DNA of 64,000 nucleotides, from positions 9,289-73,288 of the forward strand of contig CAKZQH010000106.1 in NCBI GenBank assembly GCA_937139565.1. Direction: 5' to 3'. Source of the stretch: an uncultured Nitrospiraceae bacterium. GTDB taxonomy: Bacteria; Nitrospirota; Thermodesulfovibrionia; Thermodesulfovibrionales; Thermodesulfovibrionaceae. Both the position numbers and the translations under genes were made by a program. Shown here one piece after another: positions 1-64,000 of this stretch (position 1 is the first letter of the stretch; the number at the start of each line of letters is the position of its first letter). The notes beneath the pieces were generated by a model. That model saw only the letters and a program-made list of their open reading frames with translations, made no database searches and was not told the DNA's origin.

Positions 1-1
1 T

Positions 2-1306
2 ATTTGGAGTATTGAAGAGGCAAAAAATATAGGAGCAAGTCTTATCATAACCGTTGATTGTGGGATAAGAGATTTCGAAACAGTAGAATATGCAAAAAAA
101 GAGGGAATCGGAGTAATTATTACAGACCATCATGAGCCATTACGATTAGAGGATAAGGCTATTTTACCTGATGCACTGGCAGTAATAAATCCTAAGATTG
201 ATGATAAAATTGAATATAAAGCTCTTGCTGGGGTGGGTGTTGCTTTTATGCTTGCAATGGCCCTGGATAGAGAAGATTCAATCAAATATCTTGACCTTGT
301 TACTCTCGGAACTTATGCAGATATGGTTCCTCTTACCTATGCAAACAGAATATTGATAAAAAATGGATGGGAACTGATAGAGTCTCCTTCAAGAACATCT
401 TTGAGAATATTAAAAAATCTCTCGGGAGTAAATTCAAACTCTCTTAAAGGATTTCATTTAAGTTTTTGTCTTATTCCAAGAATAAATGCACCAGGAAGAG
501 TAGATCATGCAAAGAATGTGGTAAGATTTTTAATATCTGAGGATGAGCATGAGCTTGAAACATTAAGTCAATGGTTGAATCAGATAAATTCGTTAAGGCA
601 GAAAACAGAAGAAAAAATTCTTGCAGAGGTTGAGGAGAGATTGGAAAGAGAATTTAATGATGATCCGGTAATTGTAATGTGGGGTGAATGGCATCCAGGA
701 GTGGTTGGTACAGTGGCAAGTAAACTTGTTGATAAGTTCAACAGGCCTGCCTTTGTTTTCTCTCTTCAAGGCGAAAAGGCAAAGGGTTCTGCGAGAAGTC
801 CAGCTGGTGTTGATCTCCAGGAGTTTCTCAACAATTGCCGAGATTTGCTTTTAAGATTCGGAGGTCATAAACAGGCAGCAGGAATGACTCTGTTAAAGGC
901 AAATCTTTTAGCATTTAAGGATAGACTTTGCAGTATTGCCGATGATAGGATTGGAGAGGTTAAAAATGTGCTTTATTTAGATGCTGCTGTAAATCTCGGT
1001 GAGATTACAGAACAGGTAGCAGAGGAGATAAACCTTCTTGAACCCTTTGGAGAAGGTAATAGAGAACCTCTTTTTGGTGCAAAGGAATTGACGGTGGTAA
1101 ATTTGAGAAAAGTGGGGAATAATCACTTGAAAATGTTTTTAAGGCAAAATGGAACCAATCTTTCTGCAATAGGTTTTGACATGGGAAAAGAAAATATACT
1201 TGAGGGATCCCTTATAGATGCAGCCTTTACTCCTACAATTAATCAATGGGAAGGTATGAGGAGTCTTCAGTTGCAAATTAAAGCAATAAGAAGAGCTCAA
1301 AGATGA
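2..1306 (+). CDS. recJ: ssDNA-specific exonuclease RecJ (5' end outside window)
   Basis: Frame open from base 2: ITVDCGI, IITDHH, LGTYAD, PRINAPGR, GSARS, FGGHKQAAG (DHH/DHHA1 motifs). The ORF-track start at 233 is internal. Confidence 0.95.
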   Translation: MWSIEEAKNIGASLIITVDCGIRDFETVEYAKKEGIGVIITDHHEPLRLEDKAILPDALAVINPKIDDKIEYKALAGVGVAFMLAMALDREDSIKYLDLVTLGTYADMVPLTYANRILIKNGWELIESPSRTSLRILKNLSGVNSNSLKGFHLSFCLIPRINAPGRVDHAKNVVRFLISEDEHELETLSQWLNQINSLRQKTEEKILAEVEERLEREFNDDPVIVMWGEWHPGVVGTVASKLVDKFNRPAFVFSLQGEKAKGSARSPAGVDLQEFLNNCRDLLLRFGGHKQAAGMTLLKANLLAFKDRLCSIADDRIGEVKNVLYLDAAVNLGEITEQVAEEINLLEPFGEGNREPLFGAKELTVVNLRKVGNNHLKMFLRQNGTNLSAIGFDMGKENILEGSLIDAAFTPTINQWEGMRSLQLQIKAIRRAQR

Positions 1307-2097
1307 GAATTACGGTTGTTGATTTATTTGAGAAAAAAAAAGAGAAACGCAAAATTACAATGCTTACAGCCTATGACTATCCTTTTGCTAGTCTTGTGGA
1401 AGAGGCAGGCTTAGATATGATTCTTGTTGGAGACTCTCTTTCAATGGTTGTTCAAGGAAATGAAACCACTCTTCCTGTAACAATGGAAGAGATGATTTAT
1501 CATACAAAGATTGTAGTTAAAGCGACAAAGAGAGTAATGGTTGTGGCTGATATGCCTTTTATGTCCTATCAGGTGAGTGTAGAGGAGGCTATAAGAAATG
1601 CAGGCAGGCTCGTAAAAGAAGGTGGTGCCCAAGCAGTTAAGCTTGAGGGAGGAAGGGAGATTATTAATCATGTTAAAGGTATTACAGAAGCTGAAATACC
1701 TGTTATAGGCCATCTTGGTCTTACTCCTCAAGCTGTGCTTAGAATGGGAGGATATAAACTACAGGGTAAGGTTCCTGAGCAGGCAAAAAGAATTAAAGAG
1801 GATGCTTTAAGGTTACAGGATGCAGGTGCAGTTGCAATTGTGCTTGAAGTAATTCCTGCAGAGCTTGCAAAAGAGATAACAGAAAACCTTGAAATTCCTA
1901 CTATAGGAATTGGAGCTGGACCACACTGTGATGGACAAGTTTTGGTTATTCACGATTTGCTTGGTCTATTTGAAAGATTTACTCCAAAATTTGTAAAGAA
2001 ATATACCAACTTAAGAGAGGAAGCACTTTTGGCAATTAGAAAATATAAAGAAGAAGTGGAAAGTGGAAAATTCCCAGACGAGACACACTCATTTTAG
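1303..2097 (+). CDS. panB: 3-methyl-2-oxobutanoate hydroxymethyltransferase
   Basis: [40 protein letters not shown] motifs. Confidence 0.97.
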
Positions 2098-2107
2098 GGA
2101 GGAGGAA

Positions 2108-3319
2108 ATGTTATCACCTGATAAACAATTTGAAATCATAAAAAGAGGAACAGTTGAGATAATTCTTGAGGATGACCTTAAGAGAAAACTTGAATACTCT
2201 TATAAAGAAAAAAAACCGCTGAAAGTGAAAGTTGGCTTTGATCCCACGGCTCCAGATATTCATCTTGGACATACGGTTTTGCTTGAAAAAATGAGGCAGT
2301 TTCAGGAATTAGGTCATGAAGTAATATTTCTAATTGGTGATTTTACAGGTATGATAGGTGATCCTTCAGGTAAAACAGAGACCAGAAAGCCTCTTACAAG
2401 AGAAGAAGTGTTGAAAAATGCAGAAACCTATAAAGAGCAGGTTTTTAAAATATTAGACCCAGAAAAAACGGTTATTACCTTTAATAGCCAATGGTTTAAT
2501 TCGATGAGTGCACTTGATATGTGTAGACTAGCAGGCTCTGAAACAGTTGCAAGAATGCTTGAGAGAGAAGATTTTAAAAAGCGATTTAACGAGGGTAGAC
2601 CGATTACAATCCTTGAATTTCTCTATCCTCTCCTTCAGGCCTATGACTCGGTTTATTTAAAAGCCGATATTGAACTAGGAGGAACAGATCAGAAGTTTAA
2701 TCTCCTTATGGGCAGGCAGCTGATGAAGCAACATGGAATGCAGGAACAGGTTGTAATAATGATGCCGCTTTTAGAAGGTCTTGACGGTGTTCAAAAAATG
2801 TCAAAAAGTCTGGGTAATTACATTGGAATAAACGAACCTGCCAATGACATATTTGGTAAAATCATGTCCATTAACGATGAGTTGATGATAAAGTATTATG
2901 AACTTTTAAGTCACATATCGCTTGAGCAGTTTAATCTCCTTAAAGAAGGCATAAAAAACGGAAGCATTAATCCTCGAGATGCAAAAGAAGCCCTTGCGAT
3001 GGAAATTGTTGAGAGATATCATGGAAGACAAGAAGCAGAAAGAGCAAGGGAGAATTTTGAAAGAATTTTCAGAAAAAGAGATATTCCTGATGATATTCAA
3101 ACAATTGAAATAGAAGAAGAACAAGAGGGTGTATGGCTTCCAAAAATTCTTAAAGAACAAGGGCTTGTAAAGAGTACCTCTGAGGCAATAAGATTAATCA
3201 AGCAGGGTGGTATAAAACTCAATAATGAAACAGTTTCTGACAGCGACAAAAAACTTACGAAGGGCGAATATCTTTTAAAGATTGGGAAGAGAAAATTTTT
3301 GCGGGTAAAGATTGTTTAA
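2108..3319 (+). CDS. tyrS: tyrosyl-tRNA synthetase
   Basis: [13 protein letters not shown] (HIGH), [14 protein letters not shown]-terminal S4-like domain. ATG at 2108 follows GGAGG. Confidence 0.97.
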
Positions 3320-3326
3320 AAAAAAC

Positions 3327-3348
3327 AAGGAGGCGTTAAAGCCTCCTT
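3327..3348. terminator. bidirectional intrinsic terminator between tyrS and flgE
   Basis: AAGGAGGC-gttaaa-GCCTCCTT hairpin with an A-run on the left and T-rich tract on the right, between convergent genes. Confidence 0.8.
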
Positions 3349-3375
3349 TCATTTTGTTGGTTTTGGTTAAAAATT

Positions 3376-4635
3376 CTATCGAACTATATTCATCAACTCA
3401 TTTAACATGTTATCTGTGGTTGTTATAACTCTCACATTTGCCTGATATCCCCTCTGAGCTGCAATCATTCGGACAAACTCTTCTGCAAGATCAACATTAC
3501 TTGCCTCCAGTGAATTTGCATAAACCTCACCCATTCCTACAGTTCCAGGAGCTCCATAGGTTGGTCCACCTGAAGAATAGGACTCAAGATAAAGATTCTT
3601 TCCTGCTTTCATAAGATTATGTGCTGCAACAAATTTAGCAAGGACAACTTGGGCTACATTTCTTACCTGTCCATTGGTAAAAACACCGGAAATTACGCCA
3701 TCTTGATCAACTGTTACAGCAATCAGATTACCGGCAGTGTAGCCGTTCTGATTTTGAAATACAACTGCATTAGGAGCACCATACTGAGTGGTATTTCTAA
3801 AATCTATGGTAACTGCTTGAGGTGTGGTTGCTCCCCATCCTGAAAAATCGAAATTTACAGATGTTGTGGGAGGAGTATTTGTTAGAACTCCATTTGAGTC
3901 AAATTGAAGTGTATAGGGTCCTGTTACCTGATAATCACTCACAGTTGGATCTGCGTCAGCATCATAGGTAAAATAGGCATCCCAGGTGTTTGGAGTGGAG
4001 CTTTTTACTAGATAGGTATATACTAGATGAGGATTTCCGAGACTGTCGTATATGGTAATTGCTGTTGAATAGTTGTACTGATCTGAGGACGGCAGGTTTG
4101 CACCTCCAGTATATGTCCAGGTTTTTGCTTCATCCCTTGAGTCAAGATTTAGCTGCATATTTATTGTAGAGGTAGCTGATGGTTCACTCATTAGTCCTGC
4201 AAGATACACATCTCCTATGCCACCAGTCACATTTCCTTGAGCATCCATCTGATAAGCCTGAAGTAAATATCCATTTGCATCAACCACATAACCATCTTTG
4301 TTTATCCTGAACTGACCTGCTCGAGTATAATAGGTTGGTCCATTTTCCTGTCTTACTACAAAAAATCCATCTCCTTCTATGGCCAAATCAAGAGGATTCG
4401 CAGTAGTTTCAAGGGTTCCCTGTGTAAAAAGTTTCTGAATATCAATAATCATTGCTCCTCGACCTACCTGCATTGCAGAGGCGCCACTCAGGGTTTGGCT
4501 CAGTATGTCTCCAAAATTTGCTCTACTGCCTTTGAATCCTACAGTATTTGCATTGGCTATATTATCACCTACTACTGAAAGTGCTAGTGCATTAGCATTT
4601 AAACCGCTTATTCCTGTAAATAGCGAAGTTAACAT
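3376..4635 (-). CDS. flgE: flagellar hook protein
   Basis: SGL...VGDNIANANTVGFK N-terminus, YTRAGQF, LEASNVDLAEEF...QRGYQAN C-terminus. Confidence 0.95.
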   Translation of the reverse strand: MLTSLFTGISGLNANALALSVVGDNIANANTVGFKGSRANFGDILSQTLSGASAMQVGRGAMIIDIQKLFTQGTLETTANPLDLAIEGDGFFVVRQENGPTYYTRAGQFRINKDGYVVDANGYLLQAYQMDAQGNVTGGIGDVYLAGLMSEPSATSTINMQLNLDSRDEAKTWTYTGGANLPSSDQYNYSTAITIYDSLGNPHLVYTYLVKSSTPNTWDAYFTYDADADPTVSDYQVTGPYTLQFDSNGVLTNTPPTTSVNFDFSGWGATTPQAVTIDFRNTTQYGAPNAVVFQNQNGYTAGNLIAVTVDQDGVISGVFTNGQVRNVAQVVLAKFVAAHNLMKAGKNLYLESYSSGGPTYGAPGTVGMGEVYANSLEASNVDLAEEFVRMIAAQRGYQANVRVITTTDNMLNELMNIVR

Positions 4636-4651
4636 GCTTTTTCACCTCCTT

Positions 4652-5065
4652 CTAAGCTTTTATTTCCTTAATTTGACTCATGCTTATATACTTATTGCCA
4701 GTGTTTATCTTTAGTATTCCGTCTTCTATGGCAATCCCTTGAGCCTTATATTCTATTCCATCGGTAGTTATAATTGTCTTACCTATTATGCTTGAGCCAA
4801 TCATAAGTGCATTAGAGTAAATTTGATAGTTTGAGAGTTTTTCTAAGGTGTCACTAATGTTCATGACCTGTTCAAGGGCCGAAAACATAGTAAGTTGGCC
4901 AATAAACTCTACATTATCGAGAGGATTAAGAGGATCCTGATATTTTAACTGGGCTGTAAGAAGCTTTAGAAAGGCTTCTTTGTCAACCTCACTCTTGCCT
5001 GTAGCAGATGATTTTGTCTGGACTGTGTAAAGTGGATTATCAAAGATACTTGTTATATCTGCCAT
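4652..5065 (-). CDS. flgD: flagellar hook capping protein (short form)
   Basis: FLKLLTAQLKYQDPLNP, FIGQLTMFSALEQ; directly upstream of flgE. Confidence 0.92.
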   Translation of the reverse strand: MADITSIFDNPLYTVQTKSSATGKSEVDKEAFLKLLTAQLKYQDPLNPLDNVEFIGQLTMFSALEQVMNISDTLEKLSNYQIYSNALMIGSSIIGKTIITTDGIEYKAQGIAIEDGILKINTGNKYISMSQIKEIKA

Positions 5066-5074
5066 TTTTACCTC

Positions 5075-6118
5075 CTATGCAAAATATTCAAAAAATTTTT
5101 GATTACCCTTGTATCTTTTCTGCCCTTGATTGTTATAGGAATCACTATATCCTTTTTGATCCCTTGTCAAATCAAGAAGAAAATCAGAAACCTTTACTCC
5201 CGATTGCTGAAGATTGCTCCTAATCTCTGGTATTAATCCTGCTATCATATCCTTTACATGGGGATAGTCAACTTTCATATCTGCCTTTATTGCACCGTTA
5301 TCAAGAAATAACTTGATTAGAATCCTTCCTAACTCTGGTGGCTCAAGTTGGACAGTTAATGTTTTCTGAGATGAGGAGATAGCTTTAAAAATGACATCCG
5401 AGATTGTATGAAGTCTTGTTATTGGCAGTTCAATTTTTGCTTCATTATTGCCATTTGTCGTTATTATGTTTGAGATATTAAGTTGAGTAGAATTTTGCTC
5501 TACCTGTTGTGTCTTTCTTTCTGAATTATTGGAGATAGAAGTGATAAGTTCTTCATTAGCAAAGGATAAAACTTTTTCAACTCCTAGTGTCTTTGAATCT
5601 AATAAAGATTTTTCTGCGATCTCCTTTGTTAATCCGATTTCCAATTGACTGTTCAAAGTCTTTTCATCTGTTAATTGAGAGATGGTCTTGTCTATAACTG
5701 AGTTATTGTTATTATTAATAGGGGTTTTAAGTTTGACGATCAAATCTTCATTATTGGTATTTTCAAAAACGAAATTTTTTCCAATATTCTCAGATATTTT
5801 ATCAATTAATTCTGAAATCTCACTAGAATTACCATTGGGCTGGATTAATTCTAGAAAAGAGTCCATTGAAGATACATCTTGTTTTAAAAGTTCCATTATA
5901 TGTGTTAAATTTTGCTCGTTTGAGCCATAGGGAAGAAAAGGTAAAAATTGAATTGGTAATATCATCAGATTGTTATCTAAGGATAGGTCCTTGTTTTCAA
6001 ACAGGATTTTAAGGAGTTCATTAAAGAGATTGTTAAATGATGTATTTTGAGCCTCTCCTGTCTGCCCATCTGGAGTTACATTAATAAGATTGAGATTTAT
6101 GTTTCCACTTATCATCAT
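5075..6118 (-). CDS. fliK: flagellar hook-length control protein
   Basis: Low-complexity N-terminus, C-terminal VQLEPPELGRILI...LQQSGVKV domain; upstream of flgD. Confidence 0.88.
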   Translation of the reverse strand: MMISGNINLNLINVTPDGQTGEAQNTSFNNLFNELLKILFENKDLSLDNNLMILPIQFLPFLPYGSNEQNLTHIMELLKQDVSSMDSFLELIQPNGNSSEISELIDKISENIGKNFVFENTNNEDLIVKLKTPINNNNNSVIDKTISQLTDEKTLNSQLEIGLTKEIAEKSLLDSKTLGVEKVLSFANEELITSISNNSERKTQQVEQNSTQLNISNIITTNGNNEAKIELPITRLHTISDVIFKAISSSQKTLTVQLEPPELGRILIKLFLDNGAIKADMKVDYPHVKDMIAGLIPEIRSNLQQSGVKVSDFLLDLTRDQKGYSDSYNNQGQKRYKGNQKFFEYFA

Positions 6119-6129
6119 GCCATTAGATA

Positions 6130-6145
6130 ATCAATTTAAATGCCA
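6130..6145 (-). promoter_or_regulatory. candidate sigma54 (-24/-12) promoter for fliK-flgD-flgE
   Basis: Minus strand TGGCAT-TTAAA-TTGAT with correct spacing; the -12 element deviates (GA for GC). Confidence 0.4.
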
Positions 6146-6221
6146 AAAAATATTTTTTAAGGGTGATTGAATTATAAGGATTTTTTTGAAATGGACAGTT
6201 TTTAAGGTAGGAAAAATTTGC

Positions 6222-6671
6222 CTATTTAGATGTTTTTTCCTTTACTGACACAAGTCTTTTTGACAGCACTGCTGCCTTTTCAGGATTAACATTGGCAAGT
6301 ATTTTTGCCGCTTGTCTTGGCTTTATGGCGAGAAGTAAGGTGGTGGCTGTGTCTTCATCGAGTTTTTCAAGTCTTGCTGCAGCTTCTTCAGGAGGCATCT
6401 GTTCATATATTTTTGCTAATCTTTGATAATTCTCTGTTTGAGCTTTTTCAAGTTGTGCTTTGAGTTCTTCCTGCTGTTTAATCTTAGCCTCTATTTCTTC
6501 TTTTAATTTTTTAAGTTCTTCAGTTTTCTTTGATAGGTCATCTCTGAGAATTTTCATTCTTTCCTCTTCAATAGTGGTTGTCTTTTCCATGCCTTGTTGG
6601 CCTATAAGGGTGCCAGCTGTAATTCCAATTATAAAAATAAGCATTGCCAGTATTATAGCCCTCTTTATCAT
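6222..6671 (-). CDS. MotE/FlbB-like flagellar protein (MgtE N-terminal-like domain)
   Basis: N-terminal TM, coiled coil, RLAKIYEQMPPEEAAARL...KPRQAAKILA; position after fliJ. Confidence 0.8.
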   Translation of the reverse strand: MIKRAIILAMLIFIIGITAGTLIGQQGMEKTTTIEEERMKILRDDLSKKTEELKKLKEEIEAKIKQQEELKAQLEKAQTENYQRLAKIYEQMPPEEAAARLEKLDEDTATTLLLAIKPRQAAKILANVNPEKAAVLSKRLVSVKEKTSK

Positions 6672-7102
6672 GGCAAAACACCATAACGAGTAATTAAAAT
6701 ATCTGTTAGAGCCTTCTCTTCCATTTTTTCTCTTTCAGTTTTTATGCTTATTTTTATCTTGTCGCAAAGTTGTTCGATTTTTTTTCTCTCTTTGTATGCT
6801 TCTTCATAAACCTGCCTTTGTGCTTCAATTTCTTTGTCCAGTTCGTTCAAAATTTGAAGCAAATCTGCTCTTTTTTGCGTAAGATATTCAATTTCTGAAT
6901 ATATTCTGTTTAACCTTAGGGAAGATAAAAATTTTTGCTCTTCCTGTTCTGTCTTTGATAAAAAATCAAATCTTTCATTAATTTCTCTTAATTGAATTTC
7001 TATTCTGTATCTCTTAGAAATAAGCTCGGCAAATTTTTCCTTTTCTCTTTCTTCATCCCATTCTTTTAATTTAAAAATCATATTTAATGCCTTTGTGTTC
7101 AT
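6668..7102 (-). CDS. fliJ: flagellar export chaperone FliJ
   Basis: 144-aa charged coiled coil right after fliI, ending KERKKIEQL...EEKALTDI. Confidence 0.8.
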   Translation of the reverse strand: MNTKALNMIFKLKEWDEEREKEKFAELISKRYRIEIQLREINERFDFLSKTEQEEQKFLSSLRLNRIYSEIEYLTQKRADLLQILNELDKEIEAQRQVYEEAYKERKKIEQLCDKIKISIKTEREKMEEKALTDILITRYGVLP

Positions 7103-8415
7103 GATTCATCAAAAAGTTTATAAAGCGCACTTAGAGTATCTTCAAAATTTGCCTTTTCGTTTATATCCTGTTTTAAAAAAGTGTTAATCCTATCAATCAT
7201 CTTTAGGGCAAGATCAACCTTTGCATTTGTTCCTTCTTTGTAAGCACCTATATTGATAATATCTTCATACTTTGCATAAACTGCAAGCATGTCAAGAAGT
7301 TTTCCAGCATACTTAAGATGTTTTTCATGAACAATTTCTTTCATTACTCTGCTTATACTTTTCAGAGGATCAATGGCAGGATAGTGATTTCTGTTAGCAA
7401 GCTCTCTTGAAAGAACTATGTGTCCATCAAGGATAGAACGGGCAGAATCAACAACAGGATCAGTCAGATCATCTCCTTCAACTAATACAGTATATATTCC
7501 AGTAATTGAGCCACCGCTTTTTGTTACTCCAACTCTTTCAAGAAGCTTGGGCATTAATTTGAAAACACTGGGAGGATATCCCTTCATTGTTGGAGGTTCT
7601 CCTGCAGCTAAACCTATCTCTCTTTGGGCCATAGCAAAACGAGTTAAAGAGTCCATTAACAGAAGAACATCCTTTCCCTGTTGTCTAAAATACTCAGCAA
7701 TGGCTGTTGCTAAAAAGGCTCCTCTTATTCTTGCAAGAGCAGGAGTATCTGAGGTGGAAACTACTATAACAGATTTTTTAATACCCTCTGCAAGATCGTT
7801 TTTTATAAATTCCTTAACCTCTCTTCCTCTTTCTCCTATAAGAGCAATAACATTTACATCAGCAGAAGTATATCGTGCAATCATTCCAATAAGGACACTT
7901 TTACCCACTCCACTTCCTGCCATAATACCAATTTTTTGCCCCTTTCCACAGGTAATAAGGGCATTTATAGCTTTTATGCCAAGGTCAAGAGGTTCTTTAA
8001 TTATTTCTCTTTCAAGAGGATTAATTGCTTCGCTGTAAATTGGAAATGGTTTGCCTCTTATTGGGGGCCCATCATCTAAAGGATTTCCGAGACCATCAAT
8101 AGTTCTTCCAAGAATATGGTCGCTTAGTTCAATATAACTTTGTCTACCCTTAAGAGCAATTTTAGCTCCTGGTCTTATTCCATAAATTTCTCCAAGAGGA
8201 GAAAGAAGAATTACACCATTTTTGAAGCCTACAACTTCTGCCTCTATTTTGTTGCCTTCAGTGATAATTTCGCAGATATCTCCAATGCTTGCCTTTATGC
8301 CTGTACCTTCAATAATAAGACCTACAGCCTTGGTTACCTTCCCATAGATTTTTACTGTTTTGACCTTCTCCAAAATATCTTCACTTTTGCTGAGTAATGA
8401 GTGTATTGATTGCAT
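7099..8415 (-). CDS. fliI: flagellar export ATPase
   Basis: Walker A AGSGVGKS, LIGERGREV, LLMDSLTRFAMAQREIGL. Confidence 0.97.
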   Translation of the reverse strand: MQSIHSLLSKSEDILEKVKTVKIYGKVTKAVGLIIEGTGIKASIGDICEIITEGNKIEAEVVGFKNGVILLSPLGEIYGIRPGAKIALKGRQSYIELSDHILGRTIDGLGNPLDDGPPIRGKPFPIYSEAINPLEREIIKEPLDLGIKAINALITCGKGQKIGIMAGSGVGKSVLIGMIARYTSADVNVIALIGERGREVKEFIKNDLAEGIKKSVIVVSTSDTPALARIRGAFLATAIAEYFRQQGKDVLLLMDSLTRFAMAQREIGLAAGEPPTMKGYPPSVFKLMPKLLERVGVTKSGGSITGIYTVLVEGDDLTDPVVDSARSILDGHIVLSRELANRNHYPAIDPLKSISRVMKEIVHEKHLKYAGKLLDMLAVYAKYEDIINIGAYKEGTNAKVDLALKMIDRINTFLKQDINEKANFEDTLSALYKLFDES

Positions 8416-9058
8416 TTTCTATTTCCTTAAGTTTTTCTTCCACTGATGCCACTATCTGCAGTGACTCAGTCTCTATACTACAGTCTCCTCTTTTTATTTT
8501 TTCAGAGGCTTCTATCTGAACTTTATGAGGATCAATTTGCAATTCTGAAAGATTATTAGTTATGAAGTCGTAATCCTCTGGATTGAGCTTAATCGTAATT
8601 TTTTCTTCGTTTACAGGGACAGCATTTAATGCTTCCTTTAGTATAGCAATTGTTACTTCTCTGTCCATAGAAATTTTACTTGCTACGATTTTTTCTGCTA
8701 TCTTAAATGAAAGCTTTAGAATTTGAGGAAGAAGAAAGTTTAACTGCTGTTGCTTAAAATTGGCTAATTCCTGTAAAAGTTTATTTAAAGTTCCAATTAC
8801 TGTATTTATTTCTTGTGTTTTAATCTTTAATTCTTCATTGCTTTTTTTTATTCCCTCTTTATACCCTTTATTAAATCCTTCTTCATAGCCCTGATTATAA
8901 CCTTTTTCATAGCCTTCCTTTAATTTTTGTTCGTATGTTTCTGTGCTTATTTCGGTTTTTTCCTCTTTAGGTTTTGACTCTTCCTTTGGTTTTTTTTTCT
9001 CATCAAAAGAGTAAGGAATAAAGGGTTTTACATTATCAGATGACCACTTCTTCTCCAC
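8381..9058 (-). CDS. fliH: flagellar assembly protein FliH
   Basis: GxxxG repeats (EGYEKGYNQGYEEGFNKGYKEG), KLNPEDY, RGDCSIET. Confidence 0.92.
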   Translation of the reverse strand: MEKKWSSDNVKPFIPYSFDEKKKPKEESKPKEEKTEISTETYEQKLKEGYEKGYNQGYEEGFNKGYKEGIKKSNEELKIKTQEINTVIGTLNKLLQELANFKQQQLNFLLPQILKLSFKIAEKIVASKISMDREVTIAILKEALNAVPVNEEKITIKLNPEDYDFITNNLSELQIDPHKVQIEASEKIKRGDCSIETESLQIVASVEEKLKEIENAINTLITQQK

Positions 9059-10016
9059 CCTTGCCTCCGATTACAATTTTGCCTTCTTCTTCTAATCTTC
9101 TCGCAATTCTTACAATGTTCATCTGGGCTTTTTCTACATCTGAAACTCGCACAGGTCCTTTTGCTTCCATTTCTTCTTTCAGAATTTCAACAGCCCTGCT
9201 TGACATGTTTTTAAATATTTTTTCTTTGAGTTCTTCAGAGGCCATTTTAAGTGCAAGAGCAAGGTCATCGGTGGATATCTCCTTAAGAATTGTTTGAATT
9301 CCTCTGTCATCAACTGAAATGAGGTCTTCAAAGGTAAACATGAGCTTTCTAATTTCCTCTGCTAAAATAGGATCCTTTTCTTCTATATTTTTCAAGATTA
9401 GCTCTTCACTGGTTCTATCCATCTGGTTAAGAATTTCGGCAACAGTCTTTACTCCTCCAATTCTTCTCGACTGGGTGTATGAGCGGAGTTGACTCTGAAG
9501 CACATCCTCCAGTTCACTAAGTATTGTTGGAGAAATCTGGTCAAGATTGGCAATTCTTTGAGATATTTCAATTTTTAACTGTTCAGGGAACTTACTTAAG
9601 ACTTCTGCAGCCTGTGTGGGTTCCAGATGGGCTAAAACAATTGCAACTGTCTGAGGATGTTCTCTTTGAAGCATAGTAGCGATGGCCGATGCGTCAAGCC
9701 ATCTTAATATGTCAAAGGCAGAAGCACCACTTTCTATTTTGCTTATTAGTTTTTGCGCCTGTTCTTCTCCGAATGCTCTGGTAAGAATGCCTTTTATGTA
9801 TTCCACATCAACTCTTACAGGCGCAGTCCCTATTTTTTCAGCAAATTCCTGCAGAATGTTTTCTGCTTCCTCCTGGGTAAGTTTAATTCGAGACATCATA
9901 GGGATGATTCTTGCTAATTCTATAGGATCGAAATGTTTAAAAAGCTCTGTAGCCGCCTCTTCTCCAATAAGAGAGAGAAGGGCAGCTACTTTTTCTATTC
10001 CCGAGAATTTTCTCAT
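9036..10016 (-). CDS. fliG: flagellar motor switch protein FliG
   Basis: EHPQTVAIVL, GGVKTVAEIL, MFTFEDL, NMSSRA, GPVRVSDVEKAQ. Confidence 0.97.
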   Translation of the reverse strand: MRKFSGIEKVAALLSLIGEEAATELFKHFDPIELARIIPMMSRIKLTQEEAENILQEFAEKIGTAPVRVDVEYIKGILTRAFGEEQAQKLISKIESGASAFDILRWLDASAIATMLQREHPQTVAIVLAHLEPTQAAEVLSKFPEQLKIEISQRIANLDQISPTILSELEDVLQSQLRSYTQSRRIGGVKTVAEILNQMDRTSEELILKNIEEKDPILAEEIRKLMFTFEDLISVDDRGIQTILKEISTDDLALALKMASEELKEKIFKNMSSRAVEILKEEMEAKGPVRVSDVEKAQMNIVRIARRLEEEGKIVIGGKGGEEVVI

Positions 10017-10018
10017 TT

Positions 10019-11539
10019 TTATTCAGCCATCCACTCTCTTAGCATTGCTACAACCTTTTTAGGATCATTTTTGGCTGCTTCTTTTATTTCATCTCGCAGG
10101 TCTCTTTCAGCGCTTATAGGAGGAGGAATAGCCTCTTCCGAGATTACAATTTCAGCGCCCTTTATTTTTTCCTCAACTGGTTTCTTGAGTATTTCAATTA
10201 AGGGTTTTATCACAAATAGAATTATGAGTAAAATGATAATTACAGGAATAAGGTATTTTAGAATAGTTTTTGCAAGTCCTAAGAGATCAATTGCTGGTTT
10301 TTCTTCAGGAGCAACCTCGAAGGGCATGCTTTCTACAATTACCTGGTCTCCTCTGTCTTTGTTATATCCCACTGCAGCCTGAACGAGTTCTTGATATTTT
10401 TTAATCTCTTCTTCAGTTCTTGGTGTAAATATTTTTTTGCCCTTTTCTTCTTTGTAGGTACCATCTACAAGCACAGCCACTGAAATTTTCTTTATCTGTC
10501 CTGTTGATTGTAAGATTTTACTTATGCTTTTACTTACCTCATAACTAATGCTTTCTTGCTGTTTCTGGGATTGAATATTTTGTTGAGTCTGGGCTGTCTG
10601 GGGTTGACCAGGCTGATTTGAGAGCACTCCAGGAATGCCTCCTGTCTGAGGTGCCATAGTTTTTTCCTGAGATCTCTGTTCATTTCTTATTGCAATTGTG
10701 TCTGGATCATATTTTTCTTCAAGTTTTTCAACCTTTGAGAAATCAATATCCGCTGACACTCTAACAATTGCCTTTCCCTTGCCAACAATATTTTCAAGCA
10801 TACTTTGAATATTTTTTTCATAGGTTTTTTCAATGTTTCTTTTGTACTCAATCTGAGAAGCCTCAACAACTTGCGTTGGATCACGAGGAGATGAAAGTAA
10901 GTTTCCATACTGGTCAACAACGGTTACATACTGAGGTGAAAGTCCCTCTACACTGCTTGAAACAAGATGAACAATGCTTGAGACCTGTTCCTTTGATAGA
11001 GCCCTTCCTGGCTTTAGTTTCAATACAACAGATGCTGTTGGATGGTCTTCTTTTTCTGTAAAGATAGTTTTTTCCGGTATAGCAATATGAACACGGACTT
11101 GATCAACCTCTTGTAGTTGCTTTATTGTTCTTGATAGTTCACCCTGTAAAGCCCTTATATAATTTACTCTTTGAGAAAACTCGGTAAGCCCAATGGAGGT
11201 TTTATCGAATATTTCAAAACCCACGCCACCACCAGAGGGTATTCCTTGAGAGGCAAGCTCCAATCTTAATTCATGGACCTTTTCTGAAGGCACATATATT
11301 GCATTATCTTTTACTTGATAGGGAATCTTTTTTTCTTTAAGTTTATTTATGACATTCCCGGCATCTTCAGCTGAGAGATTGCTGTAAAGAATCTGATAGT
11401 CCTGCTTTGGCAACCACAGAAGTAGGGTAAGCACAAGAGCAATAAGAATTAGAAATACTCCTGCGAGGGCTAATTTCTTTGTGTTCGGCCAACTTTTTAT
11501 ATTATCAATCGCAATTTTTAATCTGTCTGCTATTGCCAT
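10019..11539 (-). CDS. fliF: flagellar M-ring protein
   Basis: Two TMs, GVGFEIFD, RALQGELSRTI, PTASVVL, GGIPGVLSN. Confidence 0.97.
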   Translation of the reverse strand: MAIADRLKIAIDNIKSWPNTKKLALAGVFLILIALVLTLLLWLPKQDYQILYSNLSAEDAGNVINKLKEKKIPYQVKDNAIYVPSEKVHELRLELASQGIPSGGGVGFEIFDKTSIGLTEFSQRVNYIRALQGELSRTIKQLQEVDQVRVHIAIPEKTIFTEKEDHPTASVVLKLKPGRALSKEQVSSIVHLVSSSVEGLSPQYVTVVDQYGNLLSSPRDPTQVVEASQIEYKRNIEKTYEKNIQSMLENIVGKGKAIVRVSADIDFSKVEKLEEKYDPDTIAIRNEQRSQEKTMAPQTGGIPGVLSNQPGQPQTAQTQQNIQSQKQQESISYEVSKSISKILQSTGQIKKISVAVLVDGTYKEEKGKKIFTPRTEEEIKKYQELVQAAVGYNKDRGDQVIVESMPFEVAPEEKPAIDLLGLAKTILKYLIPVIIILLIILFVIKPLIEILKKPVEEKIKGAEIVISEEAIPPPISAERDLRDEIKEAAKNDPKKVVAMLREWMAE

Positions 11540-11545
11540 ACTGTA

Positions 11546-11842
11546 TTAAACCTGCATACGGGATATTTCTTCGTAAGCAGTAATAACCTTGTTTCTCACT
11601 TGAATGAGAGTCTGAAGAGTCATGTCAGCTTTTTCCATAGCTAAAACAACCTGATGAATACTAATTTCACCTTTTGAAAAATCTTCAATAGCTTTCTGAG
11701 CTTCCTGTTCAACCTTTGAGGCTTCTTTTATAGCATCTTTAAGAGCCTGCTCAAAGGATTCCTTTTCAGCTCCCTTTAGATTTTTCAAGTCTTCAAGGCT
11801 TCTACCTAAAAGCTCACTTATGTTTTTTATCTCTGTCATCAC
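11546..11842 (-). CDS. fliE: hook-basal body protein FliE
   Basis: IHQVVLAMEKADMTLQTLIQVRNKVITAYEEISRMQV. Confidence 0.95.
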   Translation of the reverse strand: MMTEIKNISELLGRSLEDLKNLKGAEKESFEQALKDAIKEASKVEQEAQKAIEDFSKGEISIHQVVLAMEKADMTLQTLIQVRNKVITAYEEISRMQV

Positions 11843-11848
11843 TTCCTC

Positions 11849-12256
11849 CTAAGCTTTAAGCAAATCTAAGGTTCTAAGAAACATCTCCTTATATGAGTTT
11901 ATCATAGTTAGGTTAGCTTCGTAAGCACGGGATGCTGAGATCATGTTTATCATCTCCTCCATAGGGTTTACATTTGGATATCTTACATAGCCATTTGGAT
12001 CTGCATCTGGATGAGATGGATCATAGACAATTCGAGGAGGTCTTTCATCTTCAATAATCTTTTGAACATCCACTCCCTGGGAAATCTTATCATATATGTA
12101 GGTTATAAAAACCACATCCTTTCTTTTGTAAGGTCCTCCCTCAGGAGTTCTGGTCGAGTTTATATTAGCAAGATTGGATGCAATAACATTTAATCTTATT
12201 TTTTGTGCCTCAAGGCCTGTTGCAGAAACCCTAAGAGGAAGAAGGATGTCTTTCAT
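11849..12256 (-). CDS. flgC: basal-body rod protein FlgC
   Basis: NLANINSTRTPEGGPYKRK, YDPSHPDAD, PNVNPMEEM. Confidence 0.97.
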   Translation of the reverse strand: MKDILLPLRVSATGLEAQKIRLNVIASNLANINSTRTPEGGPYKRKDVVFITYIYDKISQGVDVQKIIEDERPPRIVYDPSHPDADPNGYVRYPNVNPMEEMINMISASRAYEANLTMINSYKEMFLRTLDLLKA

Positions 12257-12591
12257 TATCTACCTCCTTTTATAGCATCTTTATACATCGTGATTCTCTT
12301 TGAAAGTAATTGCACAGAACTGTTAAACATAAGTAATGTTTCCGTGAGCTTTGTCATTTCAACTTCAATATTCACTGTGTTTCCATCTCGGTTTGGCATT
12401 GTTGTTGGTGCTTCAATTACAGTGTAAGTACTGCTGCTGCCTTCATCAGCTTTTTTTAATTCCTCTTGAAAATTAATGTCTTTTGCTTTGTAGTTTGGTG
12501 TGTCAGCATTTGCTATGTTTGAGGCAAGAATTTTTTGCCTATAGGAACATATGTCCATTATTTTTGAAAGAAGTTTTATTGAGTTATCCAT
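12256..12591 (-). CDS. flgB: basal-body rod protein FlgB
   Basis: SNIANADTPNYKAKDI, RDGNTVNIEVEM. Confidence 0.95.
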   Translation of the reverse strand: MDNSIKLLSKIMDICSYRQKILASNIANADTPNYKAKDINFQEELKKADEGSSSTYTVIEAPTTMPNRDGNTVNIEVEMTKLTETLLMFNSSVQLLSKRITMYKDAIKGGR

Positions 12592-12617
12592 ATTTTTTTA
12601 CCTCCATTAAAAATAAA

Positions 12618-12633
12618 AGCAAATAATGTGCCA
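12618..12633 (-). promoter_or_regulatory. sigma54 promoter of the flgB operon
   Basis: Minus strand TGGCAC-ATTAT-TTGCT, a perfect -24/-12 consensus, followed by GGAGG SD and the flgB ATG. Confidence 0.88.
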
Positions 12634-13908
12634 CTATATATCTTTTAGGTCGAATTCTTTTATCTTATTTCTCAAGGTTCTAACGCTTATTCCAAGAATT
12701 TTTGCAGCTTTTGTCCGATTCCCTTGTGTTTTCTTTAGAGCCTCAATTATCAAGTCCCTTTCGGCATCTTTGATTTTTCCACCTTTAATAATCTTATTTT
12801 CCTCCATTAAAGGAACCACATCCTCTTGAGGTCTCAATATTCCATCTTGACTTAAAACAGATAATCTATATATAAAGTTTTCTAATTCTCTGACATTTCC
12901 GGGCCATGATTTTTCAAGGAGATATTTTTTCATTTCAGGGCTAAGTGTGAGTTCCTTTGACATTTTATTGGAAAGTCTTTTTAAGAAAAATTCTGCAAGA
13001 GGAATTATATCTTCTATTCTTTCTCTTAAAGGAGGTATTCTCAGAGGAAAAACATTTATCCTATAAAACAAATCCTCTCTAAAATTCCCTTTTTTTACTT
13101 CCTCTGCAAGGTCTCTATTGGTGGTTGCAATAATTCTTACATCAACTTTTATGGGTTTTGTGCCTCCAACTCGGTCAATTTCTTTTTCCTGAATAACCCT
13201 GAGAAGTTTAGCCTGTAGTCTGAATGCCATTTCACTTATTTCATCGAGGAGAATAGTGCCTTTATTAGCCAGTTCAAATTTGCCCAATTTTCTCTCAGTG
13301 GCTCCTGTAAATGCTCCTTTTTCATGACCAAAAAGCTCTGCTTCAAGAAGAGTTTCTGTGATGGCAGCACAATTAATTGCTACAAATGGATTATTGGCTC
13401 TTGTACTGTGTTTGTGTATGTATCTTGCGATAACTTCTTTTCCAACTCCACTTTCACCAGTAATAAGAACAGTAATGTCTGTTTTTGCTATCTCCCTTGC
13501 AATTTCAAAAATTCTCCTCATTTCCTTTGACTGAGCTACTATTCCTTCTTCATCTGGCATTAATCTTTGAACGAGGGTTTTAAGGGTGTCAATGGAAAAG
13601 GGTTTCATAATATAATCCACTGCACCAAGCTTCATTGCTTGCACTGCATCTTGAATGTTTCCATAGCCTGTGATAACTATCACAGGAGTGAAAATCCCTT
13701 TTTTTCTTATCTCTGCAAGTAATTGAATTCCATCCATTTTAGGCATTTTTACATCAGTAATAATAAGTGAGAAACCATTTAGATTAAAATTAGAAAGAAC
13801 TTGTAAAGGGTCTCTGCAGTATTCAGCATTGAATCCGAGTCTTGTCATGCCCTCTTTGAGAGCAAAACCCATATCAGGTTCGTCATCTATTATTAAAACA
13901 GATTTCAT
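12634..13908 (-). CDS. sigma54-dependent response regulator, FleR/FlrC-like
   Basis: REC domain (IIDDE, TDVKMP), GESGVGKE, GAFTGA, C-terminal HTH; paired with the kinase in the flagellar cluster. Confidence 0.9.
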   Translation of the reverse strand: MKSVLIIDDEPDMGFALKEGMTRLGFNAEYCRDPLQVLSNFNLNGFSLIITDVKMPKMDGIQLLAEIRKKGIFTPVIVITGYGNIQDAVQAMKLGAVDYIMKPFSIDTLKTLVQRLMPDEEGIVAQSKEMRRIFEIAREIAKTDITVLITGESGVGKEVIARYIHKHSTRANNPFVAINCAAITETLLEAELFGHEKGAFTGATERKLGKFELANKGTILLDEISEMAFRLQAKLLRVIQEKEIDRVGGTKPIKVDVRIIATTNRDLAEEVKKGNFREDLFYRINVFPLRIPPLRERIEDIIPLAEFFLKRLSNKMSKELTLSPEMKKYLLEKSWPGNVRELENFIYRLSVLSQDGILRPQEDVVPLMEENKIIKGGKIKDAERDLIIEALKKTQGNRTKAAKILGISVRTLRNKIKEFDLKDI

Positions 13909-14993
13909 TCTATTGGAAGATATATAGCAAACTCTGTGCCTTTGTTGGTTTGGCTTTTTACTTCTATTCTACCACCATGGGCAGATACAATGGAATTTGT
14001 GATACTTAGGCCAAGACCTGTGCCTCTGTCTTTAGTAGAAAAAAAAGGATCAAAAATTTTTTCTATTATATCCCTGTCAATTCCTTGACCACTATCTATG
14101 ACAGAAATTACTACAAAATTTTGTTTACGATTTACCTTTAACTTTAGAACACCTCCATCAGGCATTGCCTGATATGCATTTATCATGAGATTTATGAGGG
14201 CTTGCCTTAAAAGAGCGGGATCGACCTTTGCAGATATATTGTCTCGAATGCTCACTTTGAGCTCAATCCCTATTTTGCCAAATACTTCTTTGAACTCTTC
14301 TACAAGTTCTGAAATTAAATCTTTAATGGAAACTAAGTCTTTCTTGGGTGTAATCCCTCGAGTAAAACTGAGCATATTCTCTAAAGTGTTTCTAAGCATT
14401 CGAACAGAATTTGAAATTCTTCTGGCATATTCTCCGTGAACACTATCTTTCAAATCTTCTGATATCATACCTGCAAAAAGTTCAATGCTTCCAAGAGGAT
14501 TTCTTATTTCGTGGGCAATTTTCATGACAAGTGAGCCCATTGCAGTCAGCCTTCGATTTCTCTCATTTTCAGTCTCAAGTTCTTTTATTCTCGTTATATC
14601 CTTACATAGGAAAACCTCACCAATTTTATTTCCCTCTGAATCAAGAACCTCTGAAGTTGAAACTATGGCATAAAAGGAAGGAGAATTATTAGGTATAATT
14701 AGATCATTTTCTATTTTTATGGGAAGCTCTTTTTTACCTATGATTTCTTCTCCTTTTACATTGAAGAGGGTTTCCCCTGCTTTGTTGATCAGTCTTATCA
14801 CTCCTTCTCCGTCAAAAAAAACAACAGCAATGTCAATGCTTTCAATTATGCTGCTAAGTAGTCTTTTTTTCTGGTCAACTTCCTCAGTGAGAAGTTTGAT
14901 TTTGTTTTCAAGGACATTATAGTATTTAATGAGAGCTTCAGAAGCAGTATTAATTTTTAAAAGGGCTTCACTTAAAAGTTCTTCCTTTTTCAT
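13905..14993 (-). CDS. PAS sensor histidine kinase, FleS/FlrB-like
   Basis: IAHEIRNPLGSIELFA H-box, DSGQGI, PFFSTK, GTGLGL; no TM. Confidence 0.9.
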   Translation of the reverse strand: MKKEELLSEALLKINTASEALIKYYNVLENKIKLLTEEVDQKKRLLSSIIESIDIAVVFFDGEGVIRLINKAGETLFNVKGEEIIGKKELPIKIENDLIIPNNSPSFYAIVSTSEVLDSEGNKIGEVFLCKDITRIKELETENERNRRLTAMGSLVMKIAHEIRNPLGSIELFAGMISEDLKDSVHGEYARRISNSVRMLRNTLENMLSFTRGITPKKDLVSIKDLISELVEEFKEVFGKIGIELKVSIRDNISAKVDPALLRQALINLMINAYQAMPDGGVLKLKVNRKQNFVVISVIDSGQGIDRDIIEKIFDPFFSTKDRGTGLGLSITNSIVSAHGGRIEVKSQTNKGTEFAIYLPIE

Positions 14994-16585
14994 AGTTTTT
15001 CAAGTATTGCCTTTGCTGCTTCTGCTAACTCACCTTTGGAGGCAGCTACTTTTTCAAGATAGGTTTTATCCTTCGTAATTTTACCGTATTGATAGTAAAC
15101 CCACATAAGAGTATTAGAGTCGGTTATTCCGATATCTATAGCCTTTTTGTAGTATAGGACTGCTTCTTTGGTTTTGCCTAAAAGGAAAAAATAATCTGCA
15201 GACTTAACTGAAGCATCGGAATTTCCGAGCTGAGAGGCCTTAATCCAGTGTTTAAGAGCTTTTTGCCTGTCTCCATGAGAGTATTCTAAATTTCCAAGCA
15301 AAACTAATGTATCGGTATCTTTGATAGATTTTTCAGCCTTTCTCAAGCTCTGTAATGCTGAAAGTTTGTGACCTTCTTTATCTAAGATATGGGCATAAAG
15401 AGAGAGTGCTTCTGGTTTTTTATCTTTTAATGGTTCAAGGAGTTTTTTGGCCTCTTCGTATTTTCCTTCTTTAATTAAAATGTGAGAATAGGGCAAGACT
15501 GCCTCAGCTTTTCTTGGACCTGTTTGGACTTTTTTAAGAAGATTTTTGGCTTCTTTTAGATTATTGTTTGAAATGAGAAAGTTTGCTGATTCAATAAGCA
15601 AATAGGAGTCTGGAGGTAAAAAGGGATAAATTTTAGATATATAAATTGGTGCCTTTTCTGGAGCTTCTCCAATTACTTTTTTGATAAATTCTTCCATTTT
15701 ACTATTTTTAAGATTTTTGTCCCTAAGAATAAAAACCATTTTAATAGCCTCTTCATAGTTTTTTTGATTTAAATATATGTTGTACAGATTTAACCGAAAA
15801 TCATCTGTAGGAATGTAAAAGTAGATTTCTTTTCCAATTTTAATAGCTTCCTCAGTTTTATTTTGGTTTTGATAGATATCAAAGAGTAATCTTTTTGCCC
15901 TAATAACATCTGCAAGTTTTGTAGTTCTTTCAATGAATTTTTTCAAAGTGGCTTCTGCATCTTCATATTTTCCAGCCTTGTACAGGATCTCAGCTTTATC
16001 AAGGTCATAGGCAGGCTTCTTTAGTTTGAAATTTAAATTAAACTCCTTTAAAGCCTCGTTAGCTCTGCCTGTCAGGGTTAGATATTTTATTCTGAGAAGT
16101 GCTACTTCAGGATCCTGAAAGTCCTTTTTGTCGAGCGTTGATAAAATGGTATCAACGGTTTTTAAATCACCCTTTCCTAAGGCAATCCATGCTTTTCCTA
16201 TCATGGCCTTTTTCTCAAAGGGAGCTTGCACTTTGTTTAGATACTCCTCTGCTTCCTTGATCCTTCCCACTTTTAAAAGGGAAAGTCCCATATAAAGATT
16301 TGCTTCATTTACTTGAGGTGAATTCTTAAAGTCTCGAAGAAGTCTTTTTAAAGGGACAGTGGCTTCATAGTAATTTCCAAGTCCATATTCAGCCTTTGCA
16401 AGCCCAAGTAAAGCCTGTGGTGCAAGAGATGGGTTTTCGGTATTTCTTTGAAAAATCTCCTTTGCTTTGAGATAATTTTCAATCTTCAAGTAGTCTTCAG
16501 CCACCTTCATTGGGTCAGATGCAAAGGAGAGGCTGTATAGAAAGAATAGAGACATCAAAAGGTAAAGGGATAAAATTTTTTTCAT
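14990..16585 (-). CDS. exported tetratricopeptide-repeat protein
   Basis: Signal-peptide-like MKKILSLYLLMSLFFLYSLSFA from ATG 16585; repeated A/Y-rich helical TPR pattern. Confidence 0.75.
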   Translation of the reverse strand: MKKILSLYLLMSLFFLYSLSFASDPMKVAEDYLKIENYLKAKEIFQRNTENPSLAPQALLGLAKAEYGLGNYYEATVPLKRLLRDFKNSPQVNEANLYMGLSLLKVGRIKEAEEYLNKVQAPFEKKAMIGKAWIALGKGDLKTVDTILSTLDKKDFQDPEVALLRIKYLTLTGRANEALKEFNLNFKLKKPAYDLDKAEILYKAGKYEDAEATLKKFIERTTKLADVIRAKRLLFDIYQNQNKTEEAIKIGKEIYFYIPTDDFRLNLYNIYLNQKNYEEAIKMVFILRDKNLKNSKMEEFIKKVIGEAPEKAPIYISKIYPFLPPDSYLLIESANFLISNNNLKEAKNLLKKVQTGPRKAEAVLPYSHILIKEGKYEEAKKLLEPLKDKKPEALSLYAHILDKEGHKLSALQSLRKAEKSIKDTDTLVLLGNLEYSHGDRQKALKHWIKASQLGNSDASVKSADYFFLLGKTKEAVLYYKKAIDIGITDSNTLMWVYYQYGKITKDKTYLEKVAASKGELAEAAKAILEKL

Positions 16586-16607
16586 GTTAAATATAAGAAT
16601 ATAAGAC

Positions 16608-17609
16608 CTAAAAAATTTGCTCATCGGTTTTTTCGTTATCTTTAATGCCCAATCTTTTCATTTTTTCAATAAGAGTGGTTCTATTGATGTTTAGATATTT
16701 TGCCGCTCTGCTCTTAACCCATCCGTGAAGATTTAAAGAGTGTAGTATAAGTTTTTTTTCGTACTCTCTTAATACCTCATTTAAATCTATGCCCGAACTA
16801 AGAGGATTAAGGTCCTCTGGAATTAATTCCCTTGAAAAGGAATTTTCACCATAGCGAATCTTCTCTGGAATAGATTCAATATCAACCACCTCTCCGTCAC
16901 TTAGAACATATAATCTTTCGATAGTATTTTCAAGTTCTCTAACATTTCCCGGCCAGGAATAGTTTAAGAAAAGTTCCATAACAGAGGAAGTTAGTTTGAG
17001 TTTATATGCAAAATTTTGAGAAAACTTTTCAACAAAGTATTCACAGAGGGGAATTAGGTCTTCCTTTCTCTCCCGAAGAGGCGGAATGATAACTGGCACA
17101 ACATTTAATCGCCAGAAAAGATCTTCTCTAAATCTTCCTTCTTTTACTTCGTTTTCTAAGTTTTTATTGGTAGCTGCAATAATTCTCACATCAACTTTAA
17201 TTGGCCGTGTTCCACCAATTCTTTCGAAAGCTCTTTCTTGAATAACCCTTAAAATTTTCACCTGAAGATGAAGAGGCATATCGCCTATTTCATCTAAAAA
17301 AATTGTTCCTTCGTTTGCAAGTTCAAATCTACCAGGCCTTGAGAAACTTGCACCAGTAAAGGCTCCCTTTTCATGTCCAAAAAGTTCTGACTCAAGAAGC
17401 TCAGAAGGAATTGCAGCACAGTTCACAGGAATAAAGGGTTTCTTTGAGCGAGGGCTTTTGAGATGAATCATTTTTGCAACCAGTTCTTTTCCCGTCCCTG
17501 ATTCTCCCATTATTAGAGCAGTACTATTTGTTTTGGCTAATCTATCAATAAGGGCATGAATTTTTTGAATCTGAGGAGAATTTCCAATAATCACTATATC
17601 CTTTTGCAT
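16608..17609 (-). CDS. sigma54 enhancer-binding protein without N-terminal regulatory domain (FleQ/FlrA-like)
   Basis: Begins at IIGNSPQI, GESGTGKE, GAFTGA, FLDEIGD, HTH; heads the flagellar regulatory cluster. Confidence 0.88.
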   Translation of the reverse strand: MQKDIVIIGNSPQIQKIHALIDRLAKTNSTALIMGESGTGKELVAKMIHLKSPRSKKPFIPVNCAAIPSELLESELFGHEKGAFTGASFSRPGRFELANEGTIFLDEIGDMPLHLQVKILRVIQERAFERIGGTRPIKVDVRIIAATNKNLENEVKEGRFREDLFWRLNVVPVIIPPLRERKEDLIPLCEYFVEKFSQNFAYKLKLTSSVMELFLNYSWPGNVRELENTIERLYVLSDGEVVDIESIPEKIRYGENSFSRELIPEDLNPLSSGIDLNEVLREYEKKLILHSLNLHGWVKSRAAKYLNINRTTLIEKMKRLGIKDNEKTDEQIF

Positions 17610-17629
17610 ATGTCATAAATATGACATAT
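17608..17629. promoter_or_regulatory. palindromic operator at the fleQ-like start
   Basis: ATATGTCAT-AAAT-ATGACATAT perfect inverted repeat overlapping the start codon and likely -10 region. Confidence 0.6.
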
Positions 17630-17863
17630 AGAGAGATAAAATTTCAATCTCATCTATGCCTTAAAAATAAGTTAAAGAATTATCAAAATTTGACAATTTA
17701 GTAAGTATTTTTTGTCATAAATCTTTTAATAAACAAACAATACAAAAATCGTAGATAAAAAAGAGAAAATTAATAAAAAATGGCAATATTTGGCAAAAAA
17801 AGCTAAAAATAAGAAAAAGAAAACTTTATTTGTTCTTGATTGAAACAGCAGAATAAAGTTATA

Positions 17864-17890
17864 TTAGCACTCAGTTAGGGTAGTTGCTAA
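17864..17890 (+). promoter_or_regulatory. degenerate CIRCE (HrcA operator)
   Basis: TTAGCACTC-N9-AGTTGCTAA (consensus right arm GAGTGCTAA) upstream of groES. Confidence 0.75.
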
Positions 17891-17924
17891 CAACAAAAAA
17901 ATAAAAATTAAAAGGAGGGAGGCT

Positions 17925-18191
17925 ATGAAGATTAAGCCACTTAAAGACAGAGTAGTTGTAAAGTATTCAGCAGAGGAACTCGAGAAAACTCCTGGTGGTA
18001 TTTATGTGCCTGATGTTGCTAAGGAGAAGCCACAAAGAGGCACCGTGATGGAGATTGGTTCTGAGGTGAAGGAAGTAAAAGTGGGTGACACTGTGCTTTT
18101 CGATAAGTATGCTGGTTCAAAGATTAAGATTGATGACGTAGAGTACCTGATCATCAAAGAAGAGGAAATTTTAGGTATTGTAGAAAAATAA
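17925..18191 (+). CDS. groES: co-chaperonin GroES
   Basis: [36 protein letters not shown]. Confidence 0.98.
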
Positions 18192-18213
18192 AAAATTATA
18201 AGGAGGGAATCAT

Positions 18214-19836
18214 ATGGCAGCAAAGCAGTTAATATTTGGTGATGGAGCAAGACAGGCAGTTCTTAAAGGTGTAACTATTCTTACAGATGCTGTGAAAGCC
18301 ACATTGGGACCAAGAGGTAGAAATGTGGTTATTGAGAGAAAATTCGGCTCTCCCAATGTAACAAAGGATGGAGTAACTGTTGCAAAAGAGATAGACCTCA
18401 AAGATCCCTTTGAAAATATGGGTGCTCAGCTTGTTCGTGAAGTTGCATCCAAGACTTCAGATGTGGCTGGTGATGGTACAACAACAGCAACTGTTCTTGC
18501 CTATGCAATTTACAAAGAAGGCCTTAAGTATGTTTCAGCTGGTGCAAATTCAATGGATCTAAAAAGAGGTATTGAAAAAGCAGTTGAGGCAGTTGTCGAA
18601 GAGCTTAAGAAGATTTCTAAGCCAGTAGCAGATAAAAAAGAGATTGCACAGGTAGGAACAATATCAGCTAACAATGATTCATCAATCGGTGAACTTATTG
18701 CAGAGGCTATGGATAAAGTTGGAAAAGATGGCGTAATTACCGTTGAAGAGGCTAAGGGAATGGCAACAACCCTTGACATTGTCGAGGGTATGCAGTTTGA
18801 CCGTGGCTATATATCTCCTTACTTTATTACTGATGCTGAGAGACTTGAATGCATTCTTGAAGATGCCTTTGTGCTCATTCACGATAAGAAAATTTCAAGC
18901 ATGAAGGACCTTCTCTCTATTCTTGAGCAGATTGCGAGAATGGGAAGACCTCTTCTCATAATTGCAGAGGATGTGGAAGGAGAAGCTCTTGCCACATTAG
19001 TCGTAAATAAGCTTCGTGGTGTTCTTCAGGTTTGCGCTGTCAAGGCACCTGGCTTTGGAGAGAGAAGAAAGGCAATGCTCGAAGATATAGCAATTCTCAC
19101 AGGTGGAACAGTTATTTCAGAAGATATAGGTCTTAAGCTTGAAAATGTAAAGATTGAGGATCTTGGAAAAGCAAGAAAAATTATTGTTGACAAAGATAAT
19201 ACAACAATAGTAGAAGGTGCTGGAGATCCACAGAAAATCCAGGCAAGAATCAAACAAATAAAAGTTCAAATTGATGAGACCACCTCTGACTATGACAGAG
19301 AGAAACTTCAGGAAAGACTTGCAAAACTTGCAGGTGGTGTTGCGAGAATAAATGTTGGTGCAGCTACTGAAGCAGAGATGAAAGAGAAAAAGGCAAGAGT
19401 TGAAGATGCCTTAAATGCTACAAGGGCTGCTGTAGAGGAAGGAATTGTGCCTGGTGGAGGAGTTGCTCTGTTGAGATGTCAGAAAGCTTTAAAAGGCCTT
19501 AAACTTGAAAATCATGATCAACAACTCGGTGTTGAAATAGTTAAAAAAGCCCTTGAGGAGCCAATCAAGCAGATAATTGCCAATGCTGGTGTAGAGGCTA
19601 CATTAATTGTAGAAAAAGTTAAGGAAAACAAGAATGTAAACTACGGCTATGATGCCTATGCAGAGAAATTTGTGGATATGATGGAGGCTGGAATTATAGA
19701 TCCTACCAAGGTTACAAGAACAGCCCTTCAGAATGCAGCATCAGTTGCAGGTCTGATGCTTACCACAGAGGTTCTTGTAGCCGAAATTCCTGAGGAGGAA
19801 AAGAAGCCTCCAATGCCATCACCTGACATGTACTAA
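18214..19836 (+). CDS. groEL: chaperonin GroEL
   Basis: [45 protein letters not shown]. Confidence 0.99.
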
Positions 19837-19860
19837 AAATTAAAAGCGAAAAATTTTAAA

Positions 19861-19889
19861 GAGGGCAGTTTAAACTGCCCTCTTTTTTT
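19861..19889 (+). terminator. rho-independent terminator of groESL
   Basis: GAGGGCAG-TTTAAA-CTGCCCTC followed by T7. Confidence 0.92.
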
Positions 19890-19934
19890 CTATTCATGAT
19901 GACATGAAAAAATTAATTTCTTTAAAATATCAGA

Positions 19935-20387
19935 ATGAGCAAAATTATTGTGGACGGATATAATCTTATTGGTATTGCCCATCAAGATTTGAAGAGAGCG
20001 AGAGAGGAAATCATTAAGCAACTCATAGAATACAAAAAGAAAAAGGGTTATGAAATTACCCTTGTTTTTGACGGTCACATAGGAGGGTTAGGCAGAGAAA
20101 CTATTGAATATGTTGGTGGTATAAAAATAATTTACTCTGCCTTAGGCGAAAGAGCTGACGATGTGATAAAAAAAATAATTCAAAAGGATAAAAGCTTCTG
20201 GATTGTAATAAGTTCTGATAAAGAGATAGAAAAAGCTGCCTGGAGAGAAAATTGTGTTGCCATTAATTCAGAGACCTTTTTAGATATTTTGAATGGAGAG
20301 TTTTATTATTGTGAAAGACCAAAGGGTATCACACTGTCAAAAAAACAAAAGGCCATACAGCGCGTAATAATGAAGCTAATATGTTGA
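19935..20387 (+). CDS. NYN-domain (YacP-like) ribonuclease
   Basis: IIVDGYNLI, LVFDG, ERADDVI, VISSDKEI. Confidence 0.85.
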   Translation: MSKIIVDGYNLIGIAHQDLKRAREEIIKQLIEYKKKKGYEITLVFDGHIGGLGRETIEYVGGIKIIYSALGERADDVIKKIIQKDKSFWIVISSDKEIEKAAWRENCVAINSETFLDILNGEFYYCERPKGITLSKKQKAIQRVIMKLIC

Positions 20388-30625: not shown

Positions 30626-32014
30626 ATGTCAAAGGGTAAAATTTTAGTTGTTGATGACAGTCCCCTTGTAAGAAGATTAGCTGAGGTTTCATTAACTGAA
30701 AAGGGATATAAAGTATACACATCATCAGATGGAGAAGAAGGGCTAAGGTTAGCAGAACAGATAATACCTGATTTAATTTTAGTAGATTTCATAATGCCTA
30801 AAATGACAGGCTCACAATTCTGTAAGCTTTTGACTGAAAATGATAAGTTAAAGCACATTCCATTAATACTGATTACTGGAAAAGGCGAGACAGTTGGTCA
30901 GACATTCGTAGAGAAATATGGAGTAATTGACTATTTTATTAAACCATTTAAATCAGAAGATTTGATAGAGAAGGTGGAATCTACGCTGAGTAAAGTGGGA
31001 CAGCAAGCTGAAGAATATGTGGAGCCCATATCCTTAGAAGAGAAAGAGATAACAGATGAAAAGAAAGAAATAGAAGAACTTACATTGGCAGCTTCTTCTC
31101 TTGATGTTTCAGAGATAGAATTAGCTAAAATTAACGAAGAAAAAACTGAAGAATATTTTCTTCCTGAGGATATTTCTAAGGAAATTCCAACTGAGCTTAC
31201 GAACGATTTAGAAAAAGATTTAGAAAAGGAATCGGAACCGCCATTAGAAATACGTGAAGAGGATACTTTAGGAGATTTATCAGAAATAGTTAAAGAAGTT
31301 GAAGAATTTAAAGTTGATCATCAGATAGATGATGTCAATATAGAAATTCCTGAGTTAACAGAGTCACAGACAAGTGAAATAGAATTAAAAATTCCAGAAA
31401 TTTCTGAATTTGAAATTTCTGAGTTCAAAGATGATGTTATAGAAAAAATTCCGATCTCAGAGGAAATTGAAGATATTCAGCCTTTCGATATTTCTGAAGC
31501 TTCAGAAAGACTTAAAGAGCCTCTTAATGGTTCTTCTTATGCAATCCCTAACATAGAGAAATTAATAGACTATAAATTTGATGCTTTATCAACTAAATTA
31601 ATTGATGTCATTGAAGAATCGATAGAAAACACACTAAAAAAATACGAAATAGTTAAACCGACCAGCGTTATTCTTTCTGGTCATTCGGATTTTATTGATT
31701 TAAAGAGTTTATTTTACCTAATTAAATCTAAAAGTCTCACAGGAGTTCTTTCAATTTATGATAAATTGATGATTTATGAATTTTTATTTTTCAAGGGTAG
31801 ATTAGTTTATGGAATATCAAACAAACAGAAAAGAGAAAATGACATCAAATTAATGGATGATTTGTCTGATGAGCAAATTAGGAATTTTATGTTAGAAAAT
31901 ATTGCCCTTCTGAAGAGTAGTGAGCGAGGAAAATTTATTTTTGAAATAAAAGAGGAATTGAAACTTTTAAATTTAATTAATAGACCCTCATACGCAGTTG
32001 AGGACATTTTATAA
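30626..32014 (+). CDS. response regulator: REC + acidic linker + DUF4388-like domain
   Basis: VVDDS, VDFIMP, IKPF; about 200 aa E/D/I-rich linker; LTGVLSI...FLFFKGRLVYG. Confidence 0.8.
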   Translation: MSKGKILVVDDSPLVRRLAEVSLTEKGYKVYTSSDGEEGLRLAEQIIPDLILVDFIMPKMTGSQFCKLLTENDKLKHIPLILITGKGETVGQTFVEKYGVIDYFIKPFKSEDLIEKVESTLSKVGQQAEEYVEPISLEEKEITDEKKEIEELTLAASSLDVSEIELAKINEEKTEEYFLPEDISKEIPTELTNDLEKDLEKESEPPLEIREEDTLGDLSEIVKEVEEFKVDHQIDDVNIEIPELTESQTSEIELKIPEISEFEISEFKDDVIEKIPISEEIEDIQPFDISEASERLKEPLNGSSYAIPNIEKLIDYKFDALSTKLIDVIEESIENTLKKYEIVKPTSVILSGHSDFIDLKSLFYLIKSKSLTGVLSIYDKLMIYEFLFFKGRLVYGISNKQKRENDIKLMDDLSDEQIRNFMLENIALLKSSERGKFIFEIKEELKLLNLINRPSYAVEDIL

Positions 32015-32060
32015 AAATAGATAAAATGATATAATATAGCAAACCTATAAGGAGATTGAG

Positions 32061-32426
32061 ATGCCGAAAATTCTGGTTGCAGAAGACTCACTCACAGATG
32101 CTAAATATATTGAGTCAATTCTTAATGAAAAAGATTATGAACTTGTTTTTGCTAAAGATGGAGAGGAAGCAGAGAATTTAATAAAAAATGAAGATTTTGA
32201 TTTGGTAATTTTAGATGTAGTTATGCCTAAAAAAAATGGTTTTCAAATATGTAGGGATATTAAAAAAAATGAAAAGACTAAAGATATACCGGTTATTCTT
32301 GTGACCTCAAAAAAAGAGGAAGCAGATAAGTATTGGGGAAAAATGCAGGGGGCAGATGAATATGTTACAAAACCGTTTGAACCAATTGATTTATTGGTGG
32401 CAATTAAAAAATGTCTGAAGAAATAA
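32061..32426 (+). CDS. single-domain response regulator (PilH-like)
   Basis: LDVVMPKKNGFQICR, KYWGKMQGADEYVTKPF. Confidence 0.85.
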   Translation: MPKILVAEDSLTDAKYIESILNEKDYELVFAKDGEEAENLIKNEDFDLVILDVVMPKKNGFQICRDIKKNEKTKDIPVILVTSKKEEADKYWGKMQGADEYVTKPFEPIDLLVAIKKCLKK

Positions 32427-32824
32427 GAAAAGAAAACGAAAAATCTTACTGTGTTTTTGGTATAGGAGAAAGAGAATTCCTTCTTCCTAAGGAAAGTGTT
32501 GTTCAAATTCTTGATATAACTCGCATTTTTCCAATTCCAGGTGCACCTGAATATATTGTAGGAGCACTGCCTGTAAGAGGTAAAATAATTCCAGCTGTAG
32601 ATCTGGCTAAGGTATATAATGTGGAAAGACTCAGCTATTCTGATAACAAACTTTTGGTAATTGAAGTAAAGGGAGAGAGAATCGGCATTCTCTCAGATAT
32701 TACACCCTTTTTTGTCAGTTTTGAACCAGATTTTGTGGTAGAGGATTTTATAGATCCTGAAAAACTTTTCGAAAAGCTAAAAATAGATTCCCAGAAATCC
32801 AACGAAAAGGGTAATGCTAAGTAA
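32411..32824 (+). CDS. cheW: CheW-family adaptor (PilI-like)
   Basis: IPGAPEYIVGALPVRGKIIPAVDL. Confidence 0.88.
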   Translation: MSEEIRKENEKSYCVFGIGEREFLLPKESVVQILDITRIFPIPGAPEYIVGALPVRGKIIPAVDLAKVYNVERLSYSDNKLLVIEVKGERIGILSDITPFFVSFEPDFVVEDFIDPEKLFEKLKIDSQKSNEKGNAK

Positions 32825-35054
32825 TTCCGAGCTTATAAAATATTTTTTAATAGAAGCTGAGGACTATCTAAATACTTTGATTGAAGGAGTAGAAGAACTC
32901 GAAAGTCGTGATTTTAATAAAGATACGGTTGAAGCTCTTTTTAGAGCTACTCATACCCTAAAAGGTTCAGCATCAATTGTAAAGCTTGATAAAATCACAA
33001 CCCTTTCTCACAAGCTTGAAGATTTTTTTGAAGCACTTTTGAATGATCAGATAGAATATAATGCCTCTTTTTTATACTATGTAAAAAAAGTAATAAATGC
33101 TATTGTAAACTTGGTAAATGAAGTTGCAGAGACAGGACAAGAAAAAAGCGAAATTGATAATGATTTGATTAAGACAATAGATGCGATTTTTGTAACTAAA
33201 CAGCTTCCCTCCCCAGAGATTATCGCCGAGCCCTTTGAAATACTTCCTGTGGTAAATACGGTCAGAATTGATTTAGGATTAGTCGAAAACATTATAACAT
33301 CCTTAGGTGAAATTCTTGTTCAGAAAAATACAATCGCCGACAAAGAAAGAGAGTTAGTTGATATCATTGAAGAAATTTCTAATAGTGGTAAGAGACTTTT
33401 AAAGGAAATAAATGATTTTTCAGAGATCTATTGGTTTACATCTCAAGAAAAAGGACAAAAAGTATTAGATAGTTTTTTCACTGATTTCAGTGATTTACAG
33501 TTCGATAGATATGAGGAATACCATATAGTTTTAAGAAAGATTCAAGAGATTACCAATGATATTACTGAAGGTATAAAGACATTAGCAAATTTTTCAGAAA
33601 ATTTATCTTTTCTATTTAAATCAATAGGGCGAGAAATAAATTACTTAAAGGATAGTTTAATTGAAGTAAGAATGATTCCAGCTGGTAAGCTCTTGCAAAG
33701 GCTTGCTGAAGCAGCAAAGGACATAGCAGAGAGTTTAGGAAAGTTAGTAGATATTGAAATAAAAGGAGCAGAAATAAAACTCGATAAGCCTATTTTTGAT
33801 GGCCTTTATGAACCTATTATTCATATTATTCGAAATGCCCTACAGCATGGTATAGAGCTTCCAGAGGAGAGAATAAAAAAGGGCAAAGAAAAAGTAGGAC
33901 ATATAAAAATAGCTGTTTACAAAGAGGGTAAAAATGTTAATATTCGGATAAAGGATGATGGTAAAGGTATAGACATTGATAAAGTAAAAGAAATAGCCCT
34001 TGAAAAAGGTTTAATTTCAGAAGAAAGATTGCCTTATATTTCTAAAGAGGAAATGCTCTCATATATTTTTGCTCCCGGATTTTCTACATCAGAGGAAGTT
34101 GATTTTCAGAGCGGCAGAGGAATGGGGCTAAATATAGTAAAAACTGCAATTTCTAAGTTGAAAGGCACTATTGAAGTTTTTTCTGAAATAGATAAAGAAA
34201 CAGATTTTGTGATTAAAATTCCTCAATCTTTGAGTGTCAGCAATCTCTTAGTTTTCCGTTCATCAAATTTGGAATATGCTATTCCTTTGAACTATGTTGA
34301 AGAAGTTCTATCAGTTGATGATTTTCCAGAATTATTAAAGGATAGATCTTTTACTCATAAAAACAGGAATATTCCAATTAAAATATTCTCTGAAATTTTT
34401 TATCCTATGAATGGTAAAAATATTACCGGAGGCTATGTAATTATCTTGAATTTCTCAGGCATTAGAAAGGGATTGGTTGTAGAGGATATTATAGGACATG
34501 AGGAAACAACCATTCATAGTTTTGGAAAATTTCTTGAGGGCCTCAGACAATATTTAGGCTATTATATCGCGAGTAAGGGTAACCCACGGTATGTTGTTGA
34601 TCCTTTGAAAATATTTGAAGAAGAATTCATGTTTGCAGCTGCAAAGGATAGAATTTTAGAAACGGTATTATATTTGGGATCTGTTTTAGTTGTTGATGAC
34701 TCAATTAGTGTTAGAAAGGCTTTGCAAAATACCTTAGAGACAAAGAAGATAAGAGTATACACTGCAAGAGATGGCTATGAGGCATTAGACATTCTTGAGA
34801 AGAAGGCGGTTGATTTGATAATAACCGATCTTGAAATGCCAGGAATGCATGGATATGAACTAATAAATAGACTAAGAAGTGACTCGAGATTTAAAGATCT
34901 GCCAATTGTGGTTCTCACCTCAAGGGGGACTAAGAAGCACGAGGAAAAGGCTATTTCCTTAGGTGCTGATGGTTATATAGTTAAACCTTTTGATGATCAG
35001 ACAATCTCTAATATTCTTTCGAAATTCGATATTACAAAAAATACTATATACTAA
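32814..35054 (+). CDS. cheA: hybrid chemotaxis histidine kinase Hpt-HATPase-CheW-REC (ChpA/PilL-like)
   Basis: [40 protein letters not shown], terminal REC ([15 protein letters not shown]). Confidence 0.93.
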
Positions 35055-36466
35055 ACTCTAAATCTTGCTGATATTTCAACAAGCTCTGTTGATGTCCCTG
35101 CAAGAGATTGGGATAGATTAGTAAGTTCTTCTGTAATTTTTGCTGTATTCTCAATAACTGATTTAACACCTTGAATGGAATTAACTTCGCCTTCTGTAAT
35201 AGCTCTTTGTTTTTGGGCTGATTCATTTATTTCCAAGATGATATCTCCAATTTTCTTGATAATAGATTCTATTTTCTCAAAAATTTCTGTACTTTGAGCA
35301 ACCATATTGGTCCCAGTTTCAACATAATTGGTTTCTTCTTCAAGGTTTTTGGTTACCATACTTGCTTCTTCCTGTATTCCCGTTATTATGTTTGCAATAT
35401 TTTGCGAAGATTTAGCTGTTCTTTCCGAAAGAGTACGGATTTCTTCAGCAATAACTACGAATCCTTTACCCTCTTCTCCTGCTCTTGCAGCTTCTATAGA
35501 AGCATTTAGAGCAAGCAAATTGGTTCTATTTGCAATTTCATTGATGAGAGTTGATATTGTTCCTATTTCCATTAATTTTTCTGAAAGAATCTTCATCCTT
35601 CTATTTATTCCCATAACTGAAGTTCTTATTAATTGCATGCTGTGAATTGTTTCGGTGACAATTTCATTACCTTTTATAATGGAATCAAGAGCTTCTTTAG
35701 AAACATTTGTTGCCACAACTGTTTTTTCACTAGTTTGGTTGGCAAGTTGATCAGCCTCTTGAATAAGAGATGCAACCTTTGCTATTTCTTCTTTTTCAAC
35801 CTCTAAACCTTTCTGAAGTTTCTGAATAATTTCATTTAAAACAGCACTTTTTTCTCCTATGTCTGCTGCCGAGTTTTTAACTTCTCCAACCAATTCGCTT
35901 AGTCCATCAGCCATGAGATTAAATGCGTCTGCCATAGAGCCAAACACATCGGGCGTTACTTCAGCTCTTTTTGTTAGGTCTCCCTCAGATGCAGCAGTCA
36001 TAATTTGAAGAAACTTAATTATATTTGTTTGCATTTCTTTCTTTTCTTCTTCTGTCTGAATTGACGTTGACAGTCTATCCATCATTAAATTAAAGGCATC
36101 TCCTATCTTTTGAAACTCATCACCTGTTTTAAGTTTTATTCTTTTTTCAAAATTACCCATTCTAATTGCTTCTATTGCTTCTTCAAATGTTGCCAGAGGT
36201 GATACTATTTGTTTTTTGAACCATACAAAATTAAAGGCAACGATGGCGATTAATGTTATTCCAAATATGGCTAAAACTGGGGTAAACTTTAGAAGGCTGT
36301 TTATAATTCCTATTCTTTTCATTATAAATTCTTCACCATATATTTGATATCCAGTAATTATTAAGCCAGATAGAAGAATAACTGTTGAAACAATGATTGA
36401 TAGTGTGAATATTATAAGAAATTTTCTATAAAGTCCCTTTGGTTTTTTTTCAGCCTTAATAGGCAT
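35051..36466 (-). CDS. methyl-accepting chemotaxis protein (PilJ-like), minimal extracytoplasmic loop
   Basis: Two close TMs, two HAMPs, [30 protein letters not shown]. Confidence 0.92.
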
Positions 36467-36539
36467 AGATGCCCTCCTTTAAATTAAGCAATTTTGTAAT
36501 TATACATATTATAGAAAAGATATAAAATTGTCAATACGC

Positions 36540-38309
36540 TTACAATCCAATAACGCTTCCTCTATTTAAATCAACATCTATTGTTCTAAAATTAGGATTT
36601 GATGCTGTGCCTGGCATAAGACTAATTTCACCTGCAACTGGCACAATAAGTTTTGCACCATGGAAAATTAATAAATCCCGAATAAAAAGTTGCCATCCCT
36701 TAGGAACACCTTTTAATTGAGGATTGTCAGAAAGGCTTAGGTGAGTTTTTGCTATACATACAGAAAAATCGCTAAATTCGTTGGAAGAATTTATAGCCTG
36801 AAGCTTTTCAAGGGCAAAGGGAGAAAACTCTACTGAGTCAGCACCATAAATCTCCCTTGCAATAACCTCAATCCTTGGAATATGGGGAAGTCTGCTGTCA
36901 TAGAGAAAATTAAAATTTGAGCCTTTATTGCAAGCATCGATTACAATTTCTGCAAGCTCTAAGGTTCCATCTCCACCTTTTTCCCAGTGTTCTGAAATAG
37001 CGGCAGGAACGCCATGTTCTTCACATATTTTTTTTACAAAGTTGAGCTCATCATCACTATCGGAGAGAAATTTATTGATGCATACAATAGGATGCACCCC
37101 TGATTTTTTTACTATTTTGATATGGTGGAAAAGATTTTCCATTCCCTTTTCAAGCCATTTTATGTTTTTTTCAAGATATTCTTGAGGTAATGCATTTCCT
37201 GTTATAATTTTTGGAGCACTTTTGTCAGCTCCGTGATATTTTAAAGCTCTTAATGTGGCCACAATTACAGCTACATCAGGCTTAAAGCCAGAAACTTTGC
37301 ATTTTATATTCCAGAACTTTTCAAATCCAATATCAGCTCCAAAGCCACTCTCTGTGATATGATAATCGCTAAGTTTAATTGCAATCCGATCAGCAATAAT
37401 TGATGACTGTCCAATAGCAATGTTGGCAAATGGTGCGGCATGAACAAAAACAGGCTGTCCTTCAATGGTTTGAATAAGATTCGGATTAATTGCAGGAAGC
37501 ATAAGTGCAGTCATAGCACCAGCAACTTCAAGGTCCTCAGTAGTAATTGGTTTTCCACTTTTCGAATAGGCTACTACCACATTTCCAATTCTTTTTTTTA
37601 AATCCTTTAGGTCCTTTGAAAGACTAAGAATCGCCATCAGTTCTGATGATGTTGCTATGTCAAAGCGAGATTCCATTGTAATACCATCTTTTTTACCGCC
37701 TAATCCAATTATAATTTTCCTTAAAGCCTGTGCACAGAAATCAATGACCCATCCCATACAGACCCTTTTAGGATCAATAGATAGTCTTTTTAAACCTCTC
37801 TTTAGCAGGACTTCATCGGAATAATTTTCTTCATGCAACATTCTTGATGTTAATGCAACCATTGCCAAGTTGTGAGCATTTACAACTGCATTAATGTCTC
37901 CTGTAAATCCAAGAGAAAACTCTGTTCTTGGTATGCACTGGGAAAGCCCTCCTCCTGCAGCAGTGCCTTTGATATTCATTAGAGGACCTGCTGAGGGTTG
38001 CCTTATGGCGCAGCTAACTTTCTTGCCTTTTTTACCAATTCCTTGGGCTAATCCTATTGTTGTAGTAGACTTTCCCTCTCCAAAGGGTGTAGGTGTTATT
38101 GCGGTTACTACAATGTATTTACCATTTGGATTGTTTTTTATTCGACTGTAAATTTTACTATAATCGATTTTTCCTATATGGTATCCATAAGGGATTACTT
38201 CATCTTTTTTTATTCCAATTTCTTCTGCAAGCTGAAATATGTTTTTCATCCTCTTTTCAGCTTCCTGAGCAATTAACCAATCCGGAGAAGAAGAAGGATG
38301 TGGTAACAT
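36540..38309 (-). CDS. fhs: formate--tetrahydrofolate ligase
   Basis: TAITPTPFGEGKSTT, KGTAAGGG, TGDINA, HAAPFANIA, TESGFGADIG, MPGT. Confidence 0.96.
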   Translation of the reverse strand: MLPHPSSSPDWLIAQEAEKRMKNIFQLAEEIGIKKDEVIPYGYHIGKIDYSKIYSRIKNNPNGKYIVVTAITPTPFGEGKSTTTIGLAQGIGKKGKKVSCAIRQPSAGPLMNIKGTAAGGGLSQCIPRTEFSLGFTGDINAVVNAHNLAMVALTSRMLHEENYSDEVLLKRGLKRLSIDPKRVCMGWVIDFCAQALRKIIIGLGGKKDGITMESRFDIATSSELMAILSLSKDLKDLKKRIGNVVVAYSKSGKPITTEDLEVAGAMTALMLPAINPNLIQTIEGQPVFVHAAPFANIAIGQSSIIADRIAIKLSDYHITESGFGADIGFEKFWNIKCKVSGFKPDVAVIVATLRALKYHGADKSAPKIITGNALPQEYLEKNIKWLEKGMENLFHHIKIVKKSGVHPIVCINKFLSDSDDELNFVKKICEEHGVPAAISEHWEKGGDGTLELAEIVIDACNKGSNFNFLYDSRLPHIPRIEVIAREIYGADSVEFSPFALEKLQAINSSNEFSDFSVCIAKTHLSLSDNPQLKGVPKGWQLFIRDLLIFHGAKLIVPVAGEISLMPGTASNPNFRTIDVDLNRGSVIGL

Positions 38310-38334
38310 AGAGTCTCCTTAGTTAGGATTTATT

Positions 38335-38517
38335 TTATTCTGAAGGATTTTCAATATCTGCGAGATAGTCTTTAAGTTTTTCCATCAATGAGTCAGGTAA
38401 AAACTCCTCATAAAGCAGTGCATTCATCTCCTCTAAAGTTAGTTGTTCCTTAATCTCTCTCGGTAGCATTCTAACTATCATGACCCTTGCTGGATCAGGC
38501 TGTTTTTTTTCATCCAT
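38335..38517 (-). CDS. small hypothetical protein
   Basis: 60-aa ORF with strong SD (AGGGAGGG), co-oriented between the Mth938-like gene and fhs. Confidence 0.65.
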   Translation of the reverse strand: MDEKKQPDPARVMIVRMLPREIKEQLTLEEMNALLYEEFLPDSLMEKLKDYLADIENPSE

Positions 38518-38538
38518 TTTTTTCCCTCCCTGATTTTT

Positions 38539-38883
38539 CTAACAGGTTAAATGAAAGGCTCCTGCTACTTTTTTCCCTTGTTCTGTAAATCCATTAAATA
38601 GGGATACAGCTTTATCAGTTTCAGCAATATAAGTTTCTATTCCCTTATCTTTTAGTTCTTCTATAAGGCTTTCAGGAACTCTCATTTTTCCATAGGCTCC
38701 TGTTCCTACCACTAAAATTTCAACATCTCTCTTAATTACCTCTACAAGGTCTTCAATACAAAGGGAATGTCCCTCTTTTCTCCACCATGATGGGAAAATT
38801 TCATTTTGAAAAACTATAAGGTCAGAAGTATATTCAATGCCATTGATGACTATTTTACCAAATGAATAAAGAGAAATTTTCAT
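38539..38883 (-). CDS. Mth938-like (AAMDC/NDUFAF3 family) protein
   Basis: YSFGKIVING..YTSDLI, WWRKEGHSL, VGTGAYG, AFHLTC. Confidence 0.88.
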   Translation of the reverse strand: MKISLYSFGKIVINGIEYTSDLIVFQNEIFPSWWRKEGHSLCIEDLVEVIKRDVEILVVGTGAYGKMRVPESLIEELKDKGIETYIAETDKAVSLFNGFTEQGKKVAGAFHLTC

Positions 38884-38908
38884 TTTAATACCTCCCCTTA
38901 TAACTCAA

Positions 38909-39006
38909 TGGCGGGAGTGTGTGGGAATCGAACCCACCATGCCTGCTCCTAACAGGCAGCACTGGATTTGAAGTCCAGGGGGGACACCAGAACCCCATAC
39001 ACTCCC
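38909..39006 (-). tRNA. selC: tRNA-Sec (anticodon UCA)
   Basis: 8-bp acceptor GGGAGTGT/ACACTCCC + GCCA, anticodon arm CTGGA-CTTCAAA-TCCAG, long variable arm TGCCTG/CAGGCA, T arm GTGGG-TTCGATT-CCCAC. Confidence 0.96.
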
Positions 39007-39014
39007 GATATAGA

Positions 39015-39043
39015 ATTTTACAGAATTTAAACGAATTTTGCAA
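39015..39043 (-). promoter_or_regulatory. sigma70-type promoter of selC
   Basis: TTGCAA-17 bp-TAAAAT ending 8 nt before the tRNA 5' end. Confidence 0.7.
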
Positions 39044-39051
39044 AGACAGAT

Positions 39052-39663
39052 TTATCTTCCAAGAAGTTTGTCTCTCAAATATCGCATTATATCATCATAA
39101 GTGGAGGGAACAACTAAAAAAATCTCTATATCTTGCGGTAAATCAAGTTTAGTTCTTTCTTGATCTCTTAGAATTAAAATCGCAGACTCATCTTCGGACA
39201 GATTATCTAAGATAGTTTCTCTTATTTTTTTTATTCTCGCTTCCGCTGACTTATTAAAAAACTCATATACCTTTTCAATTACAGTCATGCTTTTTACAAC
39301 TCTTAAGCAATTTCCCCAGTCAACAAACTCTCCAAATATTTCAGGGTCTTCTAATCCTTTGATAATAGCTCCTTCTGAGACTTTCTTTTCAATCAAGGGA
39401 TAAATAAAGGGATTTGTTTCTCTTATTACATCACAGGCATCTTCACTGTCTATAAATATGGTTTCAATAAAAATTTTGGTTACAAACCCCAATTTTTCTA
39501 ATTTTTCTATGTGATTGAGTGCTTCAAGCCAGTATTTTTCAACAAGATTTTTTAGTTTTTCATCATCTTCTTCAGGAACAAAAAGATTTGGAATACAAAA
39601 TAATCTTCGCTTTCCTTTAAATTCTTCAATTCCTAATCTCTGAATTTTTCCCAATTCTGCCAT
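39052..39663 (-). CDS. conserved-looking hypothetical protein
   Basis: 203-aa ORF 4 bp downstream of trpD; no recognised motif. Confidence 0.65.
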   Translation of the reverse strand: MAELGKIQRLGIEEFKGKRRLFCIPNLFVPEEDDEKLKNLVEKYWLEALNHIEKLEKLGFVTKIFIETIFIDSEDACDVIRETNPFIYPLIEKKVSEGAIIKGLEDPEIFGEFVDWGNCLRVVKSMTVIEKVYEFFNKSAEARIKKIRETILDNLSEDESAILILRDQERTKLDLPQDIEIFLVVPSTYDDIMRYLRDKLLGR

Positions 39664-39667
39664 ATTT

Positions 39668-40675
39668 TTATGCGTTAGATATTTTTTTTAATTGTTCAAG
39701 TTTATTATAAGCTTTTCCACTATCAATTGCTTCTTTTGCCATTTCTAAACCTTCCTTTAGATTTTTAGCCTTTCCTGCTACCTCAAGAGCAGCTGCTGAA
39801 TTAACAAGCACAGTGTCTCTAAGGGGTCCCTTTTTACCTTTAAGAATGTCTAAAATTATTTGAGCGTTCTCCTTTCTGTCTCCTCCTTTAATTTCATTTA
39901 ACGAAATCCTTTTAAATCCTAATTCTTCAGGAGAAAGGATTTTATATTCAATCTCTCCATTTTTTGCCCTTATGATGTGGGTATTTGAAGTAAGGGATAT
40001 TTCATCAAGACCATCTTCACTATGGACAACCATCACATCTTCGACTCCGAGTTTTGAGAGGACTTGAGAGATAATCTCCATATACTCTCTACCAAAAACT
40101 CCTATGAGCAATCGTTTTACTCCAGCAGGATTGAGCATAGGTCCAAGAATATTGAATATGGTTCTTATTCCAAGTTCCTTTCTTACTGGAACAACTCTTT
40201 TCATTGCTGGATGGTAAATAGGAGCAAAAAGCACTGTAAGCCCACATTCAAAAAGACATTTTTCTGCTTTGTCTGGTGGCATCTCTACATTTATTCCAAG
40301 CTCTTCTAAAACATCAATGCTTCCGCATTTGCTTGAAGCAGAGCGATTTCCATGCTTGGCAACAGGCACTCCTGCTGCGGCTACAACAAAGCTTGTGGCA
40401 GTAGATACATTAAAGGTTCCAGCACGGTCACCACCTGTGCCTACGATATCAATAGCTCCTTGAGGTGCTTTAATCTTTATTGAATACTCACGAAAGAGTT
40501 TTACTGTTGAAAGAATCTCCTCTAATGTTTCTCCTTTAGTTGTTAGTCCCATCAGGAATGCTGCGGTCTGAACAGCAGAGGCCTTACCTTCTATTATCTC
40601 AATAAAACTTTGCTTAAGAATCTCTTCTGTTAGATTCTCTCTTTTACTTAACTGATATATTGCTTCTGCTATCAT
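39668..40675 (-). CDS. trpD: anthranilate phosphoribosyltransferase
   Basis: [34 protein letters not shown]. Confidence 0.97.
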
Positions 40676-41235
40676 AAATTTAAAAAGTTCTTAAGTAAAT
40701 CTTTGCCTACCTTTGTAAGAATACTTTCTGGGTGAAATTGAACGCCTTCTATTTTATACTCCCGATGCCTTACACCCATAATTATACCATTTGCTGTCCA
40801 TGCACTTACAATAAGGCTTTCCGGTAAAGATTCTTTCTCTATCATGAGGGAGTGATATCTTGTTGCCTCAAAGGGATTAGGAAGATTAGCGAAAATTGTT
40901 TTTCCATCGTGAAAAATTAACGATGTTTTACCATGCATTATTTCAGAGCAGCGAATAATTTTCCCTCCGAATGCTGCACCTATTGCCTGATGACCAAGGC
41001 ACACACCAAGGATAGGAATCTTTCCTGCGAAATGTTTAATTACATCAATCGAAATTCCAGCCTCAGCAGGAGTACAAGGTCCTGGAGATATGATTATTCT
41101 ATCGGGTGAAAGCTTTTCTATCTCTCCTATGGTTATTTTATCGTTTCTATACACATGAACATTTTGTGTGATTTCTCCAATGTATTGATAAAGGTTGTAT
41201 GTAAAAGAATCGTAATTATCGATTATCAGTATCAT
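40672..41235 (-). CDS. trpG: anthranilate synthase component II
   Basis: [33 protein letters not shown]. Confidence 0.95.
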
Positions 41236-42722
41236 CAGGAATTCCCTCCTGAATGGAGATAATCGATTGTTTTAAGCATAGCCTTTGCTTTGTTAACTGT
41301 TTCAGTGTATTCCATCTCAGGGATTGAATCAGCCACTATTCCTGCTCCTGCCTGAACAAAGACTTTATTATCCTTTAAAGTAAGCATTCTTATACCTATG
41401 CACATATCCATGTTTCCGCCAAATCCAAAGTAGCCGATTGCTCCTGCATAGGGTCCTCTTTTTGTGGGTTCCAGCTCCTCAATGATCTGCATAGCGCGCA
41501 CCTTAGGTGCTCCTGTAACTGTGCCTGCAGGAAAACAAGATATAAATACATCAAACATGTCAAAGCCTTTTCGAAGTTTACCTTCCACATTACTTACAAT
41601 ATGCATTACATGACTGTAACGTTCAATTGTCATCAATTCAGTCACATTAACTGTCCCTATTTCTGATACTCTACCTACATCGTTTCTTCCAAGATCAACG
41701 AGCATTATGTGTTCTGCCTTCTCCTTTTCATCTTGAAGAAGTTCTCTTTCAAAGGCTATGTCCTGTTCCTCTGTTTGCCCCCTTGGCCTTGTGCCTGCAA
41801 TCGGTCTAAGGATAATCTTATCATCTTCTAATCTCACAAGAATTTCTGGAGATGAGCCTGCAAGATAGCAGTCTCCTGTGTCAATGTAAAACATATATGG
41901 AGAAGGATTTATTATTCTTAATATTCTGTATATATCAAAGGGATGTGCATTTGTTTCTGTTTCAAATCTTTGGGAGATAACCACCTGTACAACATCACCG
42001 CTTAAAACATATTCTTTTGCTTTTTTTACTGCTTCGATAAAATCCTGTTTTCGATAATTAGAGCTGAATTGGTGTTGTATTTTATCCTTCTTTTCAGGGA
42101 TTAAAAGATAGGTTCTAAATCTTTCATCTTTGTGGTCTTTAAGATTAGATATTATCTCATCTATTTTCTCTTTAGCTTTATGATAGGCAGAGATGTCTTT
42201 TTGCTCAACAAAGGCATTAACTACAATTTTAATGGTCTGTTTGAGATTATCAAATATTAATAATGTTTCAGGAATTATAAAAAATATGTCAGGCATATCT
42301 ATTGAGGGTTTTGACACCTCGGGAACTTTTTCATAAAGTTTTACTATATCATAGGATATATATCCAACCATCCCCCCAAAAAATCTTGGAAGCTCTGCTG
42401 TTATGTAAGGCTTATATTTTTTAAAAAGCTTTCTAAGAAGCATTAAAGGGTCGCTATTTTTATGAGTCTTCCTGTTGTTTCTTTCTATAATTTCTAAATT
42501 TTTGCCATTTCCCTTAATAGTAACCACTGGTTCAATGCCGATTATTGAATATCTGCCCCATTTTTCACCGCCTTGAACACTTTCAAGAAGAAATGATGGG
42601 CTTCTATTAAGTTTCAGAAAGGCTCCCACTGGTGTATCTAAATCAGCAATAATTTCTCTAAAAAGCGGGATTAGATTAAAATCTTTAGATAGCTCGATAA
42701 ATTCTTTTTCTGTTAGATTCAT
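41235..42722 (-). CDS. trpE: anthranilate synthase component I
   Basis: [48 protein letters not shown]; in trpEGD order. Confidence 0.95.
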
Positions 42723-43052
42723 TTGGATAGTTTAAAAAATATCCACCTAAAATGGCAATTTTTTGCCGTATTACCTTGATAATTTTATACTTCGATACGC
42801 AATTAATCGATTTTTTAGCCATGGTTTGTAGATTGTACAAATTTCTTTAGAGGGCTAAAGGGGATATTAATAAAAAATTTCGTTAAATTTTTTCGGAAGA
42901 TTTTCTTTTGTTGTCCTCATAGCCCTATAACTATTTTAGAAAAATGTTGCAGGAATCCTCGGTATTTTAATGCCGAGATGAAAACAACTACCTGTAATGA
43001 TTATAATTCCTTATTTGATTGATTTTTAAAAGATTTCTTTTATACTATCTGT

Positions 43053-43453
43053 ATGGAGAATCTCATACATGGAAGAACATTAGTTTACAATGTTAATTAT
43101 CATATAGTTTGGAGTGTTAAATATAGACGAGAAATTTTGAAAGATAACATAGCATATACACTTAAAGGCTTACTTTACAGTATTGCAAAAGACAAGGGGT
43201 TCGAAATTAAAACTGTAGAAGTAATGCCTGATCATGTAGATATTTTCGTGTCAGCACATCCAAAATATGCACCATCTTATATTTCAAGATGCTTAAAGGA
43301 ATATCTGGTAGAAAACTTCTATTGCAATTTCCAGAGATTAAGAAGTTTCTGTGGAAAGGTCATTTATGGAATCCCTCTACGTATATTGAGACTATTGGCT
43401 ATATATCTGAGGACACTATCAAGAGGTATATCGAAAATCAGAAAAAGCAATAA
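43053..43453 (+). pseudogene. tnpA: IS200/IS605 Y1 transposase, frameshifted
   Basis: YHIVWSVKYR, DHVDIFV (HUH region); 1-nt deletion near 43283, then a second frame KMLKGISGRK...HLWNPSTYIETIG...RYIENQ to TAA 43451-43453. Confidence 0.9.
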
Positions 43454-44586
43454 TTATTAAAACCTACAAATATAGAATCTATCCTACTGAAAGCCAAAAG
43501 GAATTATTGAATAAACATTTTGGTTGTTGTAGATTTGTTTACAACTACTTCCTTGCATTGAGAAAGGAAAGATACTCTCAAGGTATACCAATCGATGGAT
43601 TTGAATGTAAGAAAATGCTTAAAGAACTTAAAAACCAACATCCATGGCTTAAGGAAGTTAATTCTCAGTTATTACAAGAATTGGTATTAAACCTTGAAAA
43701 GGCATACAGAAGATTTTCCAAAAAACTTGCAGGATATCCACAGTTTAAAAAGAAAAAGAAGTGGCAGACTTTTACTGTTCCGCAATTTTTTAAAGTTATT
43801 GACAACTGTTTATTTATTCCTAAACTACCAAGTGGTATAAAGATCAAGTTACATAGACCAATTATTGGACAGATGAAACGCCTTGTTATTACCAAGACAC
43901 CAACTGGTAAGTTCTTTGCATCAATTACCTGTGAATTAGAAAAGCAACCACTGCCAAAGGTAACAGGTGAAGTTGGAGTAGACCTTGGAGTGAAAAATTT
44001 TGCAACATTATCAACAGGTGAGACAATTGAACATCCAAAATACTTGATAAAATCTATGAAGAGATTAGCATTACTTCAGAGAAGGCTTTGTAGAAAAAAG
44101 AAAGGTTTCAGAAACTGAGAGAAAGCAAGATTACAGGTTGCCAAACTTCATGAGAAAGTAAGAAACCAGCGGGGTGATTTTCTTCACAAGTTATCTTCAA
44201 GGCTTATACACGAAAACCAAGTGATAAGTCTGGAAGACCCTAACGTGAAGGGAATGGTGAAAAATGGAAAACTGTTCAAACACATCTCTGACAGAGGGTG
44301 ATACGAATTCAGGAGACAACTTGAGTATAAAGCGCTGTGGTATGGTAGAGAAATTAGATACACGCCAAGATTTTCAGCATCCAGTAAGACCTGTAACATC
44401 TGTGGGGTTGTTAATCCAGAACTTACATTATCTCAACGAAAGTGGAAATGCTCCAATTGTGGAACCACCCATGATAGAGACATAAATGCAGCGATTAATA
44501 TTCCAGGGTGGAACACACCTGATCTTAAGCCTGTGGAGAGCGTAAATCAATTGGACTCGATGAATCAGGAGTTTACAGGATTTTGA
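43450..44586 (+). pseudogene. tnpB: RNA-guided nuclease TnpB, inactivated
   Basis: IIKTYKYRIYPT, GVDLGVK (RuvC-I), SLED, CNIC/CSNC, DRDINAAINI in one frame; in-frame TGA at 44116 and 44299; no ATG at the expected start. Confidence 0.92.
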
Positions 44587-44621
44587 ACCTGTTGGTATGT
44601 TACTACAAGGAGATATCTTTC

Positions 44622-45467
44622 ATGGTAATAAGTGAAAGAACATTAAAAGAAAGGGATATTTTACAGATACTGATATTAAAAACAATGTTTGAAAAGATAA
44701 GCAAACCAGGAACATTGGTTGTAAAAGGCGGATTTGCTATGAGAGCAACAGCCAAGAGTAGGAGATTTACAAAAGATATAGATCTCTGTGTTGACCCCTC
44801 AATCCCTGTGCATCAAATACAGCAACAGGTAAAGGGTTTTATAAAGTCAGCACTAAAAGACAATCCAGTCGTTGAAAAAACTGTTATAACTGAACCAAAG
44901 CAAACAGAGACTACGTTAAAGTGGAAAATCTGTGGAACCATTGCAGGGACTCCAAATGAAAAAGTCGAACTGACTGTTGAGGTATTTAGGCATAGTATAC
45001 CACCAAGGGATTTTATTACAGCAGTTACTTTCATCCCACCCATTGAATACAACCTATCCCCAATATTGGTAGAAAGCTATTCGTTAGAGGCGTTAATGCT
45101 ATCTAAAATGTTATCTTTGTTATCAGACACGAGGCAAGCGATAAGGGATGTGTATGATGTATTCCTATTAATTAACATAGGGGTTGATGTGAATAAACAA
45201 ATAATTGCATCGTATTTAAAACAAAACAACATAAGCAAAGATGATGCACTGAAAAAAATATGGCAAAAGATGGGTAGTTTTACCTATGAAAGGGCTATAA
45301 ATGAATTATTGCCTTTTTTACCAAAGGCAGAATATATTAGACTTGATGAGACATTTTATGCCCAAATGCGAGCAACCGTAATAGAGCATTTACAGGGGAC
45401 GATAGAAGATTGTTATAAGGGTATACTATCTGACAGTAGTTTTAGTCCAGTAAGTATAATACTTTAA
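44622..45467 (+). CDS. AbiEii/MenT-type nucleotidyltransferase toxin (type IV TA)
   Basis: VVKGGFAMR...RFTKDIDL, KMLSLL...RDVYDVFLL; AAGGAG SD before ATG 44622. Confidence 0.85.
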   Translation: MVISERTLKERDILQILILKTMFEKISKPGTLVVKGGFAMRATAKSRRFTKDIDLCVDPSIPVHQIQQQVKGFIKSALKDNPVVEKTVITEPKQTETTLKWKICGTIAGTPNEKVELTVEVFRHSIPPRDFITAVTFIPPIEYNLSPILVESYSLEALMLSKMLSLLSDTRQAIRDVYDVFLLINIGVDVNKQIIASYLKQNNISKDDALKKIWQKMGSFTYERAINELLPFLPKAEYIRLDETFYAQMRATVIEHLQGTIEDCYKGILSDSSFSPVSIIL

Positions 45468-45474
45468 GCAAAAT

Positions 45475-46182
45475 ATGATGCTTTCGTGGCAAGATAAATT
45501 AGAAATGGAACTACAGGGATATAACAAGATGCGCATTTTAACAACCCCTACTATTATCAGATGGGCTAATTACATAGCAAATAAAAAAAGCCCATTATCG
45601 AATAATAATGTTCATCTTTGGATAAAAAGAATGGTAGCAATGGGTAAGCTTGAACAGGTGACTAAAGGCGTGTACATCAATGCAATGACAACCCCTATTG
45701 TACTACCACAAGAAGCTGCACAGTATATAAGAAAAGGAGCGATTGTTAGTCTCCACTCTTCTTTAATCAACATCTTAAACAATCCAACGAGGATTGTCTT
45801 TGCTATTTTGCCGCTCATCAATGGCAAGGCTAATACTGGAACAGTAGAATCGAAGGTAGGCACATTTAGATTTTTATCTATGCCTAAAAGTCTTCTATAC
45901 GCTGGTTTGGAAAAAGATAGATTGCAAGAAAATAGATTTTGTAAAATAGCAACACCAGAAAAAGCCCTACTGGATTGGCTGTATCTGGCTAAATCACCTA
46001 AGAGTAAATTAACGCCTCCACCGCTGGACATTGAATTGGAAGATCTGGATATGAAGAGATTAAAAAGGCTGTCAAAACTTATGGGATTAGATGATGCGTT
46101 AAATGATTACTTGAAAAAAATATCTGCATATAGACAAGACCCTAATGTCCAGTGTAATGCCTGCACAATATCAAATTTGTGA
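45475..46182 (+). CDS. AbiEi-like antitoxin/transcriptional regulator
   Basis: LEQVTKGVY wHTH wing, AIVSLHSSL, ATPEKALLDWLYL; directly downstream of the toxin. Confidence 0.72.
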   Translation: MMLSWQDKLEMELQGYNKMRILTTPTIIRWANYIANKKSPLSNNNVHLWIKRMVAMGKLEQVTKGVYINAMTTPIVLPQEAAQYIRKGAIVSLHSSLINILNNPTRIVFAILPLINGKANTGTVESKVGTFRFLSMPKSLLYAGLEKDRLQENRFCKIATPEKALLDWLYLAKSPKSKLTPPPLDIELEDLDMKRLKRLSKLMGLDDALNDYLKKISAYRQDPNVQCNACTISNL

Positions 46183-46292
46183 AATTCAAGGCTTATTAAG
46201 ATCTCTTCTCCTGTGAAAATACTAATAAATAGTATTTCTGTAGGAGATAAATTATCATTTAAATCTTATAGTATCTTGATTATTTAGGATAC

Positions 46293-46366
46293 TGTCAACC
46301 CCCTCGTATTAGATCATAGAAAGTGTCTCCGAAATTAGGTTGGTTAGATCAAAATGAAATGTCTCC
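46293..46366 (+). mobile_element. orphan IS terminus (IS21/IS1202-like architecture)
   Basis: Starts TGTCAAC and has two internal repeats TTAGATCATAGAAAGTGTCTCC / TTAGATCAAAATGAAATGTCTCC; no transposase follows. Confidence 0.35.
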
Positions 46367-46442
46367 CAAATGGTAAAATCCCTTCTTGTAAGGAATCTAC
46401 AAGGATGTAGAAAGCTATGGGAAAAGAGAAGGATGGGCTTAC

Positions 46443-46588
46443 ATTTCTGCTTTTAATCCATTGTATTCTACACATAATCTTTCTTCTAAGAGGGTATCAC
46501 GATTAACAAAAGACATGGTTCTAATGAGATTTGTAAAGGATAGAGAGAGCTATGAGGAAGAGAATAAAGGCAGGAAGGGGATCTCTGA
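46443..46588. repeat. 146-bp inverted repeat, left copy
   Basis: Reverse complement aligns without gaps to 50509-50654 with 11 mismatches by my count. Confidence 0.93.
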
Positions 46589-46608
46589 GAACATAGCGTA
46601 TGCATTTT

Positions 46609-47092
46609 GTCACTGTGAGCCTCTCTATGAGGCGAGGCAGTCTCTTACTCCCCCGCATGTCACTGCGAGGCCACGAAGTGGCCGTGGCAGTCTCAAAGTC
46701 CCGTCAGTCACTGCGAGCCTCTCGATGAGGCGAAGCAGTCTCTAAGTAAAGCCTACAAAGAGGCAACTACGAGATCCCTTCGCTTCCGCTCGCAATGACT
46801 CCTCCTCCACCGTCATTCCGAACGAAGTGAGGAATCTCATTTCGTCCAAGTAGGAGGAACGACGAGATCCCTTCGTCGCTTGCGCTCCTTGCAATGACAC
46901 TTCCTTCTTTCGTCACTGCGAGGCCACGAAGTGGCCGTGGCAGTCTCAAAGACCAACGGAATGAGATTGCTTCGTCGCTTACGCTCCTCGCAATGACAGA
47001 AAAGAGGACGCTCGCAATGACAGAAGGGAAAATCCTCGCAATGACTGAAGAGGGAGCAAAGGAGAGATTGCTTCGCTGACGCTCGCAATGAC
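46609..47092. repeat. array of REP-like palindromic units (GTCA[C/T]TGCGAG...GCA[A/G]TCTC), left cluster
   Basis: Nine full units of about 27-36 bp plus two half units, mixed orientation, 12-28 nt spacers; 46659-46694 is identical to 46912-46947; GC-rich against the AT-rich background. Confidence 0.9.
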
Positions 47093-47613
47093 AGGGGAGA
47101 GGAGAGGTTCTAATTGCAAGAATAGAGCGGAACGAAGAGAGATGATCAGATTAGTAAATGAGATAACAAGAGAGGAGGAAATATAGACAGTTAGAGGAAA
47201 AATCGGATGGTTTAAAAATAGCTTAGAGGCATGTAGACTAATTTGTAGATTATAACTCATTGATTTAAAGTGGTTTTTAGGTTCTTAGTGATTAAGTTAA
47301 GCTTCAGATGTTTGGCAAAGAGGTTGAACTGGTTATTCCCACCAGAGAACCTTACAACTCATACTTAGTGCGTCCAAATGAAAAGATGAGGATGAGAAAG
47401 TTCCTGTTACAGATTTATCATGCTTAGTTGACTCAGAGGGAAAAATGACAATTGCTTTTGCAATTCCAACTGAAGGACGAGGGCTAATCTTTAAATCTGA
47501 CGACGAGAATCTTGAACCCAGAGGTAGCGATAGAGGAACTACCGGAGGCGAGATTAGATCTTCCGAAGTTAGAGCTACAATTTTAGCATGATTACGACAA
47601 TCTGCTGTATTTC

Positions 47614-47919
47614 ATGGAAACAGAAGACGAAGAGGGAACTTGCTACTTCATTCATTACGAAGGCGGTAAGCTTAGAATGTTAAAAATAGGACCTGATGGT
47701 GAGGCAGTTGAGGTATTTATTAGATTTGATGGAGATTTACTGGATAAAGACTCTGTTACCGAGGCCATAGAAAATGCGGGTCCAATGTTTGGCGAATGTT
47801 GTAAGGCAGAGATTTGTAAAGATGAACTATCCGTAGTTATTAACCTTGTCAGCGAGAATGGCACTAAGAAGGTGATTAATTTACCTTACGACTTAACTCG
47901 AAAATCGATCTCACATTGA
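47614..47919 (+). CDS. hypothetical protein (possibly gene fragment)
   Basis: 101-aa ORF, no recognised motif, preceded by broken reading frames. Confidence 0.4.
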   Translation: METEDEEGTCYFIHYEGGKLRMLKIGPDGEAVEVFIRFDGDLLDKDSVTEAIENAGPMFGECCKAEICKDELSVVINLVSENGTKKVINLPYDLTRKSISH

Positions 47920-48008
47920 TCAAGTATAAGTTGAGCCTCTGTAAGGTTTACACTGAGAGTAATTGACAGACCTTGCCTTGGCTAGTTGGCCCGAGTATAT
48001 CTCCCCCT

Positions 48009-48056
48009 GTCATTGCGAGCGATGCAAATCTTCATTGCGAGGGGCGAAGCAATCGC
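48009..48056 (+). repeat. degenerate REP-like unit(s)
   Basis: GTCATTGCGAGCGATGCAAATCTTCATTGCGAGGGGCGAAGCAATCGC, same family as 46609-47092. Confidence 0.75.
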
Positions 48057-48832
48057 ACGCCTCATCCTCTAGTATTGCAGTATTCGTCGCATTATGCTAA
48101 GCTGCTAGAGAGCAGTGAGCGCCTGATTGCGAGAGAGATTTGAGCCCGGACCTGAGAATCGGACTATATGTTTGAAAAATAAGGGAAAAATGCAAAATTA
48201 GCTCTTTGAAAAGAGGGTGAGGTTCTCGGGGAATTGAAAATCAACGGGTTGAGCGAGATTTTGAGTTAAAAAAGGGAGAAAAAATGACCAATATCGACAG
48301 AAATTTGGGAGGTTCTTGCAGAAGGCATCTGGAGGCTTTGAGAATAGAGGCTTCTAGATGGGTGCTCCTCAAATACCTTCAGATCAGGAGGGGTTACAAC
48401 CTATATAAGTAGCATTCTGGCGGTGATTTTTATCTTTGAGCTTATCTGCTGCGAGCTCCTTTTCGGAAAGGATTCTCGTAAGTCTCATGTTTTCATTCTC
48501 AAGGATCCAAAACTCTTTGTCTCACTAAATGACATACCATTTGATCTCTGTCTCCGCTTATATCTTACATAAGGTGAGTCAGTGGAGCTCTCACGATATA
48601 TCTCAAACTAAATAGCTACCTGGGAGTTTGTCATCAGAGAGGATCTGCATGATTTTTTCAGAGAGATAATCCGGAAAGGCATCTAAAAGGACAAGGAGAA
48701 AGGTGAAGCCCGCCTTTGTCTCGACGGAGCCAGTGATTTGTATATTGATTTGCCTATTGAAATTGCAATTAGGTATTTTTCTCGACATAGAGTATCAGAG
48801 CCGCTTTGAGGAGCTGGTTATCTCAAGGTCTT

Positions 48833-49180
48833 TTACCGCTTCCTTAGATACATCCACGCATTAAATCCGCATAAAAAGACAGTGAGTATAAAGATAATGT
48901 AACGGGGAAGTTCGATATATACGATTTTTTCTAAGTAATGTGGGATGAATGAGCCTGTATATGAAAAGGCAGGATCATGCTTTGATCTCAGCCATACCTC
49001 AAGGTAGGTGAGGGGGCAGTACCAGTCAAACATCTGGATAATAAAGGCAAAGATGAGACCTGAGATGTGTAATATTTTCATAGCCCTGTACTTTACCCCT
49101 AAGAATGCGCCAAGTATCAAAAAAACTATCCATAGCAAGTGTATCACTACAACTGCATCAGCAAGGATTTTGTAAGGCAA
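48833..49180 (-). CDS. DUF2784 family membrane protein
   Basis: LADAVVVIHLLWIVF, WYCPLTYLEVWLR, YTGSFIPHYLEKIVY. Confidence 0.85.
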   Translation of the reverse strand: MPYKILADAVVVIHLLWIVFLILGAFLGVKYRAMKILHISGLIFAFIIQMFDWYCPLTYLEVWLRSKHDPAFSYTGSFIPHYLEKIVYIELPRYIIFILTVFLCGFNAWMYLRKR

Positions 49181-49403
49181 GTACTACATTCCTCCTCTTT
49201 CCTGCTTCTGGTATTTGAACATATTATGCTTTATTGTCTATTCTTCATGCAGCGAAAAATTGAAATACTCCTTTTAAAAACCATGCCTTAATACCTCCCC
49301 CGCCGGCTTAACCCACCTATGGGTCTCCAATAAATCCAACGTATATCAATGGTGACTATCCTACTTTTTGAAAATATCATGTTTCGCATATTATAATCTC
49401 TCT

Positions 49404-50255
49404 ATGATTGACACGCTCAAGATATTTGAAGACCTGAAGGAGGATATTGCTCCATCCGCTGCAAAGAAGATAGCAGAGACTATCGGAAGAGTCTTTGCAG
49501 AACTGAGGGATACAGTAATAAAAGAGGAATTCGCTGAGCTAAGAAAGATAGTAGCTGAACTAGCCCAGGCTCAAAAGAGAAGTGAGGAGAGGCTAGATAG
49601 ACTAGAGAGAGTGGTAGCTGAGCTTGCAGAGGCTCAGAAAAGAACAGAGCAGAGACTGGAAGAGCTAGCCCAGGCTCAGAAGAAAACAGAGCAGAGACTT
49701 GAGGAGCTAGCCCAAGCCCAGAGGAAAACGGAGCAGAGACTTGAGGAGCTAACCCAAGCTCAGAAGAAAACGGAGCAGAGACTTGAGCAGCTATCCCAAG
49801 CTCAGAGGAAAACTGAAGAAGAACTCAGAGCCCTTATCGGTGAGCATAAAAAGACTAGAGAGCAACTTGGTGGTCTTACTCACACAGTGGGATATGTGCT
49901 TGAAGACAGAGCTTACAAAGGCCTACCTACCCTTCTTGCAAGAGACTTCAATGTAGAGATCACTGAACCTATCAAGCGGGATTTCATTGAACTCTCCCCA
50001 AACGTGTATGAAGAGTTAAACATAATAGGCAGAGGTAGGAGAGAAGGAAGGAGTGTGGTAATACTTGGTGAATGTAAGACTCAGCTTAAGAAAGCTGATA
50101 TAGATGCTTTTCTTAAGCGAGTGAGGAGACTTGAGAAGGCTTTTAGTGAGGAGAGGATTCTTGTTGCAGTTACCTATCAGGCCTCACCGCCAGTAAGAGC
50201 TTATGCGAGTGAGAAGGGAGTCAAGCTTTACTTCTCCTATGAGATGCCCCTTTGA
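49404..50255 (+). CDS. heptad-repeat coiled-coil protein with C-terminal PD-(D/E)XK-like domain
   Basis: LAQAQKKTEQRLEE repeats, GLTHTVGYVLED, ELNIIG...GECK; ATG 49404 lies 7 nt after TATAAT. Confidence 0.8.
   Translation: MIDTLKIFEDLKEDIAPSAAKKIAETIGRVFAELRDTVIKEEFAELRKIVAELAQAQKRSEERLDRLERVVAELAEAQKRTEQRLEELAQAQKKTEQRLEELAQAQRKTEQRLEELTQAQKKTEQRLEQLSQAQRKTEEELRALIGEHKKTREQLGGLTHTVGYVLEDRAYKGLPTLLARDFNVEITEPIKRDFIELSPNVYEELNIIGRGRREGRSVVILGECKTQLKKADIDAFLKRVRRLEKAFSEERILVAVTYQASPPVRAYASEKGVKLYFSYEMPL
49647..49814 (+). repeat. in-frame 42-bp tandem repeat, four units
   Basis: GAGCAGAGACT(G/T)GA...CAGA(A/G)GAAAAC(A/G/T) starting at 49647, 49689, 49731 and 49773. Confidence 0.92.
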
Positions 50256-50390
50256 GAATCAAGAAGGATAGCTCACTACATCTGTTAGATTATTGCTGAT
50301 TCACTATACCTGATATGTTCCATTTCCTGGAACAAAATAACAGCGATGACCTTCCGATCGGGAGTGGTTACTACTCTGTCGACCCTTTCT

Positions 50391-50498
50391 GTCATTGCGA
50401 GCTCCCTCTTCTGTCATTGCGAGGAGCATAAGCGACGAAGCGATCTCATTCCGTTGGTCTTTGAGACTGCCACGGCCACTTCATGGCCTCGCAGTGAC
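50391..50498. repeat. REP-like cluster, right; inverted copy of part of the left array
   Basis: Near-identical reverse complement of about 46912-47021, including the spacer AAAGACCAACGGAAT. Confidence 0.9.
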
Positions 50499-50508
50499 AT
50501 GTGGGGTG

Positions 50509-50654
50509 TCAGAGATCCCTTTCCTGCCTTTATTCTCTCCCTCATAGCTCTCTCTATCCTTTACCAATCTCATTAGAACCATGTCTTTCGTTAATCGTGA
50601 TACCCTCATAGCAGAAAGATTATACTCAGAATACAATGGATTAAAACCAGAAAT
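50509..50654. repeat. 146-bp inverted repeat, right copy
   Basis: Reverse complement of 46443-46588. Confidence 0.93.
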
Positions 50655-50845
50655 CAACGGAGATAGTATTCATCTTTTGATTCAAGTTTTACAGGTAAAG
50701 ATTTCTGATATTAGTAAACGAAGCAAGAGAGTTAGCTTTAAGAAGCGTAAAAGTCATTAGACTACATTAGGTGGGACAGGAAAATAAGAGTCTTTGAAAT
50801 ATTCAGTTTTTTAAATAAAATATGCCCTAAATTGATGAAGTCGGG

Positions 50846-51287
50846 ATACACGAAAACCAAGTGATAAGTCTGGAAGACCTTAATGTGAAGGGAATGGTGA
50901 AAAATGGAAGACTGTCCAAACACATCTCTGACAGTAGGTGGTACGAATTTAGACGTCAACTTGAATATAAAGCGCTGTGGTATGATAGAGAAATTAGATA
51001 CACGCCAAGATTTTCAGCATCCAGTAAGACCTGTAACATCTGTGGGTTTTTTAATCCAGAACTTACATTATCCCAGCGAAAGTGGAAATGCTCTAACTGT
51101 GGAACCATCCATGATAGAGACATAAATGCAGCGATTAATATACGAGGGTGGGACACACCCGAAATAACGCCTGTGGAGACACCACTGGCGGTGGAACAGG
51201 TGCCCAAGCTCCTGGTGTACGAGTCATGTGTCGGTGAAGCAGGAAACTCACGGGATGCAAGGGATTTCAATCCCGTGAGTATATCAC
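50846..51287 (+). mobile_element. 5'-truncated IS605 remnant: tnpB 3' end plus right end
   Basis: About 93% identical by my count to 44206-44500; SLEDL, CNIC/CSNC, DRDINAAINI; hairpin CTCACGGGAT...ATCCCGTGAG followed by TATATCAC. Confidence 0.88.
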
Positions 51288-51303
51288 ATTTAAATGGCAG
51301 ATA
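51146..51303 (+). ncRNA. putative TnpB omegaRNA (scaffold plus flanking guide)
   Basis: GGGACACACCCGAA..AACGCCTGTGGAG...GAAGCAGG...right-end hairpin-TCAC, the layout known for IS605 omegaRNAs; boundaries approximate. Confidence 0.5.
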
Positions 51304-53380
51304 GATACTTTCTCTCTGCAAATTCTTCCTTTTTGCCGAGGTTCCAGTTTCCAACTGGTCTTAGATAGCCAACTACTCGGGAGTAGACTTCGCAGTTTTT
51401 TCCACATTTTGAACAATTGTATACTTCTCCCTCCAAGTATCCACAATTAGGACAAATGCTAAAGGTGGGAGTTATGCTTATATAGGGAAGCCTGTAGTTT
51501 TCAAACACCTTTTTAATGAAGCCGGCAAGTTTTTCTTTTTCCGGAGAATGTCCAAGAAAAATATGAAGAACCGTTCCACCTGTGTATTTACATTGAAGTT
51601 CATCCTGGTTGTCAAGTATGTAATTTATTGATTCAGTAAAACCTACAGGAAGCCAAGTAGAGTTTGTATAATAAGGGTGTTCATAACCTTGCGTGTATAT
51701 ATCTGGATATTTTTCTTTATCTATTTTTGCAAGTCGGTAGCTGGTGCCTTCTGCGGGAGTTGCTTCAAGGTTGTACAGATTACCTGTTTCTGTCTGAAAC
51801 TCTTTAAGTTTTTCTCTGATGAAATCGAGCACTTTAAGGGCAAAGTTTTTTCCCTCTTCAGTCCATATTCCGCAGTGCCCTTTGCCCTTATTCTTTTTAT
51901 GCATGTTGACGATTGCTTCATTCATTCCTATAATGCCGATTGTTGAGAAGTGATTTGCCCAGTATTGTCCTGTTTTCTCTTTTACCTGTGCCAGGTAGTA
52001 TTTTGAGTATGGATAGAGTCCCGCTTCTGTTAAGCGTTCGAGTGCTTTGCGTTTTATCTCTAAGGAGGTTTTTGCAATTTCCATTAATCTTGAGAGTCTA
52101 TCTAAAAATTCTTCTTCGCTTTTACTTAAATAGCCAATTCTTGGAAGATTAATTGTTACCACTCCGATAGAACCAGTAAGAGGATTTGAACCAAATAGTC
52201 CTCCACCTCGACTCTTTAGCTCACGGCTATCAAGACGGAGTCTGCAACACATGGAACGGGTATCCTCTGGTCGCATGTCAGAATTTATAAAATTTGCAAA
52301 GTAGGGAATACCGTATTTTGCCGTTGCTTCCATTAAAATATCTACAACAGGGCTTTCCCAGGGAAAATCAGTTGTTATATTTATTGTTGGAATTGGAAAT
52401 GTGAAGACTCGACCTTTAGCATCACCCTGCGTATAGACTTCAAAAAGGGCTTTGTTAAACATATCAATTTCCTTTTGAAATTCCGAATAGGTTGTATCCT
52501 GTGGCTTGCCGCCTATAATTACTGCCTGATTTTTAAGATACTCTGGCACTTTAAGGTCAAGAGTTATGTTTGTGAAAGGAGTCTGAAATCCTACCCGAGT
52601 TGGCACATTTAGGTTAAAAATAAACTCCTGAAGAGCCTGTTTTACCTGTGTGAAGCTTAATCTATCATAGGCAATAAATGGTGCAAGCAAAGTGTCCACA
52701 TTGGAAACAGCTTGAGCACCTGCTGTTTCACCCTGCAGCGTGTAGAGAAAGTTTATTAGTTGTCCAAGAGCAGATCTAAAATGCTTAGGAGGCTTGCTCC
52801 ATACCTTACCTTCTACACCTCCAAAGCCCTTAATGAGAAGATCCATTAAATCCCAGCCCACGCAGTAAGATGCAAGAACATTTAGATCGTGAATATGTAG
52901 GTCTCCGCTAATGTGAGCATCTCTTACCTCTGGTGGATATATTTTCTGAAGCCAATAGGATTTGCTTATCTCAGAAGAGATGTAATTATTTAGCCCCTGC
53001 AACGAATAGCTCATGTTGCTATTTTCCTGCACTCTCCAGTCAACTTTTGAAAGATAACTGTCCACAAGGTCAAGTCCGCTCTTTCTTGCGATTTCTCGCA
53101 TTTTAGTATGCTGGTCTCGATAGATAATATAAGCTTTGGCAGTTCTACGATAGGGACTGTCAAGGAGCACTTCCTCGACAATGTCTTGAATTTCCTCTAC
53201 ATGCGGGTCTCTATCACGGATGAGTTCCTCGGCAAGAAGTAAAACCTTAATTGTGAGTCTTTTTGCAGTAGCATAGTCAAACTCTTCTGTTGCCTTGCCA
53301 GCTTTTGATATGGCAATTGTTATTTTTTCCGGATCAAAAGGAACAATGCGTCCATCTCTTTTTATGATATTTTTAAACAT
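51290..53380 (-). CDS. nrdD: anaerobic (class III) ribonucleoside-triphosphate reductase with ATP-cone
   Basis: IIKRDGRIVPFDPEKI ATP-cone, GDLHIHDL, RSMCCRL, EATPAEG, CPNC/CSKC, YSRVVGYLRPV glycyl-radical motif. Confidence 0.96.
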   Translation of the reverse strand: MFKNIIKRDGRIVPFDPEKITIAISKAGKATEEFDYATAKRLTIKVLLLAEELIRDRDPHVEEIQDIVEEVLLDSPYRRTAKAYIIYRDQHTKMREIARKSGLDLVDSYLSKVDWRVQENSNMSYSLQGLNNYISSEISKSYWLQKIYPPEVRDAHISGDLHIHDLNVLASYCVGWDLMDLLIKGFGGVEGKVWSKPPKHFRSALGQLINFLYTLQGETAGAQAVSNVDTLLAPFIAYDRLSFTQVKQALQEFIFNLNVPTRVGFQTPFTNITLDLKVPEYLKNQAVIIGGKPQDTTYSEFQKEIDMFNKALFEVYTQGDAKGRVFTFPIPTINITTDFPWESPVVDILMEATAKYGIPYFANFINSDMRPEDTRSMCCRLRLDSRELKSRGGGLFGSNPLTGSIGVVTINLPRIGYLSKSEEEFLDRLSRLMEIAKTSLEIKRKALERLTEAGLYPYSKYYLAQVKEKTGQYWANHFSTIGIIGMNEAIVNMHKKNKGKGHCGIWTEEGKNFALKVLDFIREKLKEFQTETGNLYNLEATPAEGTSYRLAKIDKEKYPDIYTQGYEHPYYTNSTWLPVGFTESINYILDNQDELQCKYTGGTVLHIFLGHSPEKEKLAGFIKKVFENYRLPYISITPTFSICPNCGYLEGEVYNCSKCGKNCEVYSRVVGYLRPVGNWNLGKKEEFAERKYLSAI

Positions 53381-53396
53381 GCAGACCTCCTAAGGA

Positions 53397-55637
53397 TTAA
53401 TTTTTAAATTTTTCTCTCATTCTAATTGCAGCAATTACCATGTTTCTCAGAGCACCCTCTATCTCATAGTAAGTTCTTGTTTTAAGCCCGCAGTCAGGAT
53501 TTATCCAGATAAGTTTTTTATCTAGAAGTTTAATTGCCCTATCTATCATTTCAGTCATCTCCTCCACTGAAGGTATTCTTGGAGAATGAATATCGTAAAC
53601 TCCTATTCCAATGCCTAAGTCATATTTGAAGTTTTCAAAGGCTTCAAGAATTTCTGCCTTGCTTCTTGAGGCTTCAATAGAAATAACATCAGCATCAAGG
53701 GCATAGATTTCCGAAATTATCTCATTAAAATCAGAATAACACATGTGAGTGTGTATTTGGGTAGTTGGACTAACCTGAGAGGTTGTTAAATGGAAACTAC
53801 CGATTGCCCACTGGAAATAATCTTTATGTTTATGACTTTTTAAGGGTAGCCCCTCTCTAAAAGCAGGTTCATCGATTTGAATAATTTTTATTCCTTCTTT
53901 TTCAAGATCAAGCACCTCTTCTCTAAGAGCTAAGGCTATCTGATATACCATCTCCTTCCTGGAGATATCCCTTCTTGGAAAGGACCACTGAAGTATTGTT
54001 ACTGCTCCTGTAAGAATTCCTTTTAATGGTTTTCTTGTAAGTGAGGCGGCATAGAGGGTTTCTTTTAATGTAATAGGAGCCTTTCTCTTAATGTTGTCGT
54101 AAATTATTGGCGGTCTCACGCATCTTGAACCATAGGACTGAACCCATCCATTTTTGGTGCATATAAAACCATCTAACTGCTCTGCAAAAAACTCAACCAT
54201 GTCTGTGCGTTCAAATTCGCCATGCACTAGCACATCTAAACCAAGATTTTCCTGAAGTTTAACAGCTTTTTCTATTTCCTTTCTTATGTACTGTTCGTAT
54301 TCAGAAGAATTTATTTGTCCCTTTTTATATTTGTTTCTTATTTTTCTTAACTCGGGAGTTTGGGGAAAGCTACCAATGGTGGTTGTCGGAAATAGTGGTA
54401 GATTAAGATTTTTCTGCTGTAATTCATATCGCACAGAAAATTCAGGTGTTCTTCTCCTGATTGAGTTTTCAATTTCATCAAGAGATTTATCAGGAAGAGG
54501 AAAAACTGCGGTAGCTTTTTGCTGAAAGGATATTTTACCAGTTATTAAAGCCTCTTTAAGAAGTGTTAATTCCTTTATTTTTTCATCTGCAAATGAGAGT
54601 GAATTTAAAATATCTTCTGGTAAAAAGCCTTCCTCAGATTTTACTGTAATTGGCAGATGATAAAGAGGCGAGGCATTGGATAGAATGAGTCTGTTACCAA
54701 CAATGTTAGTAAGAGACTCCAAATTTTTTAGTGTATCTGTAAAATTTATCTTCCAAGGATCTCTACCTGAGACCACTCCAGCAATGAGGATTTTATTATT
54801 TGGAAATCCAAACTCTTTAATATTTTCGAAGTTTTCATCACCTTCAACAAAATCAAGCCCTATTCCGTCGACAGAGAGACTGTGGATAATCTGCTCAAAC
54901 TTTGATAATGATTCATAGTAGGTTTGGACAAAAATTAAGAGATTAGGCTTATTTTTGTAAATTTTTTTATATCCTTCTATGAGCAACTCGGCCTCCCAAT
55001 TTTCAAGATCCATAACAAGCCATGGTTCATCAAGTTGAATAACCCATGCTTCAGCATTTGAGAGTTCTTTGATAATTTGCAAATAGACATTGATGAGACT
55101 TTCGAAAAGATTTTCAAAATGTTCTTTTCGAACTTTACTTATTTTTAAATACGTAAAAGGACCAACTATCACTGGCTTTGTCTTTATTTTGAGTTTGTCT
55201 TTAAGAAGGGCAAATTCCCTGAGTGGTTTGTTTTCATTAAGAGAAAATTCCGTATCCTTTTCTATTTCAGGCACTATGTAGTGATAGTTCGTGTTAAACC
55301 ACTTGGTCATTTCACTTGGCGAAGCATTATCTGTACCTCTTGCCATGGCAAAAAGCGTATCTATAGTTGATTCGATTTTTCTAAATCTCTTAGGTATGGC
55401 ATTTACCATGAGAGAAACATCTAGCACGAAATCATAGAAAGAAAATTCATTACATGGCACAATGTCAATTTCGTTTTCAATAGCCTTTTTTGCCATTTCA
55501 ACAATTAGTCGATCGCCTTCATCAAGAAGTTCTTTTTTTGAAGATTTGCAGCTCCAGTAGGACTCTAATGCTTTTTTTAGCTCTCTGTTAGGCCCTATTC
55601 GCGGATAGCCAAAAATGGTGGTTTTAATGTTTGACAT
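53397..55637 (-). CDS. metE: cobalamin-independent methionine synthase
   Basis: GYPRIGPNRELK, EMTKWFNTNYHY, TTIGSFPQT, HGEFERTDMVE, HTHMCYS, NPDCGLKTR; ATG 55637 after GGGAGG. Confidence 0.97.
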   Translation of the reverse strand: MSNIKTTIFGYPRIGPNRELKKALESYWSCKSSKKELLDEGDRLIVEMAKKAIENEIDIVPCNEFSFYDFVLDVSLMVNAIPKRFRKIESTIDTLFAMARGTDNASPSEMTKWFNTNYHYIVPEIEKDTEFSLNENKPLREFALLKDKLKIKTKPVIVGPFTYLKISKVRKEHFENLFESLINVYLQIIKELSNAEAWVIQLDEPWLVMDLENWEAELLIEGYKKIYKNKPNLLIFVQTYYESLSKFEQIIHSLSVDGIGLDFVEGDENFENIKEFGFPNNKILIAGVVSGRDPWKINFTDTLKNLESLTNIVGNRLILSNASPLYHLPITVKSEEGFLPEDILNSLSFADEKIKELTLLKEALITGKISFQQKATAVFPLPDKSLDEIENSIRRRTPEFSVRYELQQKNLNLPLFPTTTIGSFPQTPELRKIRNKYKKGQINSSEYEQYIRKEIEKAVKLQENLGLDVLVHGEFERTDMVEFFAEQLDGFICTKNGWVQSYGSRCVRPPIIYDNIKRKAPITLKETLYAASLTRKPLKGILTGAVTILQWSFPRRDISRKEMVYQIALALREEVLDLEKEGIKIIQIDEPAFREGLPLKSHKHKDYFQWAIGSFHLTTSQVSPTTQIHTHMCYSDFNEIISEIYALDADVISIEASRSKAEILEAFENFKYDLGIGIGVYDIHSPRIPSVEEMTEMIDRAIKLLDKKLIWINPDCGLKTRTYYEIEGALRNMVIAAIRMREKFKN

Positions 55638-55679
55638 GAGTATCCTCCCTCGAGGTCTTATGAAGTCCAAAGGACTTCA

Positions 55680-55826
55680 CCTTAGATAGGTCTTCCGACT
55701 TAGGGCTAATGTGCCTACTTGCCCGCCTTCCCAGAGCATTCGCTCCAGTGGCTAAATTGGGCTTTCGTTCCCTACACGGCTGCGGGGCAGCGGAGGATTC
55801 TCACCTCACTTCCCTTACATCTAAGG
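55680..55826 (-). ncRNA. cobalamin riboswitch
   Basis: Minus strand AAGGGAA..GGTGAGAATCC..GCTGCCCCGCAGCCGTG, GCCACTGG...GGGAAGGC, B12 box AAGTCGGAAGACCT; outer stem CCTTAGAT/ATCTAAGG; upstream of metE. Confidence 0.93.
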
Positions 55827-55880
55827 AATTTAAACTTAAATGAATTATTCAACTCCTGTCAAGATATGATAGAATTAACC

Positions 55881-56318
55881 ATGTTTTATCGACTGATTGC
55901 TACATTTTTTTATATAGGATATTGTCCTTTAGCTCCAGGTACTGGTGCCTCAATATGTGTAATGGTAATTATCTGGATTCTAAATCCATCTAATCTGTCT
56001 GTCATAATTCTTTTTTTAACCACTTTCATCCTTGGCGTTATTTCATCCGAAAGGATAGAAAAGAAAGAAGGCAAGAGTGATCCGAATTTTGTGGTGATAG
56101 ATGAGGTTACTGGATATCTTGCAGCATTGATTTTTATCCCTATTGAGCCTATAAATCTTTTTCTTGCCCTTATACTATTTCGCTTTTTTGATATAGTAAA
56201 ACCGCCTCCCATAAGGCAGATTGAAGGGAAACTTAAGGGAGGCATTGGAATTATGATAGATGATATCATTGCCGGAGTATTTGCCAATCTTCTAATTAGA
56301 GTTTTTTTGATGTTATGA
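55881..56318 (+). CDS. pgpA: phosphatidylglycerophosphatase A
   Basis: PLAPGTGAS, DPNFVVIDEVTG, LFRFFDIVKP, GIMIDDIIAG; start at 55881 or 55866. Confidence 0.92.
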   Translation: MFYRLIATFFYIGYCPLAPGTGASICVMVIIWILNPSNLSVIILFLTTFILGVISSERIEKKEGKSDPNFVVIDEVTGYLAALIFIPIEPINLFLALILFRFFDIVKPPPIRQIEGKLKGGIGIMIDDIIAGVFANLLIRVFLML

Positions 56319-56324
56319 TATTCT

Positions 56325-56897
56325 ATGCGCATTTTTATAGCTGTAGAGTTACCTGAAGAGATTAGAAAGACTCTTTTCTCTTTAGTTCCAACTAAGTTTC
56401 CCTTTGATGGAGTAAATGTGGTTGCCCAGGAAAATCTTCATATAACTTTGAAATTTTTAGGTGAAGTCGAATCTTCATTAATAGAAAAGATAAAGGAAGC
56501 ATTAAGTTTAATCGCTAAGAAGCATTCATCCTTTACGCTTAATATAAGTTATCCAGGAGTTTTTCCTGATACTTCGAGACCAAGAGTTATATGGATTGGA
56601 ACAGAAAACTCAAAGGAGATTAAAGCTCTTGCTCGAGATATTGAAAAAGAGATGGAAGCTATGGGTTTTCCCTCTGAAAAGAGAGATTTTAAGTCCCATA
56701 TTACTCTTGCAAGAGTAAAAAATTTTCAAAATGGAAGATTACTTTTTGAGCGGATAAATAAAAATTTTAGAGAAAAGCACCTATCCTCCAAAAATATAAA
56801 CCTTCAATTCAGCGTTAAAGATTTTGTTTTAATGAAAAGCACTCTTACTCCACGAGGCTCTATTTATGAAGTTTTGGAAAAATTTCCTCTTTGTTAA
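56325..56897 (+). CDS. thpR: RNA 2',3'-cyclic phosphodiesterase (2H family)
   Basis: MRIFIAV, NLHITLKFLG, PRVIWIG, FKSHITLAR. Confidence 0.93.
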   Translation: MRIFIAVELPEEIRKTLFSLVPTKFPFDGVNVVAQENLHITLKFLGEVESSLIEKIKEALSLIAKKHSSFTLNISYPGVFPDTSRPRVIWIGTENSKEIKALARDIEKEMEAMGFPSEKRDFKSHITLARVKNFQNGRLLFERINKNFREKHLSSKNINLQFSVKDFVLMKSTLTPRGSIYEVLEKFPLC

Positions 56898-57649
56898 TTT
56901 TTTAATCTATTTAATATATCCATCAAAACTTCACCAGCTGACTGATGAAAGATTATTTCAGCCATATAATCCCAGTCTGTTTCAGATTTGTTTACAAAAA
57001 TAAGCTTCCCTCCATTTTTAAAGGTAATTCTGGGAATTGAAGCAGCTGGTTCTACCTGAAGAGAACTTCCTATGACAAGCATTAAATCGCATTGAGAAGC
57101 TAAACTACTTGCCAGAAAAAGTTCTTTTTGAGGCATTGGTTCTCCGAAGAATACAACCTTTGGCTTAATAATACCTCCGCACTCATAGCAAAGTATGTCC
57201 TTTTCTCCTTCATTTAATCTTGCATAGATATTAGATATTGGAAAGGTTTTATCGCAGCCAAGACAAATAGCCTCATGATTGCTTCCGTGGAGTAAAATTA
57301 TATTTTTACTCCCGGCCTGTTCGTGAAGACCGTCTATGTTTTGGGTAATTACATATCTTATTAACCCCATTTGTTCAAGCTCTGCAAGGGCATTGTGGGC
57401 TTTATTAGGCTTTGCACCAAGGAGTTCTCTGAGAAGCTCTTGTTTCATCCTCCAGAATTCTTCTCTTGCATCTTTTTTAGTAAGAAATTCTTGATAGGTT
57501 ACAATTTTAAATCTTTTCCAGATTCCGTCGGAACTTCTAAAGTCAGGAATGCCTGATTCTGTTGAAATTCCTGCTCCTGTAAAGGCTATTGCAAATCGAG
57601 AATTTTTAATAAGTTCTGCAGATTTTTTTATTTTTTCTTGATAGTTCAT
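56894..57649 (-). CDS. cobB: NAD-dependent deacylase, sirtuin family
   Basis: TGAGISTESGIPDFR, ITQNIDGLH, LHG, CLGC/CYEC, KPKVVFFGE, GSSL. Confidence 0.93.
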   Translation of the reverse strand: MNYQEKIKKSAELIKNSRFAIAFTGAGISTESGIPDFRSSDGIWKRFKIVTYQEFLTKKDAREEFWRMKQELLRELLGAKPNKAHNALAELEQMGLIRYVITQNIDGLHEQAGSKNIILLHGSNHEAICLGCDKTFPISNIYARLNEGEKDILCYECGGIIKPKVVFFGEPMPQKELFLASSLASQCDLMLVIGSSLQVEPAASIPRITFKNGGKLIFVNKSETDWDYMAEIIFHQSAGEVLMDILNRLKN

Positions 57650-57674
57650 GATACTTATTAGTTATATTAAAAAT

Positions 57675-58439
57675 ATGGCAACTAAATCAAGTTTAAAAGG
57701 ACTTCTTACAGCAGAAAGTTTTCTATATCTTCTTGGTTTACTTCTTACTACCTCTGAATTGTTAGCAAAAATTTTTGGGAACAGCCTTTGTACAAGCGAG
57801 GGATGTAGAATTGTTGAAACCTTTGTAAGAGGCGGTGAGATAATTCTTGTTGTTGGAGGAGTCCTGCTATTTGGTGTTCTTTTATTCCTCTCAATAAGCG
57901 GTAGATTTTCTCTTATTCATTCGACAATTTTGATTGCAGCACTTGCTGTGGAGGGGTATCTTTTAGGATTTCAAAGTTTTATTATCAGAGAATTTTGTGT
58001 TTTTTGTCTTGCCGTGTTCAGCATTATTTTTATAGCCACTTTTTTAAGGTTTTTAAAAGGAAAGAGAGAGCTCTCTTTTGCTTTTTTAAGCCTTATCTCG
58101 GTTTTTTTTATAACCTATTTAGTTAATCCAGGTTTTAGTGCTTTTCCAGAAAGTCGGTATGTTCTTCTTTATTCAAAAGACTGTCCTCACTGTAAGGAGG
58201 TTATACAGTATTGTAAGGAGCTTTCCATACCAGTGGAGACAATAGAGGCGAAAAATGTTGCTGGCACTCTCCGAGCAATGGGAATTAACTCTGTTCCGGT
58301 TTTACTCTGTAATGAGGACACAGAAAAGAAGTTTATTCTTGGTGTTGACTCTATAAAGGAATATCTTTTTGCAAAGGCAGGCTCTGTCAAGGAAACGAAA
58401 GGAGTTTGCCCTATTTTTACACCCTCAGAGTGTAAGTGA
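57675..58439 (+). CDS. VKOR-like membrane domain fused to a glutaredoxin/thioredoxin-like domain
   Basis: CTSEGC loop, FCVFC in a TM, soluble DCPHC domain, extra C-terminal Cys pair. Confidence 0.7.
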   Translation: MATKSSLKGLLTAESFLYLLGLLLTTSELLAKIFGNSLCTSEGCRIVETFVRGGEIILVVGGVLLFGVLLFLSISGRFSLIHSTILIAALAVEGYLLGFQSFIIREFCVFCLAVFSIIFIATFLRFLKGKRELSFAFLSLISVFFITYLVNPGFSAFPESRYVLLYSKDCPHCKEVIQYCKELSIPVETIEAKNVAGTLRAMGINSVPVLLCNEDTEKKFILGVDSIKEYLFAKAGSVKETKGVCPIFTPSECK

Positions 58440-58484
58440 CATCATTGTTTTTGATAGTTTTTGAAAAAATGTTATATTAATCAC

Positions 58485-59012
58485 ATGAAATGGCTATTAA
58501 TATCCTACAGTCTTCCTGCAAATCCATCTAAGGCAAGGGTTTATGTCTGGAGGGAACTAAAAAAATTAGGAGCAATAAATCATCAAACCCTCTGGTTACT
58601 TCCCTATAGCAAGGAATATCTCAATAAACTGCAAAACCTTGTAAAAACCATCCAGGACTTTGGAGGAGAGGCAGTCATAGTTGAAGGTAGGGTATTAGAC
58701 AAAGCAGATGAAGAAAAAATTTATAGAGCCTTCATAGTAGCCAGAGACAAGGAATATGAAGAACTAATTTCAAAATGTGAGGATTTCTTTAAAGAAATAT
58801 CCACCGAGATTGAAAAGCAGAATTTTATCTTTGCAGAAGTTGAGGAAAACGAAGAAGAGCTCCAAAAACTAAAACAGTGGTTTAAAAAAATAGAAAAGAG
58901 AGATTTTGTAAAAGCTCCACTTCGAAAGGTTGCTCTTGAAAAAATAAAAAAATGTAATCGCCTAATGGAAGAGTTTTCAAGAAGAGTTTATAGGGAAAAT
59001 AGGAATAATTAA
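58485..59012 (+). CDS. ChrB N-terminal-like (chromate resistance regulator family) protein
   Basis: WLLISYSLPANPSKARVYVWRELKKLGA, RDKEYEEL, EVEENEEELQKL..WF.KI.KRDF. Confidence 0.75.
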   Translation: MKWLLISYSLPANPSKARVYVWRELKKLGAINHQTLWLLPYSKEYLNKLQNLVKTIQDFGGEAVIVEGRVLDKADEEKIYRAFIVARDKEYEELISKCEDFFKEISTEIEKQNFIFAEVEENEEELQKLKQWFKKIEKRDFVKAPLRKVALEKIKKCNRLMEEFSRRVYRENRNN

Positions 59013-59042
59013 AGGGCTATAATTAAATGTATTTCAGGAGGA

Positions 59043-59726
59043 ATGGTGGCTAAAAGATTTAAAGTCATACTCTTTTCTCTTTTAGTGACGGCATTTAACC
59101 TATCTACTATTTCCGAGGTAATTGCAGATTCTATTAAACTTCCTGCTCCTCATTTTGATGGCAAGATTAGCGTTGAGAAAGCCATAAAGGAGAGGCGTTC
59201 TGTGAGAGAATATACCAATAAACCTCTTAACCTTCAAGAAATATCTCAACTTCTCTGGGCAGCTCAGGGAATTACTGATCCCAGAGGACTTAGAACTGCT
59301 CCATCTGCAGGTGCACTTTATCCTTTAGAGATTTATCTTGTGGCCTTTAATGTTCATAATTTACAAAAGGGAGTTTACAAATATAACCCGAAGACCGAGG
59401 AAATTATAAGGATAAAAAATGGAGACTTTAGGGAGGAGTTGACAAAAGCAGCACTGGGTCAGCCCTGGATAAAAAATTCGATGGCTTTAGTTGTGATTGT
59501 TGCCAATTATGAAAGAACTACGAGAAAATACGGACAGAGAGGATTTAGATATGTCCATATGGAGGCAGGAGCAGTAGCACAGAATATCCATCTTCAAGCA
59601 GTATCCTTAGGAATTGGTACAGTTGTTGTAGGGGCTTTCAATGATGAAGATGTAAAGAAAATCATGAATTTTCCCTCTCAAGAAGACCCATTAATAATTA
59701 TGCCCTTAGGAAAAATGAAAAAGTAA
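59043..59726 (+). CDS. SagB/ThcOx-family FMN nitroreductase with signal-peptide-like N-terminus
   Basis: RRSVREY, LLWAAQG, RTAPSAGALYPLE, EAGAVAQN, GAFNDE. Confidence 0.85.
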   Translation: MVAKRFKVILFSLLVTAFNLSTISEVIADSIKLPAPHFDGKISVEKAIKERRSVREYTNKPLNLQEISQLLWAAQGITDPRGLRTAPSAGALYPLEIYLVAFNVHNLQKGVYKYNPKTEEIIRIKNGDFREELTKAALGQPWIKNSMALVVIVANYERTTRKYGQRGFRYVHMEAGAVAQNIHLQAVSLGIGTVVVGAFNDEDVKKIMNFPSQEDPLIIMPLGKMKK

Positions 59727-59857
59727 ATTATCACAACAAAAGTTTTTAGTATCCTATTTTTATTTGCATTTCTTATAGCGTTCTCAAAATATGTCCACTA
59801 GGTATCTTTCAATACATTTTAAAGCATTTTGGGCTAGTTTATTGAAGAAGGTCTATA

Positions 59858-59918
59858 GTAACAATTGTTACAAAATATATTGACAAAAATATTAATAAAA
59901 TTGTAACATTAGTTACAA
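59858..59918. promoter_or_regulatory. two palindromic operators flanking the pit promoter
   Basis: GTAACAATTGTTAC (59858-59871) and TTGTAAC-ATTA-GTTACAA (59901-59918) around TTGACA (59880-59885). Confidence 0.7.
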
Positions 59919-59938
59919 ACATTAAGGAGGTAAATGTC

Positions 59939-60901
59939 ATGGAAACCTTTTATATTATTGGAATGATAATGGCAGGTCTTTTTTTCGGATGGACAATTGG
60001 CTCCCATTATACCGGTGCAGTTATGGGAACAGCCTATGGTGCTAAACTTGTAACACTAAGAAAGGCAACGTTCTTAATTGCCATAAGTGCTCTTCTTGGA
60101 GCAATGCTTCAGAGTCATGAAGTCGTAAAGACTGTGGGCACAGAGGTTATTTCAAAGGAGTATCTAACGCCATTTAGGGCAATGGTTATGATGCTAAATG
60201 CTGCTCTAGTTACGGCTGTAAACACATGGTTGAAGCTTCCCATTTCAACAGCTCAGCTCGCAGTATTTTCAATTGTAGGGGTTGGACTTGCAACTGCTTC
60301 TCCAATTGCCTGGGAGAGAACCATTTTACCTTTGGCTATTACATGGATTGGGACTCCCATTGTGGGGTGCATTTTAGGTTTTATTCTTACAAAATTTGTT
60401 GGAATTTTTAAGACAAGTGTTTTTGAAAATTTTAAAAAATATGTTCTACTTTTAGTTTGTTGCTATGCCTCTTACACTCTTGGTGCTAACAATAGCGGGC
60501 TTGCTGTGAGTGTACTTTATGGAAGTGGTGTGGTTAAGTCTTTGCTTTTTGGTGGATTCATAGGTGGATTTGTGGTAGGTATTGGAGCTCTCACATGGGG
60601 AAGACCTCTTCTTGAGAAGGTTGGGCTACATATTGTGCAGCTTGACCGTAACAGTGCGATTGGTGCTCAGTTTGCACAGGCTACAACAGCATATATTGCA
60701 GCCTTGCTTGGCTACCCCACATCAATGAATCAGGCAATAGTGGGTGGAATAGCTGGCGCAGGTTTTGCAAGGGGAACTCAGTATGTGAAAATCAAAGTGG
60801 TTAAAGAAATTGTTATAAACTGGTTTGTCTCCTTAGCTGTAGCCTGTGGTACAGCATTTTTACTTTATAAACTGCTTTCAATGTTATTAGGAGATAGTTA
60901 A
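59939..60901 (+). CDS. PiT (PHO4) family inorganic phosphate/anion transporter
   Basis: Multiple TMs, LKLPISTAQ, GANN, GYPTSMNQAIVGGIAG. Confidence 0.82.
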   Translation: METFYIIGMIMAGLFFGWTIGSHYTGAVMGTAYGAKLVTLRKATFLIAISALLGAMLQSHEVVKTVGTEVISKEYLTPFRAMVMMLNAALVTAVNTWLKLPISTAQLAVFSIVGVGLATASPIAWERTILPLAITWIGTPIVGCILGFILTKFVGIFKTSVFENFKKYVLLLVCCYASYTLGANNSGLAVSVLYGSGVVKSLLFGGFIGGFVVGIGALTWGRPLLEKVGLHIVQLDRNSAIGAQFAQATTAYIAALLGYPTSMNQAIVGGIAGAGFARGTQYVKIKVVKEIVINWFVSLAVACGTAFLLYKLLSMLLGDS

Positions 60902-60910
60902 TATCTCTAA

Positions 60911-61336
60911 TTACTTTACTATTGTAACAGGACAGGTTGCATAGGTGGCTACTCTTCTTGAAACTGAGCCAAGTAGCCACCTTTCAATTTTTGACATTCC
61001 CCTTTGTCCCATTATTATTATGTCAACTTGGTTCTCTGCTGCGTATCTTACGATTTGGTCAGCAGGGTGTCCTACCACAATTTCTGTTTTTATTTGCACA
61101 TTATAATCCTTTGCAAGGGTTTGTAGTTTTTCGAACTCCTTCTTGTAGTATTCTGTGGCACTATCAATAACAGCCTTTACTTCTACTATATCAGCAGGCT
61201 CGGGAGGCTGAGAGACTGAAAGAACTAATATTTCCCGCTCTTTGGCTTGGCACTCTTTTGAGAGTTTAAGGGCAAATTCAAAGGCCCTGCATGCTTCTTG
61301 GGAACCATCGAAAGCAACTAAAATTTTCTTAAGCAT
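60911..61336 (-). CDS. universal stress protein
   Basis: KKILVAFDGS, GHPADQI, IIMGQRG, LLGSVS. Confidence 0.93.
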   Translation of the reverse strand: MLKKILVAFDGSQEACRAFEFALKLSKECQAKEREILVLSVSQPPEPADIVEVKAVIDSATEYYKKEFEKLQTLAKDYNVQIKTEIVVGHPADQIVRYAAENQVDIIIMGQRGMSKIERWLLGSVSRRVATYATCPVTIVK

Positions 61337-61338
61337 AA

Positions 61339-62505
61339 TTATTCCTCCTTCTTTCTTTTAGGTAAAAGATATTTTGGTAAATAAAAGGCATTTGCTATAA
61401 ATGTAGGAATTACTGCTGAGCCGATGACAGCAACAATTAAAAGAGAATACTGTGTCTGGTCAATTATTCCGTGGTTGTAACCAAAAAGGGCTGATATTGA
61501 GCCGAATGTAAGTCCGGTGGACATAAGAAGTGTTGTGTACATACCTTCTTTGTGTCTGAATTTAAAAAATTTTGTAATAGGATATACGCCAATAAATTTA
61601 GTTAACATTTTCCCAAAAAGCAGTATGAAAAGCGGTAGTAGCATAACAATGATTGATGGAAGTGAGACAAAGTAGCCTGCTCTTAAGAAATATACTGGAG
61701 TTAGAAATCCGAAGGTAAGTGTGCGAAGTCTTCTAATGAGTCCATGATCTTTACCAACACTTCCAGCCAGAACCATGCCAATAATATATGCAGGAAGCAC
61801 TGCCTCTGAACCTGACCAAATTGCCAGAGCACCTATTCCAAAGAGAACAAACAGAAGATATTTTGCCTCAAACTCTGAAGGTTTTCCTCCTAATTTTTTA
61901 AATATCAAGGGTGTTATAAATGGCAATGAGAGAGAGAGAAACACCGTAGCACCAGCAAAGATAATGGTCTTGAGAGTAAAAGGTGAAAACATTATTCCAA
62001 GCGCCATTACAGTACCCAAGTCATTTACAAAACAGGCAGCAAGAATAATCTTCCCGAATTCTGTTTTGTTAAGTCCAAGCTCAAGCATTACAGCATATAC
62101 AACTGCCACAGATGTTGTTGAAAGAGCAATACCGGCAAGCCAGCTTGCATCAGCTGACCAGTTAAGCATATAGTAAGCAATAGCAGCACAACCTAAAAAA
62201 GGCGTCAAAAAGGCTACTATGCCAATGCCAAGGGTTTCTTTCCATTTTGCCCTCAAAATCTCTGGATCAAGTTCTGCTCCTGCAAGAAATGTAAGGAGTA
62301 TTGCTCCTGTGCTTGATAGAAACTTAAGCCAGGGCTCATTAGCATTGATAATGCTTAATCCAAGGAAGCTTATAAGTATTAGTTGAGCAATGGCACCAAC
62401 GGTTATTTCTGTAAGAGCAGTTGCAAGCTTAAGCTTTGTGGATAAGAAAGTAGCAATTAAAGCGAGAAAAAACCAGAAAGAAGCATTCAGTAAGGTTTCG
62501 TGCAT
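61339..62505 (-). CDS. cation:proton antiporter (CPA2/Na+/H+ exchanger family)
   Basis: About 12 TMs, FLAGAELD, LSTTSVAVV, ACFVNDL, FGFLTPVYF, LLMSTGLTFG. Confidence 0.88.
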   Translation of the reverse strand: MHETLLNASFWFFLALIATFLSTKLKLATALTEITVGAIAQLILISFLGLSIINANEPWLKFLSSTGAILLTFLAGAELDPEILRAKWKETLGIGIVAFLTPFLGCAAIAYYMLNWSADASWLAGIALSTTSVAVVYAVMLELGLNKTEFGKIILAACFVNDLGTVMALGIMFSPFTLKTIIFAGATVFLSLSLPFITPLIFKKLGGKPSEFEAKYLLFVLFGIGALAIWSGSEAVLPAYIIGMVLAGSVGKDHGLIRRLRTLTFGFLTPVYFLRAGYFVSLPSIIVMLLPLFILLFGKMLTKFIGVYPITKFFKFRHKEGMYTTLLMSTGLTFGSISALFGYNHGIIDQTQYSLLIVAVIGSAVIPTFIANAFYLPKYLLPKRKKEE

Positions 62506-62589
62506 AAAAAACTCCTAACCATCTTAGTTTATGGTTAGGAGTCATCATCTCCTAAAAATTAGGAGCACTTAATGACGGACTCCATCGCC
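62506..62589 (-). ncRNA. fluoride (crcB-motif) riboswitch with terminator/anti-SD platform
   Basis: Minus strand GGCGATGGAGTCCGTC...GCTCCTAA/TTAGGAG...TGATGACTCCTA; terminator ACTCCTAACCAT/ATGGTTAGGAGT + U-run directly before ATG; promoter TTGATT-18-TG.TATAAT upstream. Confidence 0.92.
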
Positions 62590-62756
62590 TTGATTCATTA
62601 TAGCACTCGACTTTTTTCAAAATCAATAATTTTTTAGAGAGTTTAAACACTGATGCATAGAATTGCAAAAGAAGCCTTTTAAATTGCTTTGGCAATGAGA
62701 TTAATTTGACTTTTCTTCCTGTTGAGACTATTGCAGTCACTGGATTAAGATCTTGT

Positions 62757-63749
62757 TTAATCTTCACTATATAGCTTGCTCCACAGGTCTTCATAATAGA
62801 ATAGCTTTTTAAATAGCCAGGTTCTATTGTTTAGATTCCATTCTACTGTTGATTTTAAACCTGATTCAAATTTAGTTGTTGGTGTCCACCCAACTTTATT
62901 TTTTATTTTTTCACTGCATATGGCAAATCTTTTTTCATGACCAGGTCTGTCTGGAACATATTTTATCAAGCTTTCTGGTTTATCGAGTAGTTTTAGAATT
63001 TGCTTCACAATATCGATAACTTGATATCTCTCTCCGCTTCCAACATTGAAAACTTCTCCAGGTTTTCCTTTCTCTAAAACAGCAAAAATAGCTCTAATGC
63101 AATCGCAAAGATATAACCATTCACGGATAATATCACCAGAACCGTAAATTGGAATCTGCTCATTTCTTAAAGCTTTAAGTACTGTCATTGGAATGAGCCT
63201 TTCTGGATTCTGCCAGGGCCCATAAATGCTACATAGGCGAAGTGTAATTACAGGTAATTTAAGCGCTCTCCAATAAACTTGTCCAAGCATGTCTGCAGAG
63301 GTTTTGCTAACTGCATAGGGAGAACGCGGATTAAGTGGGCAGTCTTCGTCTCTTTCGCCTTCTTTTATTTCTCCGTATTCTTCGTAGGAGGTTATATTAA
63401 TAAATTTTTTTACTTCAAACTCTTTTGCAAGCTCAAGAAGATATATAGTGCCAATTATATTTGTTTCCATAAATATACTTGGTTCAATTACTGACTTGTC
63501 TATATTAGTCTCCGAGGCGAAGTGCAGCACAGCCTCGGGTCTTTGTTTCTCAAAAATTTTTCGTAATTCGTCTCTGTCGAGAATATCTGTAGTGTAAAAT
63601 TCTAATCTGTCCTGAATGGGTTTTAGCCTTTCAAGGTCTCCTGCATAGGTTAATTTATCAATAACTGCCACTTTCCATCCCTTTCTTGCAGCCAATCTGA
63701 CAAAGTCACTTCCAATAAAACCAGCACCTCCAGTGACAAGCACTTTCAT
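62757..63749 (-). CDS. NAD-dependent epimerase/dehydratase, RmlB-like with altered active site
   Basis: VTGGAGFIGS, DKLTYAG, SPYAVSK (YxxxK), DRPGH; TSYEEYG where STDEVYG is canonical. Confidence 0.85.
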   Translation of the reverse strand: MKVLVTGGAGFIGSDFVRLAARKGWKVAVIDKLTYAGDLERLKPIQDRLEFYTTDILDRDELRKIFEKQRPEAVLHFASETNIDKSVIEPSIFMETNIIGTIYLLELAKEFEVKKFINITSYEEYGEIKEGERDEDCPLNPRSPYAVSKTSADMLGQVYWRALKLPVITLRLCSIYGPWQNPERLIPMTVLKALRNEQIPIYGSGDIIREWLYLCDCIRAIFAVLEKGKPGEVFNVGSGERYQVIDIVKQILKLLDKPESLIKYVPDRPGHEKRFAICSEKIKNKVGWTPTTKFESGLKSTVEWNLNNRTWLFKKLFYYEDLWSKLYSED

Positions 63750-63847
63750 TGTCAGAACCTCCTAAGACTTTTTTGTTATTATACCAAAATTAAAAAGGGA
63801 TGTTTTAAAATAATAAAAAGAATATTTTTTAAGGAGGTGGGTACGGT

Positions 63848-64000
63848 ATGCCAATTTACGAGTATGAGTGCCTGAAATGTAGCAAAATTCACGAGATTAT
63901 GCAAAAATTTAGTGATGAGCCTTTGAAAAATTGTCCTATTTGTGGAGGAGAGGTGAAAAAACTACTTTCTCAGTCCTCCTTCATTTTAAAAGGTAGCGGA
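63848..64000 (+). CDS. FmdB-family zinc-ribbon protein (3' end outside window)
   Basis: MPIYEYECLKC...CPICGG...SSFILKGSG after GGAGG. Confidence 0.88.
   Translation, partial: MPIYEYECLKCSKIHEIMQKFSDEPLKNCPICGGEVKKLLSQSSFILKGSG

Follow-up and report, generated by a model that had tools for sequence, protein, structure and literature searches.

The pair of genes described here, a nucleotidyltransferase toxin gene of the AbiE type followed by an AbiEi-like gene, raises two questions: whether a module with its toxin gene in front is an exception among its relatives, and from where it would be transcribed when the end of an insertion sequence lies directly upstream of it. Both were addressed in a window of 64 kb from a Thermodesulfovibrio genome, which is the whole stretch of DNA that was analysed, and by comparison with related loci in other genomes. 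The pair itself consists of the following features:

44607-44612, + strand: Shine-Dalgarno sequence AAGGAG of abiEii, 9 nt before the ATG, read from the sequence
44622-45467, + strand: abiEii, encoding an AbiEii/MenT-type nucleotidyltransferase toxin of 281 aa, intact
45475-46182, + strand: abiEi-like antitoxin gene, encoding 235 aa with an N-terminal winged helix and a C-terminal domain, without a Shine-Dalgarno sequence

The start codon of abiEii is the ATG at 44622, not at 44623, and the N-terminus of the protein aligns with the starts of its homologs. The ORF matches the Pfam family AbiEii (PF08843) with 72 bits against a cut-off of 22.5 (E-value = 8.6e-20), and 23 AbiEii models of PADLOC recognise it as well (best E-value = 1e-18). 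It carries motif I of DUF1814 (GG...R-x-[ST]-[KR]-D-x-D) with the K and RD...D motifs further downstream. The catalytic and phosphoacceptor residues, whose invariance in the subfamily was judged over 34 homologs, are all kept; specifically, these are KGG35-37, R48, T50, K51, D52, D54, EPKQT91-95, K162, R171, R175, D176 and D179. The structural model (pLDDT = 94.3) matches JHP933 (1e-10), MenT3/TglT (~1e-8) and MenT4, and the top matches of the protein (JHP933, MenT3, MenT4 and AbiGII) are toxins or toxin candidates. The loop R48-F-T50-K-D52-I-D54 is the counterpart of the phosphoacceptor loops of MenT1 (R37-F-T39-R-D41-x-D43) and MenT3 (R76-x-S78-K-D80) (PMC11375011). By analogy with these homologs, the toxin is predicted to add nucleotides to tRNA 3' ends and so to stop translation, and AbiEi would neutralise it by inducing autophosphorylation of Thr50, a position that is conserved. 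In structural alignments, the homologs from which toxicity, neutralisation, the tRNA target and phage defence are deduced share 12-16% identity with the protein.

Concerning the second gene, 17 AbiEi models of PADLOC match the ORF at 45475-46182 (best PDLC02241, E-value = 9e-15). It falls below the Pfam threshold (AbiEi_4, E-value = 0.054) and below that of NCBIfam (19.5 bits against 150). A sequence-profile search against the PDB returned no match at E <= 1, and AbiEi was reached by the fold search only: the AlphaFold model (pLDDT = 94.1) has the AbiEi of Streptococcus agalactiae (6Y8Q) as its top PDB match, over the full length and with a probability of 1.0 (E-value = 1.6e-6), with TM-scores of only 0.46-0.52 for the fold matches. 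On the PADLOC models and the predicted fold, the ORF is a divergent AbiEi, composed of a winged-helix DNA-binding domain and a C-terminal antitoxin domain. Its family comprises about 880 cluster representatives. In the toxin-first clade, RefSeq annotates the AbiEi-like partners as 'hypothetical protein', and neither Pfam nor NCBIfam detects them, so that half of each toxin-first module goes unrecognised. The HMM matches of both ORFs and the fold match of the antitoxin to 6Y8Q show that the toxin-first order is real. The initial annotation was therefore right in seeing an AbiE-type (type IV) toxin-antitoxin or defence module here, and in placing the nucleotidyltransferase gene before the AbiEi-like one.

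The same annotation had treated the reversed order as a peculiarity of this locus, a view that the survey of related loci does not sustain. In each of the 38 related loci whose downstream sequence is long enough to judge, drawn from several phyla, the toxin gene leads, and the nearest relatives L137 and L138 share this order. Toxin-first pairs are also carried by plasmids of Bosea and Acidiphilium, and five further ones were met among 70 sampled Nitrospirota loci. In a tree of 102 toxins, gene order requires two changes, against about 29 when the labels are shuffled, and the toxin of this locus falls in a clade that is toxin-first throughout (SH-aLRT = 96). Across phyla, the two genes are strictly paired, and the loci of this clade are established in mobile contexts. 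Judged from these comparisons, the toxin-first order is normal and fixed for the clade of this toxin. The antitoxin-first layout with an autoregulated upstream promoter, common to all characterised AbiE/MenAT members, is found neither here nor in the 38 related loci. The pair is still filed under AbiE, in a toxin-first clade, because the order concerns the layout and not the components. It had been foreseen that the reverse order might prove to be both common and characterised in this subfamily; common it is, by the 38 loci, while the tested AbiE/MenAT systems that were found are antitoxin-first (PMC7450476, PMC3985639, PMC7725324). In the literature, we found no paper describing a tested toxin-first member of AbiE. 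The AbiE of Mesorhizobium huakuii was considered as a characterised member of the clade and was rejected, as locus tags and primers indicate the canonical order (PMC8436566). Finally, the two genes lie on the same strand with a gap of 7 nt between the abiEii stop and the abiEi-like start and with no terminator-like site between them, and are predicted to be co-transcribed as a bicistronic operon.

Upstream of the pair lies a decayed insertion sequence, annotated as follows:

42775-44603, + strand: decayed IS200/IS605 copy 1 (left end, tnpA, tnpB and right end RE1); its left-end region folds significantly (z = -2.9), and RE1 is homologous to a second right end, RE2, through the last base
43053-43453, + strand: tnpA pseudogene (Y1 transposase; Y1_Tnp, E-value = 4.9e-21) with a frameshift near 43285
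43456-44585, + strand: tnpB pseudogene, with ATT in place of the start codon and in-frame TGA codons at 44116-44118 and 44299-44301
44540-44603, + strand: right end RE1 of copy 1, with a shortened omegaRNA-scaffold region and a terminal hairpin of 5 bp (44575-44592)

Both genes by which IS200/IS605 elements are recognised, those of the Y1 transposase and of TnpB, are present, and both are pseudogenes. The C-terminal part of tnpA continues in another frame (ORF 43289-43453), and we take its HUH motif, from the translation, to read H-V-D. The tnpB product is 60% identical to TnpB proteins (E-value = 4e-140), and its homologs carry PF12323, PF01385 and PF07282. At the second TGA, copy 2 reads TGG and the homolog has W; the first stands opposite an R of the homolog. 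Recoding of TGA as Trp was considered and rejected; both codons are nonsense mutations, since one of them aligns with R and the host genes read normally under table 11. Similarity to copy 2 ends at 44539 and resumes at a KQE-type motif, the hairpin and the terminal GTATnTnAC. In this last part, RE1 and RE2 align base by base (...TGGTATGTTAC against ...GAGTATATCAC, RE2 terminating at 51287). The end of the IS was placed at 44603 by homology with RE2, the one other right end, whose own limit is set by two congeners that have the empty site. On this placement, the 3' terminus of RE1 is ...CCTGTTGGTATGTTAC, and 18 nt (TACAAGGAGATATCTTTC) remain before the ATG of abiEii, which confirms the earlier reading of an IS605 right end 18 nt upstream of the toxin start. 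The left end and RE2 (z = -2.5) fold significantly, and RE1 has z = +0.87.

It had also been remarked that the would-be omegaRNA guide is the Shine-Dalgarno region of the toxin gene. This is true by construction for any flank of an IS605 element, and it is without consequence here because tnpB is a pseudogene. Rfam has no match to an omegaRNA or to any other family within 42-47 kb; its matches in the whole window are a cobalamin riboswitch, tRNA-Sec and a fluoride riboswitch only. No other full copy of the IS was found in its own genome, in 30 relatives in the genus or in a pattern scan of metagenome contigs. Specifically, the own genome holds only copy 1 and a 334-nt fragment at 92% identity, and the 20-nt right-end pattern gave six chance matches only in the metagenome contigs. 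A conserved link between the AbiE clade and IS605 was considered and rejected, since about 110 AbiEii loci gave no hit to TnpA or TnpB in tblastn.

In the relatives of the pair, the toxin gene is preceded by a long palindrome (arms of 7-20 bp; in relative L015, TTGATTAAGTGTGATAGCATCATATAATGATGCTATCGCACTTAA) that encloses a sigma-70-type promoter, and this palindrome is presumed to be the operator of AbiEi. Neither the promoter nor the palindrome was found at the corresponding position of this locus, and the proposal that the native promoter has been displaced thus agrees with the comparison. Since the promoter of the relatives is missing, the pair is probably transcribed from the dead IS or by transcription that passes through it. 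The operon could be reached by read-through from the tnpA promoter, as for omegaRNA; alternatively, it could be driven by a promoter-like site within RE1:

44572-44601, + strand: promoter-like TTTACA-18-TATGTT with a TG, from the consensus scan; a candidate only, inside RE1 and facing the toxin gene

The general promoter scan performs at chance (16 sites found against 15.6 expected), and the site scan detected no terminator-like site between tnpB and the toxin gene.

The IS and the pair are parts of an 8.5-kb strain-specific island (42775-51287), which is established between trpE and nrdD and is bordered by:

42771-42774, + strand: TTAC left of the island, presumed target site of the IS200/IS605 element
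50846-51287, + strand: 3' fragment of a second tnpB with RE2, which has an 11-bp hairpin; right limit of the island

That TTAC is the target is our assumption, by analogy with IS608. The stop codon of nrdD (51290-51292) comes directly after RE2. Two congeners, G002 and G012, have an empty site, and the joined flanks of the island are colinear with their trpE-nrdD intergenic region. Against the empty site, the joined flanks show no visible target duplication, the fold of RE1 is weak, and only one other right end is at hand for comparison. Eighteen other species of the genus lack the AbiE pair. Another T. hydrogeniphilus genome has a near-identical copy that has lost both of its ends, which shows that the module is dispensable and can decay. 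We put forward, tentatively and as less than an even chance, that 42775-51287 is one composite transposon of the IS200/IS605 type. TnpA would have skipped the weak RE1, used RE2 instead, and inserted the IS and with it 6.2 kb of cargo, the AbiE pair included, 3' of TTAC. The operator would have been lost on joining RE1, and the module would since then be constitutively transcribed from the IS, without autoregulation, as an addiction or defence module by which the element is stabilised. If true, this would be a natural 'peel-and-paste' single-strand IS carrying defence-type cargo.

We read the locus, with a probability of roughly 0.7, as an intact toxin-first AbiE-type (type IV) operon that stands behind a dead IS in an island and has lost its palindromic promoter. 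This reading includes, as inferences, a toxin directed at tRNA, its control by autophosphorylation of Thr50, IS-derived transcription, coupled translation of the antitoxin and a role in addiction or abortive infection. Most likely, the pair would serve the island as an addiction or abortive-infection module.

A first alternative, which we regard as unlikely, is that the pair is a promoterless and silent remnant, cut off from its promoter and operator by the IS or by the event that built the island, and already decaying. The missing native promoter and palindrome, the truncated copy of the sister strain, the 18 congeners without the module and the lack of any promoter prediction above chance would all suit such a remnant. 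However, both AbiE ORFs are of full length and keep all of their invariant residues, while the adjacent tnpA and tnpB are broken by a frameshift and by two stops, respectively. Additionally, the toxin gene retains a good Shine-Dalgarno sequence, and no terminator separates the pair from the IS.

A second alternative concerns the expression of the antitoxin, for which the initial annotation had pointed to a motif within the toxin gene:

45430-45460, + strand: CTGACA-19-TATAAT motif within the toxin 3' end, read from the sequence

The motif is indeed there; its role as an internal promoter, driving the antitoxin separately as in higBA or mqsRA, appears quite improbable. It has a perfect -10 box and five of the six bases of the -35 box just upstream of the antitoxin start, and internal antitoxin promoters occur in other toxin-first toxin-antitoxin families. 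No more than three sites of this quality are present in the 64 kb of the window, but that count equals chance (1.9 +/- 1.4 in simulated sequence), and the 19-nt spacer lies outside the usual 16-18, for which reason the consensus scan omits the motif. It is not conserved at the matching place in the nearest relatives L005, L137 and L138, and a transcript starting from it would have a leader of ~7 nt without a Shine-Dalgarno sequence. Furthermore, the toxin stop and the antitoxin start overlap by 4 nt in 19 of the 38 relatives, which points to translational coupling rather than to an internal antitoxin promoter. In the operon that we favour, the antitoxin would be translated through coupling to the toxin, without a promoter of its own.

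A third alternative, to which we give little credence, takes the stretch 44572-44621 for the module's own promoter and operator, with the IS truncated at its 3' side and the hairpin ACAGG-N8-CCTGT as the operator of AbiEi. The layout of this stretch (-35, inverted repeat, -10 and an ATG 20 nt on) resembles that of the relatives, the RE1 region has no significant single-strand structure, as given above, and related tnpB genes have 3' ends that exceed the right-end region of copy 1 by at least 75 nt. On the other hand, the stretch aligns with RE2 via the KQE-type motif, the hairpin and the terminal GTATnTnAC, the tnpB frame passes through it to 44585, and its repeat arms measure 5 bp against the 7-20 bp of the relatives. 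Finally, it is barely conceivable that the pair is no toxin-antitoxin module, with a nucleotidyltransferase acting on some other substrate (a small molecule or an antibiotic) and a second gene that is only its regulator: the toxin-first clade is known from genes alone and the DUF1814 fold also resembles non-toxin nucleotidyltransferases among lower-rank matches, but the best matches are toxins or toxin candidates, the partner carries the AbiEi fold, and the two genes are strictly paired across phyla in mobile contexts.

Comparison with known systems places the intact toxin-first operon within a familiar frame. The AbiE systems of S. agalactiae and of Lactococcus lactis plasmid pNP40 likewise combine a DUF1814 nucleotidyltransferase toxin with a winged-helix antitoxin of two domains in a two-gene operon (Dy et al., 2014, PMC3985639; 6Y8Q), and palindromes at the promoter are shared by the S. 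agalactiae AbiE and the relatives of our pair. They differ in that the order is reversed and the promoter/operator precedes the toxin gene in the present clade, while at this locus an IS end takes the place of the promoter/operator and the antitoxin stays beneath the Pfam and NCBIfam thresholds. MenAT3 (Rv1044-Rv1045) and MenAT1 of Mycobacterium tuberculosis share the toxin fold and keep the R-x-[ST]-[KR]-D-x-D loop (PMC7450476, PMC11375011), and MenA3 is likewise an antitoxin of the AbiEi/COG5340 type; both systems are antitoxin-first, and their identity to the toxin of this locus in structural alignments is 12-15%. JHP933 of Helicobacter pylori (4O8S, 4OK0) is the best match of the toxin by sequence profile and by structure and also lies in mobile DNA, the plasticity zone, although its presumed partner, jhp0932, is located upstream (PMC7450476). 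In higBA, hicAB and mqsRA the toxin gene also comes first in a single operon; these are, however, RNases with HTH antitoxins, i.e., unrelated proteins, and nothing at this locus is supported as an equivalent of their internal antitoxin promoters. Concerning the insertion sequence, IS608 and ISDra2 (TnpA, TnpB, omegaRNA) share with copy 1 a Y1 transposase and a TnpB, the lack of terminal inverted repeats, a left end abutting TTAC and a right end located beyond the 3' region of tnpB, where the omegaRNA scaffold is encoded. In contrast to them, both genes are pseudogenes here, the right-end hairpin has only 5 bp, and a second right end 6.7 kb downstream closes a cargo island.

The locus is a further member of the AbiE kind, with a toxin-first order that is clade-wide; the module is ordinary and its setting mildly unusual, and our findings would not overturn current understanding. 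It offers a natural 'promoter swap', in which the end of an IS stands in place of the operator, and the intact copy here and the decayed copy of the sister strain can be compared for what keeps such a module alive. More broadly, an antitoxin that induces autophosphorylation of its toxin catalytically would need to be made neither first nor in excess, and a toxin-first clade with an operator on the toxin promoter and a coupled antitoxin may serve as a natural test of this idea.

The AbiE pair is encoded on the plus strand of a 2-Mb Thermodesulfovibrio genome (G000) by two ORFs:

44622-45467, + strand: abiEii toxin ORF, 281 aa, with Pfam and PADLOC matches
45475-46182, + strand: abiEi-like antitoxin ORF, 235 aa, with PADLOC matches and a predicted fold

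The toxin ORF matched the Pfam AbiEii family (PF08843; E-value = 8.6e-20, 72 bits, cut-off 22.5) as well as 23 PADLOC AbiEii models, and its stop codon is 7 nt away from the antitoxin ORF. The latter matched 17 PADLOC AbiEi models (best PDLC02241, 9e-15) and stayed below the thresholds of Pfam (AbiEi_4, E-value = 0.054) and NCBIfam (19.5 bits vs 150). Both protein structures were predicted from homolog alignments, with a pLDDT of 94.3 for the toxin and 94.1 for the antitoxin. The top PDB match of the antitoxin model is the S. agalactiae AbiEi (6Y8Q; E-value = 1.6e-6, probability 1.0), with a TM-score of 0.46/0.52 over the whole length. Structural matches of the toxin model were JHP933 (1e-10), MenT3/TglT (~1e-8) and MenT4, and a toxin-family sequence profile found JHP933 and AbiGII. 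All invariant residues of a 34-homolog alignment are present in the window toxin (KGG35-37, R48, T50, K51, D52, D54, EPKQT91-95, K162, R171, R175, D176, and D179). Its loop R48-F-T50-K-D52-I-D54 corresponds to R37-F-T39-R-D41-x-D43 of MenT1 and R76-x-S78-K-D80 of MenT3, where the Thr/Ser is the site of antitoxin-induced toxin autophosphorylation (PMC11375011). The HMM matches, predicted folds and kept residues indicate that the pair is an intact, toxin-first AbiE/MenAT-type module.

The DNA upstream of the toxin is occupied by a decayed IS200/IS605 element (copy 1, 42775-44603) bearing two genes:

43053-43453, + strand: tnpA (Y1_Tnp, 4.9e-21)
43456-44585, + strand: tnpB (60% identity to TnpB proteins, E-value = 4e-140)

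The tnpA gene, whose HUH motif is H-V-D, is frameshifted near 43285 and its C-terminal part carries on as an ORF at 43289-43453. The tnpB gene has ATT as its first codon and contains two TGA codons, one at 44116, aligned with R and probably derived from CGA, and one at 44299, matched by TGG in the incomplete second copy and by W in a homolog; judging from these alignments, both are ordinary nonsense mutations. The sole other IS copy in the genome is fragmentary (50846-51179, 92% identical to 44206-44539), and further copies were found neither in 30 relatives nor by a metagenome pattern scan. Because no other full copy was found, the right end of copy 1 (RE1) was placed indirectly. A second right end (RE2), after the tnpB fragment, terminates with ...CCCGTGAGTATATCAC at 51287, and copy 1 was aligned with it through the KQE-type motif, the shortened hairpin and ...CCTGTTGGTATGTTAC, giving an end at 44603. 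The trpE start of two congeners (G002, G012) directly adjoins the nrdD stop, and the window flanks, once joined (...GCCGTATTAC / ATTTAAATGG...), are colinear with this empty site, which fixes the limit of RE2 independently. The right end at 44603, as placed by the initial annotation, is thus supported. The RE1 hairpin is 5 bp long and its fold is no better than that of shuffled sequence (z = +0.87); z-scores were -2.9 for the left-end region and -2.5 for RE2, and RE1 looks degenerate. Since neither TnpA nor TnpB was found near ~110 other AbiEii loci, the IS adjacency is specific to the window lineage.

A toxin-alignment scan of 185,579 species genomes led to 39 loci, spread over Pseudomonadota, Acidobacteriota, Chlamydiota and Syntrophorhabdus. 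The region within ~70 nt before the toxin start holds, in the relatives, a sigma-70-like -35/-10 pair set inside a long inverted repeat. The Steroidobacteraceae group has the repeat TTGAtTAAGTGTGATAGCATCATATAATGATGCTATCaCACTTAA, the Chlamydiota and Acidobacteriota group has ATAATAC..TTGACAnnnnTGTCAA..GTATTAT, and the Syntrophorhabdus locus has TGTATTGAG-N24-CTCAATACA directly against the ATG; from the analogous autoregulation of AbiEi and MenA3, we infer that the repeat is an AbiEi operator. Both promoter and palindrome (-20 to -70) are absent before the window toxin, where only TACAAGGAGATATCTTTC (18 nt) separates 44603 from the ATG, including a good Shine-Dalgarno (AAGGAG) 9 nt from it. These data bear out the earlier proposal that the native promoter of the module is displaced by the IS end. 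A terminator-like site is absent between tnpB and the toxin, and the sole promoter-like site oriented toward the toxin, TTTACA-18-TATGTT (with TG), lies within the IS right end and was listed by a promoter scan that was at chance overall (16 sites vs 15.6 expected). In IS605 elements, transcription has to cross the right end for the omegaRNA guide to be produced, as is established for TnpB systems, which makes read-through into the window toxin plausible.

The toxin stop and the antitoxin start overlap by 4 nt in 19 of 38 loci, an arrangement that is the usual signature of translational coupling. For the window, a separate antitoxin promoter, CTGACA-19-TATAAT, had been proposed. The motif is present at 45430-45460, and sites of its kind (5/6 or better at -35, perfect TATAAT, spacer of 16-19 nt) number three in the 64-kb window vs 1.9 ± 1.4 in Markov-1 simulations. 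Given this chance-level count, the 19-nt spacer that leaves it off the standard promoter scan, and its absence from the equivalent place in three related AbiEii loci (L005, L137, and L138), it is quite improbable that it drives the antitoxin separately; its transcript would have a leader of ~7 nt without a Shine-Dalgarno.

The pair belongs to an 8.5-kb island (42775-51287) absent from G002 and G012, and none of 18 other species of the genus has the pair itself. The left limit is the IS605 left end right after TTAC (42771-42774), and the right limit is exactly RE2, which ends at 51287 and is 2 nt short of the nrdD stop codon. The content is, in order, copy 1, the AbiE pair, a 101-aa ORF, a DUF2784 gene, a coiled-coil protein and the tnpB fragment with RE2.

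49368-50255: coiled-coil protein, 295 aa, tandem coiled-coil repeats (AELAQAQKKTEQRLEEL...)

The C-terminus of this protein weakly resembles an inactive restriction-endonuclease domain (NA-iREase3, E-value = 0.002). The island could have been mobilised as a single composite IS605 transposon, with a cargo of 6.2 kb, or two IS copies could have recombined to form it. The reading that all of the island is such a transposon, with the AbiE pair as a cargo transcribed from the IS, is tentative and rather doubtful. A second copy of the pair was located in another strain, a T. hydrogeniphilus genome (GCA_054657355.1, L003:5400-7500), ~99% identical to the window from 44754 to ~45966 only and truncated at both ends. 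Its toxin is without the first 44 codons, KGG motif included, its truncated antitoxin is closely followed by an IS3-family element, and the context is IS-rich and unrelated to that of the window. The antitoxin 5' end (window 45500-45560) differs by ~14 substitutions in 60 nt, the rest being ~99% identical, and this patch could be a small recombination tract or a local diversifying change.

Concerning gene order, the window pair differs from every tested system: the antitoxin gene comes first in the AbiE systems of S. agalactiae, lactococci and Serratia (three in the last), in MenAT1-4, and in JHP933 with jhp0932 (PMC3985639, PMC7450476, PMC7725324). The wording of the Discussion in PMC11375011 conflicts with the antitoxin-first order of all systems tested there and in its predecessors; it may be loose, or may refer to toxin-first clades like that of the window. 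The toxin-first order seen by the initial annotation holds (HMM, fold) but is not peculiar to this locus: an AbiEi-like gene is directly 3' of the toxin, on the same strand, in all 38 scan loci with downstream room, and the nearest relatives from assemblies (L137 and L138) are toxin-first too. A maximum-likelihood tree of 102 toxins needs two gene-order changes vs a mean of ~29 with shuffled labels, a count that is approximate as the tree is a quick LG+G4 one with several long branches. The window toxin, whose sister is a Syntrophorhabdus protein (38% identity), falls within a clade of 20, all toxin-first (SH-aLRT 96), nested in a group of 34 with 33 toxin-first (SH-aLRT 92).

Within Nitrospirota, PF08843 was found in 96 of 301 genomes. 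Among 70 sampled loci the AbiEi gene is upstream in 40 and downstream in five, a small unnamed ORF is upstream in 13, and 12 were placed in none of these classes. Three representatives of the five downstream genes matched PADLOC AbiEi models, two of them via PDLC02241 (~1e-25). The 13 small upstream ORFs (L110, L112, L121, L123-L127, L129 and L126, L131, L132, L135, L136) form two clusters of 83-122 and 128-146 aa; one representative per cluster was searched without a PADLOC match, and they may be unnamed antitoxin families. Separately, three library proteins, P0252 (526 aa, which matches the toxin and antitoxin lengths summed), P0226 (407 aa) and P0298 (1144 aa), have the AbiEi-like domain C-terminal in a far longer protein; natural fusion or a missed stop codon may explain them.

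The toxin-first order is also found on RefSeq plasmids of Bosea (pBSY19_1, L139) and Acidiphilium multivorum (L140), where the toxin is labeled "AbiEii/AbiGii toxin family protein" and its downstream AbiEi-like partner "hypothetical protein". Current naming models miss the antitoxin family of the toxin-first clade and, across the loci surveyed, the toxin-first order is the norm of a widespread clade.

Follow-up and report, generated by a model that had tools for sequence, protein, structure and literature searches.

Within the 64,000-nt stretch of DNA that we analyzed (the window), a compact unit on the minus strand comprises a predicted promoter, a fluoride riboswitch aptamer, an expression platform, and two open reading frames (ORFs), i.e., those of an antiporter and of a universal stress protein (USP) (Table 1). 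The host belongs to Thermodesulfovibrio, a sulfate reducer of hot springs. This unit had been read from the bare letters in the original prediction, and each of its elements was confirmed at the place indicated there. The two genes indeed lie 2 nt apart, at a junction that direct reading of the sequence gives as TAA-TT-ATG, and the SD of the USP gene (AAGGAGG), likewise read directly, falls within the 3' end of the antiporter ORF. The candidate promoter lies directly 5' of the aptamer, a position that fits a transcript start ~8 nt before P1. As a whole, the locus reads as an operon of two genes that would be inducible by fluoride.

Table 1. Features of the riboswitch-antiporter-USP locus (positions are those of the window)
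Feature	Position	Strand	Details
Promoter, sigma-70-like (predicted)	62597..62626	-	TTGATT-18-TATAAT with TG extension; consensus scan, 10/12 matches
Fluoride riboswitch aptamer (crcB motif, RF01734)	62529-62598	-	cmscan, 42.7 bits, E 1.7e-8
P1	62589-62586/62577-62574	-	GGCG/CGTC
Pseudoknot	62583-62579 with 62542-62538	-	GGAGT with ACTCC
P2	62566-62559/62555-62548	-	GCTCCTAA/TTAGGAGA
Expression platform, 13-pair hairpin and U-tract	62506..62543	-	terminator scan; sequence read directly
Antiporter ORF	61339-62505	-	388 aa; ATG at 62505; PF00999, E 5.4e-37
USP ORF	60911-61336	-	141 aa; PF00582, E 4.6e-33, residues 1-141 (full length)

The aptamer spans the full Rfam model RF01734 (positions 1-64 of 64) with a score above the gathering score of 34, and it is the only RF01734 match in the genome. 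The conserved GAUGG.GU and UGAUGACUCCUA blocks of the crcB motif are present, and P1, P2, and the GGAGU/ACUCC pseudoknot are the same as in the transcriptional ON riboswitch of Bacillus cereus crcB. When 21 aptamers from the order were aligned, 95.2% of the cells were paired, with compensatory changes in 8 pairs; none of 500 shuffles reached the observed pairing, and no slid register came close. All invariant aptamer positions are kept at this locus, and its score is the lowest in the genus (42.7 bits versus 46 to 60 bits). The crcB-type aptamer and pseudoknot proposed at the outset are thus confirmed by the RF01734 match together with covariation in the helices and pseudoknot, which at this level mark the element as a genuine fluoride aptamer.

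The terminator stem (GACTCCTAACCAT / ATGGTTAGGAGTT, 62543-62510) consists of the 12 Watson-Crick pairs predicted originally plus one G.U pair; TTTT and the antiporter ATG (62505) come next, such that the U-tract directly adjoins the start codon. This hairpin is present in both the minimum-free-energy and the centroid folds, and it dominates the former (-34.6 kcal/mol, z -4.0). The pseudoknot 3' strand (ACTCC) lies inside its 5' arm and the SD of the antiporter gene (AGGAG, 62516-62512) inside its 3' arm. Since terminator and pseudoknot compete for the same strand, fluoride binding should block the terminator, in line with the ON-switch architecture predicted originally, and the position of the SD makes joint transcriptional and translational control, also proposed then, plausible from the sequence. 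More specifically, without fluoride the leader would fold as the terminator hairpin with the SD buried as well; F- (bound with Mg2+) would stabilize the pseudoknot and hold the 5' arm of the hairpin there, thereby allowing transcriptional read-through and leaving the SD free. The B. cereus crcB type follows the same logic of competition for the pseudoknot 3' strand, but here the terminator 3' arm also sequesters the SD, and no gap separates the U-tract from the start codon. In contrast, in the closest congeners (the T. yellowstonii group) the platform lacks a U-tract, and the SD is paired by the 5' arm of P2; T. yellowstonii DSM 11347 carries the same cassette with such a translational platform.

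The sole domain match of the antiporter is PF00999 (Na_H_Exchanger; 128 bits over residues 13-367, cut-off 26.2 bits). Its score against TIGR00932 (2a37, CPA2) was 109.1 bits, below the trusted cut-off of 238.3 bits, and we therefore name the protein CPA2-like rather than a certified CPA2 member. The closest PDB sequence is NapA (E 1e-8). Likewise, with an AF2 model of moderate quality (pTM 0.72, pLDDT 65.5), the top Foldseek matches were NapA, NHA2, PaNhaP, and KefC (TM 0.69-0.75), and the best 50 matches listed were all cation/proton exchangers, in line with a fold of the NhaA type. Alignment to NapA with hhalign equated D162 with D157, K299 with K305, and T131/S132 with T126/S127; a phmmer pairing of NapA K305 with P309 was rejected, as the profile alignment gives K299. 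Thus, the protein shares with NapA of Thermus thermophilus (4bwz/5bz2) and KefC (8bxg) the same fold and the equivalent TM4 Thr-Ser, TM5 Asp, and TM10 Lys, although identity to them is only ~22%. Unlike in NapA, Asn or Thr replaces the first residue of the TM5 Asp-Asp pair of electrogenic CPA2 proteins (D156-D157 in NapA), which reads N161-D162 here.

These residues were followed through a clade survey of 80 loci from at least 8 phyla, with residue conservation assessed over 79 sequences. D162, K299, T131, and S132 are invariant in all 79, and at position 161, 53 sequences have N, 26 have T, and none has D. An N-D single-carboxylate site (the ND motif of CPA1) is typical of electroneutral exchangers, in which gradients alone set the direction. 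Conservation within the clade is unusually high (57-77% identity across phyla, ~50 invariant polar residues), and one invariant loop, D253-H254...R258-R259-x-R261, may serve as a docking site for the USP. No C-terminal KTN/RCK regulatory domain, such as that of KefC, was found in the 388-aa protein, and its KefB/KefC equivalog scores are far below cut-off; the USP is a separate protein encoded by the adjacent gene. Judged by sequence and model, the first product is probably a NapA/Kef-like (CPA2-like) cation:proton antiporter that lacks KTN/RCK. Two other Na_H_Exchanger genes, for housekeeping, are located elsewhere in the genome. As for the USP, its match to PF00582 scores 115 bits over the full length, and it carries a G-x2-G-x9-G-S motif (GQRGMSKIERWLLGS, from residue 110), whose general form G-x2-G-x9-G-[ST] occurs in 62 of 65 partner USPs and marks ATP-binding USPs (MJ0577-like). 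It is therefore probably of the ATP-binding type, with translation coupled to that of the antiporter, and it may act as a soluble regulator of the latter; a literature search on regulation of antiporters by USPs gave nothing relevant.

The original prediction had observed no crcB or eriC in the window, and this absence holds for the rest of the genome and, beyond it, for the genus. More specifically, six-frame searches for CrcB (PF02537) and CLC (PF00654) gave no match in the window or anywhere in the genome, which is 99.97% complete; controls for the exporter search matched in 11-12 of 14 genomes. A CrcB-like match on contig C72 (CrcB HMM, --max, E 0.03) covers 34 residues in a non-coding frame and was discarded as spurious. 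CrcB is absent from 21 of 21 Thermodesulfovibrio genomes and CLC from 20 of 21. At least 10 Thermodesulfovibrio species carry an intact riboswitch, antiporter, and USP. In genomes G013 and G014 the riboswitch is kept, but after an internal deletion only residues 1-37 of the antiporter and 107-141 of the USP remain; G017 has antiporter residues 210-388 only, without a riboswitch; and the module is wholly absent from G001, G010, and G012 (99% complete). Exporters are absent from these congeners too. A literature search on Thermodesulfovibrio and fluoride gave nothing relevant.

Across the clade, a same-strand fluoride aptamer lies upstream in 70 of the 80 loci (within 300 nt in 54 of the 70), and the USP gene directly follows the antiporter gene in at least 63. 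A crcB gene accompanies the antiporter gene in 39 loci (same strand, within 4 kb) and occurs somewhere in the genome in 37 of 50 carrier genomes (74%); 13/50 other carrier genomes have neither CrcB nor a CLC bearing CLC-F signatures, and none of the CLCs in crcB-less carrier genomes bears the signatures GNNLI/GMGLI, GREGT/V, or GEVTP. Whether position 161 is N (19 with crcB, 9 without) or T (8 with, 2 without) shows no clear relation to crcB. Enterobacterial conjugative plasmids also carry the antiporter-USP pair, in an island with crcB. Shared operons or flanks at this frequency, together with the co-occurrence in genomes, indicate that the antiporter is a complement to the exporter and not a substitute for it. 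Moreover, fluoride riboswitches of the same order also precede genes of a second, sequence-unrelated Na_H_Exchanger clade, which suggests that a generic cation/proton activity has been selected. The tree mostly follows phyla, and the clade also occurs on conjugative plasmids. Recent horizontal spread was rejected as the source of the high cross-phylum identity because of this tree, and strong constraint explains that identity better. Basal Nitrospirota rows of the tree have crcB after the USP gene, and the Thermodesulfovibrionales subclade lacks it; the ancestral cassette would have been riboswitch-antiporter-USP-crcB, and in Thermodesulfovibrio the loss of crcB would have left only the antiporter-USP arm.

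According to a 2024 review (PMC11139923), Na+/H+ antiporters are the second most common class of riboswitch-linked genes, and, in the summary given there, Baker et al. (2012) placed Na+/H+ antiporter and USP genes in the fluoride regulon; uspA is also part of the E. cloacae FRM operon (PMC5533749). The genes described here belong to these same classes behind the same riboswitch, and the same clade in the same antiporter-USP order recurs in the 80 sampled loci and beside crcB on the enterobacterial plasmids. In contrast to the cassettes in the literature, here the pair is the sole riboswitch target, in a genome and genus without Fluc and CLC. The riboswitch-antiporter-USP cassette is therefore not new, the gene pairing having been known since 2012, and the original suggestion of a different mechanism is not supported as something distinctly new: the cassette is widespread and already in the literature, it co-occurs with crcB, the clade retains the cation/proton site, and a second, unrelated clade occurs in the same setting. 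With Fluc (CrcB) and CLC-F the antiporter has in common the regulon and the inducing signal, but neither sequence nor fold.

On balance, and with modest confidence, we lean toward an operon whose exchanger of cations for protons is induced by fluoride and resets the pH gradient, under regulation by the USP. We infer that fluoride would induce a monovalent cation/proton antiporter of the NapA/Kef-like kind, whose site has one carboxylate ([N/T]-D plus Lys) and which lacks a fused regulatory domain. In the direction we prefer, it would let H+ into the cell in exchange for K+ (or Na+) and thereby lower the transmembrane pH gradient, possibly under control of the USP. Where F- has no exit pathway, that gradient alone would set cytoplasmic fluoride ([F-]in/[F-]out = [H+]out/[H+]in); in exporter-less E. 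coli, the accumulation of F- matches exactly what is expected from the pH gradient (PMC4144673). Where Fluc is present, the same exchange would shift the proton-motive force to membrane potential and F- would be driven out via the channel. The antiporter-USP pair would accordingly be an accessory pH/ion-homeostasis arm of the bacterial fluoride response and no fluoride transporter. Intracellular acidification and Na+/H+ antiporters have been tied to fluoride tolerance (PMC11139923), and we count the frequent riboswitch linkage of the clade, along with the two other Na_H_Exchanger genes, in favor of a dedicated fluoride role. We found no paper that establishes the role of the antiporter, as had been stated beforehand, nor, in the papers searched, expression, transport, or cation/H+ exchange data for the clade.

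Behind the same switch, the antiporter could instead run in reverse, expelling H+ in exchange for Na+ (or K+) and so countering HF-driven cytoplasmic acidification and loss of the proton-motive force; this is the published reading. The review states that cells answer fluoride-driven acidification by expressing Na+/H+ antiporters (PMC11139923), and an electroneutral exchanger with an [N/T]-D single-carboxylate site follows gradients alone, which would permit this direction. However, it would need an inward Na+ gradient exceeding the pH gradient, and the higher cytoplasmic pH would trap more F-; moreover, an exporter-less cell has no HF/F- cycling, and by the equation of PMC4144673 its proton load would be capped by the F- accumulated. 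We consider proton expulsion rather unlikely for these reasons. A different history, in which crcB loss left the cassette with little or no protective value and it is now decaying in the genus, would accommodate the internal deletions in G013 and G014, the remnant in G017, the three genomes without the module, and the low score of the present aptamer. Yet at least 10 species keep all three parts intact, every clade-invariant residue of the antiporter is retained here (D162 and K299 included), and so are all invariant positions of the aptamer and an expression platform that is both strong and well placed, making such decay highly improbable.

The boldest alternative takes the [N/T]-D clade as a third bacterial fluoride exporter, for example by coupling F- or HF to H+ or a cation, and as the only one in Thermodesulfovibrio. 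Its attraction is that the sole fluoride riboswitch of a genome lacking CrcB and CLC has no genes behind it other than those of the antiporter and USP, that the clade is nearly always riboswitch-linked and exceptionally conserved, and that the 13/50 carrier genomes noted above are likewise devoid of CrcB and of CLCs bearing CLC-F signatures. However, the invariant Asp162 and Lys299 form the cation/proton site of NapA/KefC-type antiporters, and the best 50 fold matches listed are cation/proton exchangers throughout. The two proven exporters are nearly mutually exclusive, with ~3% of strains having both (PMC11139923), whereas crcB shares the operon of the antiporter in about half of the loci and occurs in 74% of genomes. 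An unrelated CPA clade was recruited likewise, and congeners without the module are also without an exporter. We therefore give a third exporter only a very slight chance, and the broader proposal that the [N/T]-D clade and its USP form a self-sufficient resistance device replacing Fluc/CLC-F in exporter-less lineages, with F-/HF transport as its boldest form, is equally remote. Where the original prediction offered F- export or relief from acidification, the cation site, the co-occurrence with crcB, the second unrelated clade, and the wide distribution of the cassette make direct F- export unlikely, so that the antiporter is probably not a new fluoride pump; a pH-related role is better supported.

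Some observations weigh against the exchange of cations for protons that we favor. Sequence alone settles neither which ions are carried nor which way they move, the published direction is the opposite of ours, and the unusual conservation of the clade could point to a substrate more specialized than K+ or Na+. In addition, the TIGR00932 score is below cut-off, the DD motif is absent, and the AF2 model is only moderate. As several exporter-less congeners have lost the module, its contribution to fitness in this niche may be small.

This type of antiporter makes up a single clade, tightly conserved and defined by its riboswitch, in which the USP partner is fixed and the site bears one carboxylate; the antiporter-USP pair comprises the only recognizable fluoride-response genes in a free-living genus with several closed genomes. 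In its boldest form the proposal, if true, would add a third family of bacterial fluoride exporters, built on the NhaA fold. Close relatives in which the module is deleted are natural controls. Together with the lack of exporters in the genus, they make Thermodesulfovibrio, or its genes in E. coli delta-crcB, a clean system that could decide whether protection comes from a changed pH gradient, from expulsion of protons, or from movement of fluoride itself.

Every detail of the unit described in the original prediction (a promoter, an aptamer, a terminator carrying the Shine-Dalgarno sequence [SD], an antiporter gene and, 2 nt on, a universal stress protein [USP] gene) was borne out by the sequence. 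The aptamer exceeds the Rfam gathering score for fluoride riboswitches (34 bits), is the sole such element in the genome, and comprises helices P1 (GGCG/CGTC) and P2 (GCTCCTAA/TTAGGAGA) and a pseudoknot (GGAGT/ACTCC). When aligned with aptamers of the same order (21 in all), it was found to keep all invariant positions; across this alignment, 95.2% of pair cells held standard pairs, with compensatory changes at 8 pairs, and a comparable pairing score was obtained in none of 500 shuffles and in no slid register. The platform hairpin, which the minimum-free-energy fold (-34.6 kcal/mol, z -4.0) shares with the centroid fold, holds the pseudoknot strand ACTCC in its 5' arm and the SD (AGGAG, 62516-62512) in its 3' arm, and is followed by TTTT and then by the antiporter ATG at 62505. 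Because of this leader anatomy, a fluoride-stabilised pseudoknot would be expected to withhold the 5' arm of the hairpin, thereby permitting read-through by the polymerase and exposing the SD, two effects that would act in the same direction.

Features of the cassette and other annotated elements, by window position
Feature	Position	Strand	Remarks
Selenocysteine tRNA gene	38913-39006	-	74.2 bits
Cobalamin riboswitch	55668-55839	-	87.5 bits, full length
SagB-type nitroreductase-family dehydrogenase gene	59043-59726	+	
PHO4-family (CysP-like) transporter gene	59939-60901	+	
USP ORF, 141 aa	60911-61336	-	Full-length Usp domain, E 4.6e-33
Antiporter ORF, 388 aa	61339-62505	-	Na_H_Exchanger family, PF00999, E 5.4e-37
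Loop D253-H254-x-L-I-R258-R259-L-R261	About 61723-61749	-	Residues 253-261 of the window antiporter (P0001); almost invariant in 79 members
Expression platform, 13-pair hairpin GACTCCTAACCAT-loop-ATGGTTAGGAGTT	62543-62510	-	Adjoins aptamer directly
Fluoride riboswitch aptamer (Rfam)	62529-62598	-	Full-length match, 42.7 bits, E 1.7e-8
Promoter-like site TTGATT-18-TATAAT with TG extension	62626-62597	-	Abuts aptamer 5' side

The antiporter/USP junction reads AAGGAGGAA-TAA-TT-ATG, so that the USP ribosome-binding site sits within the end of the antiporter ORF, and as the next downstream gene is convergent, the operon consists of two genes. Stop codons of the USP gene and the PHO4-family transporter gene converging on it lie ~9 nt apart. 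The motif G-x2-G-x9-G-S, a mark of ATP-binding USPs, is present in the window protein and in 62 of 65 partner USPs. As for related leaders, a terminator with a U-tract is found in the window (62506-62543), in a congener (G009) and in a member of another family of the order (G026; loci compared, L018 and L008), and the T. yellowstonii group (congener loci L013, L006 and L003) has a platform lacking the U-tract, a translational switch in whose fold without ligand the SD (GGAGGC) is paired to GCCUCU, the 5' arm of P2. One aptamer drives two distinct expression platforms inside the clade of this cassette.

The noted lack of crcB and eriC holds in the window and extends to the genome. Six-frame searches of the parent assembly (1.99 Mb, rated 99.97% complete) with Pfam models for CrcB and for Voltage_CLC gave no match, and the same searches found matches in 11 and 12, respectively, of 14 control genomes. 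A custom CrcB model, based on eight CrcB sequences from the order and run unfiltered in all frames, returned a 34-residue candidate (E 0.03) that we rejected as spurious. Protein names placed the genome in Thermodesulfovibrio. CrcB was detected in 0 of the 21 species genomes of this genus, 4 of them closed or nearly closed, and CLC in G013 only (1/21), as a match within a 590-aa open frame. The missing exporter is a real, genus-wide property; it is unusual for a free-living genus to retain the sensor yet lack an exporter. Order-wide, the aptamer occurs in 24 of 41 genomes, 15 of which have neither CrcB nor CLC.

Intact cassettes were present in at least 10 Thermodesulfovibrio species, with antiporters 71-77% identical to that of the window, and in a pattern scan across prokaryotes, with each species represented by a single genome, relatives turned up in at least 591 genomes. 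The best 80 (57-77% identity) came from Nitrospirota, Thermodesulfobacteriota, Acidobacteriota, Planctomycetota, Methylomirabilota, Chlamydiota, and Alpha-, Beta- and Gammaproteobacteria. With a covariance model made from the 21 order aptamers, a same-strand aptamer was located upstream of the antiporter at 70 of these 80 loci (≤300 nt away in 54); a USP gene lay directly 3' in at least 63, and 39 had a crcB gene no more than 4 kb away on that strand, placed past the USP gene or else separating the riboswitch from the antiporter. The clade also occurs on 38 plasmid records, the majority being conjugative plasmids from Enterobacteriaceae. In one of these records, a K. pneumoniae conjugative IncFIB plasmid (NZ_CP058867, 77857-85706), an antiporter-USP pair (61% identity) is followed by two MutS-like genes, with a P-type ATPase gene, crcB and gpmA on the opposite strand; this arrangement is similar to the E. 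cloacae FRM fluoride island, where fluoride induces uspA 120-fold (PMC5533749). Na+/H+ antiporters are the commonest riboswitch-associated class after exporters (PMC11139923). Thus, from the loci surveyed and the literature, the pairing is already known, and the cassette is old and common. The interpretation in the original prediction finds partial support: the setting without exporters is genuine and worth noting, but within the fluoride regulon this cassette is an accessory arm already known.

In a maximum-likelihood tree built from 90 members of the clade, the branching for the most part tracks phyla, so the high identity is due to constraint and not to recent transfer. Nitrospirota group together as one clade (support 100/99) whose basal members carry crcB past the USP gene. 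The Thermodesulfovibrionales subclade with the window (14 rows, support 89/81) lacks crcB at that position, and in one member, G026, crcB is found shortly before the riboswitch. Loss of crcB from an ancestral cassette is the simplest reading. The remaining riboswitch-antiporter-USP module is dispensable. Two congeners, G013 and G014, keep an intact aptamer (L005 and L011) before a deletion remnant of antiporter residues 1-37 and USP residues 107-141 (joined in G014); G017 retains only antiporter residues 210-388 and no aptamer, and three 99%-complete congeners show no trace of the module.

Direct fluoride export by the antiporter, one of the options originally proposed, is very unlikely, with its conserved cation site, fold matches and crcB co-occurrence all counting against it. 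By sequence, NapA is the nearest protein of known structure (E 1e-8); no KTN/RCK domain was found in the window antiporter, which falls short of the TIGR00932 CPA2 cut-off. Its AlphaFold model (pLDDT 65.5, pTM 0.72) resembles NapA, NHA2, PaNhaP, MjNhaP1 and KefC (TM 0.69-0.75), and among the 50 best matches listed all are cation/proton exchangers. In a profile alignment with NapA, N161-D162 correspond to D156-D157, K299 to K305, and T131-S132 to T126-S127. All 79 clade members aligned have D162, K299, T131 and S132, and position 161 is Asn in 53, Thr in 26 and Asp in none, a single carboxylate where NapA has an Asp-Asp pair. This conservation indicates that a cation/proton site, predicted to be of the single-carboxylate kind, is retained. 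CrcB was found somewhere in the genome in 37 of 50 carriers tested. Clade and crcB co-occur roughly as often as chance would predict, or more often; the two proven exporters are almost mutually exclusive, both being present in ~3% of strains (PMC11139923). A second Na_H_Exchanger clade (~400 aa), with no BLASTP similarity detectable to the window antiporter, also follows fluoride riboswitches in four further genomes from the order (L009, L015, L016 and L019), which suggests independent recruitment in other families. Together, site, fold matches, co-occurrence and this dissimilar clade favour cation/proton exchange over fluoride transport as the probable activity. Riboswitches L020 (G032) and L002 (G024) in related genomes precede genes for a dynamin-family GTPase (PF00350) and a NuoH-like NADH-dehydrogenase subunit (PF00146).

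The direction of exchange separates our reading from its main rival, published in a 2024 review (PMC11139923), in which protons are extruded to counter acidification. In cells with no F- pathway, [F-]in/[F-]out equals [H+]out/[H+]in, as shown quantitatively in E. coli (PMC4144673). Proton entry against K+ or Na+ efflux, a direction that we infer, would reduce fluoride trapping; in Fluc-bearing cells, such exchange would shift the driving force to the membrane potential, which empties the channel. Three features would fit a Kef-like exchanger kept off until needed, namely the tight control by the riboswitch, a nucleotide-binding partner encoded separately and the single-carboxylate site. As the genome holds two further Na_H_Exchanger genes, the window antiporter is a dedicated, predicted-inducible paralogue. 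Its Arg-rich loop aligns (hhalign) with E-K-Y-R-L-E in NapA, which lacks the Arg cluster, and we speculate that it could be a candidate site for USP docking or gating. The literature searched yielded no published test of the function of a riboswitch-linked antiporter, and in Thermodesulfovibrio, where existing deletions serve as controls, the role of these proteins could be decided in a natural system.
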